Part shown: positions 1-64,000 of the stretch, one piece after another | Layout of the letters: every line of letters starts with the position of its first letter | Position numbering within the stretch: position 1 is the stretch's first letter | Origin: a virus | Direction: 5' to 3' (one strand) | IMG/VR virus record: IMGVR_UViG_3300025131_000014 | Coordinates: 26,317 to 90,316 of that record | Length of the DNA stretch: 64,000 nt | The notes under the pieces: generated by a model | What the model saw: the letters and a program-made list of their open reading frames with translations, nothing else | Databases searched by the model: none | Told to the model about the DNA's origin: nothing | Made by a program: the position numbers and the translations under genes

Positions 1-3000
1 AAACTTTTCCATACTATTTACATAGAAATCATAGAATTCTTTTAGCTCTGGAACTTTCATTACTTCTTCAAACTCTTTGTTCCAATGTTTGGCTGCAGGT
101 ACTGATGGAACATAGCGACTAGCAAAATTGTATTTAAGGACAGCCCCACTTGGAATTTTTCCTCCTGATGTAAGGCTATTAAAAAGTTCATTATAGATAA
201 AAGGACTGTTTTGAACATCCCATTTATCTCTAGCTGCTTCATATGCTCTTAGATCAAAATTACCGTCTTTATCTACAGATATTACTTTTAAATCTTCTAT
301 TATTTCTGTTCTATTTTCAACAAACTTATTGAAAAGAGTTTTTTGTTCTGTTAATAGAGCATCTATCATTTCAGTAGCTACTTCTCTTCTTTCTTCATTT
401 CCATCTACAAGCTTTTCTATAAGCTGTTCTCTATATTCTTTTCTTTGCTGAGCTGTAGTTGGTGCTTGTTCAATTCCTAAGTCTGTTTTTCGTGGATCAT
501 ATATTTCTTTACCATCTATAAGCATACCAATATCGATAGCTACAATATTTTCTTTTTGCCATAGCATATGCTTTTTATAAGCAGCATTAGAAGGTCCTAC
601 TCCTTTTACACTATTGATATGATTTCTTTTTTCCCATAATTTTTGAAAATAAGAACGGTTGATTCTACTAAGTAAATTTCCTGTAAGTTCTCCATTTTCA
701 TCTTTTTGGGCAAGCTTGTCAAATTTTTCTTTTATATTGCCTGGTCCTATATTAAGTTTTTCAATTGCTACGTTTATATCTTTAACATGACCTTCAAATT
801 CATTACTAGCTTTTATAATAGCCTGTTGTAACCATTTATCTACAATTCTTACTATTGGAACTTGAGAAGAGAAAGCACCTCTTGTTTGAGCTGCAAATGC
901 TCCTGTATCAAACTGAGGTCCAAATATATCTTTCATGGCTAAGTCTAATCCTGCAGATGAATTAACCATTTTTCCTATTATTTCTCTAGCACCATGTGTC
1001 CATCTTGTTTCTAAATCTTGAAGTTGACTAGCAATATCTCCAAAGTTATATCCATGAAATTGTGTTTCTCTGGTTACTCTGTTCATAACCCCTTTCCAGG
1101 ATTTAATTATTTTAATTACTGAGTCAAGTTCAGAAAGATTTCCTCCTTTATGCAAAACTTTATCTGCCCAGTCTAGCTGTTCTTTTGCTATTTTAAGTGT
1201 TTCAACTGAAGTTTGTTCTCGTAAAAGATCATCTCTTTGTTCTTTTATTTTAGCTATTCTTGCTTCTAAAGGAGCAACTGGATCTTCTCCTTTGTTTTCT
1301 AAAGAACTTGCTCTAGTAATACTTCTTTCAAGATTTTTTATTTGATTGTTAAGCGAATTAATAATGATCTGTGTAGCTGAGTCAAGTTCTCTTTTCTTTT
1401 TTCTTTGTTTTTGCGGCATCGCATCAGTACTGTAATCGCCTTCAGGTCTTTCATCAGTTACTACTATAATGTAACCTCTGTTTGAATCTGGAAATACTTT
1501 AGCAGTTACACCAGGATTTTCAGCTTCGATCTGTTCAGCTCGGCTATTTGCTGTTGTAATAAGAGTAAATAGTTTCTTTCCTCCGTGTCTATTAAGTAAG
1601 CCATAGCCTTTTTCTATATTATATAAAGAAAGATTTCTTATAGGAACTTCTTTTGCTTTAGGTTTTTGAGCATAGAATACTTCACCTTTTTTAGTAGCTA
1701 TTCCTATTTTTCCTGTTACTACAATAGGAGTTGCAAGTTTATTAACAGTTCCTTCTTTTATAGCTTTCTTTATAAGTTCATTAGAATACTTAGGACCTAC
1801 TCCTTCAATTGTTGATACAGTAATATGAGGATGTTTAACTTTAGATTGTGGATTTTCTATAATAAGTGCCTGACCTTTTTCATCTTCTACAGTTGCTATT
1901 ACAGTTAAAGGTATTTCTTGTGTATAAGGTAATGAGTTTATAAGATCTTGATCGGGCATAAATTGAATTGTAGAATGATGCATATGAACATTCTTATGTT
2001 TTGCTGGAAAAGTTTCTAAGAGAGTCTTATGTACTTTTTTAGAAATAAAGACAGCAGCATAAAGAGCATCTTTTTTAAGTTCTCCTAATGATATAGGTGC
2101 TTCTTTTTTAGGCATATCATCCTTTCCCCAAGCTGCATCTAAGAAATCATCTCCCATCATATTTCCATCGATACCTGCATCTGAAATAGGATCATCTGCT
2201 TTGAGTTCTTTAAAAGGTAATATACCTTGATCTAAATTTTTATATGTAACGTTTTTATTTAGTTCTTTAGTTGCCCATTGCTCTAAAGTTATAGGGTTTT
2301 TTATAGTCTCTCCTGCTTCTCTTTCTCTGTCTAGATATTCTGCCAATACTGCATCCATATAGTCAAAAGCATCACTTACTGCTCCTACTTCAGGCCATTC
2401 CAGTATATCTACTATCTGTTTATTAACAGGTGTTTTATTTGCACGTCCTAGTGAGCTAAAAGTTCTCATATATGTATACATACCCTCACCGTAAAACTCA
2501 TCAATATGTGTTAGCAGAGCCTCCCATTCTGTTGGCCATTTTTCTTTAGGTTCTTTATATATAGGTAATGCACTTATAATATTACCTACATTCAATTGGA
2601 ATTTGTTTTTGTTTTCTGCTGCTATTAGTACATACTCTGTTTTTAGAGTAATTTTTTCGCCATACTTGTCTGTTACTTCTATTTCTTTAGGAAGTCTTTC
2701 TTCTATTCTTTGTCCTTCTGCATTTGTATAAGTTTTGTTAAGTAATGTATCTTTTGGAGTAGGATCATAAACAGAATCCCATTCTTCTGCTCTTTTAGTC
2801 ATATCCAAATATTTATTCAATCTGGATATTGGTTTTTCTATATCTTCTGAGGATTTATATTTTGGAGCCAATTCTGTATAATGAATCCAACTCCCACTTG
2901 GTATATAAGCATTTTGGAAATATTCGCCAGGAATAAATTTACCATCATATTCAGTACCTTTTGTTTTAAGATATTCTTCCAATTTCTTGTTGTCTGAATC

Positions 3001-6000
3001 AAATTCTTCTTTAAACTTCTTGGCTATTAAGGCATCAATTATAATTCTCCCAACACTAAGGTCTGGTTGTCCTCCAAACTCTTCAACTATCATTTGAGAT
3101 GCGCCAGGTGCTGCACGACCAACTCCTTCATCCCATGTCCCTCTATGTTCTATTATTTCCCCTTGTGCCTCATTATTAAATTTAGCAGCTATAAGAGATT
3201 CAATAGACATATCTTTATATTCTTTTAATTTCCCTTTTACATAATCTCCTATAACACGTTCATATTGTACTAAATCTTTATCTTTTTCATATTTATATTC
3301 CTTAATGGTATATTTACCTTTTTTAATCTTAATCTCTTTTTTAGATACTATTTCATCCCATGCTTCGAATTTTAACTGTTTGATTATTTCTTCATCTGTT
3401 ATCTCAATTATTTTACCTTTATCTGCAACTCTTTTACTAGTGCCTGATTTGCTTCTTGTAGCATAATCCAATGCTGTGTCTAAATAAGGAGTCAAAGAAA
3501 CCCCTGTTGTTTTGCCTCCAAAATTATCTTGTGCAAAAATTGTTAAGTCTCCGTTCTTATCTATTTTATATTGAGATTCAAGAGATACGCCCCTATATAC
3601 CTTTTTCTGTTTCTGAGCAATTTCTTTAGGATTCTGATTATATCTTACTTGTTTTTCTTCTTCAGTAATCGCAGGCACTTCTTCAATATCCCCTTTTTTT
3701 ATGTTTTCTGTTTTTTTGACTTTAACACCTTTAACCCCACTACTTTGTTGTGTTGGTTGAGTGGATTCTAATTCTTGTTGAGCTAATATTAAACCTTCCA
3801 AGAATGCTTGGTCTATTAATTGATTTGTGTTATGAGTAAAGCTCTCATACTGCATTAACTTTTTAGCAGCTTCTGAATTAGAGTTTTGTTTAAAAGACTC
3901 AACTACAAGTTGTTTCATTAAACCTAAACTATCTGTTTTTTTCATTTGTGCAACAGTACCTTTACCTCTTATTTTTTTCCCATATCCTCCAATCCCAACA
4001 TATTTGTTATAAGTAGCTTGATCAAAAGTACCAGACTTATTAGATTGATAAGCATGTTCTACACTGCCGTATTCTCTACCTTTCCAAGTAAACTCTCTTG
4101 GAGCTAGATTAGATAAAATTTTGGTAGAATATTCAGACTCAGCTTGTCCCCAGTATACATTAATAGTTCCTTTCTTTTCAACCTCACTAGTTTGTTGTGC
4201 TGGTCCAATATTTAATTTACCAGTATTAAACCATTCTTTACTAAATATAATATTAGAAGGAATAGGTCCAGCAGCATTAAACATATCAATCATTTCTAAT
4301 CCTGTGTAGCCATTTAAAGATGCTTTAGTAGTATTTCTGTACGCTACTTTAAATTGTTTATTAGGATTAGCTCTGGCAGTCTCATATAAAGATTTAATAG
4401 ATTCTGTAATTTGTTGAGGAGAAATAGATTTAAGACCTTTATTTTCTTTTACTCTTAAATCTTTCGTAGGTAAAGCATAAGCATTTCCTTGTAATCCTTC
4501 TCCTTGTCCATACTTAGCACCAAATTTATCTTTAGCTTTTTTAGCTGCCCCTGCACCATGCCTACCTTCTGGATTACTTCCAAATACAAATATTGTATTT
4601 TCTTCAGGAGTTATATCGCCCTCATAATATTGAGCGACCTCTTCTTTTACCTCTATATCACTGTCTTCTGGTACTATTGTAGGGTCATTAAATCCATATT
4701 CTTTATTAAGTCTATCAGCTATAGCTCTTTGGAACTCAATCATTCTTTCTTTAAACTCTTTTTCTCCTCCTTGATATCCAGTGTCTCTTAAAATGTTATT
4801 ATATGCCTCAAGTTCTTCTAGAGTAAGTGGAATAGCGTCATAAAACTTTCCTGTTCTTCCTGTACCTCCCACAGCTCCAACACCTCCGTCTCTTTCAGCT
4901 TGGCCATATCGCTCAATTCTTGCTTTTCCGTGTAGTCCTGATCGTAAATTTATTTTTAATTGGTAAGTATTATCCCAAATATTCTTTATAGTCTTTTCAG
5001 GATACGTACCTAAGTAAAGATCAGGAGTTACAACACGATCAACAAATTCACTATCTTCTACAATATCGGCTGCATCCTTATAAAATTCTTTTTGGGCTCC
5101 TACTAAGTTAAGTGTTTGATTAAGAGCAGCTTCATAAAGACTTTTATCTTCAAATGTTTCAGCTAAAGGATTATCCTTTTTTAAGGATCCAACTAAGTCA
5201 GCAAGTAAGCTTAATAGTTTTTCCCATATATTTTTACCTTCTTCATATCCTTTAGGTATTTTATGGGATAACATAAATGTTCTTAATCCTTTAGAGGCTG
5301 AAATTCCTGCTGTAAATTCATTTACTGGATGATTAATAGAAACAAGAGGGTATATATATGTTGATTCTGCCCATGTTAATGTTTGATTATTAATAGATTT
5401 TTCTTTAACTCTTATAAAGTCTGCTTCAGTAACTCCGTCTTTACCAAATAGCTGGGCCAATGTAACAACTTCTTCTGTTGTATCCTCACCTTGTAAAACT
5501 CGTGTATCTGGTGATGCTGCTATTAGAGCGTCTTTAGTATGTGTAGCTAATTTAATAAGTTGATTAACAATTTTCTTTGTTTCTGGTGAGGCAATGCCTT
5601 TCCTGACTTGATTTATAGCTGCTAAAGTTAAGAAGTGTGTTAATTCATGTATAATAATAGTTTCTTCTAAATATCTTTGATTTTCAGGAGCAAGTTCACT
5701 TGTCCATCCTGTATCTTCTCTTTTAAAACTAACCTCTGCTAGTGTGTATTCTCCTTGGTCATTAAAGCTGCTTCGAAACACTCCGCTTGATATTGGACCT
5801 TTTGTTCCATTAATCTTAATAGTTACTTTAATATTTTGAGGAAGTGTTTCTATAACTTCTTTATAAGCAGTGGCCATTTTTTTATGATAGTCACTATTAG
5901 AGTTAAATCTAATATCCTCTAACATTTCAATAATTTGTTCTTTTTGATTTTTTATACCTTTGGTTACTTCTGTAATTGAGGGGTCTTCTGACGGGTCTTT

Positions 6001-9000
6001 GCCTAAATTATCTCCTACTAACTTTAATCCACTATTGAAAGTATTGGGTGGAGGTATAGTGTTTTCTCCAGAAAGTTCTACTATTTCTTCTGGAAGATTT
6101 TCTGTATTAAGACTTATTGCTATAGGATCGTTAGGATTGTACTCACTTTCTTGTCTGGTTCCTAATGTGCTTATTCTTCTATATACAGTATATCCTAGAG
6201 TACCTTCTTCTTTTTCTTCTCCCATTTTTTCATAAAGTTCCCATCTGTTGGTCTCGTTATTTCTAAAAGAAAGAAAGTGAGCATAAAACTTTCCTGGGCC
6301 TAAATTACCTAATCCTTCAATTGTTGTTATAAATTTTTCATTTTCTGTAGGAATTTCTCCATCAATACTTTGTCCTGCAGTAGTACCTTTAAGTTTTATA
6401 TACTCTTTTCCTTTTATTTGATTTTTTTTATCAAATGAACTGATTTTTGTAGTTCGGTAAGGTTTATGCTGAAAGTACTGTCTGGTAAAATTAGTAGGAT
6501 TTTTATAATAGAAAGGATTTGTTAATGGTTGTCCTAATATAAAAGTATCAAGAAGTGCAACATTAGAAGCTACACTTCTTATTGCTTCAGGATAACCAAG
6601 GTCCATCATTACAGGATATGGAATTAGTCTAAAGAAGTTTCTTGGACTTTGTGTGCCTCCTGTTGCATATGTATATTTTATAAGGTCATAGGCTAGCTTT
6701 TTTAAAGAAACGGTAGCTTCAGCACCATCTGTATAAGGGACTTTTTGATCAGTTTGAGACCATGCAAAGAATTCTCTTACCAGATCAGGCTCCTCTATTT
6801 TTTCATTTCCACTTGCCATATATTCAAGACGGGAGGGTGTATTTCCGATATCTTCTGATAAACGAGGGTAAAGTCTTTTTAATAGTTTACTTCTTTTCCC
6901 CCATTCTGTTTGTTGAAGAGCTTTTACTCTTCTGGCTAATGAATTTCTGGCTAAAACTATTGTCGTTTTGCCTTCTTCTTCTTTTCTTTCTTTTACTTCA
7001 TCATATAAAAGTCTTTTTCTAAGGTCTTCAAGAGATTCATCAGGAAAGAGCTGGTCAAATACTAGGGAATTTAGGTATTGTTTTAGATCTGTAAATATTT
7101 CTGCTTTTCTATCAATATTCATAGAAGCTATTCCTCCTAATTCTCCTATACTATTAGTAGCTTGCATGAAAACAGGAGATTCATAGGGATATAATTCTTT
7201 AAATAATTGAGTAGCAAGTACTTCTCCATACATTGCAGATGCTCCTATTAGTCCATTAGGATTGAAAATAAACACATCACCATTTGGCTGTTGATTTAGT
7301 TCTCCTATTATCTGTTCAGTTCCTTTTAGATAGGTTATCCCTTCTCCATCCATAACATCAACTAGTTTTTGTTTTAGCTCTAATGCATTTAACATTGTTT
7401 TTCCTGGATGTCTTAAAGGTTGGTTAGTATTAGTTACATTTTGGGCGGCTGAAATATCTTCTCCCATTGTTTGGATTACATTTAATGCTTCTAGTATCTT
7501 TAATTGGTCGTTCCAATAGTTATCTCCTTTATTTTCAGGAGCTGTACCAATCATTTCTTTCATTTCTTTTAAACTAAAAGTATCATCAAGATAGTCTTGA
7601 GGATAAAGTTTATCTGTGTCTTCTGTTATTTGACCATTTTTTTTGATCATTTCTTTTACTTCATTAAATGCTTCTTCACTAGCTTTTACCCTGCCCATTA
7701 TTATATCTTCTGTAACTTTACTTATTTTAGTAGTGTAAGCTTTTACCCACATATGAACTGCCTCTTGATTTGCAAAAGTTCCCACATATCTTTCATCAAA
7801 GCCTTGAGAAATCATGGCTAAAGCTATTCCAAATGTAGAACCGCTCATATTTAGCTTATGAAGATCCTGATCATTACCATTATCCATACTGGCAGACTGG
7901 AATCCTGATGATACATCATTTTTTGTACCTTTTCTAGATACTAGTTTGACATCGGATACTTTATTTCCTTCATATATTTCTTTACCATCATCAGATTTAA
8001 ACTTTATTTGAAGTGGTACTAAAAGTTTTCTTTTGGAATTTTCAGGATCTGTTATTACTTGCTTAAATTGTGTATCTACTGTTTGAGCTAATGCAAGATA
8101 AGTATTGAATAAAGAGAAAACACCCATTCCAGTTTGTCCGTCTTTGTTAATAAAGAAGAAGTCTCTTTGAGCTTTTGGTGTAATAAAGTTAGGTAAAGCT
8201 TCATTTTTATTTTTGAGGGCTTCAAGTTCTAATCCTATTTCTCCTATTCTTATTTTTCCTTCATCTAATGGGGTTAATCCTTTTATTACTGCTTCAGGAG
8301 TTGACATTACTTCATTATAGATCTCTATTACCTGATTTTGAAGGCCTTTCATAGATTCTCGTAGTTCTGCTTCTAACTCATCAATATTTTTAATTGCCTC
8401 ATCTATTGTTTTTCCTTCTTCTTCAGCTTTCTTTCTCTTTTCTTCTTTCTTAATTAAGAGATCTTCAGCATGTTCTTTTGAAGCATATTTAACGATTCTA
8501 CCGTCTTTAGTGACCCATGTCCAGTATTTATAGGTCCTTAGTTTATCTACATCAAAGTCAGATCCCATTTGAGTTACTATCTCATCAGGTACTATTGCAA
8601 GATCTCCCATATATTCAGGTAAGAATCCCACTATTTCGAAGCCTGCCATACTACTATGACCTTGAAAAGGTATTCTAAATCCAAATAGATCAAGAACATC
8701 ACCACTAACTTTATCGCTATCAAATACTACTTTACCGTTTTCATCTTTTTTAGTATAGTCACTTATTCTTAATATTTTTCCATTCCCATCTTTAACGGTC
8801 CATGGTACTAATATTTGTGCTTTTTGGACTTTATTGTCTTTAGTTAGCATATAATTTAGTCCATCTTCTGGATTATATCCTGGAGTCCATACAATATCAG
8901 ATTTATGAGAATTAGAAAGTTCATTAAACCCTCTAACTCCTTTAAAACCTACATTTGATCCTTGTATATAAGCATTTCCAGGTAAAGTAGATTTAAGTAT

Positions 9001-12000
9001 TTTATTCTTTATAAGAGAAAGAACTAAAGGTTCCATTCTAAAAGATGACATATGAAATCCTAATGGTAATTCAAATTGTGTATAACCATCAGTTAATCCT
9101 AATGCCATAAGATCATTAAGAGGATACCCTCTATCCATTGCCTCTTCTACTAGTATTTTCCTAAGTTTTCGTAAATCTGTTATTTGAATTGTTTCTACTT
9201 CTTTCCATACATCAGGTTCAACTTCTATTTCCTTTTTTACCTTTACAGCTTTTACTGATGTTAGAAATTCATTATATTTTTTCTCTAAGATTTTTATTTG
9301 GACTTCGCCAAATTTAGTTCGTAAGTAATCAAAGTCAGTACCATTTTTAGATTTTCCAAAAAGGTTTTCAAATAGCATTTTTTGTCCTTGAGTAGCCTCT
9401 CTTATAACTTCTTTAGCTCCCTTATATGGATTTTCTTGTTGTATTTTATAACCAGATCGATCTAGACTTAGAACATTTTTAAATTTTAAATCAGAGAGCA
9501 TATTGCCTTCTTTATCAAATATTGTTTCTACACCTTGGGCTCCTGTTTTTACACCACTTACATATATTAATGCATCACCACCAGCATCTTCTAACCCTAA
9601 TAAAACATTTTCTATTTCTAACCCTTCAACTACTTGAGGAACTAAAGGAAAAGCAGATGTTTTTAAGTACATAGTAATAGCTGCTCTTGTAGTTTGTTCC
9701 ATTTTAAAACCTGTGTATACAGGTTTAAGAGGTTGTAAAATAACATCTTTCATCTCCATATCAGTGTACTTGGATTTTTCAAGTTCACCTCTTGCTTGGG
9801 TTTCTGCTGTTTTGTCTCCTGCTTTTTTAGCGGCTATAATTTTTTTAAGAGCCGCTAATTGCTTTTCATACTTGTCAGTAAGTACTTGAAAGTCTGTATC
9901 AGATATTTTACCATAAGCCATCAAATCTGTCAGATATTCTCCCATTGTTGTTAGCATCTGAGCATCTGTTGATTCAAATCCAGTATTAGCTCCATAAGCT
10001 TTTCCAAGTTTTTTTGACATTGCTGTCATTTGAGCAAGATTTTTACTTGCTACGTCTCTATCATTTGCTATTACTATATTAAAATGATTAGCTCTTCTGT
10101 GGTGTACTGAACTATTAATAATAGCTGGATTATGCCAATATCCTTTTGTTCCGCTTGCTCTTACTTCACTTAATCTTTTATTAAGATTGGCAAATGTATT
10201 GATAAGAGTATCTTGGAATGTTCCTTTCTTAGCTTTCTTATAATAAAAAGCAGGATCACCACTCATTACTTGGAACATTTCTTTATGAGCAAACATATAA
10301 TTAACTACATAATCAGCTGCTGCTGCTTTTATCTTACGTCTATTAATTGTATCAACAGTAAATCCTGGAGTATTTGTGTTTCCTCCAAGTGTTTCTCTGT
10401 TATTAAGGCTATTCATATATTTCTCACTAAAACCTGTCATCTCCCATATATATGTGATTTGTCCATTTTTTTCTTTAGAAGTTCTTTTGAACATACCCAT
10501 TGTTTGCCAGTCTTTTACTTGTTCATTTATTGCAGCAATAATATTTCTTGCTATAACACTTTTTATACTAGCTTTTTGTTCTTCTCCTAAAGGGATTATT
10601 ATATTTCCTTCGCCATCCCAAATAGAAGTGGTTATATCACTTTGATTTTCTTCTAATTGTTCTTTATTAAGAAAAGGAAACATTATAAATTTATCTCCTC
10701 CATCTTTATAACTGTTAACTTTATTTCTTTCTTTTTCAGAAAGTGTTTGGAAAGACTTTATTCTTAGCATTTCTGCTTCATATATGTCATAAAGTGCATC
10801 TAAAGCTTCTTCTTCAAGTCCTGCAATTTCTTCTACGTCTTTAACTTCATTCCAGGCTATTTTAACTTGTTTTCTTAATGCATGGATTATAGGAATAACA
10901 GTATGTTCTGATGGGGTCATATATAGATACTTGGCTCTTGTTTGATTTCCATGATTTTGAAATAAACCTATTTTGTATATCTCCATTTCTTTTGGAGTCA
11001 TCTGTTCGAGGGCCGCAGCAGTACCTCTTCTTATACCGTGAGATATCCCATCTGCTATTTCTACTCTGAATGTATTTCTTAAAGACTGTCCATTTATATA
11101 TCTACCTTGTCTTTTATTGTATATATCTGTAATTATCTGTTTTTCTTGTTCATTAAGCCCTGGTGGAAGCATATCAGGAGTTATTTTTTCTCCTAATGTT
11201 AACCTATTAAAAGCTCCTAGCCATTCTGAATTCCATTGAAAAGCCATTTTAGATAAAGTATTAACATATTGTGCAGCTCTTTCAATTTCTTGAGGTTGAG
11301 ATTCTTTTTCTTTAGGCTCATAAGAATCTGCTAAAAGAAGAACTTTTGCTTGTTCTGTAAATTTAGACAGATCAGAATATTTATATAGAAGCTGATTAGT
11401 AACATCTCGTGTTCCTGTACCCATACTGACACCTCCTATTTTAACATCTGCTTTTGCTAATGCACGGATCCTTGCAATCTGTCCTTCTGTAAGATCTCTA
11501 AATGGATTTTTAGACTCAAAACTTATAACAGGTTCTACATTTTTTTTAGCAATCCAATGACTTACTAATTTTACTTTATCTCCTTTTACTTCTTTAACAG
11601 TATATTCTTGTCCTTTATAAAGAACAAGACTTCCTCTTATAACAGTTGGTTTAACAAGTAAAGTTTCAAATAAGTGTTTTATAAATCTTCCTTGTCCTCC
11701 TGAATGTAATAGTGCTGTAGGGCTATCAATGGTTCCACCTATTTGGTTTAATCGCCCTAAAGTAGTTTTAGGACTCATCACTAATTTTAAAGCTGTTTTT
11801 GCACTAAGTTCTATACCAAGTAATTGTAAAATTTCTTGTGTTTTAGCAGCTACTTCAATTTGAGCTTTTTGGGCATCATATTCTTCTCCTTTCTTTTGTC
11901 GTAAACTTTGAAGAGCCTCATTAGACAGTCTTACATATTCATCATAAATAGCTTTAGCTTTATCTTTTGATATGTATGCTTTTCCTCCTATTAGATCTAT

Positions 12001-15000
12001 TAGACCATTTTCTTCCATATTAGAAAGAAGGTTTTGTTGCCATTTCTCTACTAAAAGATTTACATCGTTTTGTGTGTCTCCACTAAAAGTTAAGATCTTT
12101 GATCCCTTATTTGATCCATCTACATTTCTATTAGGAGTAAATTGTGCTACTACCCTAGTTACTTCTGCTTTTGAAGGGAAAGCTATTACAAATTGAGATT
12201 TTAGTTGATTGGGATTTTTAACATTTTTATCTTTATCTAGATGCATTAAATAATTAACAAGTGCTCCTATTTGAGCATTACCTGTATCTAATGCATATTC
12301 TTTTAGTACTCTTACTATACTATTGAAATCTTCAGGAGTTCCTACTAATATGTTTAATAGGTTATTATAAAGATCTTCATAATTTACAAAAGTATCTAGT
12401 CCTAGATAATTCTTTTCTTTTATATACTTAACCTTACCATTTACTTTTTCTACACCTGTAATTTTAGAGAGTCTTGATAAGATAAGCCTAATTTGCCAAG
12501 GAGCGGTCTTTTTGGAATCTGTACGAAGTTTTGCTTTTGAACTGTAGTTTTCTGTAATTCCGTCCTCTATATAGGTTTCATCTTTTTCCTCTTGGACCCC
12601 TTCTTCTAAATCATAGAGATACTCAACAACTCCACTGTCTTGTATTTTTATTCCAATTCTTCCAAGCTTTTCATTTACTACCTTTTGTATTGCATCAAAA
12701 TTATTAATCAAAGCTCTAAACTTTTTAGCTCTTTCTTGATTTGCTTCTATATCTGTTGCACCTGCAACATTTTTAATGAGTTTACTTTGAAATCGGTTTA
12801 TAATATTTCTTATTCTTATTTCTTTTCGTTTTTTAGTTTCACCAGGTCTTTCTTTTGCTGCTTCTAGTTCTTGTTTCATCCCTTCAAGGCTGAAGGTTTT
12901 TCCATTTTTAAGGCCTTTAACTATTTTTTTATAAAGTCCTTCATCTTCTTTAAGTCTTTGTAAAGCATAATCATATAACTGACTTGCTTTAATGTTTTTG
13001 TTACTATTAGCTAAAGTGTCGTAATGATTTAGTACATAAGCATATACACTATCTGATCCTGCAATAAGTTCATCACCTGTAAGGTCTTTATTTTTTATTC
13101 CTGGTAATAGTTTTTCTATAAGTTCATCTAGTTTTTTTGTAGGTTCTTGCTTTGCAGGCATTTCGTCTACATTTTCTAGACTATCTCCCCAAATATCAAG
13201 TGGAGTAATATCATCATTACCTTCTATTCCATCAAGTATACCTCCATCGCCACTTTCTTGACCATAGTCATCTTCATCTTCTTCTTCTTCTTCTTCTTTT
13301 GTTTTTTCTAGATCTTCCATGAAGTCTGGTTGTGGCCCAAATAGTTCATTAAGAATATCCTCTTCTACTCCGAGTTCGTCACTTCTTTCTTGATTAGTTT
13401 CTTGTTCTACTACTCCTATTTGTTGATATTCTACAGTTGGTTGATCAAAATAGATCCATTCTTTTGTTCCATCAGATAAGGTTACTTCTTCTCCACGGAA
13501 TTTAGATAAAAGGTTCTTTTTTACAAAGGTTTCATATCCTGTGGTTTCATTATTATTACTTGCTTTTCCTTCTATTGAATCTATAACATACTCTCCATTC
13601 TCTTTTTGAGTTAATATAGGAACGGTAATATTTTTATCTTCTCCTAATTTCTTATAGTTAACAGCAAATTGACTGTTATTTAAAGCTTCTACTAGCTTAT
13701 CTTTCTTTTCATGAAAGTGTTCAAGGCTTAAAAAATTCATTGGTTTTGCCCATACATCTTTAATAGTAAACCTAACAGTTAATAAATTTCCTTCATTATC
13801 TGTTCTTATATGAAATTGTCCATAGCCTGTTTTAGCTCTTTCTCCTCTTTCTGCATTTCCATCTTCTGTTGTAAATGCGTGATCAACTACATATAACTGA
13901 ACAAACTCTTTTAAAGCATCAGGACTATTAAGAATATCAATTTGTGTCATTGCTTTTATGCCTTTGACTATTTTTTCATTTTCTTCTCCAATATTTTCAG
14001 CTCCCATATGTCCTGCCAACATGAAAATTTCTATTGCTTTGGCAATAGTATTAGCATAAGCTGTTCCATCTACTGCAACTTTTCCTTTAGTTATAAGATT
14101 TTGTATTTCATTAAGTTGTGGAGCCCGTACATAAGCTGCAAAGCTTTGCTTGTCTTGTGGTGTGGGAAGAACAATATATACTGCTCCGTTAGCTAAATCT
14201 TTTCCATTTTTTACATATTCTAAAGAATTCTGTTCAAAGGGAGATTCTCCTCTCATTAATATTCCATTAACTGATACACCTAGTTTAGCACTTGGTCCTA
14301 CTACATCTCCTAATTGGGTTTCTTTATATCTACCTGTATGCTCATCTTTTTTATTAAAGATCAGATGTCCTATTCCTTTCTTACGTATTTCAATTTCAAC
14401 TCCTTCCTTTTTTTCAAAGGCATCGAAAGCAGCATTTCTAAAGTCTTGTAATCTTTTAGTTTGTATGGCCCAATTATCTATATCTAGTTTACGTCCAGTC
14501 CAATTAACTACTCTTCTAAATACAAAGTTTGCTAAGGGCACTCCATTGGAGTCAACTTCTACTTTTAGTTTTCCGTCTTTGAGTGTATATGCAGTACCTG
14601 CATCATGGATATACGCAACAGGTTCTCCATTCTTGTTTTTTATAACAAGAGGAGTTCTCATTCTTATTTCTTCTTCTGTAGGATTTTCTTTTGCTTTCCA
14701 CTCACCAAAGGTCATTTCTTCTCTTTGGCCTTTATCATTTATTATAGTACTGGTAATTGGGACTGAATCTGCTGCGGGATCTACTTCTACTGTAAAAGTA
14801 TCTCCTACTTGAAATCTTGTATGTGATTCAATATCATTATGAAGCGTACTACTCTTCTGATCTCCTGTAGATACTGTTCTAATCGTTCTAACATCCCCAT
14901 TATCGTCTACTACTTCTTTAAACTCTCTAGCAAGATAAGCCATAGAAAGAGAACTTACTTTTAAGGTTCCTGTTTGTTCTTGTCCTGTTTCTGCTTTTGT

Positions 15001-17826
15001 TAATTGATTTATCTCTTCACTTTCATTAAGGTTATTTGTTTCATGATTATCTATATCTTCTTTTGTCAGATTACCATCTCCAGTACTTCCTTTCTCAGCA
15101 TCTTTATAGTCTGTTTTTTCTTTAGGTGTAAATTTAGGGGTAACATTTGGATTATCTTTAGGATCTGGAGTATTGTCAGCGGCTGCTTTATTAGTTTTTT
15201 GGACTTTATTAGCTGTATCTTTAGCTGTTTGAGCTCCTTCTTTTTTTGCTGATTCAAGTTTTTCTTTTCTTTGTTTTTCCAGGTATTTTTCCATGGCACC
15301 AGGAACAGTCATTTCATCATATTCTTTTTGAAGTACTTCTATTCCTAATTTCTGTGCTTTAACTAAAGCTTTACCATGTACTATCCCTGTATATTCTTCC
15401 CCTGTAAGTTGAGCAAATTCTTTAAAGCCTTTCATTGCATCAAGAAGTTGTTTACTTTCTCCTTTTTCCCATCCTTCAGTTTTAGACTGGAAAATCTTAT
15501 AGAGTTTATGAACAGCTCCAAGAGATTCAGGATCTAACTCTTTTAATAGAGCATCAGCTTCAACTGGATCTTTTTCAGCTTCTAGTATTTTTGCGGCATA
15601 ATTTTTAAATACATCCATTATTACACCAGCATGCTTTTCAGCATTTTCAGTACCTTTATCTATCTTATCTTGGATGTGTTTAAGAGTTTTAGCTCCTGAT
15701 TCATTTATACGAAGTCCATGTTTTATTCTAACATCTTTTCTAGCTTTTCCTCCATCTTTACGATATGTAGAACCATCTTCAGATCTAGTTTCTTCATGAG
15801 CTGTTAAATCTTTTCGTAACTCAACAAGAGCTTCTTCATTAGAATCCCATTCTGTAAAAACATCCATTAATTCAGAAGAAGTTCCTTCATATCCAGCATT
15901 ATCTAGTCTTTCGCGAAGTTCATGCTCAAACTTAGTTATCTGTTCTTCTATGTCTACTATACTATCTTTAGAACTTCGTATTTGTACTTTTTTCCCAAAA
16001 ACTAAATGAGCATAGCTCATTGTTTCTTGATCTCCCATCCAGTATCTATCTATTGCCTGGTCATAGTCTCCTTGAAGAGTCTTTAAGTCATTTATTTTTT
16101 GTCTGGCTACCTTTTTATAATAAAGCGGGGAATCTTTATTTGTTTCCATTCCTTCTCTTCCTGCATCTGTTTCTCCATCTTCTCCTACATTTGTATCATC
16201 TATACCTTCTATAGCTTCTAGCATAGTAAGATAAACATCAGGAGTTCCATTTTGAAATGCTGAAAAGACTGCTATATTAGAAAGTGCTTGCTGTGCTTTG
16301 GTTATTTTATCCTGATTTCCTTCTGCTACGCCTTCTTCAAGATTAGTATATACTGTACTCAGCTCTTCTCCTTTCTCAATAAGTTGTCCCAATTCTTTTT
16401 GATATGCTTCAGCGATCAGTTCATTTTTAGACTTTAAAGGTTCTAGTCCTTGTTTAGCTCTTTTTATATTCTTATATGTGTGTGCTACATTATCTATTCC
16501 TCCTAAAACCATTGTATTACCCACTCCCCCTAAAAAGCCTAAAGTCATAGCTAAGGTTCCTTCGGGAGATGTAAATGCTTCTGCTATTCTATCTCCAAAT
16601 CCAGTATCTTTTTCCCATGCTTGTAAAGTTCCTAAGTTTTTTCTTCCTGTAAATTCTCCTTCTTTTTGAGATATTTCATTTACTAACTCCTCAGCTGACT
16701 CAAATCCTCCTTCTTTTACAAGTCTTCCCATTTGTTTCCAACCTCCTTGCTTTAGAACTTTAGGTTCAAGTTTTAATCTTTTATACCAGTCTGTAAATGT
16801 TTCTTTGGTTCCGTTATCTAATGTTTTTAAATTAAACTGTTTAAACATCCCACCTTTCATTGCTTTAGTGGATTTAAAAAGTGCTCCTACTGCTGTATAG
16901 TTCAAAGCAGTATTAAACATGTTCATTCTTACTGTAGTAGCAGCAGCATTAGACGCTTCTTTTTGAGCTGTTTCTTTGTCTTTGCCAATTTGAATTCCTT
17001 CCTTATATACAGTGTCATATACATTTACACCTACCATTATTCCTTCTGTATAGGCTAAACTAGCTGCTGTCATTAATTGGGCACCTTGATCGAGTCTTCT
17101 TCCCACAAGACCTGCATTTGCTGCAGCTTTAACTCCAAGTTTTCCTTTAGATACAGCACTAGCTAGATGTTTTGCTCCTGCTTTTAAGCCTGTGCCTACC
17201 CCAAAACCTGTTATACCAAACTCTACAATACTTTCTACAAGTCCTCCAAAGTTATTTATCCACCATGCAGAGTCTGAAGGATCCCACACTTGACTTGGGG
17301 AAGTTCTATATATTGGATCCCAAGCTTTCATTCCTTCGCTTCCTTTTCTCATTGACTCTGATAACCAGTTATCGTAATCTGTGTCGATAATATTCATCAT
17401 TCCTAGGTAGTTCTGATAATCTCCTATATAACCTACTGTTTCAAGAAGCCCCATAGCTATATTAGGGAGTAATTGATAAGTAAACTTTCCTAGTTGTGCT
17501 CCACCGCTTTGCCTTTCTGCCCTTAATCTATTAACTGCTGCTACATCTGGATTTCTAAGGTCTGTTCTAATTGTAGTCATGTAATCTTCATAACTTTCAA
17601 AGTTATCAAGACCTACCATCTTTAAAGTTGTGAGATCATGTCCTTCTGCAGGAGCAGGCAGACCTTTTCTTTTATCATCTCCTATTTGTTTTACTTCACT
17701 AAGAATTGAAGATAGGTTAGACTTTCTTGGACTTTCTGGGGGATTAACTGTTTTTACATTTCCCTGCTTTGGAGTTTCACTTGATAGTCCTGTTTGGACA
17801 TCAATTATTTCTGCGAGTTTAGCCAT
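1..17826 (-). CDS. Giant virion RNA polymerase polyprotein, partial (runs off window edge, at least 5942 aa)
   Basis: ATG at 17824-17826, 9 nt after the stop of the upstream gene. Hand translation at many points (1-60, 1.4-2.2k, 3.3-4.6k, 5.3-5.7k, 8.5k, 11.5k, 13.1k) stays in one frame. The ORF track shows no long minus-strand ORF here, as expected if the frame has no stop in the window. Contains RIPFQGHSSM...IVTQMGSDFDVDKL, the crAss-type two-barrel RNAP active site. Confidence 0.93.
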   Translation of the reverse strand, partial: MAKLAEIIDVQTGLSSETPKQGNVKTVNPPESPRKSNLSSILSEVKQIGDDKRKGLPAPAEGHDLTTLKMVGLDNFESYEDYMTTIRTDLRNPDVAAVNRLRAERQSGGAQLGKFTYQLLPNIAMGLLETVGYIGDYQNYLGMMNIIDTDYDNWLSESMRKGSEGMKAWDPIYRTSPSQVWDPSDSAWWINNFGGLVESIVEFGITGFGVGTGLKAGAKHLASAVSKGKLGVKAAANAGLVGRRLDQGAQLMTAASLAYTEGIMVGVNVYDTVYKEGIQIGKDKETAQKEASNAAATTVRMNMFNTALNYTAVGALFKSTKAMKGGMFKQFNLKTLDNGTKETFTDWYKRLKLEPKVLKQGGWKQMGRLVKEGGFESAEELVNEISQKEGEFTGRKNLGTLQAWEKDTGFGDRIAEAFTSPEGTLAMTLGFLGGVGNTMVLGGIDNVAHTYKNIKRAKQGLEPLKSKNELIAEAYQKELGQLIEKGEELSTVYTNLEEGVAEGNQDKITKAQQALSNIAVFSAFQNGTPDVYLTMLEAIEGIDDTNVGEDGETDAGREGMETNKDSPLYYKKVARQKINDLKTLQGDYDQAIDRYWMGDQETMSYAHLVFGKKVQIRSSKDSIVDIEEQITKFEHELRERLDNAGYEGTSSELMDVFTEWDSNEEALVELRKDLTAHEETRSEDGSTYRKDGGKARKDVRIKHGLRINESGAKTLKHIQDKIDKGTENAEKHAGVIMDVFKNYAAKILEAEKDPVEADALLKELDPESLGAVHKLYKIFQSKTEGWEKGESKQLLDAMKGFKEFAQLTGEEYTGIVHGKALVKAQKLGIEVLQKEYDEMTVPGAMEKYLEKQRKEKLESAKKEGAQTAKDTANKVQKTNKAAADNTPDPKDNPNVTPKFTPKEKTDYKDAEKGSTGDGNLTKEDIDNHETNNLNESEEINQLTKAETGQEQTGTLKVSSLSMAYLAREFKEVVDDNGDVRTIRTVSTGDQKSSTLHNDIESHTRFQVGDTFTVEVDPAADSVPITSTIINDKGQREEMTFGEWKAKENPTEEEIRMRTPLVIKNKNGEPVAYIHDAGTAYTLKDGKLKVEVDSNGVPLANFVFRRVVNWTGRKLDIDNWAIQTKRLQDFRNAAFDAFEKKEGVEIEIRKKGIGHLIFNKKDEHTGRYKETQLGDVVGPSAKLGVSVNGILMRGESPFEQNSLEYVKNGKDLANGAVYIVLPTPQDKQSFAAYVRAPQLNEIQNLITKGKVAVDGTAYANTIAKAIEIFMLAGHMGAENIGEENEKIVKGIKAMTQIDILNSPDALKEFVQLYVVDHAFTTEDGNAERGERAKTGYGQFHIRTDNEGNLLTVRFTIKDVWAKPMNFLSLEHFHEKKDKLVEALNNSQFAVNYKKLGEDKNITVPILTQKENGEYVIDSIEGKASNNNETTGYETFVKKNLLSKFRGEEVTLSDGTKEWIYFDQPTVEYQQIGVVEQETNQERSDELGVEEDILNELFGPQPDFMEDLEKTKEEEEEEDEDDYGQESGDGGILDGIEGNDDITPLDIWGDSLENVDEMPAKQEPTKKLDELIEKLLPGIKNKDLTGDELIAGSDSVYAYVLNHYDTLANSNKNIKASQLYDYALQRLKEDEGLYKKIVKGLKNGKTFSLEGMKQELEAAKERPGETKKRKEIRIRNIINRFQSKLIKNVAGATDIEANQERAKKFRALINNFDAIQKVVNEKLGRIGIKIQDSGVVEYLYDLEEGVQEEKDETYIEDGITENYSSKAKLRTDSKKTAPWQIRLILSRLSKITGVEKVNGKVKYIKEKNYLGLDTFVNYEDLYNNLLNILVGTPEDFNSIVRVLKEYALDTGNAQIGALVNYLMHLDKDKNVKNPNQLKSQFVIAFPSKAEVTRVVAQFTPNRNVDGSNKGSKILTFSGDTQNDVNLLVEKWQQNLLSNMEENGLIDLIGGKAYISKDKAKAIYDEYVRLSNEALQSLRQKKGEEYDAQKAQIEVAAKTQEILQLLGIELSAKTALKLVMSPKTTLGRLNQIGGTIDSPTALLHSGGQGRFIKHLFETLLVKPTVIRGSLVLYKGQEYTVKEVKGDKVKLVSHWIAKKNVEPVISFESKNPFRDLTEGQIARIRALAKADVKIGGVSMGTGTRDVTNQLLYKYSDLSKFTEQAKVLLLADSYEPKEKESQPQEIERAAQYVNTLSKMAFQWNSEWLGAFNRLTLGEKITPDMLPPGLNEQEKQIITDIYNKRQGRYINGQSLRNTFRVEIADGISHGIRRGTAAALEQMTPKEMEIYKIGLFQNHGNQTRAKYLYMTPSEHTVIPIIHALRKQVKIAWNEVKDVEEIAGLEEEALDALYDIYEAEMLRIKSFQTLSEKERNKVNSYKDGGDKFIMFPFLNKEQLEENQSDITTSIWDGEGNIIIPLGEEQKASIKSVIARNIIAAINEQVKDWQTMGMFKRTSKEKNGQITYIWEMTGFSEKYMNSLNNRETLGGNTNTPGFTVDTINRRKIKAAAADYVVNYMFAHKEMFQVMSGDPAFYYKKAKKGTFQDTLINTFANLNKRLSEVRASGTKGYWHNPAIINSSVHHRRANHFNIVIANDRDVASKNLAQMTAMSKKLGKAYGANTGFESTDAQMLTTMGEYLTDLMAYGKISDTDFQVLTDKYEKQLAALKKIIAAKKAGDKTAETQARGELEKSKYTDMEMKDVILQPLKPVYTGFKMEQTTRAAITMYLKTSAFPLVPQVVEGLEIENVLLGLEDAGGDALIYVSGVKTGAQGVETIFDKEGNMLSDLKFKNVLSLDRSGYKIQQENPYKGAKEVIREATQGQKMLFENLFGKSKNGTDFDYLRTKFGEVQIKILEKKYNEFLTSVKAVKVKKEIEVEPDVWKEVETIQITDLRKLRKILVEEAMDRGYPLNDLMALGLTDGYTQFELPLGFHMSSFRMEPLVLSLIKNKILKSTLPGNAYIQGSNVGFKGVRGFNELSNSHKSDIVWTPGYNPEDGLNYMLTKDNKVQKAQILVPWTVKDGNGKILRISDYTKKDENGKVVFDSDKVSGDVLDLFGFRIPFQGHSSMAGFEIVGFLPEYMGDLAIVPDEIVTQMGSDFDVDKLRTYKYWTWVTKDGRIVKYASKEHAEDLLIKKEEKRKKAEEEGKTIDEAIKNIDELEAELRESMKGLQNQVIEIYNEVMSTPEAVIKGLTPLDEGKIRIGEIGLELEALKNKNEALPNFITPKAQRDFFFINKDGQTGMGVFSLFNTYLALAQTVDTQFKQVITDPENSKRKLLVPLQIKFKSDDGKEIYEGNKVSDVKLVSRKGTKNDVSSGFQSASMDNGNDQDLHKLNMSGSTFGIALAMISQGFDERYVGTFANQEAVHMWVKAYTTKISKVTEDIIMGRVKASEEAFNEVKEMIKKNGQITEDTDKLYPQDYLDDTFSLKEMKEMIGTAPENKGDNYWNDQLKILEALNVIQTMGEDISAAQNVTNTNQPLRHPGKTMLNALELKQKLVDVMDGEGITYLKGTEQIIGELNQQPNGDVFIFNPNGLIGASAMYGEVLATQLFKELYPYESPVFMQATNSIGELGGIASMNIDRKAEIFTDLKQYLNSLVFDQLFPDESLEDLRKRLLYDEVKERKEEEGKTTIVLARNSLARRVKALQQTEWGKRSKLLKRLYPRLSEDIGNTPSRLEYMASGNEKIEEPDLVREFFAWSQTDQKVPYTDGAEATVSLKKLAYDLIKYTYATGGTQSPRNFFRLIPYPVMMDLGYPEAIRSVASNVALLDTFILGQPLTNPFYYKNPTNFTRQYFQHKPYRTTKISSFDKKNQIKGKEYIKLKGTTAGQSIDGEIPTENEKFITTIEGLGNLGPGKFYAHFLSFRNNETNRWELYEKMGEEKEEGTLGYTVYRRISTLGTRQESEYNPNDPIAISLNTENLPEEIVELSGENTIPPPNTFNSGLKLVGDNLGKDPSEDPSITEVTKGIKNQKEQIIEMLEDIRFNSNSDYHKKMATAYKEVIETLPQNIKVTIKINGTKGPISSGVFRSSFNDQGEYTLAEVSFKREDTGWTSELAPENQRYLEETIIIHELTHFLTLAAINQVRKGIASPETKKIVNQLIKLATHTKDALIAASPDTRVLQGEDTTEEVVTLAQLFGKDGVTEADFIRVKEKSINNQTLTWAESTYIYPLVSINHPVNEFTAGISASKGLRTFMLSHKIPKGYEEGKNIWEKLLSLLADLVGSLKKDNPLAETFEDKSLYEAALNQTLNLVGAQKEFYKDAADIVEDSEFVDRVVTPDLYLGTYPEKTIKNIWDNTYQLKINLRSGLHGKARIERYGQAERDGGVGAVGGTGRTGKFYDAIPLTLEELEAYNNILRDTGYQGGEKEFKERMIEFQRAIADRLNKEYGFNDPTIVPEDSDIEVKEEVAQYYEGDITPEENTIFVFGSNPEGRHGAGAAKKAKDKFGAKYGQGEGLQGNAYALPTKDLRVKENKGLKSISPQQITESIKSLYETARANPNKQFKVAYRNTTKASLNGYTGLEMIDMFNAAGPIPSNIIFSKEWFNTGKLNIGPAQQTSEVEKKGTINVYWGQAESEYSTKILSNLAPREFTWKGREYGSVEHAYQSNKSGTFDQATYNKYVGIGGYGKKIRGKGTVAQMKKTDSLGLMKQLVVESFKQNSNSEAAKKLMQYESFTHNTNQLIDQAFLEGLILAQQELESTQPTQQSSGVKGVKVKKTENIKKGDIEEVPAITEEEKQVRYNQNPKEIAQKQKKVYRGVSLESQYKIDKNGDLTIFAQDNFGGKTTGVSLTPYLDTALDYATRSKSGTSKRVADKGKIIEITDEEIIKQLKFEAWDEIVSKKEIKIKKGKYTIKEYKYEKDKDLVQYERVIGDYVKGKLKEYKDMSIESLIAAKFNNEAQGEIIEHRGTWDEGVGRAAPGASQMIVEEFGGQPDLSVGRIIIDALIAKKFKEEFDSDNKKLEEYLKTKGTEYDGKFIPGEYFQNAYIPSGSWIHYTELAPKYKSSEDIEKPISRLNKYLDMTKRAEEWDSVYDPTPKDTLLNKTYTNAEGQRIEERLPKEIEVTDKYGEKITLKTEYVLIAAENKNKFQLNVGNIISALPIYKEPKEKWPTEWEALLTHIDEFYGEGMYTYMRTFSSLGRANKTPVNKQIVDILEWPEVGAVSDAFDYMDAVLAEYLDREREAGETIKNPITLEQWATKELNKNVTYKNLDQGILPFKELKADDPISDAGIDGNMMGDDFLDAAWGKDDMPKKEAPISLGELKKDALYAAVFISKKVHKTLLETFPAKHKNVHMHHSTIQFMPDQDLINSLPYTQEIPLTVIATVEDEKGQALIIENPQSKVKHPHITVSTIEGVGPKYSNELIKKAIKEGTVNKLATPIVVTGKIGIATKKGEVFYAQKPKAKEVPIRNLSLYNIEKGYGLLNRHGGKKLFTLITTANSRAEQIEAENPGVTAKVFPDSNRGYIIVVTDERPEGDYSTDAMPQKQRKKKRELDSATQIIINSLNNQIKNLERSITRASSLENKGEDPVAPLEARIAKIKEQRDDLLREQTSVETLKIAKEQLDWADKVLHKGGNLSELDSVIKIIKSWKGVMNRVTRETQFHGYNFGDIASQLQDLETRWTHGAREIIGKMVNSSAGLDLAMKDIFGPQFDTGAFAAQTRGAFSSQVPIVRIVDKWLQQAIIKASNEFEGHVKDINVAIEKLNIGPGNIKEKFDKLAQKDENGELTGNLLSRINRSYFQKLWEKRNHINSVKGVGPSNAAYKKHMLWQKENIVAIDIGMLIDGKEIYDPRKTDLGIEQAPTTAQQRKEYREQLIEKLVDGNEERREVATEMIDALLTEQKTLFNKFVENRTEIIEDLKVISVDKDGNFDLRAYEAARDKWDVQNSPFIYNELFNSLTSGGKIPSGAVLKYNFASRYVPSVPAAKHWNKEFEEVMKVPELKEFYDFYVNSMEKF
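1680..2070 (-). other. 2H phosphoesterase (CPDase/CNPase-like) domain within the giant ORF
   Basis: Two HxT motifs: HHSTIQF (about 1960-1980) and PHITVSTIEGVGPKYSNELI (His at 1825-1827). Confidence 0.75.
3300..3610 (-). other. ADP-ribosyltransferase-like (R-S-E type) domain within the giant ORF
   Basis: Ordered motifs VYRG ... GVSLTPYLDTALDYA ... KIIEI ... FEAWDEIV. Confidence 0.5.
3780..4170 (-). other. NADAR (YbiA-like) domain within the giant ORF
   Basis: ILSNLAPREFTWKGREYGSVEHAYQSNK ... LMKQLVVESFKQN matches the NADAR signature (LSN...Y.svEH.yQ..K ... M......KF.QN). Confidence 0.8.
4230..4620 (-). other. Phage macrodomain-like (A1S_2505-family-like) domain within the giant ORF
   Basis: TIFVFGSNPEGRHGAGAAKKAKDKFGAKYGQGEGLQGNAYALPTK, the characteristic FVFGSN..G.HG.GAA motif. 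Confidence 0.78.
5150..5950 (-). other. Zincin metallopeptidase domain within the giant ORF
   Basis: IIIHELTHF (HExxH at 5635-5649), with downstream NEFTA supplying a candidate third-ligand Glu. Confidence 0.75.
6200..13100 (-). other. crAss-type virion RNA polymerase core (boundaries approximate)
   Basis: DFDVD at 8545-8559. Further motifs seen: TDAQ, LQPLKPVYTG, YLKTSAFPL, VKTGA, LPGNAYIQ, RIPFQG. Confidence 0.9.
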
Positions 17827-17835
17827 TTAGTTCTA

Positions 17836-20160
17836 TTATTGTATTTTTATAAAGCGATCACTAATAGGATCATATCCTGTTCCTGTTTGAGCTGCTCTTT
17901 GCTCTTTCCACATTAACCAAGCTATTTTAGTTAATCCATCTGCATCTAAATCATCTTCTTGGGTTTCATCTGTTATCAGTTGTCCTTCTGGAGTAACTGT
18001 TGTTAGTTTTACAGGTTCCCAGTTACCTGGAGAAGCTTCATGCAATAATGTATAGTGGATCTTTCTGTTAGGTGCTATTGCATGTAGTCTTAATTTTTGT
18101 TCATACCCTGGAACAGTATTTACAATTCCTTCATTTCCTGCACTTTTTATTCTTGCCACTACACTTGGAGTTTGTAGTAGTCCTGTTGCTTCTAAGTTTT
18201 TCTTTATGGGATTAGCAGCAACTCTTTCTCCAAGTCTTATTTGTGATGAATTTTTATTCATTTGTCCAGCAGTTATTACTGATTCTGAAAGTAATCTGGA
18301 TTCTTCATCTGTTTCAGCAAGATATTCAAAAGGTTTGCTTATTACTTCTTTTCCATCTTTATCATAAGCACTTATCCACATTACAGGATTACCATTTGCA
18401 CTTGCTCCATCTGTAAAGTCTACTCTTATCTTACTTCGATCAACCTTAGTACCTCCATCGGTTTTAGCTTCTAAGAAATCTCCTAATGTTTCTCCCCCTT
18501 CCAATGATTTGAATATAGTTGCACTACTTTGTGCATTATCTTGAATCAAGTCTCTCATTCTTCCTAGTTTAGAGGCAGATGAAGGATTTATAATTGTTAC
18601 ATTAGAAGCAAGTCCTTCTTCTTCCATTGCAAAATCTCCAAAGTCTGAAACTACTTCATCATATAGCATTTGCATTTGGAAACGAGCATCTGCGTGTCCA
18701 AATTGTCCTTCTCCTGTGCCTTCTCCAGGATATACTTGTTTTCTTCCCCATGGAGTTGCAATTCCTCCTGTAGGATTTCTAAAGCCTAAAAAGTCAGTAA
18801 CTGTGTCCCATACAGATCCTGCGGCACTTGAAGGATCGATTTTAAATTTATTTTGAACTATTGCCTCTTCTAAATCTCTAGCATTATTGATCTGTATTAC
18901 TTGTTTCTTTCCATTTTCATCTTCAAAAGTCATTTGTCCATCATTTCCTATCCATTTATCAACTTTAAGATCAGCATACTTATCATACCAGTAATCAGGA
19001 TTTTTAGCTCTTTGGGCTTCACTTACTCCCTGTAAAAATTGGTCAGTTTGTTGTAATTGTTGTATTAGTCCTTCATACTCATTATAGAGTTCTCTTGCTC
19101 CTATATTATCTTGATTATCTCTTTTCCATTTTGCGATATCAGCACTCTTATTATCTAAATCAAGTCCCGCTTCTTTTAACTTGTTTTTTGTTTGTCTTAA
19201 TAGAAGGTCATTTGATCTTCTTGTATTAAAAGCTGTTGATACATCTGTTCCTGATATTTTATGTATGGGTGAAGTAGCCATAGTCATCTCACCTGCTCCT
19301 TTTATTCTTTCTGCATAATCTGGATCTGCACCTACATTTCCTATTTCTCTATCATTTCTTGTAAAAGGAGCTGCAATATCCTGAGATCTTCCTACTACAT
19401 ATTCTTCAAATGTGTCAAGACTTTCAGGCATTTCTTTTCCTGCTCGAGCATGTTGATCTTTTGCAACTAAGTACTCATCTTCAAGTGCAGCTCTTGCCAT
19501 TGAAGACATTCCTGAATACATTGCGTCTCTTACTCTTGCAAGACTTGTATCAGTTTTCTTTATAGTATATCTGTATTTACCGTCTTCTTGTATTTCTCCT
19601 GTTCTTATATAAGGTTTTATTTTATCTCCTATATCTCTTAGTTCTTTTTGATAGTCATAATAGCCTGATACTCCTGACCAGGTAGCATCTCTATCATATT
19701 CACCTTTTTTATTATAATCTCTTATACTATGATCGAAGAAATAGCTTTGTTCAGGAGTAATTTTTCCATTCTTTTTCTTCATTTCTTTAAGCTCTTTCAA
19801 TGCTGATTGGTATTGTCCATATCTTTGAGTAATGGCTTGTACGTCTTCGTCTCTTGCAAATCCAGTTATATAATTATTGATATCGTTAATAGCATCTCCT
19901 TTAGTAAGATCTTCTTGGGACATTGTTTGGACAAATTTATTAAATTCTTCCATTTTTTCTGCTCTTAACTTTTCATCTGGTCCAGCTCCAGGAGTAGCTT
20001 GGAACATTTCATCCATTTTTGCTTCAGAATCTCTTAAGGTCTTTATAGATTGTGCTTGTCGTTGCTCTTTCATTTGCATAGCCTGAAAAAGCTCCTGGAA
20101 AGGGAGCTTGTAACTATAGTCAATGATAGGTGCTACTGGATGTCTGTAATATCTTCCCAT
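17836..20160 (-). CDS. Virion cargo/ejection protein (774 aa)
   Basis: Lies immediately upstream of the RNAP gene, as in crAss-like phages. Helical N-terminus (MGRY...LPFQEL). Confidence 0.6.
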   Translation of the reverse strand: MGRYYRHPVAPIIDYSYKLPFQELFQAMQMKEQRQAQSIKTLRDSEAKMDEMFQATPGAGPDEKLRAEKMEEFNKFVQTMSQEDLTKGDAINDINNYITGFARDEDVQAITQRYGQYQSALKELKEMKKKNGKITPEQSYFFDHSIRDYNKKGEYDRDATWSGVSGYYDYQKELRDIGDKIKPYIRTGEIQEDGKYRYTIKKTDTSLARVRDAMYSGMSSMARAALEDEYLVAKDQHARAGKEMPESLDTFEEYVVGRSQDIAAPFTRNDREIGNVGADPDYAERIKGAGEMTMATSPIHKISGTDVSTAFNTRRSNDLLLRQTKNKLKEAGLDLDNKSADIAKWKRDNQDNIGARELYNEYEGLIQQLQQTDQFLQGVSEAQRAKNPDYWYDKYADLKVDKWIGNDGQMTFEDENGKKQVIQINNARDLEEAIVQNKFKIDPSSAAGSVWDTVTDFLGFRNPTGGIATPWGRKQVYPGEGTGEGQFGHADARFQMQMLYDEVVSDFGDFAMEEEGLASNVTIINPSSASKLGRMRDLIQDNAQSSATIFKSLEGGETLGDFLEAKTDGGTKVDRSKIRVDFTDGASANGNPVMWISAYDKDGKEVISKPFEYLAETDEESRLLSESVITAGQMNKNSSQIRLGERVAANPIKKNLEATGLLQTPSVVARIKSAGNEGIVNTVPGYEQKLRLHAIAPNRKIHYTLLHEASPGNWEPVKLTTVTPEGQLITDETQEDDLDADGLTKIAWLMWKEQRAAQTGTGYDPISDRFIKIQ

Positions 20161-22073
20161 TATGGTCCTGTTTTCTTTTTTGCTTCTTTTTCCTTTTTCT
20201 TTTTATAAGCTTCCCATTTACTTTCAAGAAATAGATTCATTGTTCCTTCGTCATTTTCTAGGAACTTAAAGTAAGAACCCATATCTCTAAGAGCAGCTAA
20301 TTGTTGGTCTCTGAATTTTTTCATATTAGCTCCTTGGGAAATACTAGCTCCATAGTTAGTTAAATTTTGACCCTCTTGGGCAAGACCTGTAAGATAAGAA
20401 TCTTTATCTCTTTGATACCAATCTTGAACTTGCATTGCTCCTTGAGCATCTGCCATATCTCCTCTTAAAGCTAATTGAGCTTGTTTTCCTTTTATATCCC
20501 CATAGAGTCTTTCCCACATGTTTCTATTTTTGATTAAGCCCTCATCAGTTAGTCTTTGGGCTCCTAGAGAAGCTGCATATCTTTGTGCCCAAGAGTTTGA
20601 AGTGTCTCTAGCTACTTTTCGTGCTAAGTTCCCTTGTGCTTTAATCTGTGCAGCTGTTTGTTCTATGCCTGATCTAGAAGTTTTTAGTTGCTCTCTTAAG
20701 TGTTCATCTGCTCTGTTTCCTATTCCTGAGAAAGCATTAGTGGCATTTTGTGGTTTATTAGACAGGGCGGCAGCTATTCCGCCAAGTCTACCTGCGGCTC
20801 CTGTCGCCAAACCAATTTTTTCTCCTGAAGTCATTTTTGAGTTTACATCTTGTAAACCTCCAAATATATTTTCATCGTCTTCTGGAATTTCTTCGTCTGT
20901 AATTACTTCTTCTTCTCCTCCTTCATCTATAACTTCTTCAGCAATTTCTTCTTCTCCTTCTTCAGGAAGTGCTATTTCTTCTTCTATAGCTTCTTCTTGG
21001 ATTGCTGGCCAATTATCAGATTGCCCTTGTTCATCCCATAGAGTAAAATTGTCTTTGTCTATGAGTGCTATAGCTTTTTCATGTTGTTTACCATATTTTT
21101 TATCATATCCGCCTCCTGCTTTTATTATCTTATCTAGTTGAGGATGTTGTTTTATATAGTTATAGAGTTCATTCCATTCTATCTTTTTTCCTGCTAGAGC
21201 CATTTCATTATTTGCAGCTTTTAGGTAATTTAATAGAAACTGAGATGCGTCATCACCAGAGTTATTCCATATTTCTTCTGCTTTCCTACCTGAAGCATCA
21301 TTTGTAAACTTTATATCTCCTGATGCTACATCAAATTTTTCTATCCCTTTCATTGTTTTAATAATAGGGTTTCCTCCTTTATCTTTCTCATAAGACAAAA
21401 CAGGTTCTACCCATGTTCCTGTACTTGGAACAATTGTTCCGTCAGGCATTAATCTAAATGAAGTTACATCTTTATTATATCCTGGTTTTTTCTTGCCGCT
21501 CTTCTCTACTATATTTAGTGGAACATTTCTTCGACCTCTTGCTCTTTCAGCATCTGTAAATCCTCTATTATCAATAGGAGCTTCGGTATTAGTCTGATTA
21601 TTACTTCCTGGAAAATTGAGGAGTGGAGACAATAAGATGGGATTTGGATCATAAGTTCCTCCTTGATTAGTCTGCTCTGGATCTGGCTGTCCTGAAAAAT
21701 CTGTATAATTTTGATTTAATACTGGAGGAAGCATATTGTTCTGAAAAGTACTATCTGGATCTCCTACTGGATTAGACTGTTGGTACGTTTTTATTAAACT
21801 TCTAGCAATAGCTCCTTTTCCATAATTCTTTTTGTACATATCCATTTGTCTGGAAGATAGTTTTTTAACCTTTCCTCCCATTCTGTACTCTCCTTTCTTA
21901 TTGATCTTTCGTTTGCTCTTTACAACTTCATGTAATTCAGCAGGTTCTGTAATATCGCGCATAGCATTTCTGGTCTTAATGTTCATTTTAAGAGCTTCTT
22001 TAGCTATCTTGAGTTTTTCAAGATCTCTTATGAGTGTTTGAACCTTTGTTCCCATTCTTGATTTACTATCCAT
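20160..22073 (-). CDS. Virion cargo/ejection protein (637 aa)
   Basis: Synteny, acidic linker, Gly/Ala-rich segment and Gln/Ala coiled-coil C-terminus. TAATG overlaps with both neighbours. Confidence 0.6.
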   Translation of the reverse strand: MDSKSRMGTKVQTLIRDLEKLKIAKEALKMNIKTRNAMRDITEPAELHEVVKSKRKINKKGEYRMGGKVKKLSSRQMDMYKKNYGKGAIARSLIKTYQQSNPVGDPDSTFQNNMLPPVLNQNYTDFSGQPDPEQTNQGGTYDPNPILLSPLLNFPGSNNQTNTEAPIDNRGFTDAERARGRRNVPLNIVEKSGKKKPGYNKDVTSFRLMPDGTIVPSTGTWVEPVLSYEKDKGGNPIIKTMKGIEKFDVASGDIKFTNDASGRKAEEIWNNSGDDASQFLLNYLKAANNEMALAGKKIEWNELYNYIKQHPQLDKIIKAGGGYDKKYGKQHEKAIALIDKDNFTLWDEQGQSDNWPAIQEEAIEEEIALPEEGEEEIAEEVIDEGGEEEVITDEEIPEDDENIFGGLQDVNSKMTSGEKIGLATGAAGRLGGIAAALSNKPQNATNAFSGIGNRADEHLREQLKTSRSGIEQTAAQIKAQGNLARKVARDTSNSWAQRYAASLGAQRLTDEGLIKNRNMWERLYGDIKGKQAQLALRGDMADAQGAMQVQDWYQRDKDSYLTGLAQEGQNLTNYGASISQGANMKKFRDQQLAALRDMGSYFKFLENDEGTMNLFLESKWEAYKKKKEKEAKKKTGP

Positions 22074-23983
22074 TATGTTAAAGCTTTTTTAATTTCTTTT
22101 AAATATTCAGGATTCATTTCTCCTAGTACCTCTAACTCTTTTGCAATTTTATCATATTCTTTCTGTATTCTTGCATAAATGTCGGCATCTTTATCTCCTT
22201 CATGGTTATTGAAGGCGAATGTTTCCATTCCTCCTACTCCTACAGTTGTTTCTAGAAACTCTTTATCATCGAACTCTGCTTTTTCTGGTCCTTTTAAAGT
22301 AGGGACTGTTTCCATAGTACCCCCTTCTTCATGTGTAGGTCCGTTTACTTGATAAACACCAGGTTCTGTTATTTCTCTATTGGGGCCTAGTTGTTGAGCA
22401 AATTGGTTTTCTTTTTGTCTCTTTTTATTAGGAATGTATCCTTGGGATATATTATTTAAAGCATTAGTATATTCATCTTCTATATTACCACCTGCTTCAT
22501 ATCCTTGAGGACATGTCATACATTGACCATCTTCTCCTATTAAATGTCCTCTATGGTGACTTACATTACCTCCTTTATTAAAATTTTCAGGTTGTTCTTG
22601 TATTAAGGAATCGCTTAAAATAGGTTCAGTAGTTGTAATACTATCTTCTTCAAGTACTCTAGAGTTCATATCAATATTAGGAGCTGAAACGAACATGTTA
22701 GAATTTGGTGATTCTCCCATACTTATTTGTCTTAAGTATTCCATCATTTTTGCCTTAGTATCATCTTGAGTCACATTATCGCTGCGCTGATATTGTCCTG
22801 GGGTCCATTTTACTCCAATGCTTGGTCTTACTTGTGGTGTACTTGCTCCTCCTTGGCCTATATATCCTCCTGTCCCTACACCTGCATTTAATTGAAGATT
22901 AGGATTTGGATTATAGGTAGCTTTTGCTCCTCCACCATAATTTACTCCAGATACTCCTTGAGGACCAAAAGAAGGACTTCCTCCTCCTCCTATATTCATT
23001 CCAAATTTACCTGAATTTACACTTGCTCCACCTCCTATATTTGCTCCATAGGGATTTCCCATAGGTGTACGACTTACTTCCATTCCTCCTCCTCCTGAAG
23101 AGGATAGGCTTTGTGAAAAACCTCTTATTTTGCTTCGTAGATCTTGATTTGCTTTTATTATCTCTGACTTGTAGTTAGATAGGGCTAATATTTTTCCACT
23201 GTTTTCATATTTACCTTCTTGGCCCATAAGAGTTGGTGAATCCATACCTGGAAAAGGATTTTCAGCAAAAGCATTGTATGTAAGAACATCGCCTTGATTT
23301 GAATTAGCATCTCTTGTTTGTTGATTCTGTTGTTGTTCTTGTGCAAATTGATTCTCTTGTTGTGCTAGAAAGTTCTGTCCTCCTCCTATATTTGATTGTG
23401 CCCATGCTACATTTCCTTCCTTAGATTCTTTTTTGGCTTTAAAGAAACTGCTTAATCCTCCTACAATTGCTCCTCCAACTGCTCCTATTCCTGCGGCAGG
23501 TACTGAAAAAACTCCTCCTCCTACTACTGCTCCTAAAGCAGCTCCTGTAGCAGCTCCTTTACCCGCTCCAGCTAAAGTTTTACCTCCTACATTTCCTTTA
23601 CTTAATTTTCCTCGTTTTCCTTGTTCTGGTGATACGTTTACAATTCCTTCTCCTACTAGCTCTGCTGCTTTACCTGCTGCAGCATAAGGATTTACTCCTG
23701 TTCCTTCAGCAGCAGCTCCAGCTTCTAAATTTGAAATATTTTGAGCAGTCATTTCTGTATCTACAGCTCCTGCAGCATCATAAGCTATACCAGAAGGTAC
23801 TGAATATCCACCTCCTCCTGATACACTAGTATCTAAAGTTTCAGGTGGTGTTATAGGATTTCCTGTTGTTCCCCACGGATTACCTACATTCTGAGAGTGT
23901 TGATATTTCTTCTTCATCATAGCTCGATAAAGAAGCGATTCATTTAGACCAGTTTTAGTTATTTTTTTCTTCCTTTTTGCCAT
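22073..23983 (-). CDS. Virion cargo/ejection protein, Gly-rich (636 aa)
   Basis: Glycine-zipper hydrophobic segment (GAATGAALGAVVGG...GAIVGGL), GPTHEEGG motif, position right after the tail stabilisation gene. Confidence 0.6.
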   Translation of the reverse strand: MAKRKKKITKTGLNESLLYRAMMKKKYQHSQNVGNPWGTTGNPITPPETLDTSVSGGGGYSVPSGIAYDAAGAVDTEMTAQNISNLEAGAAAEGTGVNPYAAAGKAAELVGEGIVNVSPEQGKRGKLSKGNVGGKTLAGAGKGAATGAALGAVVGGGVFSVPAAGIGAVGGAIVGGLSSFFKAKKESKEGNVAWAQSNIGGGQNFLAQQENQFAQEQQQNQQTRDANSNQGDVLTYNAFAENPFPGMDSPTLMGQEGKYENSGKILALSNYKSEIIKANQDLRSKIRGFSQSLSSSGGGGMEVSRTPMGNPYGANIGGGASVNSGKFGMNIGGGGSPSFGPQGVSGVNYGGGAKATYNPNPNLQLNAGVGTGGYIGQGGASTPQVRPSIGVKWTPGQYQRSDNVTQDDTKAKMMEYLRQISMGESPNSNMFVSAPNIDMNSRVLEEDSITTTEPILSDSLIQEQPENFNKGGNVSHHRGHLIGEDGQCMTCPQGYEAGGNIEDEYTNALNNISQGYIPNKKRQKENQFAQQLGPNREITEPGVYQVNGPTHEEGGTMETVPTLKGPEKAEFDDKEFLETTVGVGGMETFAFNNHEGDKDADIYARIQKEYDKIAKELEVLGEMNPEYLKEIKKALT

Positions 23984-24000
23984 AGCACATATATATAGAC

Positions 24001-27000
24001 TTATCTTGGGCTGATCGTAGTAGTAGGGTATATGTAGTTTGTTACAAGTTTATAATTTTGTAAATCTATACCCTCTTCTCCGAAGTTACCGAAAAAGAGC
24101 CTGATTGTCAAATATTTATCTCTGAATCTCTGTTGTTCAAGTGGTGTTAATAACGGACTTCCTGTTATAGGGTCCACAAAAGCTGGAGGATTTATAACTT
24201 TGTCTATGTATCCTCCTAGTACTGTTCCAAATAATGGATCTAAATTTTTATCTAATTGATTCTTTGAAAAGATTGGAATTGTTCTATTCTGTAAAAGGTC
24301 ACGAAAACCATCAAATGCCCAACTTCTTTCATCTCTTGATAAAGTAATCTCTCCTACTCTATTAATAACAGAGTTTTGTTGCATAGTTATTTGGTCTCTA
24401 TTCTTATTAGTTAGATTAAGCATATTGGTACACTGATGCTCATTATAAAGAAGTGCTTTATTAAATGTTACTTCTCTTAGATCAAAGCTTTGATTTTTTG
24501 TACCGTCATAGTCTGTTGCCTCACTTAAGAAATGATAATTGTCATATACCATTGTTTGTAGAGGATTCTTAACATTAACAAGTTCTATTACATGTGGGAA
24601 TTCATTGCCATAGAAAGTATGATAAGGAGCTTCATTATGTTTATAAATTTTAGTGCTTTCAGCTGTATCATTTTTCCACATTGAGTAGAATTGATTCTTT
24701 CCTATTATATAGATAAGAGGTCTATATGAATGAAATGACACCCATTTGCTATTAAGGCCTGAATAACTTATAGTCCATGACTTATCTTCAAACCATACAG
24801 GATTAAGTTCTGGTAACCCAAGATCTGTTGCTAATCCTGCAGCAGTTACATGTCTCCATCTTAGTGTTGGATAAATGTCTATTAGTTGTATTTGATCTGC
24901 TCCTCCTATACCTTCTATCCAGTTTTTAACTAATATAGCTCCAGCTTCTGTAAAAGTATAATCTCTCTTCGTGAGAATATATCTGGAATGTCTAGTATCA
25001 TAAGCTGCTGTATAACCTATTCCAACATAGCTAGTTGGAGCATCTTCATAAGGGAAATCTCCTTCATAACCTAAAGATTTTAATTGGGCTGAAAGTTCAT
25101 ATCTCATATTATTTTCAAACCAATTCCTCATTCCTATATTATAGATAGGAGTTAAACCTTCAGAACCTAAAAGAAATACTTTTTGGGCCCTTTCGTCTAC
25201 TACAAATACTCCTAATTCAGTTTTTAAACTTGCCCATTGTGATACAGATCCGCCGTATCCAACTTGTGTATTTCCCATTTTTTGAGGAGGAAGACTTAAG
25301 AAATCTCCTGTTCCTACATATAAAATGGTAGTATCAGTTTTAAGAGTTTGTTGAGATGTCTGAAGAATCCAAGAAGCTTCTTCTGTAGTTGTATAAAGTC
25401 TATTTCCTTGAGTAAAGAGTCTTGTTATAGATCCTGATTCCCCAGGAATATCTTTATAATTATTAGCTAAAAAGCTTCTATAATGATCAGCCCTTTCTTC
25501 TTGAAATGATTTTTGTGAATATGCTATTCTAGTACTAAAGTTAAAATAACATGTATTACAATTTGTATATGGGGCTATAAATGTTCCTACATATTTATAT
25601 GCTTGGCTTAAAGGAAAGTATTTTTTTAAAACATTCTGTGCCCCAAAGTCAGGATTATAACTATAGTAGTTAGTACAAAGCGGTAAACATCCAGCTCTAA
25701 ATGGAGTTTTACTTAAAGATCCAGCAAAAGTAAGACCTGTAAAAGGTTCACAACCTAAATAAGCTCCTTGATAGTCTCCTCCTTGAGATCCAAATCCATG
25801 ACCCCTTTCAATTCCATAACTAGTTGGTCCATATGGAGCATATCTTTTATCAGCTGCATCATCTGGAGCATCTCTTAATGTAGGATTATAGTCACATTCT
25901 ACATAATGTTGTATTCCTCTTACACTTTTATATGTGTGAAGCTTATGATTAGCTGTTCCTCCTCCTTCTATTGAACATGCTCCTCCATAAAATGTTTTTC
26001 TAAATACAAATTGATCTACAAATGAATCTCCTCCAAATATTTTTATAGAGTTTTGATTTCCTTCTGTAAAGTTTCCTGTCCATATTTCTGCATCTGTTTC
26101 TACATAAATAATATCATCTATAGGACCATATTGATTTAGGTTAGTTCTTTTCAGTGACACATAATAAGCAGTTGTTGTTCTGTTCTCATTAGCACGATCA
26201 ACGGTATTATGTACAGAAGAATCACAGGGTGTTCTTTTAAAGCCATTTCCTGAAGGATGATCAAGTCCAAACCAATTATTAAATACATAGGGAATTCCAC
26301 ATATATTTTTTTTACTATTAGCTATAGTGTCATCATCTACAAATCTAGTCTTTCCTTGAAATATATATGTTTCTTGTTGTCGTGTATTTCTAAAATCAAA
26401 TTTTCCAAGTCCTTGAGTTACACCAGTATCTGCAGGAACAAATCCTCCACTATCTGATACGGGAAAGTTATAAAAAGGAAAACTTGTAAATCTCCAAAAC
26501 CAGTTTATATCTCCATAAGTATATGGAAGAACTACACTGGGATCAGGGTCCATTGAAACCTGACTTTGATATATTGATTGTTCTATATTAAAAGGAGGGG
26601 TTCCATAATGATTATAACTAGTTCCTGTAGATTCATAAGCTGCATGTCTTTCATCTGGTGGATCATCGCCTTCTTTTACTACTTCAGATGCGGGATATGT
26701 TCCATATAAAGGTTCAGTAGCAAAGATTATCTTTTCTATTTTAATATGATCAAATAATTGATTTTTATCTTTAGCTCCATCTACCTTAGATTTGAAGCCA
26801 TGAAAAGACATGTGTCCAAAATTGTCATAAGGTTCAAAATTTGCCAGAGCAACCCCTAATCCAATTAGGATACTTTGTCTTGTAGCATAAGGACTTCCTG
26901 TTTTTCGGCAACCATAATTTGTATATCCTCCACTTGTAGTTGTACAATCTTGATTACATTGCCAACAGTTATATCCGCCACTCCCTATGGGACCAGAACC

Positions 27001-29490
27001 ACCACTATCAGAAGTGACTGCTATTCCTGGTCTACATATGCAGTTATTAGGATCATTGCCTTCACATTTAAAACAATTAGCTCTCCCTGGCGCTGGAGCT
27101 TCATCAGTTCCCGCTTCAGCTGCTGCTCCGTATCCTATATATGAGGTTTTATCATAACATCCATCTCCACCCATAGCTGGATAAGTTTCTAGATGAGCGG
27201 CCCATCCTTTAGGACCTACAGGTGTAATTCCATATCCTTGTGGATCACTCCCATCTCCTACTGGTTTTGTAGCACTTTCTCCTTCCTTTTCAACTTGATA
27301 ATAGTTATAAGTAGGAGTTTGCACAAATTGGGTACAGTCACTACAATTAAAACAGTCTCCATTTTTATTAAATTCATCTTCTGGAGATGAAAATGCAAGA
27401 TAGTTCCAATACATTAAACCTTTATCTACTACTGTTTTATTTTCATCAGTTCTATGTGCTTTAACTATTTTAAAGCCTTGTACTAAATCTTCCATAGATG
27501 CAGGACATACTATATTCTCTACATTGATGCCAACATGTGATATAAGTTGGGTTCCATTACCAACTGCAGCACCTGCATTACTAAGAGATTCTACACAAGG
27601 AACTCCTGGAGCAGGACCTCCATCATCGTTGTCACTTATAGGATATCTGAAATCAGGAGAGTAGAAGTGGGGTTCTAAGGTAGTATCAGGCATTCTATGA
27701 TGTCTGACTTTGTCCATTATAAATGGATCACCTTCTCCTCCTGTTCCTGTATAAGGATAAATAGGTTTACCGTCACATCCTATTGTGGGAGGATATTCAT
27801 AGTCTTTAGCTTCCCAATATCCCATTTGTCCTTTAGTGGATAGATCTTGGGTTCCTGAATTATAGGAAAAATCTTCTCTTAAAGCTGTATTGTATATTTG
27901 CCATCTTTCAGGAGCTGTATCTTCTAGGTGTAATCCATTATAGCCTGTTGTTCCATCACAAGGACTATCAAAATCTGTTGTATACCCAAAGGAATCCCAA
28001 CCATTTACTGCAGGAGTTGTAGGTAGTATACCTCTATGTGTTTCTGTGTATCGGGATAAAGCAGGACTTGAAAAGGTCATTCCTACTTCATAGTTTGTAG
28101 CAGCAGGACTATTTGGATCACCATCTGTTGGCATATCATCTAAAGCTAATCCATTAGCAACTCTTGCTTTTTTGTCTTTAGCTCTTCCTGGTATATGGTA
28201 TACAGGAGATTCTGTTCCATCTTTTAAGATCCATATTATACCTAGCGCATATACTTCATCACGCATATAGGTTCTTTTGGAAAAGTAGTTCTCTCCGCTC
28301 GGCGCTGAACAATCTTTAAATGTACTATGAGCTTCATCTCCTTTTTGAGCACTTGTATGATAAGTTACACCTATATTACTTGCAGCTCTTTGAAGTTCTT
28401 CATGATCAATGTAAGGAGAAGTAAGATTTCCCAGAACAAGTCTTTGGTCTATTTGCTCTATAGTTTTAGCTGTATCATAAGGTACTCTTGGAATAACCAG
28501 ATCATTAAGATCTACTGGAATAGAACTACTTATTTTTCCTCTGAGGGTATATTCTATTGAAACTCCTTCTATTGGAAGAGAATCCATAATATATGCGTCA
28601 GAAACTTCTCCATTTCCACTTACTGTTCTGATCATAGCAATATCAAGATATTCAAAACTTTGATCAAGATTATTTATAGTATACTCTATAGATTTTGTAG
28701 TTAGTTGGTGATCTTCATTATATCCCCCACTTATTTTTGTAGCTCGTTCAGGAATTCCTATTGGCCCATATGTATCAGCTGTAATAGGAATTGGATTAGA
28801 AATAGCACACCAATTAGTAGGATTTAAATCGACATCTAAATATCTTAGTGCTAATTGATACATTCCTAAAGACATGTCAAATCCTCCAGTATCGTGTATT
28901 TGTATAAAGTCAACTACAGGTACTTGATAGTCAGGAATTAGTTTAAATTGAACACAATCCCATATATTAGTAGCAGAACTACTATAAGATTGTCCAGGTA
29001 TAAGATATTGGTCTAGACTACTTATGTTTATCTCTCTTATTGGATTAAAGTTATCAGTAAAGTAAAGAACATGTTCACATCCATTTCTTATTCTATGTGT
29101 AGCTTCAATAGGGTGTCCTGCATTAAATTCCAGACAGTCGGATCTTAGAATATCTTCATAATCACATCCATTAGTTATTTTTCCTATTATTCCTGTAGCA
29201 GCGAGACCTGCGGCATTGATCGGTGCTAGGAATACTATTATTTCATCATCTGAGATATAGATGCTTCCTATAACAGTATAATTTTCAAGAACTTCTATAC
29301 ACTCTTTATTACCTAATTCATTAATAATAAATCCTAGGTTACCATCTTTGGATTCATTGACTGCGTTTAGTGCAAAACGATATGTTCCAGGTGGTTGTGC
29401 ATGCGCACTAGTATCTGTATGAAGACCTTGTTGAGGTTGTGATATCTCAACTTGGTGTAAACCATCTCCTGTTTTTTTCTTTTCTACCAT
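24001..29490 (-). CDS. Tail stabilisation / muzzle protein (P22 gp10-like, crAss Tstab), 1829 aa
   Basis: N-terminal GLHTD...YRFALNAV...NELGN and LYFTDNFNPIREIN motifs, C-terminal WTISYS...WVSFHSY, synteny after the tail tubular gene. Confidence 0.8.
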   Translation of the reverse strand: MVEKKKTGDGLHQVEISQPQQGLHTDTSAHAQPPGTYRFALNAVNESKDGNLGFIINELGNKECIEVLENYTVIGSIYISDDEIIVFLAPINAAGLAATGIIGKITNGCDYEDILRSDCLEFNAGHPIEATHRIRNGCEHVLYFTDNFNPIREINISSLDQYLIPGQSYSSSATNIWDCVQFKLIPDYQVPVVDFIQIHDTGGFDMSLGMYQLALRYLDVDLNPTNWCAISNPIPITADTYGPIGIPERATKISGGYNEDHQLTTKSIEYTINNLDQSFEYLDIAMIRTVSGNGEVSDAYIMDSLPIEGVSIEYTLRGKISSSIPVDLNDLVIPRVPYDTAKTIEQIDQRLVLGNLTSPYIDHEELQRAASNIGVTYHTSAQKGDEAHSTFKDCSAPSGENYFSKRTYMRDEVYALGIIWILKDGTESPVYHIPGRAKDKKARVANGLALDDMPTDGDPNSPAATNYEVGMTFSSPALSRYTETHRGILPTTPAVNGWDSFGYTTDFDSPCDGTTGYNGLHLEDTAPERWQIYNTALREDFSYNSGTQDLSTKGQMGYWEAKDYEYPPTIGCDGKPIYPYTGTGGEGDPFIMDKVRHHRMPDTTLEPHFYSPDFRYPISDNDDGGPAPGVPCVESLSNAGAAVGNGTQLISHVGINVENIVCPASMEDLVQGFKIVKAHRTDENKTVVDKGLMYWNYLAFSSPEDEFNKNGDCFNCSDCTQFVQTPTYNYYQVEKEGESATKPVGDGSDPQGYGITPVGPKGWAAHLETYPAMGGDGCYDKTSYIGYGAAAEAGTDEAPAPGRANCFKCEGNDPNNCICRPGIAVTSDSGGSGPIGSGGYNCWQCNQDCTTTSGGYTNYGCRKTGSPYATRQSILIGLGVALANFEPYDNFGHMSFHGFKSKVDGAKDKNQLFDHIKIEKIIFATEPLYGTYPASEVVKEGDDPPDERHAAYESTGTSYNHYGTPPFNIEQSIYQSQVSMDPDPSVVLPYTYGDINWFWRFTSFPFYNFPVSDSGGFVPADTGVTQGLGKFDFRNTRQQETYIFQGKTRFVDDDTIANSKKNICGIPYVFNNWFGLDHPSGNGFKRTPCDSSVHNTVDRANENRTTTAYYVSLKRTNLNQYGPIDDIIYVETDAEIWTGNFTEGNQNSIKIFGGDSFVDQFVFRKTFYGGACSIEGGGTANHKLHTYKSVRGIQHYVECDYNPTLRDAPDDAADKRYAPYGPTSYGIERGHGFGSQGGDYQGAYLGCEPFTGLTFAGSLSKTPFRAGCLPLCTNYYSYNPDFGAQNVLKKYFPLSQAYKYVGTFIAPYTNCNTCYFNFSTRIAYSQKSFQEERADHYRSFLANNYKDIPGESGSITRLFTQGNRLYTTTEEASWILQTSQQTLKTDTTILYVGTGDFLSLPPQKMGNTQVGYGGSVSQWASLKTELGVFVVDERAQKVFLLGSEGLTPIYNIGMRNWFENNMRYELSAQLKSLGYEGDFPYEDAPTSYVGIGYTAAYDTRHSRYILTKRDYTFTEAGAILVKNWIEGIGGADQIQLIDIYPTLRWRHVTAAGLATDLGLPELNPVWFEDKSWTISYSGLNSKWVSFHSYRPLIYIIGKNQFYSMWKNDTAESTKIYKHNEAPYHTFYGNEFPHVIELVNVKNPLQTMVYDNYHFLSEATDYDGTKNQSFDLREVTFNKALLYNEHQCTNMLNLTNKNRDQITMQQNSVINRVGEITLSRDERSWAFDGFRDLLQNRTIPIFSKNQLDKNLDPLFGTVLGGYIDKVINPPAFVDPITGSPLLTPLEQQRFRDKYLTIRLFFGNFGEEGIDLQNYKLVTNYIYPTTTISPR

Positions 29491-30452
29491 CTTACTCTAC
29501 GTCTTGTTTGATAGAAAGAAAGATGCTCAGGACTAGATAGGTTTCCAAAGAATCCATAGTATCTTTTTTCTTGGGGAATAAGTCTTTTCCATGAATCTTT
29601 CAGATTTTCCATCTCATCTATTGTACTTGGCATAAGCATTGTATTTCGTGCTTGTCTACAGTACCAATGCCAATCTTGTTCTAATTTAGCATAGATGTTG
29701 GGATTTAGAGCTCCTTGAAGAAATTCAGAATATTTTATTTTATATACAAGATATTTTTTTATTGCCTCTACATAGTGCACTGTATCTGGTATCATTGGCC
29801 ATCCATTATCATCTAAAGGCTGTCTTATAAATGCTATACAGATATGTCCTTCTTTAAAGTTAGTTTTGAGATAAGGATGATCTATTTTATATGTTAATTT
29901 AGAGGCTGATTTTAAATTAGCACAGCCGTCACAATGCATATCAGCATCTCTGAAACTTCCTGTTGCTAGTCTTATTGGAACCCATTCATTATGATATGCA
30001 GGTGTTGTTAAAAAAGGATTTCCATAATATTCTGTCCAAAGTTCTGCTAATGCTATAGTGCTCTTGTCGGTACAAGCTCCATCTGCAAAAACGAGACCTG
30101 ATTCATCACAAGGTACAGCTGGAGGACATTCACATGGATCATCAGGATGTTCTGCACAATCAGGAGGATTTCCAAACTTATCAACATATATAGGACAGCC
30201 TTTAGGTGCTCCCTCACTTATCTTTAGTCCTATCTGGAGAATCTTATGTAATCCACAAGGTATCAACACTTTGTGTTGTTCTACTACAAGGTTTTCCACA
30301 GCTTCTTCATATTGTGGATAAGCGCCTATAAATTCTAAAGCTTCAGCTGCCCATTCTATAAGATCAGCTTCACTAAGTTCCATAGCTGGCTTAAGATCTC
30401 TATAAAGACCTGAGAATACTCTACCTAAACTTATAAGTTGTGTACTTGCCAT
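29484..30452 (-). CDS. Tail tubular / ring protein (322 aa)
   Basis: IEWAAEAL..IG, PLDDNGWPMIPD and WHWYCRQA motifs; position between the IHF-like gene and Tstab. Confidence 0.7.
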   Translation of the reverse strand: MASTQLISLGRVFSGLYRDLKPAMELSEADLIEWAAEALEFIGAYPQYEEAVENLVVEQHKVLIPCGLHKILQIGLKISEGAPKGCPIYVDKFGNPPDCAEHPDDPCECPPAVPCDESGLVFADGACTDKSTIALAELWTEYYGNPFLTTPAYHNEWVPIRLATGSFRDADMHCDGCANLKSASKLTYKIDHPYLKTNFKEGHICIAFIRQPLDDNGWPMIPDTVHYVEAIKKYLVYKIKYSEFLQGALNPNIYAKLEQDWHWYCRQARNTMLMPSTIDEMENLKDSWKRLIPQEKRYYGFFGNLSSPEHLSFYQTRRRVRW

Positions 30453-30889
30453 TATTCAAAAAATTCAACTTTGTCTTCTTTTAATAGTTTTGCTAATATT
30501 CTTTTATTTGTCCTATTAGGTTTAAAAGAATATACTGATTTGTTTTTAAAGATAGCATTTGCTTTAGACCAATACCATTTATAATAATATCCGTCTGTAT
30601 GCATATTAAGATGGTATATCTTCTTATTATGCTTCTTCGTTTGCTCCCAATCTACTCTCATTGAGTTATTACGAGTAGGAAATTTCTTTATTTTAATTAA
30701 TCCTAATCTTCCTGGAACATTAAACTCATCAGCTTTTTCAATGATACTATCACTTAATTTCTGGTTGAAAGATATACATATATTCCTATAATCAAGTTTA
30801 GATAAAGCAAATCCTGAATTTTCAGGATATTCTTTTCTATACTCTTTATAAGAATCAACTAATGTATATGACTTTCTATTTTTTCTCAT
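30452..30889 (-). CDS. IHF-like DNA-binding protein (145 aa)
   Basis: Basic protein with FNVPGRLGLIKIKK, VDWEQTKK and YSFKPNR; typical crAss-like position before the tail tube gene. Confidence 0.65.
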   Translation of the reverse strand: MRKNRKSYTLVDSYKEYRKEYPENSGFALSKLDYRNICISFNQKLSDSIIEKADEFNVPGRLGLIKIKKFPTRNNSMRVDWEQTKKHNKKIYHLNMHTDGYYYKWYWSKANAIFKNKSVYSFKPNRTNKRILAKLLKEDKVEFFE

Positions 30890-31617
30890 TGTGGCTGTCT
30901 TTGTGGTTGTGGAGAAGCTAGTACTTTATCTGAAGCATTGTTAGTAGTATCTTCAGGAATAGCTTTAAATAACTGAACAAGTTCTTGAGCAGACATTTGT
31001 ACTATTGCATCCACTAAGTTACTATCTATCGGAAATTCAAGATCTGGTGGATAAGGACAGCAATCTGTTTCTTTACAAGCACAACTACATGTTGCATTAT
31101 AGGGTAAAAGTTCAACATCAACAGGATCTTCAAATATTCCTGAAATAGTTACCCATTCTAGGAGCTTATTATGAGTTATCCATAAATACTCATCTCTAAT
31201 GAAATAGTCAGCTACTTCAGATGTATACTTATCACCACTTTTATAACGTTTTCTTATCCAATTAGTCTTTCCAAATAATGTTGATCCATCCACTGTGGTT
31301 ATTGATGAAATAGCAGATCCAAATACTGTTTGAAGAGGTTTTGGTATTTTACAAAGTGATTTTAGCATCTTACAACCTTGTGGAACTACACATGGGCACT
31401 CATTGGGAGGCACAAGTGCAAGTTTCATACATTCTATAGTTTGTATGTTCCAATCGGACATTCTTCTCTTCTTATCTGCTTCTCTTCTAAGAAGTAGATT
31501 TCGAGAAGACTTTAACTTAGAATAGATATGTCGTGTTGAAAGTCTTGAGTCATTACTAGCGGGTCCTTTATTATATAAAGAACGTACTCTTGAAATAAGA
31601 TCATTGACCGTCATCAT
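30886..31617 (-). CDS. Ring/neck structural protein (243 aa)
   Basis: Motifs such as YFIRDEYLWI, VTISGIFEDP and EFPID resemble crAss-like ring proteins; synteny. Confidence 0.55.
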   Translation of the reverse strand: MMTVNDLISRVRSLYNKGPASNDSRLSTRHIYSKLKSSRNLLLRREADKKRRMSDWNIQTIECMKLALVPPNECPCVVPQGCKMLKSLCKIPKPLQTVFGSAISSITTVDGSTLFGKTNWIRKRYKSGDKYTSEVADYFIRDEYLWITHNKLLEWVTISGIFEDPVDVELLPYNATCSCACKETDCCPYPPDLEFPIDSNLVDAIVQMSAQELVQLFKAIPEDTTNNASDKVLASPQPQRQPQ

Positions 31618-31858
31618 CGTCTCCTACTTGAGTTGTAAAGCTTCTTTTCACATATTCTGCCATTACTTCTTTATCGAACTCTTCATCACAATCAGCACAT
31701 TCCTGATCATAGTCAAGCATGTCAATACGGGTAGGACTTTTCTTTTTCTTCTCCGTACTTACTTCACCTGACCAGGGATCTCCAAATTGTTCTGCGTCTC
31801 GATATATCTTACATGGCCAACAGTGAAAAGGATTATTTCCATGTTCACATTTTTCCAT
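31601..31858 (-). CDS. Small Cys/His protein, possible zinc binder (85 aa)
   Basis: CEHG...CWPC and CADC motifs; fills the gap between neighbouring genes. Confidence 0.5.
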   Translation of the reverse strand: MEKCEHGNNPFHCWPCKIYRDAEQFGDPWSGEVSTEKKKKSPTRIDMLDYDQECADCDEEFDKEVMAEYVKRSFTTQVGDDDDGQ

Positions 31859-31868
31859 AGTAAATTAG

Positions 31869-32186
31869 TTATACGGGAGTAACAATTTCTAAAGGACCTT
31901 TCCATTCACTATCATCACAATCGTAATAATATAATCCTGGAGCTTCATCTGTTGTACTCGTGTTATAAACTGTTTGTCCACAACATCCTTCACCAGGACC
32001 TCCTTGGTCTTTGTCTCCGCCTGAATATGCTGAATTTTCCCAATCCCATGCTTGGGCTTGTAAAGCTTCACAACAGCAGAAAACCTGATGCTCTAATTGA
32101 GCAATTCTTTTTTCCAGACTAGCGATTCCGCTTTTGTAAAACTTAGGTGACTCACCTGATTTTACTCTTTTATCTAATACACTCAT
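31869..32186 (-). CDS. Small fibre-associated structural protein (105 aa)
   Basis: N-terminal coiled coil ending in CCC; C-terminal GQTVYNT...LYYYD...W fibre-type motif. Confidence 0.5.
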   Translation of the reverse strand: MSVLDKRVKSGESPKFYKSGIASLEKRIAQLEHQVFCCCEALQAQAWDWENSAYSGGDKDQGGPGEGCCGQTVYNTSTTDEAPGLYYYDCDDSEWKGPLEIVTPV

Positions 32187-32225
32187 TTTTATTCAATTTT
32201 AGTTAATAATTAATATTTTGTCTTT

Positions 32226-32780
32226 TTATACTGGCCATTCTAATATTTCATACCATAGATATATATCTAAGGTTAAATCTGTTGCACCTCCTGGAGTTGG
32301 ATCTCCTCCAACTATGAGTGCTTCTAAATTACAATCATCAGCTACTTGATTAGCATTTCCTAGAAAAGGAGATGATTGTGAAGTACTAGAAATAGTTCTA
32401 GTTATACTTGCAGATATAAAGTTTCTCCATGCATAATAAGGAGTATCTACTGAAGCTCCTCCCAATTGAAATGCTAAGTCATCAAATGCTGGATTTGGTG
32501 CATATCCTGCTGTTGGTACAGTACAAGTTACAATAGCTTTTTGTGGCATTATTATTCTCCCACCTCCTGGATTTGGTACCAGTTCTACTGGTGAAGTATT
32601 TAAAGTGTCTATGTCTAGTTTAGGTATTTTTATATTTACAAATCCTTGTTCAACCAAAAGTGCTGGAGTTAAACAACATAAGCGTCTATATATTCTATTC
32701 AGCTTATTGTATAGAGTTTGTTTAGAACTCCATGACTCTACTCTCTGTACATTTGTTTTAGGGTTGTTTGTCCATCCCAT
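32226..32780 (-). CDS. Putative fibre/decoration protein (184 aa)
   Basis: N-terminal helix with CC; beta-rich C-terminal domain (LNTSPVELVPNPGGG...). Confidence 0.5.
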   Translation of the reverse strand: MGWTNNPKTNVQRVESWSSKQTLYNKLNRIYRRLCCLTPALLVEQGFVNIKIPKLDIDTLNTSPVELVPNPGGGRIIMPQKAIVTCTVPTAGYAPNPAFDDLAFQLGGASVDTPYYAWRNFISASITRTISSTSQSSPFLGNANQVADDCNLEALIVGGDPTPGGATDLTLDIYLWYEILEWPV

Positions 32781-32784
32781 GATC

Positions 32785-33021
32785 TTATGCTTTAGCTAGT
32801 TCTTTTACTTTTTTTATACCATTTTCTTTAACTCGTACACCTGCTTCACCTGGTTCTCCTTTGGGCCCATTAGGTCCTGGAACAGTAAAAGCTTGTTCAA
32901 ATTTATCTTGAAAGTATACTACTGTTTTAGCGATATTCATACCTTCAGTCTTTAAAGAAATGTTCAATAATGCTAAAAGATTGATTGCTTCGTCTTGTGT
33001 GAATTCAATTTTCTTTTTCAT
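32785..33021 (-). CDS. Small protein with a short collagen-like stretch, possible fibre chaperone (78 aa)
   Basis: Follows the fibre gene; contains GPNGPKGEPGEAG. Confidence 0.45.
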   Translation of the reverse strand: MKKKIEFTQDEAINLLALLNISLKTEGMNIAKTVVYFQDKFEQAFTVPGPNGPKGEPGEAGVRVKENGIKKVKELAKA

Positions 33022-33046
33022 TTTTTTTGTTTTTGTTTATTTATAA

Positions 33047-34453
33047 TTAAGTTAATGTTCCTACTGTACCCTGACGAGTATTTCCGCTTATAGGGTCTTT
33101 ATATTTTGCTATTAATGTAAAAGTTGGGTCTGTTCCTGTTGCATAAAAAGTTAAATCGCCAGGTTGAAAATCAATATCTGCAGGTTCAGATTGCGGTACT
33201 TTTTGATAAGTTTGGGCCTCATCTGCTGGTGTTGGTCCGCCTGGACCCGCTTTACCTCTTGCTCTGAAAGAATCATTAATACTTGTGTAATAGCTTTCTC
33301 CTGCTACTCCAGTAGTTCCTGTTGTAGGAGAATCAATAGATGCTCCTATAAGAACAGAATCTGTAACTCCTGTTGTGGCAGCTGTATTATTGTTTGCTAC
33401 ATTAAAACCAATCATTACAGAAGCTTGAAAAGCAACTGGGCCTAAATTTCCTCCACTTCCTACATGATGTCCTACCATAACAGAACGTTCTCCTGCCTGT
33501 CCTCCTGTTGCTTGAGTTAAGACTTCATGTCCTATTAGTACATTTTCACCAGATTGAGTAACAACTCCTCTATTGATATTACTTCCAATAGCAATTGTAT
33601 CATTTACAGCAGTGGCTGCTTGTAAAGCTTTATCTCCCATTATTATAGCACCTGTTCCACTAACATTTAATAAATCAGGTACACAACTTGATCCCATTGC
33701 AATTAAACCTCCTTGAAGTCCAACAGATCCTCCTGAACTTAATATATCTTTTCCTATTAATATGGCAGGATTTCCTTCTAGTAGAGTACCTCCTGTTTGA
33801 AGTATTTCATTGCCTATTGCTATATTATGTTCGCCGCCTAAATCTAATCCTTTCATTACTTCAGTACCTATTGCAATATTAAAATCAGTTGGGTAACTAG
33901 GAGATACAATAATATTTCCTAAGTTTTCCATAGCTGATACACCTATGGCAATATTATTGCTAATTGTTCTTGCTACAGTTCCTGCTCTATGTAACGCATT
34001 TATTCCCATAGCTATATTTTTATCCATAGCACTGGCAGTTGTTCCTTCGCCTACTCCCCATCCTACAAATGTATTTTGCTCTCCTTCAAGTGTTCTTCCT
34101 GTATCTTGTCCGATAAGAGTATTATAAGCGTTTGTGATAGAAGCAGGATTAGCTGCAATATCCATTGCATTACTTCCTAATACAACATTGCCTACTCCTG
34201 TTACTCCTTGTAAACTATCATTTCCTATAATAATATTATTTGATCCTACAGGTTGTGTTGTTACAGTTTTGCTCCATATTTGAGTTAAATCAGGTGTAGA
34301 AAGGTTTGTTGAGAGTATTCCTCCTCCTGTTTCTTCATCACAGCAGTTTTCTTCTATACAACAGATACGTTGTTCTATTTCCTCAAATGCAGTAACTATT
34401 GCACTTTTAGGATAAAAAGGATCTTGTAGCCCTATTTTACTAGCTAAATCCAT
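33047..34453 (-). CDS. Tail fibre/spike with beta-roll (N.AIG-type) repeats (468 aa)
   Basis: Many NIAIG/NVVLG/SVMIG repeats like trimeric beta-roll adhesin heads. Confidence 0.7.
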   Translation of the reverse strand: MDLASKIGLQDPFYPKSAIVTAFEEIEQRICCIEENCCDEETGGGILSTNLSTPDLTQIWSKTVTTQPVGSNNIIIGNDSLQGVTGVGNVVLGSNAMDIAANPASITNAYNTLIGQDTGRTLEGEQNTFVGWGVGEGTTASAMDKNIAMGINALHRAGTVARTISNNIAIGVSAMENLGNIIVSPSYPTDFNIAIGTEVMKGLDLGGEHNIAIGNEILQTGGTLLEGNPAILIGKDILSSGGSVGLQGGLIAMGSSCVPDLLNVSGTGAIIMGDKALQAATAVNDTIAIGSNINRGVVTQSGENVLIGHEVLTQATGGQAGERSVMVGHHVGSGGNLGPVAFQASVMIGFNVANNNTAATTGVTDSVLIGASIDSPTTGTTGVAGESYYTSINDSFRARGKAGPGGPTPADEAQTYQKVPQSEPADIDFQPGDLTFYATGTDPTFTLIAKYKDPISGNTRQGTVGTLT

Positions 34454-34932
34454 GGTATAAATGTTTTAATTTGCTTTCTCAATGCTATTATTATAAATAG
34501 GGCAAGGAAGAATGTCAACCATCCCCAAAATCTTCGTGCTAGTCTTTTAATAATCATAATAGTACTCATATCTCTGATCACTATCTTGTCTATTATTATA
34601 TTTTTTTCTATAAAGATAGTATCTTCTTCGCACTTTCCCTCAATATATATAAGGCTATCTTTTTTATAGTACTTGATCGTTAGTCTATCTTTAGTTATTG
34701 TTATAGTATCAGTTAACTCCTTATCTATAAAGGAAGTATCTGTTTTTACTTCAGTACTTAAGAGAGTATCTCTATATACTACTGTGTCTTTTTTTAAGAG
34801 CTGAGGATACTTTTGTGTAAGCTTAAATATCTTTCGTTCTGCTCTTTCTAATTTAGTGCTATGGATACAAGATACTAAAAAACATGCTATACTTATTAAT
34901 ATAAAACTGTTTTTAAGCGTCTTTCTTACCAT
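34444..34932 (-). CDS. Putative unimolecular spanin (162 aa)
   Basis: N-terminal lipoprotein signal (FLVSC), beta-rich middle, C-terminal TM helix (FWGWLTFFLALFIIIAL) plus basic tail; adjacent to holin-like genes. Confidence 0.7.
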   Translation of the reverse strand: MVRKTLKNSFILISIACFLVSCIHSTKLERAERKIFKLTQKYPQLLKKDTVVYRDTLLSTEVKTDTSFIDKELTDTITITKDRLTIKYYKKDSLIYIEGKCEEDTIFIEKNIIIDKIVIRDMSTIMIIKRLARRFWGWLTFFLALFIIIALRKQIKTFIPWI

Positions 34933-35152
34933 TGCTTGTGAACTTTTCTGCTGCAGTTACTCCTAACCCAACACATACTAAGTACATCATTCCATTAAAA
35001 ACAAATTCCTGAAGAGGGATTTCAAAAAAGATATTTGCTAAAAAAGCTATTGCTAATAATGAAAAGGCCATTAATGTAATAAACCTTTTACTTGATTGTT
35101 GTCCATCTACATCACTGAGTATGCTGTTAAAAAATGTTTTTATACTTGTCAT
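34913..35152 (-). CDS. Putative holin with two TM helices (79 aa)
   Basis: SSKR followed by two hydrophobic segments and a charged C-terminus. Confidence 0.6.
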   Translation of the reverse strand: MTSIKTFFNSILSDVDGQQSSKRFITLMAFSLLAIAFLANIFFEIPLQEFVFNGMMYLVCVGLGVTAAEKFTSNGKKDA

Positions 35153-35153
35153 G

Positions 35154-35456
35154 TTATTCTCCTTTAATTATACATTTGATAGCCCATCCTACTACAGCTG
35201 TTATAACTCCTCCTACAGCTGTTAGGGCTTTGTTTATCTTTGATTGCCAAACCTTTATTTCTCTTATATCACCTGCAATACCTGTATCTGCATCATGTAT
35301 CTTAGTATGGATCTCTTGAATCATTGCTTCGGTAGCAGCATGTGAATCTTCAAGTCTTTCTATTTTATCCTTCATTAAAGGAAGACTTGACTGGATATCT
35401 AGTAATTTATCCATTATTTTGTCATGATTTGTCTTTTTTGTAGGCATTAGCAGCAA
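35154..35456 (-). CDS. Coiled-coil protein with C-terminal TM helix (holin/antiholin-like, 100 aa)
   Basis: Heptad-like N-terminus and C-terminal ALTAVGGVITAVVGWAI. Confidence 0.5.
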   Translation of the reverse strand: MLLMPTKKTNHDKIMDKLLDIQSSLPLMKDKIERLEDSHAATEAMIQEIHTKIHDADTGIAGDIREIKVWQSKINKALTAVGGVITAVVGWAIKCIIKGE

Positions 35457-35701
35457 TCTTTTAAAAGTTCATATAGTTTATCAATTATTAAGCATGTCTC
35501 TTCGTGAGTTATGCATTTATCATTTAAGTTTATTCCACAAAGTATATCTACTAATACAGCTGCTAGAATAAGGTCATCTTTGATCTCATCTTCACAAGCA
35601 TTACCAATAGAAGCTCTATCAGAATAATACTCCATAAGTTTAGCCAATTGGCACCCGAAGTAACCTTGAGCATTTGTTAGATATGTTTGTGTAAGTATCA
35701 T
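35447..35701 (-). CDS. Small Cys-rich helical protein in the tail module (84 aa)
   Basis: ORF tightly overlapping both neighbours. Confidence 0.55.
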   Translation of the reverse strand: MILTQTYLTNAQGYFGCQLAKLMEYYSDRASIGNACEDEIKDDLILAAVLVDILCGINLNDKCITHEETCLIIDKLYELLKDCC

Positions 35702-36843
35702 AATTTTATCATAAATGCTAGTGTAAAATATTCTGGTCTATTTTCGTGTCCAACAGAAGCTGGTGTACTATCAATTGTAACTGTTCCTGAAGCACCAGTT
35801 AAATCTACAGCTGCTGTTCCTGTTAATGTATGTGAGTGACCTGGAAGATGAACTACAGGAGCTCCTTCGGGTGGATCTACTGTAGGAGGATATTGTATTT
35901 GGGAGCCTTCTTCATAAGTATAAATTATTTTATCAGGCTGATCACTTGTACCTCCTGGATTATGAGGATTGGTACCATAATCAAGTGGGCCAGCTAAACC
36001 TCCACTAATAACATTAAATCCTTCATAATAACCTGATCCTGCATTAGTTCCTTGTACTCCATGTTTGTGCATTCCATCTCTAGCAGTTTGAGCAGCACTT
36101 AGATCTACTGTAGCTCCTGCTGCATCTAAACTAAGACTTGCAGTATGTGTATGTGCTCCTACTTCTGCTGTAGATAATGCTACAGTTGTGGCACCTCCTG
36201 TATCTCCAATAGCATTATAGTCTGGATTATTGAGACTATCTGGAGAAGAGTAAACTGCTATGAATTTTGATTCTATTGCAGGTACTACTAAAGGAGCTCC
36301 GTTTCTGTCTGTAGTTGAACCAATACTATTCATACATAAGCACCATCCTTCTACGTCTGTTCCTGGTATTCCTTTTCCTAGTAAAGTAGGATCTGCTACT
36401 ACTTCAGGATCTGTAGATTTATAAAAGTTATTAGCTGATCCTGAATACATTTGAATATATCCTATTCCATGAGCTTTATTTGCATAAGCTAGACTATAGC
36501 TTGAACTACTTGGCATTGCTTGTAGCATTATTACCCAAGCAGCTCCATCATATATATAAACTGTATTAGTAGTTGTATTATAATATGCATCATTTTCTAC
36601 AGGACTTCCAGGATCAGTTGCAGAGTCTCCTCTCCAGTTAATCGATATTCCATCAGCTCCAGCAGGACCAGTCGGTCCTATTGGACCTATAGGACCATCT
36701 GCTCCCGTATCCCCTTTGGGTCCAGTTGGCCCCGTTAGTCCAAGTGGTCCAGGTAGACTAGTAGGTAAGACTATATCGCCACATGAACAAGTGTTACATG
36801 CATCATTTGTGTCTCCTGTTAATACTCCTATTATATCTGCCAT
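35698..36843 (-). CDS. Collagen-containing tail fibre with collar-like domain (381 aa)
   Basis: G-X-Y repeats, GWCLC...GDTGG, HTHT/HSH metal-binding fibre-tip motifs, HENRPEYFTLAFMIKL C-terminus. Confidence 0.8.
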   Translation of the reverse strand: MADIIGVLTGDTNDACNTCSCGDIVLPTSLPGPLGLTGPTGPKGDTGADGPIGPIGPTGPAGADGISINWRGDSATDPGSPVENDAYYNTTTNTVYIYDGAAWVIMLQAMPSSSSYSLAYANKAHGIGYIQMYSGSANNFYKSTDPEVVADPTLLGKGIPGTDVEGWCLCMNSIGSTTDRNGAPLVVPAIESKFIAVYSSPDSLNNPDYNAIGDTGGATTVALSTAEVGAHTHTASLSLDAAGATVDLSAAQTARDGMHKHGVQGTNAGSGYYEGFNVISGGLAGPLDYGTNPHNPGGTSDQPDKIIYTYEEGSQIQYPPTVDPPEGAPVVHLPGHSHTLTGTAAVDLTGASGTVTIDSTPASVGHENRPEYFTLAFMIKL

Positions 36844-36856
36844 TCTTTATTCATTT

Positions 36857-38371
36857 TTATGGTGGTGATGAATCACAAGTCATCAAACACCAGTCGTTAT
36901 TTATACCAATAGTTTTAATTTTTACATAAACACTTCCTGATCCATCTGTCATTATATCACCAGGATTACCAAAGTGATCTGTAACTCTAGGATCAATTGC
37001 CGCTACTGTACTTACTGGTCCATACATAGTTGGATAAGGATTCCAATCACCTAAAACTGTAGTATTAGGACCTGTTTGGTTTATAGTTAGTGACCCATCA
37101 TAAGATATAGCTGCATATCCTACAGTACCAAAAGATGGATGAGTTCCATTTACATTTATCCTCATTGCTTTTTTGTAATCAGTCCAATGAAGAGGAGTTG
37201 GTGCTTCATTTTCATTTGTTACTCCAGTTACTGCCCAATTATTACATATTATTTGTAAACCACACTGCCCAGTTTGTGCTCCTGTTTTGTAAAATATTCC
37301 AAGAGGAGCATAGTCTTTCGCTGCGATGTCTGATTTTGTGAGAATCCATATATTAGAAAGTACAATTCTTGACCAAGCATACATACTTGTTACTTGTATA
37401 GGAGCTCCTAAATTTACACCAGTAGTTCCTTCTGCTTCATAATAATCATGTAATTCTTCTCCTACTATCCCTACAAATTCACAATCCATAAGTAGTAGTC
37501 TGGAACAAATAATAGAATTTATTTCAATTGCTACTTGTGAATCTTCATTTGCTGTACCAAATTCTCTAGTTCCAGTAAAAAGACAGTTAACAAATGTGGC
37601 TCTTTTAGAACCTGCACCTATTATTAATCTATATCGAGTTACTCCATTATACAGCTTAAAGCGATTTCCTCCCCCATATATTTCTATTCCTTCACCAAAG
37701 TTTAGATCTAAATCTGCATCTAAATCTATTGAAGCTCCTAGTTTTACTATACCTGCTTGTGCACCATTAGGATTTATTCCACCTACATTATTAAAGTAAT
37801 CAAAGGCATCTTTTACTTCTTGTAGGGTTATAGCATATATTACTACAGGTTGAATCATAGCAGGAACTCCTGGTTTCCATTGAGATACACCTGCATCATA
37901 TACAAGCATATCATCATCAACTAGACCTGCTACATCTACATCAGCTAAAGATGAAGGAGTTGGTGTGTGGTTTCCTAAGTATAAAGTCTCAGGAACCCAA
38001 TTAACTCCATCCCATACTAATACTTGTCCGTTAATTGCTCCTCCTGAATCTACATTTTCAAGTTCTTCTATGTTACCCGCTATGGGAGTCCATGCAAGTC
38101 CATTCCATTTTAATCTATCTCCTACATCATTACCTCCTGGCACTGGTCCTGGAGGTCCTTCAGGTCCTTCGGGTCCCTCTGGACCCTCGGGTCCTTCTGG
38201 GCCTTCTGGGCCTTCTGGTCCTTCAATACCTTGAGGACCAGTAGGTCCTGTTGGTCCTGTTCCTCCTTCTGGGCCTTCTGGTCCTGTTGGTAATATTAAA
38301 TTCCCACAAGAACATGTATTACAAGCATCATTCTTATCTCCTGTAAGTACTCCTGTTATTTTTGTAGCCAT
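36857..38371 (-). CDS. Collagen-containing fibre protein (504 aa)
   Basis: (GPE)n run, three repeats of the type L.WnG..W.P (two preceded by L.DVD/LENVD), beta-helix-like C-terminal half. Confidence 0.75.
38150..38290 (-). repeat. Collagen-like 9-bp tandem repeat (GPE/GPT)
   Basis: Repeated ggnccttcn units on the + strand encoding Gly-Pro-Glu on the minus strand. Confidence 0.9.
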
Positions 38372-38372
38372 T

Positions 38373-39374
38373 TTAGCAGTTTTTACAATCTTTACAGCCT
38401 AATTCATCAAGTAATGCGTTCAATGTTTTAAGTCCTTTAGTAATAGCATCTTCATTTCCACATATACCTGCGAGTTGAAGAGCTTTATATATTGCGTAAG
38501 CTTCGAGGAATTTTTCTTTAAATTCTTCATTACACTCATCACATTCCTTTAAAAGTTTGGCAGCCAATGCTTTTAATTTACAACAAGCCTGACATAGGCT
38601 AAGTTCACAAAAGTCTGTTTTGTAGTCACAGTAATCATCATTAATTACTTCTATTTCCCAACAATGTATTCCGTCAGTAAATTGTTCATCAAATGTAAGA
38701 GTTACTCCTGTTGTAAATATGTCGCCTACATAAGCACTTATATCATATTTAACTCCGTCTACTGTCAAGAATAGTCCTGAAGTAACCACTACTGAGGGAT
38801 CCCAACCTTCAGCTGTTAGTTTTAAAAAGACATCTTTGCATCCTTCTTTAATATCTAGTTCTGCTGTTATACTAAAATCAACACAAGCCAGACATACTAT
38901 ACAGCTAGCATCTACTACTTGCCAATCTTCTGTCCAACATGTAGGAACTGCGGGTGAAACACTTATTGCGGTTACTTCATAACATTTGTCTGCTTCTGTT
39001 GTACAACCTGGAGTTGTAATAAGACTATTCATTATGATAATATCACTTACAGCAGGTATTGAGGCTCCTATAAAACCAACAATTGTAGTTCCTATTCCTC
39101 CACAAGGAGTTAGTTCAAGCCAATTTCTTGGTCCACAGGAAGAGCATAATAGTGAAGATCCATCAATGGTCAAAGAATACGTAGTCGAGCACGTTCCTTT
39201 TTCTTCAACATACCAGCACATTTGGTCTGGCATATTCGGACCAATTCCTGAATCAGGGGTAATATTTGATAATCTTAGAGTATTACCTACTTCTGCTGCC
39301 AAAAGAGGATCTGTAGATTCAAAACTATAATATGGATTGACTCCTCCACAAGTTGTTAATGTATAACACGCCAT
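38373..39374 (-). CDS. Cys-rich virion protein (333 aa)
   Basis: Two similar N-terminal Cys-rich repeats (L..CGG...C(W/Y).V...C..C) and a helical Cys-rich C-terminal domain. Confidence 0.6.
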
Positions 39375-39393
39375 TTTTTTCTTTATTTATATT

Positions 39394-39435
39394 AAAAAAG
39401 GGTTCCACTTTACTTTGCATAAAGGGAACCCTTTT
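39394..39435 (-). terminator. Intrinsic terminator after the capsid gene block
   Basis: Inverted repeat aaaagggttcc (39396-39406) / ggaaccctttt (39425-39435) with a U-tract on the minus strand. Confidence 0.7.
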
Positions 39436-39555
39436 AGAGAGAGAAATCGTAAGCCCTACTATTTCACTAATATATATGTCTACTCCAAAACATTCCCATA
39501 AAATCCATACATTGTAAGCAAGAGTTTTTAACCCCTGCCTCAATATACGAAATTT

Positions 39556-40722
39556 TTATGCAATTGCTTGACCTGTTGGAGTCGTTGCTAACCACGCATT
39601 TAATATCCCTACTATTGTAGTTGCTGCATATGGGGCTGTTGCTCCAACTGCTGCTGCTGCGCCACCGCCAGCTTCGTAAGGTATAATTGCTTTCTTCGGT
39701 GATGCTACATCTGTTGCAGTTATCGCTGAAGCGTGACAATCTTTATACTCAATTGTAAGTTGATCATACACATTGGCTGCAAGAGCATAGAAATTATTTC
39801 CTAAAGTCTTTTGATCCAAAGGAAATGGAATTCTATAAGGACTTGTTTGCCATCCGTCAGCATACAACTCTTTTGCAATCACATCTGGTCCTAAACCTTC
39901 ACCGAATGTATAATCAACTGCAGGTAATACAGCAGGTACTGGATTCGCAAGAATCAATAAGGCTAAAGCAGTAGTGATGTCTGAATCTGGAGTGAAAACT
40001 ACTCCATTACAATCAAAACCACAATCTAATCCTACATAAAACTGAAGAGGTGAATTGTTTTCAACATATGTTGGATTCAATCCCTGAACTCCTTCGTTTT
40101 CAAATGTGCCTGTTAGTGTGATATAACCATCACCAACTCCAGCTGCACTTTCAGCTTGATAAACTGCAGTTACTAATTGATCTGGATCTTCATTGATCGC
40201 ATCAGTGATTCCTTGGCCAACTTCATCAAAGTCACCGTCAGGACATTCACAAGATGGTCCACAACAAGATGATACAAAATTATAGGTTTTAAGAAGACTT
40301 TGATATCCATAAGTTTGATAAACTCTAGGAGACTCATATCTGATCTTTAAACAATATTCTGTTTCACACTCAGCTGCCCAACCTGCAATAATAGTTGTTT
40401 TAGATGTTTGTGCTTGTGTAGGAACATTATTAGTTCTTCCCATACATTTACCATCAAGGATTTGTGTTCTAATACCTTTTATTGCTCCTGTAGGATCAGC
40501 TGCTAATACTCCAACAAATATTCTTGGGTTTGTTGAAAACGTTGCTGCTGCTGTTATAGGTGAACCATCTTCATCAAAAACTCCAATATCACCTACTATA
40601 GCTGGAACTGCTCCAATTGTAGTTAGGGTTGTTGGGTCTCCGAAGTTTCCACCTGCAATAATAACAGCATTACCTGCAGTATTATCATTAAGTGGGGTTA
40701 CTGTAAATACTCGACTTTCCAT
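39556..40722 (-). CDS. Conserved structural protein downstream of MCP (auxiliary capsid/structural, 388 aa)
   Basis: Third gene after MCP, as in crAss-like capsid modules; GEG.G and YDQLTIEY motifs. Confidence 0.55.
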   Translation of the reverse strand: MESRVFTVTPLNDNTAGNAVIIAGGNFGDPTTLTTIGAVPAIVGDIGVFDEDGSPITAAATFSTNPRIFVGVLAADPTGAIKGIRTQILDGKCMGRTNNVPTQAQTSKTTIIAGWAAECETEYCLKIRYESPRVYQTYGYQSLLKTYNFVSSCCGPSCECPDGDFDEVGQGITDAINEDPDQLVTAVYQAESAAGVGDGYITLTGTFENEGVQGLNPTYVENNSPLQFYVGLDCGFDCNGVVFTPDSDITTALALLILANPVPAVLPAVDYTFGEGLGPDVIAKELYADGWQTSPYRIPFPLDQKTLGNNFYALAANVYDQLTIEYKDCHASAITATDVASPKKAIIPYEAGGGAAAAVGATAPYAATTIVGILNAWLATTPTGQAIA

Positions 40723-40751
40723 TTTTTTAAATTTTAGTTGTTAATAATATA

Positions 40752-41561
40752 TTATTCATTCATACTCGTTTTTATAGCTTTTAGCTGATACATCGGGTGA
40801 TCAATGTCTCCCGAAACTATAGCAACAGCTAAATCTACTACTTCCTTATGCGTATGCTGAGGCAATTCACAATTTTGAACTGCTGCAGCTGGTGTACCAT
40901 CAGCATAGTTATATCCAATAGGCACTCCTAAACTGTTAACTACTCCGTCAGCATAAGATATTCTTAGAGGATGTCTCAGATACTCAACGAAAACGCTGTC
41001 TACTGAGAAAGTCCCATCTGAATACAGATAGATAGCTCCCTGTCTATCTGACGTTGGGTCATCTGGATTATCTCCAAATACCAACGGTACCTCTTCCCAC
41101 TCGAAGGACGGTTTATAAAATGGATCATACAGTACAGTATCGAGATCATCGTGCTGTACTTGTATTCCCCATAGTTTTTTCGTCCCACTTTGGCATGATG
41201 TCTTTGTGCCTTGGCAAGTAATTCTTACCAAAAACATGTAGTCATATGCCAATGCCGACAAATCTGCCCGATAAGTACCTACATCCGAAGTTGTAGATAC
41301 TACCGTGGTAGGTATTGTCGTAGCAGTTGGAGTTGCTGGATCTTCTTTAACAACCAAAGTCTTGAGATCATCAATCCTTTTCTGTGTTTCTTCAAATCCT
41401 TCTCGTTTTATATTCGTAACACCATAACGTTGCTTGATGAATACTGTCTGAGCTTCATTTAAATACCAATCGACTTCTGGGACCAACAAATTACTGTAGT
41501 CCTGGGTGTCAATTTTATTTAGCTTTAGCTTCAGTTCGTAATGCATTTCTTGCACCGTCAT
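40752..41561 (-). CDS. Head-tail adaptor/ring protein (269 aa)
   Basis: MT..EMH..........KID, LNEAQ, FEETQKRIDDL, YLRHP, CELP..HKEVVDLAV motifs of the crAss-like ring protein after MCP. Confidence 0.75.
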   Translation of the reverse strand: MTVQEMHYELKLKLNKIDTQDYSNLLVPEVDWYLNEAQTVFIKQRYGVTNIKREGFEETQKRIDDLKTLVVKEDPATPTATTIPTTVVSTTSDVGTYRADLSALAYDYMFLVRITCQGTKTSCQSGTKKLWGIQVQHDDLDTVLYDPFYKPSFEWEEVPLVFGDNPDDPTSDRQGAIYLYSDGTFSVDSVFVEYLRHPLRISYADGVVNSLGVPIGYNYADGTPAAAVQNCELPQHTHKEVVDLAVAIVSGDIDHPMYQLKAIKTSMNE

Positions 41562-42360
41562 AAGTTCTACTTTCTAAGTCACTCTTTAACTTAATTAATA
41601 ATTCTTGATTCTTCGGATTCTTTAAATTCTGTACTGTATCCTCGTAATCAAAACCAATTTGGCTGTCATTATATAAATAAGCAGCTTGTCTCCTTCGGAA
41701 TATTCCTGTTCGTTCCAGATCGAAAAGTAAAGATCTAATTGCGATCTCGTCATTCTTCATTGAAACTGTTTTTAGGAATGCTTGAGGATCGTCTTCTAAA
41801 ATATCATATAATTTGGTATAAGTGAAGTCAGCTGTATTGTTGTCTCCTACTTTTCCAAATATTTTTAAAAGATCCATCCTTTTTCCAGGTGATAACTTAT
41901 TAAACTCAATGACTGCTTTAGCTTTTATCTCAACTTTCTTAGCTTCAGATTCAATTTCCTGTTGCTCATCAAATATAAGGTACTTAGCTTCAGGCCAATG
42001 TCCTTCTTCAAGTTCTTTTTGAGAGTTTGCTACATATTTGCAAGCTCTAAGTACGCTGATCCTAACTTCATCGAGAGCATTATTAATATCAAATACCATG
42101 GTTTTATCATGCATTTTGACTTTGAAATGCGTCCAATATTCGTTACTGTTCGAAGGTTGAAGGTTTGCACCTAAAATTGCTCCTAACCTCTTCGCATCCT
42201 CCTCGTCTAAGCCAGTAGCTAGGTGACCTAGCTTACTGCTATAGACAGGTTGAATTGTATCATAAGTATCAGCAAACTTTGTTCTTCCTTGAAGATGTAA
42301 GTTATGCCATCTTTCCTTAAGTATTGGTTTTACGTATACTAAATGCTTAGTCTTTTTCAT
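41515..42360 (-). CDS. Conserved crAss-like protein immediately downstream of MCP (281 aa)
   Basis: Synteny with the crAss capsid module. Confidence 0.65.
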   Translation of the reverse strand: MKKTKHLVYVKPILKERWHNLHLQGRTKFADTYDTIQPVYSSKLGHLATGLDEEDAKRLGAILGANLQPSNSNEYWTHFKVKMHDKTMVFDINNALDEVRISVLRACKYVANSQKELEEGHWPEAKYLIFDEQQEIESEAKKVEIKAKAVIEFNKLSPGKRMDLLKIFGKVGDNNTADFTYTKLYDILEDDPQAFLKTVSMKNDEIAIRSLLFDLERTGIFRRRQAAYLYNDSQIGFDYEDTVQNLKNPKNQELLIKLKSDLESRTYDGARNALRTEAKAK

Positions 42361-42385
42361 ACTATTATTTTTATACGGTTAATAA

Positions 42386-43831
42386 TTAGTCTGTTCCTAA
42401 AATAAGTTCTCCACAACGAGTTACATCATCAATTTGGACTCCGCACTGATCATGAACTATCATTGTATAACTATCTTTGGAATTACTCATTAATCCTCCT
42501 TTGTTAGCACCATAAGGTGTTTGAAGACCTGAAACATAACCCAATTTATATCCAGATTTTTTGTGGACATATTTGATGTTGCTGTCTCCTGCTCCTCTAC
42601 CGCCGAAGTCTAAGAAGGTAAACCTCATAGATTCAACTGGAACTTGTAAATTAGGATCCATTTGATGATTAATTTCCCTATCGTCATAAATTGGATTGTG
42701 ACGAAGAGTAAGTGTGATTCCATTAGGTCCCACATACTTAACAAACTGACCACCGAATTGAAGATTATTTCCTGAAACTCCTGTTCCAGCACCTTTAATG
42801 AAGTTAGTGTCAACTGTCAAGAAAGGAGAAGATGCATTTACCATGGCTTGGTGGAATGCTAACATTCCATATTCACCAGTGTAAGCTACAATGTTCCTGT
42901 TTGACATTTCAACTCTTCCAAAGAAGATGTCAAGTAAGAACTCACGAATCAACTTTTCAGTTAATGTATTATATACATGTCTGTGAGAATCTCTTAGAAG
43001 ATCTTGGATACCAGGACCAGTTCTTGCAGCTCTACCGTTTGCTCCACGTACTGTATTTGCTCTGGTGTTATACCATAAACTTCTTTCAATCTCTTTATAC
43101 CATTGGATCCAGTATTCTGCTTCAGCATATTTAACCCATTTGAAATCTTTATAGGTTTTACCATCAGCATCCATAAGTGCTACTACTAATGCTTGGTTAG
43201 CTGCGTCTCCTGTAACTGAATACTCTTTTCTAAGAGTAGAAAGTTGAGAACGTAGTTTCATAGGCATTGCGTAAGTAGTGGAACCTGATTGGTCACCGCC
43301 TTCTTCGTATACTGAGAATAATTTACTGAATGGTTTACCAGGTGCTAGTCCTGCTGCTGGAAAAGATAGAGTAGTATCATCTGTTAACAAACGTACTACA
43401 TATATATATCCGTCTCCGTCAGCTACTGGAGATTGTTGTACACGTAATTTGAAGTCTTTTCCGACATCACCTACGATAACATCACCAGGTTTAAACCAAT
43501 CTTCGTCCAATTTTAGATTAAAGTCAATTAATCCTAGTCCAGGATGTGTGATACCACCAGTGGCGTCTCCTAAACTAATCAAAGGACGAGATGATGCTCC
43601 CATCAATTCCCATTCCCAATCAAATGATTCTATTTCTGAAGTTCTACCTGCTCCTTTGGTCATCGCAATAATTGGATTATCAGACAACCTAGAAGCTGTA
43701 AAAACTCTAGTTAACACTTGATCAAATTTATGAGGCTCGGCTAGAAACGCAGCACCTAAGTGATTTACTTCGGTGAAGTTCGCATGCCAAGGCCTTGTTA
43801 ATACTGTTAATGAATTTCTTGCTCGGCTCAT
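42386..43831 (-). CDS. Major capsid protein (481 aa)
   Basis: Size and position after an acidic scaffold-like gene; motifs RTGPGIQD, YTGEYGM..FH, GGQFVKYVGPNGITLTLRHNPIYDD, ESMRFTFLDFG typical of crAss-like MCPs. Confidence 0.9.
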   Translation of the reverse strand: MSRARNSLTVLTRPWHANFTEVNHLGAAFLAEPHKFDQVLTRVFTASRLSDNPIIAMTKGAGRTSEIESFDWEWELMGASSRPLISLGDATGGITHPGLGLIDFNLKLDEDWFKPGDVIVGDVGKDFKLRVQQSPVADGDGYIYVVRLLTDDTTLSFPAAGLAPGKPFSKLFSVYEEGGDQSGSTTYAMPMKLRSQLSTLRKEYSVTGDAANQALVVALMDADGKTYKDFKWVKYAEAEYWIQWYKEIERSLWYNTRANTVRGANGRAARTGPGIQDLLRDSHRHVYNTLTEKLIREFLLDIFFGRVEMSNRNIVAYTGEYGMLAFHQAMVNASSPFLTVDTNFIKGAGTGVSGNNLQFGGQFVKYVGPNGITLTLRHNPIYDDREINHQMDPNLQVPVESMRFTFLDFGGRGAGDSNIKYVHKKSGYKLGYVSGLQTPYGANKGGLMSNSKDSYTMIVHDQCGVQIDDVTRCGELILGTD

Positions 43832-43866
43832 TTTATTAAATTTTAAGTTATTAAATAATTAATCTA

Positions 43867-45060
43867 TCATATTGACCACTCAGCTCCTTTACCAGTTGCC
43901 ATATTTGGTCTTTTATCACCTCCAAATAATCCTGGAGTATCTGTTAGTTCTTTTTTGCTTTGAAGACTCTTCTTGAACTTCTTGCTAAAATTACTTACAG
44001 CTTTCTTTTTTAATCCTTCAAGATCATAATTAGTCATTCGAAGGTAAGCTTTCAAAATAAAATCATCTATATCTTGTGATGAATGCATTTCGTCTGCTTG
44101 AAACTGAGTTACATATTGGTGCGTTCCGTCTTCATTATCTACTTTAACATTCGGCACTGTCATATAATCTACCAGTTGTTTTTTATTTTTTGTAGTAATA
44201 GGAAATCCTTTTACTGCTTCAGAGTCATTTATTTTAGAAGAGATATTCTCTATTACTTCTCTTCTTTGTATCTCTTTAGCTTCTTTTTCTTGATTTCTTC
44301 TCAATTCAAGTTGGTCTTTCTGTTGATTATAGTATTTCAATAATCTGTCTTTAGCTTTATTTGCTTGTCTTTCAAGAACCCCATTGTCTTCATACATATC
44401 AAGAGCTTCAGTTATATCTTCTTGGGAATCTCCACGAAGTCTCATGAATTCCTTTAAAACATATTTCTGATTTGTTCCGTTTTCTCCTCTAACTTCCATT
44501 TGGGAAATGTCAGGAGTTGAAAATGTTTCGAGAAAAGTATTAACTTGTCCTCCATCCATCAAGTGTCTTAACAGTGCTTTACCATCTTCAGGAAGAGATT
44601 TTTGAAAATAATCTATCTCATCTTGTACTCTTTTTTCAACTGTACCATTCACGGCACTTAGAAGTCCTTTTTCTGTAGGCTCAAAGTCATCATCTATTTC
44701 AATGATATCTTGTTTGGCCAATTCTTCTGCGAAAAGAGTAAGAGGATCACCTTCTTCAGTTTCTTCTTCCTTTACTTGTTCTCCAATAGCTTCTTCGTTA
44801 AACTCTACTTCTGGAGTCTCTTTTTTTGGTTCTTCTTTTGCTTCAACAAGGGTCTCTATATCTACCTCTGTATCAGCTTTTACTTCTTCAGCTTCTTCTT
44901 TCTTTTCTACTATAGGTTCTTCTATTTTTAAATTCCCTAGTATAGGATCAGCATCTCCTGTAGTTAAACCGAAAGATTCATCAAAGCTTACTTCATCAAT
45001 ATCCCATATAGCATCTAAGGGTTTTTGATCTTCTGTTGGTTGTTCATTTGTCTCACTCAT
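43867..45060 (-). CDS. Acidic scaffold-like protein (397 aa)
   Basis: Highly acidic N-terminus, coiled-coil middle, directly upstream of MCP. Confidence 0.65.
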   Translation of the reverse strand: MSETNEQPTEDQKPLDAIWDIDEVSFDESFGLTTGDADPILGNLKIEEPIVEKKEEAEEVKADTEVDIETLVEAKEEPKKETPEVEFNEEAIGEQVKEEETEEGDPLTLFAEELAKQDIIEIDDDFEPTEKGLLSAVNGTVEKRVQDEIDYFQKSLPEDGKALLRHLMDGGQVNTFLETFSTPDISQMEVRGENGTNQKYVLKEFMRLRGDSQEDITEALDMYEDNGVLERQANKAKDRLLKYYNQQKDQLELRRNQEKEAKEIQRREVIENISSKINDSEAVKGFPITTKNKKQLVDYMTVPNVKVDNEDGTHQYVTQFQADEMHSSQDIDDFILKAYLRMTNYDLEGLKKKAVSNFSKKFKKSLQSKKELTDTPGLFGGDKRPNMATGKGAEWSI

Positions 45061-45074
45061 AATTTCTCTATTTA

Positions 45075-45082
45075 CAAATATA
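45075..45082 (-). promoter_or_regulatory. Bacteroidota-type -7 promoter element (TAnnTTTG)
   Basis: TATATTTG on the minus strand 14 nt upstream of the scaffold ATG; no clear -33 TTTG seen. Confidence 0.5.
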
Positions 45083-45165
45083 ATAAAATCTATTTTAGTT
45101 TCGTAATATTTCTTGTTATGCTAATGCTCTTTTATTTCGTTTCTTATAGCGGAATGTAAATATAC

Positions 45166-48100
45166 TTATTTATTTAGAAGATTAAAATAATAGTTAAGTC
45201 TATTAATATCTCTGCTGCTTAATCCTTTTTGTTCTTGTTTCCTTATAGGTCCTCCTTTAGCATGGTCTATATTAGGATCACTCATATCAAAGGTTCCTCT
45301 ATTGCCTATGGTTGATTTAAGTCTATTATCATAAGGAGATACAACTGCATATATATCTTCATATTTAGTGTCCTTAGTTACTGGAATTCTATTTTTATAT
45401 GTTACTTTATTCATACCTGGAACCTCATTTGCATATAAACTATATTTATTATTCCCCCACATAGTAAATATATCTCTGGGAGTAGTCTCATCCATCATAT
45501 CGTCAAATGAATGAGCAATTCTTTTATCAAAAAAAGGTTCAGGTATAGCATATACTCCTTCTCCATACCTGTTCGCTCCTGTTCCAGATAAATTTTTAGA
45601 TTCATCAAAAAAATCAAACTTCTTTTTAGACTGATGAATTACAGGAATAACCTTACCATCTTCTCTTAGTACTTTTGAAAAAGCCAAATTAAAGTTTTTA
45701 CTTTTCTGTTGTACAAATTGTTCAGGAGTTCCTTTGAATTTAGAACCATCAGCATTCTTCATCCATGTACCTCTTTTCTTAGTAATAGCTTCTATATAAT
45801 TATATTCCTTTAATAATTTACCTTCATTGAGTGTTGGTGTTTCTGGATGCCATTTTCCCCAGTCTATGTCTGAAACAAAATCATCCGTTTTATTTAATAA
45901 AGAATTGTATGCTTTTTTTACTCCCTTAGCTCCTGCTTTCAAGGCTGCTCCCCCTACAAAAGGTATTGCTAATCCTGCTGCAGACCATGCTGCATCTTCA
46001 TAATTTCTTTTCTTAAGGTAAAGAGCCGCATTAGTTGCATCGGCAGCCTCTCCAACAACTGGAAGAAAAGATGCCTGATATAAAGCATCATGAATTGTAG
46101 GTATATTTGTATAGTCATCTTTTTGTGTTTCTCCTGCATATTGATCTCTAAATCCTGGGATATATGTATTATCTTGTCTAGCGTAATTAATTTGTGGAGG
46201 ATCTACATCTCCGCTTTGTTGATATCTCCTAACTTCTCCTCCTCTATTTTTTATATGTTTAAATCTTGTTTGTCTTAACCCTTCAAATTCTCGAGCTGCT
46301 TCTCTCGCACTACCTTTTATCCCAACTCCAGGCAGAAGTTTAGAAAGCTCTTTACCTGATAATTTTGATATATCTTCTTTATCTAAAATTTTCAATGCTT
46401 TATTAAGCATTTCAGTGCTTTTGTCATCTAGTCCTACAGGCTCAACTCTTCCTTTTTTTAATTGATGTAAATACTGTTTTATTCCGCTTAAAGTATGTGC
46501 TTTATCAGAGTATATACCTTTTCCTTGTCTTTTCATTGATTCGAGTACAGCTTTTTGAAAAGTACCTGCAACCCCTGTACCTTCTAAAGGAAGAACAGAT
46601 CCTTTTTCGCCTATATGTTTTATAAATAACTTTTGAGCTCTTATTTCTTCTACACTTTTTCCTAATTGCTTGGCAAGTAACTTATACATTTCGTCTTTAG
46701 ATTGTCCTTTTACACCTGCTTTATTATATGGAGCAATAGTTTCCCAAAGTGGATGTTGTTTATGCCTACCTTGTAGTTGGGTAAAAGGAAAGTGTCCTTT
46801 TCTTTTATACCCTACAAAATTTCCCTCAGAGGTCACATGTGGAGAATATGAATGGTCTCCTATATCATGCCATATTTTTGTTTTAGGATTTTGTAGTTGC
46901 ATATATAATTTATTAGCAGGAGCACCTAATCTTCGACTGTTTGTTAATTCATCTGCATTTTGAAAAGGATTTCTTCCATTTACTCTTTCTCCTTTATTAA
47001 TTAAATTCCTTGCTTGTCCTGCTGTTAATAGGTTATCAGCTTCATCAAAAAGTTGCATCCCTTCTCCCATTGCTCTGTTTACATCTTTTATTGATCTTAT
47101 AGGAGCAGGAGATGCAGATACTCTTAGGTTAAATGGTGTCTTGTTTATATTTCGTATTGCATCTGTTTTAAGTAAATCATTTATTTCTTTGGCATTTTGA
47201 CTAATTCCTGGAACATTAGTTAGAGTATTAAAGTCAGGGAGAGACTCACTACCCAAAGCAGCTATAGATTCATCAATGTCTCTACCACCTCGGGTTATAT
47301 AGTTTTGTCCTGGATTATTTCCAAATATATCTTCTGATAGCTGAGCTAAAAGTTCTCTCTCTGCATCACTAGGTGCTCCAAACATATCGTCAGCATCGGC
47401 TGCACTCGATCCCAACCCAGGTGTATAAGAGCTCTCCCTCGCTTGCCATTGTTCCCAAATTTCGTCTTCTAAAGCGTTGCCTTGCTCTTTTGCTATATTG
47501 AAATCATCAATCTCAGCATCTGTTTTTCCTATAGGAATTCCATCAGAATCCATATCTAAATAAGGGTCATAGGGTTTTGTCTGAGGATTTAGAGCATTAG
47601 CTTTGAATTCTGCATCTAGCTCTGCTTGTGTACCTTTTATACGTTCTCTCTGTATAGCATTATAATCTGTTTGATGGGTTGGATCAGCGTCTCTTCCATG
47701 AGGAAGATTACGATGACGAGAGCTATCTTTTATAAAACCAGCTGCCATTTCTTCTCTTAAAGTACGAAGACCAAGTTTTCTCTCCTTTACCACTCTCTTA
47801 ACATCTCTATATAGAGGATTAGTTTCAGGTACTCCCATAGCTATTATGCGTTCCATTCGTTCTTCTGCATTTCTTAGAGACTGTTCAGCAGTACTTATTT
47901 CAGTCAGAAAATCTCTTCTTGGTACATTGCTTGGGCCAGTTACATCTCCTGTAATATTCTTAACATGTGCTTGATTTTGAAGTTGTCCAGCTAGTTTTCG
48001 TCCTTGTGTACTATTCATTAAGCTTTCTGCTCCTTGTTTTGCATACTTTATACTTTTATCTGCTAGCTTACCTGCATCTATTCCAGGTATAGGATTAAGC

Positions 48101-51100
48101 ATTTCTGCTGCAAATCGTGCAGGGCCTGTATTTGCTCCTAGTCCTCCTAATGTTCCTCCTAGCAAAGGAGCTCCTAGTGCAGTTACATAAGGCCAATAAC
48201 TATCTTGATCTCGTGCTTGTTTAGGAGCACCTGCAAGTGCATCTGCCATAGGACCTATAAATGCAGAACCTGGATTAATCCAATTATCTATAAAACTATT
48301 TGGATCATTGGGAAATGCTCTGAATTTACCCGTTATATCTGTTTTAGCCATGTTATCTCTTGACCAATTATCAGGGTTAAATACCCCAAATCCTTGATTC
48401 ATAGGGTTTTCTTCTGCAGCTTGAGTAGTAGTTTTTCTTCTTGCTAATTCTGCAACGTTTTCTCTGCCCCATTGAGCAAAACGTTTATCTGAAGAACTCA
48501 TTCTATCTGCTTCTACTGTAAAAGGAGGAAGAGAATATTTTTGTTCATAAGTATCGTCTCCTACATATCTTGTTTGACCATCTGGAGCAGTCTTGCCAGC
48601 TTCTTGAACCCATTGCTGGTTTATAGGTGGCTCAATATCTCCACTACTTTGATATCTTTTAATCTTTCCTCCTCTTTCAAATGATTTTTCTTCACTGATT
48701 ATTGAAGTTTCTTCATCTCCTATCTGAAGTTTTTTAATAGCACTAACAACTTTATTAGCAAATCTTCCTCTTGTTGCTCCTCCTTGAGCATCTCCAGACG
48801 CTAAAGTATTGTCTCCACTTTGCCAATAGTAATCCAGTTTTTGTGCTTTTGTTAGATTAGGATTATTTCCTATGGTTGTCTTTTTTATTACAGTTCTACC
48901 ATCTTCTTCTCTTACAATATATACTGGTTTTGTTTTTCCTGGATTTAACTTAAAGTATGTTTCATTTAATTTTTCTTGTAAGTTTTCTCTTTTTTCTTTA
49001 GCACTTGTAACTAAATTACCAAATTTTAAATGTGTAGGTATTCTGCTCCAATGACTGGAATAATTGTATTCCCATCTATCTAGATACGCATCAGTACTTA
49101 TTCTTTCTCCCTTTATTCCAGGTGCTCCTTCTACAAGGAAACCTTTATTTCCCCAATTGCCTTGACCACCTCTTATGTATCCTTTTAATTCTTGTTCTAG
49201 ATCAGGTTCCCAAAAAGTTCTTGTTCCTCCACTTAATCCTTTTTGAAATGCTTTTTCTGCTCTTTTTGAAGCTTCAGAAAGGTATAGCATTGTGAGAGCA
49301 GCAGATGCTCCAGGGTCTTGAATATCAAGGTCTTTTCCGTTATGTGTTAGTCTCCATTCTTTATTTAGTTTTTGATAAGCGCTATGAAGTACTTCATCCT
49401 TAATTTCTCCTCCTTTAGCTATTTTACCACTTTGCATCCTATCTCCTTCTTCATGTACTCCCATGATATTACTCATCTTCAATTGAGTAAATCCTTGACT
49501 TTCTCCATATTGATCAAAAATAGGTTGTGATAATATTCCTCCTCCTCCTTCAGTTTCGTTTATACCTAAAGCAACTGCAATATTAGCGAGTTCATTATAC
49601 TCATTATCTTTCATTTTTAAGGTATGAGTAAGTAATGCTTTTTCTTCGCCAAGGTGACCAACAAAAGCTTCTGTACTGTCTATATCTATATCTACAATTC
49701 TTCCTAAGTCTCCATTTGCAAGTGAATCACTTAGTTGTTCAACATAGCCAGTATCATAACTTGTTTTTAAATCTTGAGCAAGTCCTTTTTTACTTAGGTT
49801 AGCAAAAGTAGCATTTTGGGCTCCTTTTGGTACTGTAATTCCTACAAGATCATAATTATCTGTATTATATACTACTTCATTAAAATCTCTATAGGGCATA
49901 GTTTGTTGGAAAATTCTATCTTCTTCATTTCCATCTTCGTCAATAATATTAGGTCTAGTAATTTGATCATGCATAAAATGATCATATAGTATAGGAATTC
50001 CATCTTCAGTAAATCCTGCTACTACCATACTATGACCTGCTCTTCCCATTCCTGGAATCATTTTTGCATTAAAATTATCATCACTATTTATATTCTCATT
50101 ATGTCCAAATCCTAGTACTGTTCCAACAGGCATATTGGCAAATAGTTTTTTTACTTTTTTTGGATATCTCCATGAACCATCAGTATTTCTTTGAAGTGTA
50201 TTATCTACATTTGCATTATATATGTTTTTTCCTCCTTGAGTTACAAGTGCTCCATGTATTTGCCAGCTATCTGCTGAAACTCCTTTATAAGGTACATTTA
50301 TTTTAAGCTTTCCAGTTTCTCTGTCTAGCGAAAAATTATCTGGCCCAATACCTGTATATTCATAATCTTTAAATAATGCTACTGCATCTTTAGTTGCCTC
50401 ATTTGTAAGTTCGTCCCATTCTTTTTCAAATAGTTTCTCACGTTCCCTTTCTGCTTTCCATATTTTATTTTCTTGCGCTTTTCCCTTTTTATAAAATTCT
50501 TTTTCCTCGTTTGTATAAAGATTTTCTCCATCTAAACCTTTTTCGTTAAGAAATGTATAAGGATCCGTTCCATATCCTGGAGAATTTTTGTTGACCTTTG
50601 TGTACATCTCCTCCCTAGCTTGCTCCCAAACTTCAAATGCAGTTGCATTTTCTATAGTATCAGGAGGAGGTGGATTTTCTTGCATCCATTTGCGCATTAT
50701 CTCCCTTTTAGTATCATAATACCTCTGTTGTATATCATTAATAGTAGGAATTCCTTGTTCTTTTGGTTCAGTTATATAATCGTTTTTCCAAATAGCATAT
50801 TTTTTATCGTACTCTACTTCAGCAAGTCGATTTTGTTCACTTAGCGCTAATACTTTTTCTTTAAGTATTGAATCATAGTTATAATTTTTAAATCTTGCTT
50901 CTAGTTGATCTTGTTTAGCAGAGTATAGTCCTTCTTTTAAACCATAAGAATTTTTTAATCCTATGTTAGGATTGTTTCTTACTAGTCTATCATATGCTTT
51001 AAAAGAACTTTCTAAACATGCTCCGTCTGGACACATTTCTGTACGTAACTCTTCATCACCTGCATAATCCATATAGAATTTTTCAAGATCAGTCACAACA

Positions 51101-52176
51101 GGATCATTAAAATTTAACTGGTCTTTTAGTCTTTCATTGTCTTTAAAAAAAGATTCTCTTTCGGCTTTATTTAAGTATTTCCATTTTCCTGATAAAGCAT
51201 TAAAGTTTAGATAGTGCTTTATATCCTCTGTTTTGTCTTTATCTGTTTCACTCATTCTCTCTCTCCAGTCCCTCCTACGACCTGGTTTGCCTCTAAAATT
51301 ATATTTGTTTACTAATTCTTCAAGTTCTAAAGCTGAAAAATCACCAAATCTCATTTCCTGTTTTCTTTTCTCTACTTCTTCATCAGTTAGTGGAAAATTT
51401 GGTAAATCTGTAGGTATTGGACCACCAGTAGTAGTTATATTTTGTTTTAGGGCTATAATATTGGGATTAGTAGCTAGATTTAGATTATCTGATTGACTTC
51501 TGGTAATTGGAGCTTGTCCATATCCTGATCCATATAGTGAGCTATCAGGAGGATCAACATCTCCTACAACATCAGATTGTTGATATTTAGGTACTCCTCC
51601 TCCTGCAATGAATCCAAAGTATCTTTTTTGTTTTTGAGTTAGCCTTTTTCCATATACTTTACCGTGCCTTAAGATCTTTTTTGCTTTTTGAGATGAAACG
51701 GGTCCTCCTCTTTTATACTCATCAGGGTATACTTCTATCATATCAAGTAAATTGCCTTGATATACAGGATACTCTCCACTACCTTGCTGGTCAAAATATT
51801 CCTGAGTTCTTTCAGCATGTAGATCTGTATCTTTAGAATGAACAAATCGTTTACCATCCCATTTCCCTCCATATATATTACTTCCTCCTTTTTGAAATGA
51901 ATATTGAGACTCTTCAGAAAAAGTTGGATGTCCAGGCACTTTAAATTTATCTGTGAAGTGATCTCCTTGCTCTAGGATCTCTGTTGGATTTTCTTGCCAG
52001 TATCCACGATAATCGTAGTAATGTAATGGGTCATCAGGATTAGGAGCAATCTGTAAAGTATTTGCAGTATTACTATACCATACTTTAAATTTTGCTTCAT
52101 CTATTGGTGATAGCTCTGTTTTAAAAGAAAGTTCTTCAGGATTTTCCTGCCTTATCTGTGGTTTTGTATGAATCAC
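45166..52176 (-). CDS. Large multidomain (polyvalent-type) virion protein (2336 aa)
   Basis: Motifs for a papain-like peptidase (GACLES...GHSMVVAG...YDH), a lysozyme-like domain (INETEGG...SQGFTQLK...DPGASAALTMLYL), a GNAT-like segment, a pre-toxin-TG-like segment and an ART-PolyVal-like C-terminus. Confidence 0.8.
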   Translation of the reverse strand: MIHTKPQIRQENPEELSFKTELSPIDEAKFKVWYSNTANTLQIAPNPDDPLHYYDYRGYWQENPTEILEQGDHFTDKFKVPGHPTFSEESQYSFQKGGSNIYGGKWDGKRFVHSKDTDLHAERTQEYFDQQGSGEYPVYQGNLLDMIEVYPDEYKRGGPVSSQKAKKILRHGKVYGKRLTQKQKRYFGFIAGGGVPKYQQSDVVGDVDPPDSSLYGSGYGQAPITRSQSDNLNLATNPNIIALKQNITTTGGPIPTDLPNFPLTDEEVEKRKQEMRFGDFSALELEELVNKYNFRGKPGRRRDWRERMSETDKDKTEDIKHYLNFNALSGKWKYLNKAERESFFKDNERLKDQLNFNDPVVTDLEKFYMDYAGDEELRTEMCPDGACLESSFKAYDRLVRNNPNIGLKNSYGLKEGLYSAKQDQLEARFKNYNYDSILKEKVLALSEQNRLAEVEYDKKYAIWKNDYITEPKEQGIPTINDIQQRYYDTKREIMRKWMQENPPPPDTIENATAFEVWEQAREEMYTKVNKNSPGYGTDPYTFLNEKGLDGENLYTNEEKEFYKKGKAQENKIWKAEREREKLFEKEWDELTNEATKDAVALFKDYEYTGIGPDNFSLDRETGKLKINVPYKGVSADSWQIHGALVTQGGKNIYNANVDNTLQRNTDGSWRYPKKVKKLFANMPVGTVLGFGHNENINSDDNFNAKMIPGMGRAGHSMVVAGFTEDGIPILYDHFMHDQITRPNIIDEDGNEEDRIFQQTMPYRDFNEVVYNTDNYDLVGITVPKGAQNATFANLSKKGLAQDLKTSYDTGYVEQLSDSLANGDLGRIVDIDIDSTEAFVGHLGEEKALLTHTLKMKDNEYNELANIAVALGINETEGGGGILSQPIFDQYGESQGFTQLKMSNIMGVHEEGDRMQSGKIAKGGEIKDEVLHSAYQKLNKEWRLTHNGKDLDIQDPGASAALTMLYLSEASKRAEKAFQKGLSGGTRTFWEPDLEQELKGYIRGGQGNWGNKGFLVEGAPGIKGERISTDAYLDRWEYNYSSHWSRIPTHLKFGNLVTSAKEKRENLQEKLNETYFKLNPGKTKPVYIVREEDGRTVIKKTTIGNNPNLTKAQKLDYYWQSGDNTLASGDAQGGATRGRFANKVVSAIKKLQIGDEETSIISEEKSFERGGKIKRYQSSGDIEPPINQQWVQEAGKTAPDGQTRYVGDDTYEQKYSLPPFTVEADRMSSSDKRFAQWGRENVAELARRKTTTQAAEENPMNQGFGVFNPDNWSRDNMAKTDITGKFRAFPNDPNSFIDNWINPGSAFIGPMADALAGAPKQARDQDSYWPYVTALGAPLLGGTLGGLGANTGPARFAAEMLNPIPGIDAGKLADKSIKYAKQGAESLMNSTQGRKLAGQLQNQAHVKNITGDVTGPSNVPRRDFLTEISTAEQSLRNAEERMERIIAMGVPETNPLYRDVKRVVKERKLGLRTLREEMAAGFIKDSSRHRNLPHGRDADPTHQTDYNAIQRERIKGTQAELDAEFKANALNPQTKPYDPYLDMDSDGIPIGKTDAEIDDFNIAKEQGNALEDEIWEQWQARESSYTPGLGSSAADADDMFGAPSDAERELLAQLSEDIFGNNPGQNYITRGGRDIDESIAALGSESLPDFNTLTNVPGISQNAKEINDLLKTDAIRNINKTPFNLRVSASPAPIRSIKDVNRAMGEGMQLFDEADNLLTAGQARNLINKGERVNGRNPFQNADELTNSRRLGAPANKLYMQLQNPKTKIWHDIGDHSYSPHVTSEGNFVGYKRKGHFPFTQLQGRHKQHPLWETIAPYNKAGVKGQSKDEMYKLLAKQLGKSVEEIRAQKLFIKHIGEKGSVLPLEGTGVAGTFQKAVLESMKRQGKGIYSDKAHTLSGIKQYLHQLKKGRVEPVGLDDKSTEMLNKALKILDKEDISKLSGKELSKLLPGVGIKGSAREAAREFEGLRQTRFKHIKNRGGEVRRYQQSGDVDPPQINYARQDNTYIPGFRDQYAGETQKDDYTNIPTIHDALYQASFLPVVGEAADATNAALYLKKRNYEDAAWSAAGLAIPFVGGAALKAGAKGVKKAYNSLLNKTDDFVSDIDWGKWHPETPTLNEGKLLKEYNYIEAITKKRGTWMKNADGSKFKGTPEQFVQQKSKNFNLAFSKVLREDGKVIPVIHQSKKKFDFFDESKNLSGTGANRYGEGVYAIPEPFFDKRIAHSFDDMMDETTPRDIFTMWGNNKYSLYANEVPGMNKVTYKNRIPVTKDTKYEDIYAVVSPYDNRLKSTIGNRGTFDMSDPNIDHAKGGPIRKQEQKGLSSRDINRLNYYFNLLNK

Positions 52177-54566
52177 TTTTTATCTTTTTTCTTACTTGCT
52201 TTTACTTTTTCTCTTTCGATTTTTTCTTTACTCGCTATCTCTTTTTCTTTGACTGCAAGTTTTCTTTCTTCTATAGCCGCTTTTTGTGTATTCACTTGTT
52301 TTTCAGTTTCAAGTCTCTGGACTTCAAGATCATCTGGGACTTGATTATTGTTAGCATCGTTGTCTTCTTTAGCAGCTACTTGCATTTCAGCAATTGTAAG
52401 TTTAGTCTGATTTGTAGTATCCACTTTATATTTCTCAAATTCTTGCTCGTCCTGATCTTGAGATAATTGTTTATCTTGCATTTTTTGCTGAGCCTCAAGC
52501 TGTTCGCGTTGTTGTTGAAGTGCTTGTTCTTTTTTCTTTTCTTCAGCTGCTTCCAGAAGTATTTTAATCTCTTCTGGAGATTCAGTTGTGAGCATTTTAA
52601 CAATATCTGAAAGATCTGCCTGTTGATTTTGAAGAGCAGCATGTGTCAATTGTTTTAGAATATCCATAGTTTCCTGATCCCTTGCAGAATCTGATAGGAA
52701 TATACCATAACTTGCTTCTGAGAATTTCTCATCTAAAACGATTGTACTGATTGACATATCATCTAGAACATACTGTATCTTTCTAGGTTCATTTGAATAG
52801 GCAAGTTTAGCTGCTTCAAGTAAACCTGTAAGCACTTCTCTTTTTAAACTGTTATGTGAATGAAACCATTCTTCGGTTATGTGACTTGACTGCACAACTG
52901 CTTGTCTTGCATTCGTAGCTAATTCTGTTGCGCCTATTTGTCCTTCTCTTTGTTTGGTCACACCTGCGACATCGCCCGCACGATTTTCTAGGTATTCAAG
53001 CATTTGAACTTTTTGTTGAATAGTTTGTCCCATTGACAAATCTAAAGTCTGCCATTGATTGAAAGAATTCTGCTGTCCTCGTTTTCCTTCTTCTTGAGGA
53101 TTTACCCAAGCAATTCCCATAGCATCAAAGTAATATAACCACTTATTCATATCTAGTCCCATTGAGCTTGGAACTTGGTTAATATCTGCTAAAAATTTCT
53201 TACCTTTGTCTGAAGCGATATCGAGCTCAAGTCGATACATCATAATGTTATAAAGATATTGATAAGGTTTAATCCTATCAATCATAGATACTGATTCTGC
53301 ATTCAGGTTGTTGTATGAGAGCCCATAGAAACCTAATTTACAAGTTGTCATATCGTCAATGTCACGATGTTGATTTGGTTTGGGCCTCATATTAACATAT
53401 ATCTCATTTCCGATTTTTGATCCTTCCCATATTTCTGGAACCCATTGCCACTCTATACTTATATCTCCTTTTTGTTCATCTTTTCTATACTTATCATTTA
53501 CTATAGTTTCCTGTATTTCTCCTTGAAGATCCATATATTTTAGAAAGCCTATCTTTCTTAAAGACCTCCATTCAACATGTACTACTCTTATATACTTATG
53601 TGAGTCTCCTGTTGTATTAAAATCAAAGTCAATATAGTTATCAAAAATATCATTATTTATAGCTCCCTCCCAAGATAGTGGATCAGCATTAGGATCAGAT
53701 ACATTGTCATCATACATCTCTCCAATCTGCTTAGATGTAAGATATTCACCGAATGTATCGATTACAGAACCAGGGGTCATCCTCATTTCATACTTTGCCC
53801 ATTGCCCATCTTGGATATATTCAATATCAGGATCTTTATCGTATTGAAAATAAAGAGGATTTACTACATTCATCTTTGGTTCTCCATTTACGATACCAAC
53901 CCAATATATTTCTTCTCCAGCTATAAGCGCATGTCTCCATCCTTTATTAAACTTATCTCTTACTGTTTCTTTCTTCATTAAGAAATTAAGTAGGTTTTGT
54001 CCTGTTATTTCTTGATTTGACCTAAACTCTCTTTTCATATATGTTTCAATATCAGAAGGAGTCATCTCTTGTGTTATTTGTTCGACAGCTTGCTGTTGTT
54101 CTTCTGCAGGCATACCTGCTATTTGCATAGACTCTTTTTTAATTTCTTTTTGTATGGCATACTGTATTCTTTCCATCATATACCTTTTCAGCATTTTTTC
54201 TTTTTCTTTCTCTCTGACTGAAACAGCTTCTGGATTAACAGTTGTAACACGAAAGTTAAAGGGTCTCTTTATTTCTTCGCCGAATAATACTCTTAGTTTG
54301 GGACTTGTTATGTCGTAATTTCTCATTTGTGCAGGAAGATCTCCCATATCCTGTCCATAGGGTTTCATTACATATTCAAAATCATCTGGATTAAGTTGAC
54401 CATTAAAAAGATCATAATTAAGCTTTTTACGTATTCGGTCATCACTTCCATTAAAGCTTGTAAATCTATATGCATCTAAAGCATCTATTACATTTTTAGC
54501 CCATTGTTTATCTTTACGATTCTTGGCGGCATCTGTTAGTTTTTGTTGCGGAAAATAGTGTCCCAT
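52173..54566 (-). CDS. Portal protein (797 aa)
   Basis: Directly after TerL; FPQQKL, NYDI..PK...L.GEE.KRP, KPYQYLYNI, GVTKQREGQI motifs of crAss-like portals. Confidence 0.9.
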   Translation of the reverse strand: MGHYFPQQKLTDAAKNRKDKQWAKNVIDALDAYRFTSFNGSDDRIRKKLNYDLFNGQLNPDDFEYVMKPYGQDMGDLPAQMRNYDITSPKLRVLFGEEIKRPFNFRVTTVNPEAVSVREKEKEKMLKRYMMERIQYAIQKEIKKESMQIAGMPAEEQQQAVEQITQEMTPSDIETYMKREFRSNQEITGQNLLNFLMKKETVRDKFNKGWRHALIAGEEIYWVGIVNGEPKMNVVNPLYFQYDKDPDIEYIQDGQWAKYEMRMTPGSVIDTFGEYLTSKQIGEMYDDNVSDPNADPLSWEGAINNDIFDNYIDFDFNTTGDSHKYIRVVHVEWRSLRKIGFLKYMDLQGEIQETIVNDKYRKDEQKGDISIEWQWVPEIWEGSKIGNEIYVNMRPKPNQHRDIDDMTTCKLGFYGLSYNNLNAESVSMIDRIKPYQYLYNIMMYRLELDIASDKGKKFLADINQVPSSMGLDMNKWLYYFDAMGIAWVNPQEEGKRGQQNSFNQWQTLDLSMGQTIQQKVQMLEYLENRAGDVAGVTKQREGQIGATELATNARQAVVQSSHITEEWFHSHNSLKREVLTGLLEAAKLAYSNEPRKIQYVLDDMSISTIVLDEKFSEASYGIFLSDSARDQETMDILKQLTHAALQNQQADLSDIVKMLTTESPEEIKILLEAAEEKKKEQALQQQREQLEAQQKMQDKQLSQDQDEQEFEKYKVDTTNQTKLTIAEMQVAAKEDNDANNNQVPDDLEVQRLETEKQVNTQKAAIEERKLAVKEKEIASKEKIEREKVKASKKKDKK

Positions 54567-54572
54567 AGTTAT

Positions 54573-56624
54573 TTATTTTGCATACATTTTTTTCATATTA
54601 TCTAATAAGAAGTCTACTACTATATTTGTTGGTGCTTCTTGATCTATTTCTTTCTCAAAATCTTCTTCGACCATAAACATTAATTGCATAAATCCCATGA
54701 CCCTGTCAAAGTTTCCCTGTCTTGAATAGTTTATTAGCTCTTCTACAAGAGCAATTGATGGAATTAGATCCATATTATATATTATTTCATCATCTGAATT
54801 AACTCCTCTTTCTGTCCATAGCCAACGCAAGATATATTTTTCTCCTGCATCTTTCATTCTGTCATTCATATGACAGCCTTTCATTCTTGCTACAGTACTG
54901 TTCTTAATTACTTTAGAGATCACATTATCAGGTTGATCTGCTAGAAAATGTAGTTTGCCTCTTCTTTTGAAATAAGAAAGAACTTCACCTCGATCATTTT
55001 CAAACATAATCTTTGCATCTCCGTAGTATTGCGAAAGCATTTCAAGGTTCTTATGATATATCTCTATATTCTCGGGCCTTCCTACATATTCAGCTACAAT
55101 CTCATCATAACCAAAATCAAATTTATTAAAAGATTTATAAACAAAGGCAGCATTTAAAGACTTTCCTCCAGCCTTATCGAAAGCTACAGGGTCAAGTCCA
55201 ATCTTATAAAGACCATGAGGGATAGTAGAAGGAGGATGTTGGTAAACAATTACACATCCTTGTTGAGGGTCATTTGGTTTGTGCGGGTATTTTGTAATGG
55301 GGTGGAGTTTGTTCTCCATATCCATTTCGAATTTAACAGGATGATCTGTATTATCGCTTCTTACAAATGTTCCTGGGTCTCCTAATTTTTTATATTTATT
55401 ATCTGACTTAAGTCTATTAAGTACTCGATAAAGCTCAACTACTGGAAAGACTGCACCTTCAGGTCTAAGGAATGCTTCTTTCGGTGTTTTTGGATGCTGG
55501 GTTATGAAAAGATTATAAGCTACAGGCTCTACTGCTTTTTTTTCTTCTCTTTCCAGATCTACATCATTAGTTGCTTCTGCACGTAAATGATTCCCTGCTT
55601 TGTCTACAAAAGGAGGTCTATACCATTGTTCATCTACAAACCATCCACACTCTCCAACAGTATTCTCATCATATATATTTTCGTAAGCTCTTAGTCCGTA
55701 AAACGATGGGTTATAAAACATTTCTTCGAAGTCAAAGTTAGTGCCGTTCTTTGAGTTACCGCCTGTACCATAAATGATCGGTATACCTACCATTATATTA
55801 CCATCTTTGAAAAGCGGATAGGATCTTTGATATGCTTGAAGTAATCCAGGCCAGTCTCCTGCTTCTTCAAAAAGCATGCGTTCTGCAGTTCGTCCTACTG
55901 ATTTTTGCGGGCTGTCTTTAAAAGAAAGTGCTAAGATCTCAGATTTATAACCTTTTTGTACTTGGATCCCATCTCTATTCTTTTCTATATATCCGCTCTT
56001 TATGGTTTCCTGCCTGTCGGTCAAGAAGCCTTTAGCCCAATCTGTATTATCATTAATGAAGTTGATCATTGATTTGGCCATCTCCATTGTATTAGACCAG
56101 AATGTCTTTTCAAATGCAGCTAGTATTGATATAGAATACGGAAACCAATTGTAACGCCAAACCATGCCAAAGGCATTTTTATAGGAATAACCTTTACGCC
56201 GTGCTTTAACGACTATCATTCCTTCACCAGCTTTCTCTGCTTTATCCAGTTCATGATACCAGTAGTAATCCATATCCAAGAATCTTGGAAATGTTTCTAT
56301 TTTTCGTTGTCGTTTTCCTTGTCCGACTGTAGCCAAAATCCTACCATAATTAAGATAAGCGTAATGCTCACCCGTAACAGTAACTCCTCCCACTGTATAT
56401 CCATTCTTACATCTCTTTTCTTCTCGATCCCAAAACTCTATAAACTCTGTTGTACCTGGAGGAGCTAGAGTATAACATTTATGCTTAAGATAATGTTGAG
56501 CAGAAAGAGAAAAGTAGCTAGTATTGACAAACTTAAGATAATCAGTACCTGTATGACGTATTGGATTATCCTGTTCTTCAATATTAGTATGTTTAGTTGC
56601 TACTATTATCTTTTCATTTTTCAC
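54573..56624 (-). CDS. terL: Terminase large subunit (683 aa)
   Basis: Walker A-like VKARRKGYSY, Walker B MLFEEAG, YGTGG coupling motif, nuclease IGLDP and NFDRV. Confidence 0.95.
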   Translation of the reverse strand: MKNEKIIVATKHTNIEEQDNPIRHTGTDYLKFVNTSYFSLSAQHYLKHKCYTLAPPGTTEFIEFWDREEKRCKNGYTVGGVTVTGEHYAYLNYGRILATVGQGKRQRKIETFPRFLDMDYYWYHELDKAEKAGEGMIVVKARRKGYSYKNAFGMVWRYNWFPYSISILAAFEKTFWSNTMEMAKSMINFINDNTDWAKGFLTDRQETIKSGYIEKNRDGIQVQKGYKSEILALSFKDSPQKSVGRTAERMLFEEAGDWPGLLQAYQRSYPLFKDGNIMVGIPIIYGTGGNSKNGTNFDFEEMFYNPSFYGLRAYENIYDENTVGECGWFVDEQWYRPPFVDKAGNHLRAEATNDVDLEREEKKAVEPVAYNLFITQHPKTPKEAFLRPEGAVFPVVELYRVLNRLKSDNKYKKLGDPGTFVRSDNTDHPVKFEMDMENKLHPITKYPHKPNDPQQGCVIVYQHPPSTIPHGLYKIGLDPVAFDKAGGKSLNAAFVYKSFNKFDFGYDEIVAEYVGRPENIEIYHKNLEMLSQYYGDAKIMFENDRGEVLSYFKRRGKLHFLADQPDNVISKVIKNSTVARMKGCHMNDRMKDAGEKYILRWLWTERGVNSDDEIIYNMDLIPSIALVEELINYSRQGNFDRVMGFMQLMFMVEEDFEKEIDQEAPTNIVVDFLLDNMKKMYAK

Positions 56625-57347
56625 TTAACTTTTTTTACTTAAGTAGTATATTGCATCCATATGTGCATCTGCTATTCTATCTCTTATATCTTCATTCAAA
56701 AGCATTGCTGCTTCTGTACTATTTGTCATGAAAAAATTCTCAGTTAACACGGCAGGCATAGCTGTTTTCTTTAAAACATAAAAATCTGCTTCCTTATCAG
56801 GATCTTTATCTGTATGATCCTTACGCATTTTTTCTTCTGGAAATTCAGCTGCCATCATTCTATAAAATATAGTAGCTATTTGGTCTGATCGTGTTTCTCC
56901 TTTTGAAGTATAACAAGACCATCCATGAGCTTGATTCCAATTATTACCAAAAGCATTTGCGTGAACACTTAGATAAACTGCCCTTTTATCAACTTTATAA
57001 AAATCATTAGCACGTTTTACTCTTTCCTTTAAAGAAATATCTTCTTCTTCAGGAACAAGTACTATTGAGTCTATACCTGCTGCATTGCATGCACTATCAA
57101 TTCTTTGTACAACGGCCCTGTTAAATTCGCCTTCATACAGGACAGTGCCATCTTTAAATTTTGGAGATCTTTTTCCTGCAGTTTGATATTCTCCGTCAAT
57201 CATGCCGCCATGCCCAGGATCTAATAACCAAAGATATTTTGATTCATTTTTAGATTTATCTTCTATTTTAAGATCCATATCCATAACTATATATTTTCTT
57301 ATAAAAGTTCTGTAATGCCATATAAGTCTATTTATAATTGTTAGCAT
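56625..57347 (-). CDS. N-acetylmuramoyl-L-alanine amidase (Amidase_3), endolysin
   Basis: LLDPGHGG, LYE, LSVHAN, PAVLTENFFMTN zinc-amidase motifs. The true start may be a downstream Met. Confidence 0.92.
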   Translation of the reverse strand: MLTIINRLIWHYRTFIRKYIVMDMDLKIEDKSKNESKYLWLLDPGHGGMIDGEYQTAGKRSPKFKDGTVLYEGEFNRAVVQRIDSACNAAGIDSIVLVPEEEDISLKERVKRANDFYKVDKRAVYLSVHANAFGNNWNQAHGWSCYTSKGETRSDQIATIFYRMMAAEFPEEKMRKDHTDKDPDKEADFYVLKKTAMPAVLTENFFMTNSTEAAMLLNEDIRDRIADAHMDAIYYLSKKS

Positions 57348-57358
57348 TTTGTTTTCTT

Positions 57359-57907
57359 CTACTCTGGGTCTTCTCTATTTCCTTTAAGTCTTCGGCCTCT
57401 GAGTGTTGCAGATTGTGCAACTTCTTTCTCAACCTGTTCTTTAACTTTATTCAGTGATTCTATAATTGGTCCTATAGATTTAAGTGCAGATGTTACATCT
57501 GACGGTTTATATATAGGCTTGTCATGTTTATCACGATCATGCAAGTTAATAGTTTCTAAGTAATTTGTCAAGTTACTTATTGTTTTTAATGAAGCTTTAA
57601 GTAGCCTCATAGACGGCGTTTGTTGCAGTTCTATATATTTAGCTATAGCCGCTGCTATTTCTTTATCGGGTTTGTAGTTAGGATCTTTCATAAAATCCTT
57701 AGCTACAATATTCTGTGTCAGATTAGGATCAGCACTTTGTATATAAGGTGACTTATAATCTGTAGTAAAGTATACGTAACTTAATTCCCGTATAGCTTTT
57801 TCTTTATCTTTTTTCTTGTCTCGGTCCCAGATAGCTTTGAATTCTGGAACTAGCAGTGCTTTCGTATGAACAATTACTCTTCTTTTTTGTAAGTCAAACA
57901 GATCCAT
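57359..57907 (-). CDS. Putative terminase small subunit (182 aa)
   Basis: Helical protein two genes upstream of TerL, with a C-terminal coiled coil and an RG-containing tail; assignment by position. Confidence 0.5.
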   Translation of the reverse strand: MDLFDLQKRRVIVHTKALLVPEFKAIWDRDKKKDKEKAIRELSYVYFTTDYKSPYIQSADPNLTQNIVAKDFMKDPNYKPDKEIAAAIAKYIELQQTPSMRLLKASLKTISNLTNYLETINLHDRDKHDKPIYKPSDVTSALKSIGPIIESLNKVKEQVEKEVAQSATLRGRRLKGNREDPE

Positions 57908-58298
57908 TTTCTTCTGTTTTTCCCCATTTACCTAATGGACATTCTTTATCCTTTACATATAATGCTGCAGGAAATGCACATCCACACTTTCCACATTTAT
58001 ATCCTGCTAAATCATAATCATCATTTCTGCCTACTTCTCTTTTGACTTGATTAAGCTCTATTTGTCCATTTCTCATTACTTTACTTGTAATGAACTTCCA
58101 AAATTGAGAAGATTTTAATTCAGGACATTTAGTACATATCTTTGCACGGTAATCTGCTATTGCTTGTATTTCAGGATTTTTATTTCCTTTAGCATAAATA
58201 GACCATCCTTCAATTATTTGAGCAGCAGTTTCTCCTGCTTTTTGAACACTAGCTACTACTTTCTTCGCTTTGCTCTTTTTTCCACAACCGCATCCCAT
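57894..58298 (-). CDS. Zinc-finger protein (134 aa)
   Basis: MGCGCG, R..ICTKC, CGKCGC, CPLGKW motifs. Confidence 0.7.
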   Translation of the reverse strand: MGCGCGKKSKAKKVVASVQKAGETAAQIIEGWSIYAKGNKNPEIQAIADYRAKICTKCPELKSSQFWKFITSKVMRNGQIELNQVKREVGRNDDYDLAGYKCGKCGCAFPAALYVKDKECPLGKWGKTEENGSV

Positions 58299-58304
58299 AA
58301 TGGT

Positions 58305-58454
58305 CTATCCATTTAAAGCAGGTCCTTTCAAACTACTTTTCTTAGGAGCTTTTCCTTTCTTTGATTTAGGAGCACTTGTACGTACAGTACTTCCTCCTTT
58401 AGGAAATCCTTGAGATCTATTCTTAATATATTTTAAAAATCTTACAAATGGCAT
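58305..58454 (-). CDS. Small basic protein, 49 aa (below ORF-track cutoff)
   Basis: MPFVRFLKYIKNRSQGFPKGGSTVRTSAPKSKKGKAPKKVVLKGPALNG; fills the gap and has an A-rich leader. Confidence 0.55.
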   Translation of the reverse strand: MPFVRFLKYIKNRSQGFPKGGSTVRTSAPKSKKGKAPKKSSLKGPALNG

Positions 58455-58469
58455 AATAATTAGTTTTAG

Positions 58470-58613
58470 TTAATAATCATTTTCTTCTTCTTTTGGAGGA
58501 GGCACAAAATCTTCTGACATTTGTATCCCATTCCAGTATACGCATCCTTGCCTATTACACGAAATTAAGTAGACGCATAATAATACCATGCAAAAGATAC
58601 AATATTTTTTCAT
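58470..58613 (-). CDS. Small putative lipoprotein, 47 aa (below cutoff)
   Basis: MKKYCIFCMVLLCVYLISC|NRQG...; lipobox-like LISC; ATGA overlap with the upstream ORF. Confidence 0.45.
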   Translation of the reverse strand: MKKYCIFCMVLLCVYLISCNRQGCVYWNGIQMSEDFVPPPKEEENDY

Positions 58614-58777
58614 ACAAATCTTTTAACTCTCTCATATTTCTTCATTATTTCTGCTTCCAGATGCTTTCTATTTATCTTTTCACATTCCTTTATATACTCT
58701 GGATTCCACTTTTTCTTAATTGGATCTCCAGGAGTATGAAACTTTTGTGCTAACTGTTTTATTTCTTCTGCTGTCAT
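58610..58777 (-). CDS. Small hypothetical protein, 55 aa (below cutoff)
   Basis: MTAEEIKQLAQKFHTPGDPIKKKWNPEY...; its stop overlaps the next start. Confidence 0.5.
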   Translation of the reverse strand: MTAEEIKQLAQKFHTPGDPIKKKWNPEYIKECEKINRKHLEAEIMKKYERVKRFV

Positions 58778-58960
58778 AATAATCTTATTGTACCTATGCT
58801 TGTTTCTACTGTTACTGTTTTTACTTCTTCCTCTTTACCCACTTATCTCTTATTTTTATCTGCATCTCGCATATTGCAATATTGATCTTGACATTCTGTC
58901 TATCGCTTTGAGTCATACATGGTGCTTTCTGTAATTTTTTAATTAATTTTTCCAAGTACA

Positions 58961-59215
58961 CTATTTCCCTTTTTTCAATTGAGGGTATTTTCTATGTACA
59001 CAAGCTTTTAGTTTTCCTGGGTTAGGTGCATTATGTGCCAACTTCAACGCAGACTTTGCTCTTTTCAATGTGTTTGTAGGAAAAGTACCAGCTGGTGCTC
59101 CTCCCGCTGGCCCGCAAAAAGATTTAACTCCTTTATATTTACCTGCATTAGAACCTCCTGGTTTCTTACGAGCTGTTTTTGTCTTTGCACTTACTTTTGA
59201 TTTCTTTTTAGCCAT
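58961..59215 (-). CDS. Small highly basic protein (84 aa)
   Basis: Lys/Ala-rich; FCGPAGGAPAGTFP...RAKSALKLAHNAPNP core. Confidence 0.7.
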   Translation of the reverse strand: MAKKKSKVSAKTKTARKKPGGSNAGKYKGVKSFCGPAGGAPAGTFPTNTLKRAKSALKLAHNAPNPGKLKACVHRKYPQLKKGK

Positions 59216-59510
59216 TACCTTTAGATTTAAATCCTATTATAATTTTTTCATTTACTATTCTCTGCTTTAGTTTCTTCAGTTTGTAGTAATCATCTTTAAC
59301 CACTAATGTTATAGGCCTTGTCTTATGATGTATTCTACATTGACCTTTCTTTATCCTTCCTTTATCATCAAAATGTTGTTCTATTTCTATAGTAGACAGA
59401 TCATCACATAGCCACCTTGTAATTATATTCTTTTTTACAAGCTGTTCCTTACCTTCTTTGTCCTCATCGTATAGGTTTGTTACCACCTTGAATTCGTGTG
59501 AAGTGTTCAT
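59208..59510 (-). CDS. Hypothetical protein (100 aa)
   Basis: ORF overlapping both neighbours in the operon. Confidence 0.6.
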   Translation of the reverse strand: MNTSHEFKVVTNLYDEDKEGKEQLVKKNIITRWLCDDLSTIEIEQHFDDKGRIKKGQCRIHHKTRPITLVVKDDYYKLKKLKQRIVNEKIIIGFKSKGNG

Positions 59511-59832
59511 TCTTTTTTTTATATTCTAATTTCTCATTAACTTTCCTATTCCGTATCTCCCACAGTCTTGCCAGCTCTTCTTTAGCTGATTCGCTGTACA
59601 AGTTAGGATTTTTTCTGAAACTTTTTATAAGATTCCTTATTAAAGCAGTCAGTCTCTCTAGCTTTACTTCAAAGGTTCCAAGGCCATGAACCTTAATGGA
59701 ATTAAGATCATTATCTTCCATTCTTCTTTTAATAAATCCAAACTGATGCCTTATTGCACTTTCTACTTTTAGATAACTTATCCCTTTCTCCTTTGCAAGC
59801 TCTCTGGCAATATCCTCTATCTTCTTACTCAT
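59464..59832 (-). CDS. HU/IHF-like DNA-binding protein (122 aa)
   Basis: IARELAKEKGISYLKVESAI...F...SIKVHGLGTFEVK matches the HU/IHF N-terminal pattern. Confidence 0.7.
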   Translation of the reverse strand: MSKKIEDIARELAKEKGISYLKVESAIRHQFGFIKRRMEDNDLNSIKVHGLGTFEVKLERLTALIRNLIKSFRKNPNLYSESAKEELARLWEIRNRKVNEKLEYKKKNEHFTRIQGGNKPIR

Positions 59833-60193
59833 CCTCTAATTCGAATTTGAAAACAAGTTCAATATCCTTAGTATCTTTAGGGACTTCTATCCTCTTATTT
59901 ATTATCAGCTTACCTGTGTCCTCATCCTTTAAGAGTACACCTTTCTGTTTCATATACTTTATATAATTATCCAAGTTTGAGTAAGACTTAAACTTAAACT
60001 TATCCCGTATATACTTCCTACATTGTGTCCCGAATCTATCTTCTTCTATGAGATCTCCTTCTAGTTCCATGAAGGCCGATAGTATCTCTATTTCTTTTGA
60101 TGTCAGAGGTTCAGGAAGTATCACATTTATCAATTGAAGATATTTGCTATAGAACTTGTTCCTGGCTACTCTTTCTTTCTTTTCTCTCTTCAT
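59825..60193 (-). CDS. Winged-helix-like DNA-binding protein (122 aa)
   Basis: LTSKEIEIL...NLDNYIKYMKQKGVL pattern; first gene of the minus-strand block. Confidence 0.55.
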   Translation of the reverse strand: MKREKKERVARNKFYSKYLQLINVILPEPLTSKEIEILSAFMELEGDLIEEDRFGTQCRKYIRDKFKFKSYSNLDNYIKYMKQKGVLLKDEDTGKLIINKRIEVPKDTKDIELVFKFELEDE

Positions 60194-60646
60194 TATATTA
60201 ATGATAGGTTTCTGTAAACTTACTCACTTTAGAGCATAATACAAAATATTATAGAAACTTAATTATAGTTACATTCGTAGATAGATCACCTTATCCCCCC
60301 CGCATGTGATTTTGAATTCCCATTTAAAACTTCAGTAACTGAAGAACTCCATAAGTTTTTAATTAAGTAATATAATAGATGACCAGGCGTAGCAGCCCTA
60401 CTTCATTTAACCATCTTATTTTCATGGTAGGGTGTCCTAATCTCTCTCTTTAATCAGTATCGCAATATAAAAATAAATATTTTAAAAAAAAAATAATGTG
60501 AAAATATTCGAGTTCTTGAGGGTCTCTATTGGAATCATCCCCAATGGTAAGAGAGCGGTCTAATCCCCGCGAGTCTGTACCATGAACCTAGGTTCGTGTA
60601 ATACAGGCGAGGCACTGCGCCAAGCAGATACTTAAATCCGAACGTT

Positions 60647-61099
60647 ATGAAAGATTTAATTCAGTTGGTTGCTATTCGCTTGTCGAATAATCCAACAAAA
60701 GCAGTCATTGATGCAGTAGACGGCATTGATGGCAAGCTGAATGAAACTTCCGACGGTCGTGGGTACTATCTTGCTGTCTTCAAAGATGCCAACAACCCTT
60801 TTGCTGAAATGCGTACACGCATGATTTCACAGCAATTGGACTCTGATGGCAATCCTTCGTGGAAAGCTGGAACACCTAGCATGATTGCAAAGTTCGTAGG
60901 GCGTACAATGCCTGGTTCTATTGTGACAGCTACGGTTGAACCCTATATGATTGGCAATAACGAACAGACCGTTTATACGACTGTTGTACTTGGTTCCGAA
61001 ACCACTGCACAGGCGTTCAAGCGTGCTGGCCACGTTCTTGCTGTCGATAGGACTGAAGTGCCCTTCACCGAAGAGGAGTTGCAGGATGCGAAAGAATAG
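60647..61099 (+). CDS. Hypothetical protein, first gene after the strand switch (150 aa)
   Basis: Clean ORF, visibly more GC-rich than the late genes, followed by a strong terminator; acidic C-terminus. Confidence 0.8.
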   Translation: MKDLIQLVAIRLSNNPTKAVIDAVDGIDGKLNETSDGRGYYLAVFKDANNPFAEMRTRMISQQLDSDGNPSWKAGTPSMIAKFVGRTMPGSIVTATVEPYMIGNNEQTVYTTVVLGSETTAQAFKRAGHVLAVDRTEVPFTEEELQDAKE

Positions 61100-61120
61100 G
61101 CGAAAGCCTGTTCTTTTTTT
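61091..61120 (+). terminator. Intrinsic terminator
   Basis: AGAATAGGC-GAAA-GCCTGTTCT followed by a T run, overlapping the stop codon. Confidence 0.85.
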
Positions 61121-61249
61121 CAAATAAGACGAAAATCATTGTGATTTCCCATCAAGAGCACGTCCTAGTGTTCAATCACATCATTTTAATAAGATTTAAG
61201 TATTATGTTATTATAACACATAGTTATATTATAGCATAACAAGACATTG

Positions 61250-62200
61250 TTCTTCCTTAACAGAGGACGAACGAAGAGTGCCGTGTATGCATAGTTATGG
61301 CTAACATTTAGTTAGTCAACAAAGCTATGATACATTTGAGTGCACAGTTATTGTGGTCTTTGACTTAACCGAAAGGTATGCAAGTAACCAAACTTGTAGT
61401 TTGTCAAAGTAAAGCAATGATATCTGTAATCCTATGTAAGTATCAGCGTGGTAATAAGCGCATGGTCTGCAGTCATGTTGGTGTGACGCATAGGTAAACA
61501 AAATATGATGTGTGTTGTTAGAGCCGACAAAAGTGCGTAAGTCTTTAGTTCCTCGCCAACAAGCCATTGACTGCTCCATAGGGAGGATAGGCGCGAGGAC
61601 ACACGACATCAATTTATGTATTGTCATGCTTTCATTAACCGCATGAATATCCAGTAAGTTACTGGCGATGACAACTATCAGTAAAGTTGTGTTTTTCTTT
61701 AAGGTTTGCAAACCTTGACAAGCTTGTGGGGCTACAAGATACTTCTAATTAATCCTGTTCCACGTCCAAAATCGCACCATGGTGTAAGTAGGACTATTAG
61801 GGATTAATATGTGCAGAAATGGCGGGAGCTATAAAAGTATTTAATTATAAGTTTACTTCGGTAAATGAGTAATTATCACAATGTTTTAATATATGACTTA
61901 GCGGTTATATTGAAGAGATATTGTGCTGTTAGTGCGGATGTAAAAATCAAGCAATTATAAATCTAGGACGGTAAACTAGATGGAAGTTATTCTTGCAAAT
62001 AACTTGGTGATGGTAAAGTATATCACCGAAGCGACCTATCTATAGCCTCCGAAAAGAGAGGTTTTCAACTATAGATACTATTCCTGTACTGTTGAAAAGT
62101 ACATACAACTATTCAGGTTGGGTAATGCACGGCTAGGTTAATTCGTGGAATACGTTGAGGAGATCTATATGTCATAAGGGTCTCGCTTTGCATTATTTTA
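61250..62200 (+). ncRNA. Candidate large, highly structured ncRNA (about 950 nt)
   Basis: Continuous nested stems and multi-way junctions, C(UUCG)G and GNRA loops, G-U pairs on the + strand; no credible ORF. Confidence 0.6.
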
Positions 62201-62425
62201 AACTATAAAACTTTAACAAACCCATGTCAGGGCATAGACATGGTAACATCATCAACATTACCAGAGTGTTTTTTCTTTTTCCATACCTGACGGTTGTAGT
62301 AAAATGAAAAAAAGATATATGTTTTCGGTTTTAACTCTGTAGAAGGAATCTCTAGGTGTAGTCTTCGGACTATATCTTTAGGTTTTTTAGTTTTCCTAAC
62401 GTTAACCATTTAAATTGTTTCAATT

Positions 62426-62662
62426 ATGCTATTTGAAGATAAAGTATATGAATCAATAACAACTTATTTAGCCCAATATGGATGGACACAAAGTAGCATG
62501 GGATCCTATTTTAAAAAGGCACCTGATGGAATGAGAAAAAAGATAAATATATCTGTTACTGCTAATAAATTAGGTGTATGGCTAGATGAAAAACATGGCG
62601 GATACTTCTCCTTATTTGATATGGAAGAGAATAAGTTATTGATTTATTTCATTAAACATTAA
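62426..62662 (+). CDS. Hypothetical protein (78 aa)
   Basis: ATG with AT-rich leader, protein-like composition, followed by a terminator-like hairpin. Confidence 0.6.
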   Translation: MLFEDKVYESITTYLAQYGWTQSSMGSYFKKAPDGMRKKINISVTANKLGVWLDEKHGGYFSLFDMEENKLLIYFIKH

Positions 62663-62663
62663 T

Positions 62664-62702
62664 ATAATTACTGCCAAACAAGAGTTTGGTAGTAGTTATT
62701 TT
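62664..62702 (+). terminator. Intrinsic terminator-like hairpin
   Basis: ATAATTACTGCCAAAC-AAGA-GTTTGGTAGTAGTTAT followed by TTT. Confidence 0.65.
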
Positions 62703-63050
62703 ACTAACTTTGTTAGTCGTGGTTTGAGCCACGTTAAATAGTGCTTTAAGCTCAAAGCGTTACATAATTGTAGGGGCAATCGTCAGGAGTTGGCAGCGTA
62801 GACACTAATGTAGTGAATGCTGTAGGTATCCGAAATGTTTAACAAACATCCTTTGATTTGATGAAGTATAGTAATCAAAACATAAAATAGGACACATATT
62901 TAATGATGCGTAAGCATACATTAGAATAAGGAACTGATAGCAAACATTTATTGACCTAAATGGGTATCGCATGGTGATGTATGCGCAGGAGTATTATACT
63001 CTGTTAGATTAAGTAAGTCATCATAAATGATAACAGAATCGTTCCTTAAA
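62703..63050 (+). ncRNA. Candidate structured ncRNA (about 350 nt)
   Basis: Serial hairpins and a closed multi-branch domain (aaggaac 62928-62934 / gttcctt 63041-63047). Confidence 0.4.
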
Positions 63051-63322
63051 AAAATAACAAGGTTGTTTGATAAAACTATTGTTGAATCACCACTGCCGAG
63101 AAAGATAGTAGGCACCAATTAGTAATATGTTATGTATTACCATATTCATTAGAGTCAGCTGCAACTGTTAATGAATTAATGATAGCACGAAATGCAAAAA
63201 TGGCGTTATCAGATTGGTTAAAAAGTGACGAGATGTACCAGGCTTCTAGAAAGCGGACAATAGGATGAGTCTTAATTATATATGAGAGGATAGTCTCAAA
63301 TGTAATTCCTTGTTTTTAAAAT

Positions 63323-63568
63323 AGAGCCAAGCAAGACTGGAACAACACTGTTGTTGACTATTAATATGTCATCACAGTGCCAGGTGCTCTTTAAACTAAG
63401 GAGGTTTAACTACTCACAACTGCAGTTGTAGAAGTAGAGTTGTAAGAGTAATTACTTATAGCTGTATCTCCAGATATAACGAGAGCCAAGCAAGACGTGC
63501 AATTTAAGGAACAGATGATGTAGTGGTTTTTTCCACGATTATTTATGACGTTCTGGCACGGTGCTCTT
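63323..63568 (+). repeat. Two copies of a structured motif AGAGC-CAAGCAAGA-stem...stem-GT-GCTCT
   Basis: Exact 15-mer AGAGCCAAGCAAGAC at 63323 and 63482, each closed by GGTGCTCT; the inner stems differ in sequence but both pair. Confidence 0.8.
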
Positions 63569-63629
63569 AAGACAAAAGACCTATAACCAATAGGCATCGT
63601 GTTATATATTATAGCACAATCATTAAATT

Positions 63630-63941
63630 AGCACAAGCAAAGTCGTTACGAAAGAATCTCGAGTTTGTTACCATCTCAAAACCCAACGGGCCAAAGGACT
63701 GATGTGTAAAGGAAAGTTAGTATTAAATGTATTGTACAAAGCATTTAATCATCCAAGATAAGAGCAGCAATGCCATGACTATCTGTAGCTATTATAAGAG
63801 CAATCTTTAGCGGTAACAAGTACTATGTCAAGATCACATCCAGGGAAACCGCAAGTCGTAACTATGAGAGTGAGTAAGCAGGCAACAAATGTTTTTTTGT
63901 TGGTCAGTGTTCTGAAAGGATACTGTAGGCTTTGCTGTGCT
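63630..63941 (+). ncRNA. Candidate structured ncRNA (about 310 nt)
   Basis: Ends pair over 14 bp (agcac-a-agcaaagtc / ggctttgct-gtgct), followed by a T-rich tract; internal long-range stems and a GCAA loop. Confidence 0.55.
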
Positions 63942-64000
63942 TCTTTTTGATATTAACAGAAAACAATCGCTTTGTAATCCTGTTAATATGTATACATTAA

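Follow-up and report, generated by a model that had tools for sequence, protein, structure and literature searches.

Toward the end of a phage contig, an RNA motif with an asymmetric internal loop (nine nucleotides on one strand and two on the other) appears twice, with the same loop and with different stems and arms. The locus raises three linked questions: whether the two copies are a genuine structured RNA, whether they belong to a catalogued family, and what such an element might do where it stands. The window, by which we mean the whole stretch of 64,000 nt that was analysed, is the final 64 kb of a 90,316-nt IMG/VR record from a marine crAss-like phage.

A gene-free island built of RNA modules

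Minus-strand genes extend to 60193 of the window and are followed by a lone plus-strand ORF of 150 aa (60647-61099), after which inspection of the open reading frames left essentially no credible gene from ~61100 to the window end. The motif lies in this gene-free island of ~5 kb, an array of closed RNA modules that includes Hatchet, Pistol and GOLLD RNAs (Table 1). Because the last ~455 nt of the window are repeated at the record start (63555-64000 against G000:C1:1-455, locus L008, 88.7% identity), the island continues there. The outer parts of this overlap are identical, with ~50 differences concentrated in 63680-63885, inside a ~310-nt terminal-stem RNA, a pattern suggesting that the assembly wrapped around and joined two strain variants of that RNA. 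A tRNA search of the island found none, no GenBank phage matched the island by blastn, and relatives sought with the neighbouring 150-aa protein yielded no confirmed locus. Pfam and PHROG assigned no function to the small ORFs near the motif. As a separate observation, the Rfam alignment places GG at the consensus GU cleavage dinucleotide of the window Pistol, whose P2 has only three clean pairs.

Comparison with four relatives (L011, L082, L161 and L199) resolves the island into successive units that each have a terminal helix closing them, are separated by A/U-rich linkers of 8-11 nt, and are reordered, lost or replaced between genomes. The local order in the window is module W, copy 1, module Y, copy 2, a promoter-like TATATTATAGCACAA that also occurs at 61225, and the ~310-nt RNA. 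A repeated TATATTATAGCA(T/C)AA is found at the island start (61225-61239) and ~37 nt past copy 2 (63605-63619), as well as in L011 and L161. A CCUAUAACCAAUAGG hairpin often stands before this repeat, which may serve as a promoter dividing the island into transcription units. Module W behaves like a cassette that is gained or lost, being common to the window and L082 and missing here from L011, where copy 1' directly follows module X. The copy-1 slot is taken by another element in L082: the stretch between modules W and Y (~270-350) is unrelated to the motif, consisting of a possible H-type pseudoknot (ACCC..GGGG, GAGACG..CGUCUU) and then a hairpin, with no Rfam match.

Module Y is an RNA in its own right, separate from the motif, and its position in the array differs per genome (L011 ~3312-3386 on the minus strand, L082 353-425 and L161 1270-1340). 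It too has no Rfam match. Its invariant stretches are UUAACUACUCA, AGAAGUAGAG, AGUAAUUAC and GCUGU, and its stems covary, for example ACAACUG/CAGUUGU against AUAGAUG/CAUCUAU. L011 has its two copies side by side, with module Y ~320 nt upstream. Other recurrent units are tRNA-like elements of 83 nt (L082 1188-1270, L161 1350-1431, and on the minus strand L011 326-408 and L199 1578-1660), which match the tRNA-like ends of the tmRNA model alone at 44.6-52.7 bits; they have an acceptor stem, a T arm and CCA/CUA, have no mRNA-like part and are not called by ARAGORN. Full-length tmRNA genes lie in the non-coding islands of L027 (247-657, minus strand) and of phage phi14:2 (L286, 4031-4502).

Two copies with one base and different arms

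The preliminary description had placed the copies at 63323-63390 and 63482-63567 and had read an identical 9x2 loop beneath stems and arms that differ yet still pair. Both copies are found there as described, sharing 15 nt on the 5' side and 9 nt on the 3' side, and copy 2 becomes 63481-63568 when a sixth pair (G-U) is included. A repeat search recovered the exact 15-nt repeat at 63323-63337 and 63482-63496 and the exact 3' repeat GGTGCTCTT at 63383 and 63560, with no third exact copy in the 90-kb genome. The interiors, of 39 nt in copy 1 and 55 nt in copy 2, both begin and end with a helix of 4-5 bp and are unrelated except for a common GGAAC. The copies thus represent two paralogue types that have 24 identical base nucleotides in common and unrelated arms. 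The fixed base consists of P1 (AGAGC/GCUCU), the 5' junction CAAGCAAGA, a closing C-G pair and the 3' junction GU. Right after P2, type 1 arms have a second A-rich bulge (AACAA or AAUAA), and type 2 arms have AAUUUAA there.

Table 1. Positions of the motif elements and of the RNA modules around them (window coordinates unless a locus is named)
Feature	Position	Strand	Remarks
Hatchet ribozyme (RF02678)	61695-61952	+	Rfam 48.5 bits, E 4.7e-8, slightly below the gathering threshold of 51
Pistol ribozyme (RF02679)	62718-62779	+	Rfam 49.3 bits, gathering threshold 34.5
Module W	63055-63312		~260 nt, closed by AACAAGG/CCUUGUU
Copy 1 (type 1), P1 5' strand AGAGC	63323-63327	+	Pairs with 63386-63390; invariant in 8/8 instances
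Copy 1, 9-nt 5' junction CAAGCAAGA	63328-63336	+	Same in every instance; position matches pistol J2/3
Copy 1, P2 (CUGG/CCAG) and distal arm A (AACAA bulge, P3, P4)	63337-63383	+	Predicted fold
Copy 1, 2-nt 3' junction GU	63384-63385	+	Length and identity invariant
Copy 1, P1 3' strand GCUCU	63386-63390	+	
Module Y	63400-63472	+	Conserved three-stem RNA of ~70 nt between the copies; covarying stems
Copy 2 (type 2), P1 5' strand GAGAGC	63481-63486	+	Pairs with 63563-63568; sixth pair G-U
Copy 2, 9-nt 5' junction CAAGCAAGA	63487-63495	+	Part of the exact repeat
Copy 2, P2 (CGUGC/GCACG) and distal arm B	63496-63560	+	
Copy 2, 2-nt 3' junction GU	63561-63562	+	Invariant
Copy 2, P1 3' strand GCUCUU	63563-63568	+	
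GOLLD RNA	L008:1859-2244 (record start)		206 bits

Relatives in a narrow marine lineage

Relatives of the motif were sought via terminase-anchored loci, by pattern scans of IMG/VR, JGI metagenomes and GTDB with a pairing filter, and with a covariance model. These searches gave eight distinct instances, from five related marine phage contigs and four metagenome contigs, and the 9-nt/2-nt loop is invariant in all of them. Every instance is marine and lies within the same kind of island. G001 (L011) has one copy of each type, 10 nt apart; the copy-2 type is found in G002 (L161/L129), in G003 (L082; also L266 and L276) and in L281, and the copy-1 type in L199 and L273. Over the identical base we distinguish three kinds of arm, namely type 1 with tip A (window) or tip C (elsewhere) and type 2 with arm B. 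The copy-1 type in L011, L199 and L273 has CAGG/CCUG as its P2 (U-A replaced by A-U) and an arm tip replaced by a GAAA-capped hairpin, and the copy-2 type in L082, L266 and L276 has CAUGC/GCAUG. The base of arm B is identical across five genomes, and its apical stem varies between GUGGUU..CCAC and GUGGCU..GCCAU.

When the same genome pairs are compared, identity is 86-99% for copy 2, 78-90% for module Y and 76-88% for the tRNA-like element. The copy-2 differences fall nearly all in the apical hairpin, where pairing is kept; ~24 nt of the base and ~35 nt of arm B are invariant while the neighbouring modules drift. No variant within the motif was seen in contigs of four DNA sequencing runs; the runs listed for the sequence include no RNA run.

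The same searches set the limits of the family. Two degenerate-gap pattern scans of IMG/VR returned 96 and 86 stretches, of which 3 and 2 were real (L075, the same contig as L011, is counted both times) and the others failed the pairing test. The metagenome pattern scan returned 37 stretches, 4 of them real, and the scan of GTDB genomes at least 120, with none among the matches listed passing the pairing test. The sole addition from two scans with arm-B words, L409, lies inside a coding region and was set aside as a chance match. A covariance model, as proposed in the preliminary description, recovered the known lineage and added nothing further from 54 terminase-anchored relatives and 18 whole records. 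The ~72-75% terminase relatives, five near-complete genomes included, do not have the motif, and a descriptor search tolerating two mismatches in the loop gave nothing credible. Given this absence from the ~72-75% terminase relatives and from the GTDB matches listed, the family is real but narrow. In the cultured phage phi14:2, the intergenic regions contain the tmRNA and have no motif, pistol or GOLLD.

Compensatory changes and the choice of fold

The case for an RNA structure was said at the outset to depend on further instances with compensatory changes, and such instances were found, with P2 pairs that change together. In a model-based alignment of the eight distinct instances, 72 of the 72 cells of the nine P1 and P2 pairs are standard pairs, and two of the four P2 pairs change on both sides: position 2 is G-C in four instances, A-U in three and U-A in one, and position 3 is U-A in five and G-C in three (n=8 for both). 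The observed covariation score was reached by none of 500 shuffles, nor by any slid register. The five core P1 pairs never covary, the lone change being G-C to G-U, and since they are near-invariant they carry little information on structure. A sixth P1 pair, compared across nine instances, is G-C in three (L082, L199 and L273), U-A in one (G002), G-U in two (window copy 2 among them) and U.U in three. G-U pairs are present in P1 and in P3 of arm C; because they would be A.C mismatches on the opposite strand, the fold belongs to the plus-strand RNA. Selection on structure, which had been claimed from the two window copies, is thus upheld by the covariation in P2, by the arm swapped over an invariant base and by G-U pairs that are workable on the plus strand alone.

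An alternative register pairs AGCA of the loop with UGCU and lies within ~2.4 kcal/mol of the proposed fold in all eight instances, being the minimum-energy fold for two of them (window copy 1 and copy 1' of L011). This shifted fold leaves four of the eight instances without an outer helix, and the varying sixth P1 pair fits the unshifted register alone, for which reasons the proposed 9x2 fold was kept.

Comparison with the pistol ribozyme

Rfam scans, which had been suggested as a check, were run at the gathering threshold and then at E up to 10; they leave the family uncatalogued, with no Rfam 15 match for it in the window, the 3.1-kb island or a 311-nt stretch. At E up to 10, the interval 63323-63568 gave just a 13-bit snoRNA noise match on the minus strand. 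The Pistol covariance model gave no match to the motif at E 10, either in the 311-nt scan or across the whole genome.

Pistol ribozymes cleave themselves in a Mg2+-dependent reaction that yields a 2',3'-cyclic phosphate and a 5'-OH. The motif resembles the pistol core in its layout, with a helix, a long 5' junction, a variable hairpin, a 2-nt GU junction and the return strand of the helix. The asymmetric junction of the pistol type is present throughout: GU occurs in 8/8 instances and the flanking helices pair in 100% of cells. In pistols, the right junction linking P3 to P2 is strictly two nucleotides long, usually GU, and holds the scissile bond (Harris et al. 2015, PMC4604425). The context in copy 1, CAG-GU-GC, is also like that of pistol, and the motif junction C-AAGC-AAG-A can be aligned on J2/3 of the window Pistol (U-AAGC-UCA-AAG-CG with the pseudoknot letters removed). 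Both RNAs are found in the same phage islands.

Disrupting the P1 hairpin or the pseudoknot, both of which are very important in pistols, cripples activity (PMC4604425), whereas the motif has neither. Its 5' junction is 9 nt long as against ~14-15 nt, its P1 is invariant in sequence, unlike pistol P2, and CAAGCAAGA offers no clean match for three active-site features of pistol, namely the G33-C41 pair, the G40 triple, and G42 (PMC6154101). These belong to a set of ~10 highly conserved pistol nucleotides that also takes in purine 32 and an A-rich linker; the linker upstream of the motif is A/U-rich, as are all linkers of the array. No common hairpin lies in the 25-40 nt upstream of the instances, which hold the closing strand of an unrelated module and an A/U linker. 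Nor is there a complement of CAAGCAAGA, be it all of UCUUGCUUG or a run of 4 nt or more from it, that the instances have in common on either side of the motif or within the arms. A search for trans targets of the loop gave genome matches to the loop sequence that lie in minus-strand genes, in the same sense. Without a P1 hairpin, a pseudoknot, clear counterparts of the active site or a model score, the motif is not a member of the pistol family, and a literature search for pistol variants without a pseudoknot returned nothing relevant. We take the likeness to pistol as a lead about mechanism; provided that the module is pistol-like, the GU junction of copy 1 would be the predicted cleavage dinucleotide.

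The slot in front of GOLLD

G002 has, in this order, module Y, a tmRNA-like tRNA-like element, a hairpin and copy 2, with GOLLD next. Only 8-10 nt separate the end of the motif from the first hairpin of GOLLD, which leaves no room for a promoter, so that the motif and GOLLD must be co-transcribed. The same slot just 5' of GOLLD is filled by a 67.6-bit Pistol in L015/G004, whose GU lies 3-4 nt before GOLLD, by a tmRNA-like tRNA-like element in L011 (44.6 bits, E 1e-14), and by AT-rich promoter-like sequence in L026, L027 and L082. In L015 the Pistol (2083-2149, minus strand) ends right at the first hairpin of GOLLD (1400-1774, minus strand) and, since the two abut, its cleavage would create the GOLLD 5' end. 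As for complete genomes, G002 has the motif without a pistol and G004 a pistol without the motif. Two of the three structured occupants of the slot are known RNA-end-making devices, and the shared slot is suggestive of a placement of the motif equivalent to that of pistol.

In phi14:2, a cultured marine crAss-like phage of Cellulophaga, the early region contains long intergenic stretches whose rightward transcription is seen from the earliest time point and exceeds that of most genes (10.1101/2020.03.07.982082). These data support the expression of such islands in general and not of the present island in particular.

Discussion

The motif is a real, uncatalogued and narrowly distributed structured-RNA module, and the two copies in the window are paralogues. 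As to its function, the preliminary description had offered a protein-binding site, an aptamer or a small catalytic core. A riboswitch-type aptamer has become unlikely because the element lies among RNA modules and has no consistent placement within a 5' UTR, and the catalytic core has gained a lead from the pistol-like layout, the GU junction and the placement by GOLLD. Our preferred reading, which we hold tentatively and with well under even confidence, is that the motif may act in cis in RNA processing and be cut at GU or close to it, possibly by self-cleavage of a pistol-like kind that dispenses with the pseudoknot. From the observed sequence, helices, loop invariance, array context and GOLLD placement, we infer transcription, cleavage, the cut position and the catalyst as follows. 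An array transcript from the plus strand of the early non-coding island would carry the module, which would act in cis as a 'punctuation' element. A break within the GU junction or beside it, made by the RNA itself or with the help of a nuclease, would leave the hairpin attached to the upstream RNA and set free the module that comes next (module Y, GOLLD or a small mRNA), preceded by a short 5' leader. Self-cleavage as such seems unlikely to us. Similarly unlikely, if worth stating, is the bolder proposal that the motif is a new minimal self-cleaving ribozyme, either a pseudoknot-free relative of pistol or a convergent analogue, in which the 9-nt strand and the A-rich arm bulge would form an active site at GU, and which would be used interchangeably with pistols and tRNA-like elements to cut the early transcript into units such as GOLLD.

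Besides the differences from pistol listed above, several observations count against processing in cis. The uniform A/U linkers of 8-11 nt mean that host RNases could cut there without any punctuation modules, and as modules shuffle between genomes, the adjacency of motif and GOLLD in one genome may be chance. The invariance of basal arm B is not needed by a mere P3-like spacer. One rival reading is in our view nearly as likely as the preferred one, though still improbable taken by itself: the motif would be a protein-binding or decoy/scaffold RNA with a sequence-specific site, freed by host RNases at the A/U linkers that uniformly flank every module and acting in trans on a partner such as a phage or host RNA-binding protein, a defence factor or a translation factor. 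It accounts for the invariance of ~24 nt of base and ~35 nt of arm B amid drifting neighbours; that P1 never covaries, though able to, suggests that its sequence is read beyond its shape; and the two A-rich bulges on one strand (CAAGCAAGA and AAYAA/AAUUUAA) resemble a recognition or docking surface. However, it leaves unexplained the exact GU junction and the pistol-equivalent placement by GOLLD, and no protein gene travels with the motif, the small ORFs beside it differing between genomes and having no Pfam or PHROG function.

The other readings appear less probable still. A nuclease-dependent signal of the phage T7 RNase III-site type, in which one nick on the 3' side would separate the units of the early transcript and leave a protective 3' hairpin, is decidedly unlikely. 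It shares with the T7 early sites their logic and position, being repeated within one transcription unit and between units, and also a conserved asymmetric loop; yet with a P1 of just 5-8 bp, and a helix over the loop that is interrupted after 4-5 bp by the second large bulge, the motif would be a poor RNase III substrate, and RNase III requires no invariant 9-nt sequence. More doubtful again is a module with no function of its own, either a decayed or domesticated pistol remnant or a recent duplicate hairpin under gene conversion. The shallow distribution over five phage and four metagenome contigs, the identity of P1 and loop even between paralogues and the resemblance to a pistol minus the parts required for activity would all fit, and with just two paralogue types in one shallow lineage the invariance of P1 and loop could partly reflect recency or gene conversion. 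Against this, the 24 flanking nucleotides have stayed identical around arms that were replaced or are so diverged as to be unrecognisable, the changes in P2 are compensatory, copy 2 is better conserved than functional-looking neighbour modules, and the motif recurs in differing neighbourhoods in five genomes. We give very little weight to a conformational switch, in which GUGCUCU would pair with AGAGC or, shifted, with AGCA of the loop and so gate access to a flank or a partner; the small energy gap between the two folds in 8/8 instances, with the shifted one preferred in two, speaks for it, but the loss of the outer helix in 4/8, the register of the sixth P1 pair and the absence of an evident effector or regulated target speak against it. 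Least credible of all is an element acting at the DNA level (a protein-binding inverted repeat, an origin, or a packaging or recombination site). The record start falls inside copy 2 and the record ends overlap, but the overlap has the look of an assembly wrap-around of two strain variants, the G002 record, which has direct terminal repeats, contains the motif ~19.3 kb inside, the G-U pairs would be A.C mismatches on the other strand, and the covariation preserves pairing in the RNA.

Although pistol, hatchet and GOLLD RNAs came to light about a decade ago, their biological role is, to our knowledge, still not understood. The island puts all three in a single, presumably co-transcribed array, and a GOLLD-side slot that is filled by a pistol, a tRNA-like element or the motif leads to a model of ribozymes as interchangeable punctuation of phage non-coding arrays. 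The motif may accordingly represent a new way to cut a long non-coding transcript into pieces. If it self-cleaves, it would be a new small ribozyme class or the first pseudoknot-free form of pistol, informing the minimal needs of RNA catalysis and providing a compact insulator part; if it does not, its invariant loop would mark a specific protein or RNA partner of an abundant early phage RNA.

Relation to known systems

Several known identities were tried and rejected. By-eye comparison ruled against hairpin ribozyme loop A (a 4 x 4 loop, and the motif is without loop B), hammerhead (CUGANGA..GAAA is absent), group II intron domain 5, and the kink-turn, loop E and 11-nt receptor motifs, none of which fit. 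The combination of AGCCAAGCAAGA and GGUGCU resembles letters of E. coli 4.5S RNA, which we put down to coincidence, given the permuted order and the absence of a match to any SRP model. An intrinsic terminator, which would be an unbroken GC-rich hairpin with a U-tract after it, was not reported by a terminator scan (the 3' flanks are UUUAAA, UUAAGA, AACGAU and CAAUUU), and in G002 the motif stands inside a transcription unit, right before GOLLD. A twister-sister or lantern identity fails on the size and letters of the loop and on the absence of an Rfam match.

The RNase III sites of T7 early mRNA (R1.1 type) are repeated hairpins with an asymmetric loop, in which a single cut on the 3' side leaves a 3' hairpin. 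They have helices of ~10 bp on both sides of a ~4 x 5 loop, whereas the motif has short interrupted helices and an invariant 9 x 2 loop. In its setting, a gene-free island by early genes, the motif is like the ribozyme-associated arrays of phages and bacteria (Weinberg et al. 2015; PMC5737381) and like phi14:2. The islands in those reports, where the motif itself is not described, combine several self-cleaving ribozymes with GOLLD or tRNA-like RNAs, and their modules are gained, lost and reordered between relatives. A further parallel is offered by the lantern (twister-sister-like) ribozymes LINE-1 and OR4K15 from human DNA, in which two helices and one conserved internal loop self-cleave, slowly (~0.1 per min) and without a pseudoknot or distal tertiary contact (PMC11620745). 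Their loop of 6 x 5 nt differs from the 9 x 2 loop of the motif in size and sequence and the two are not homologous, but lantern ribozymes cut at a CA step in the longer strand of the loop, and the long strand of the motif likewise begins with CA.
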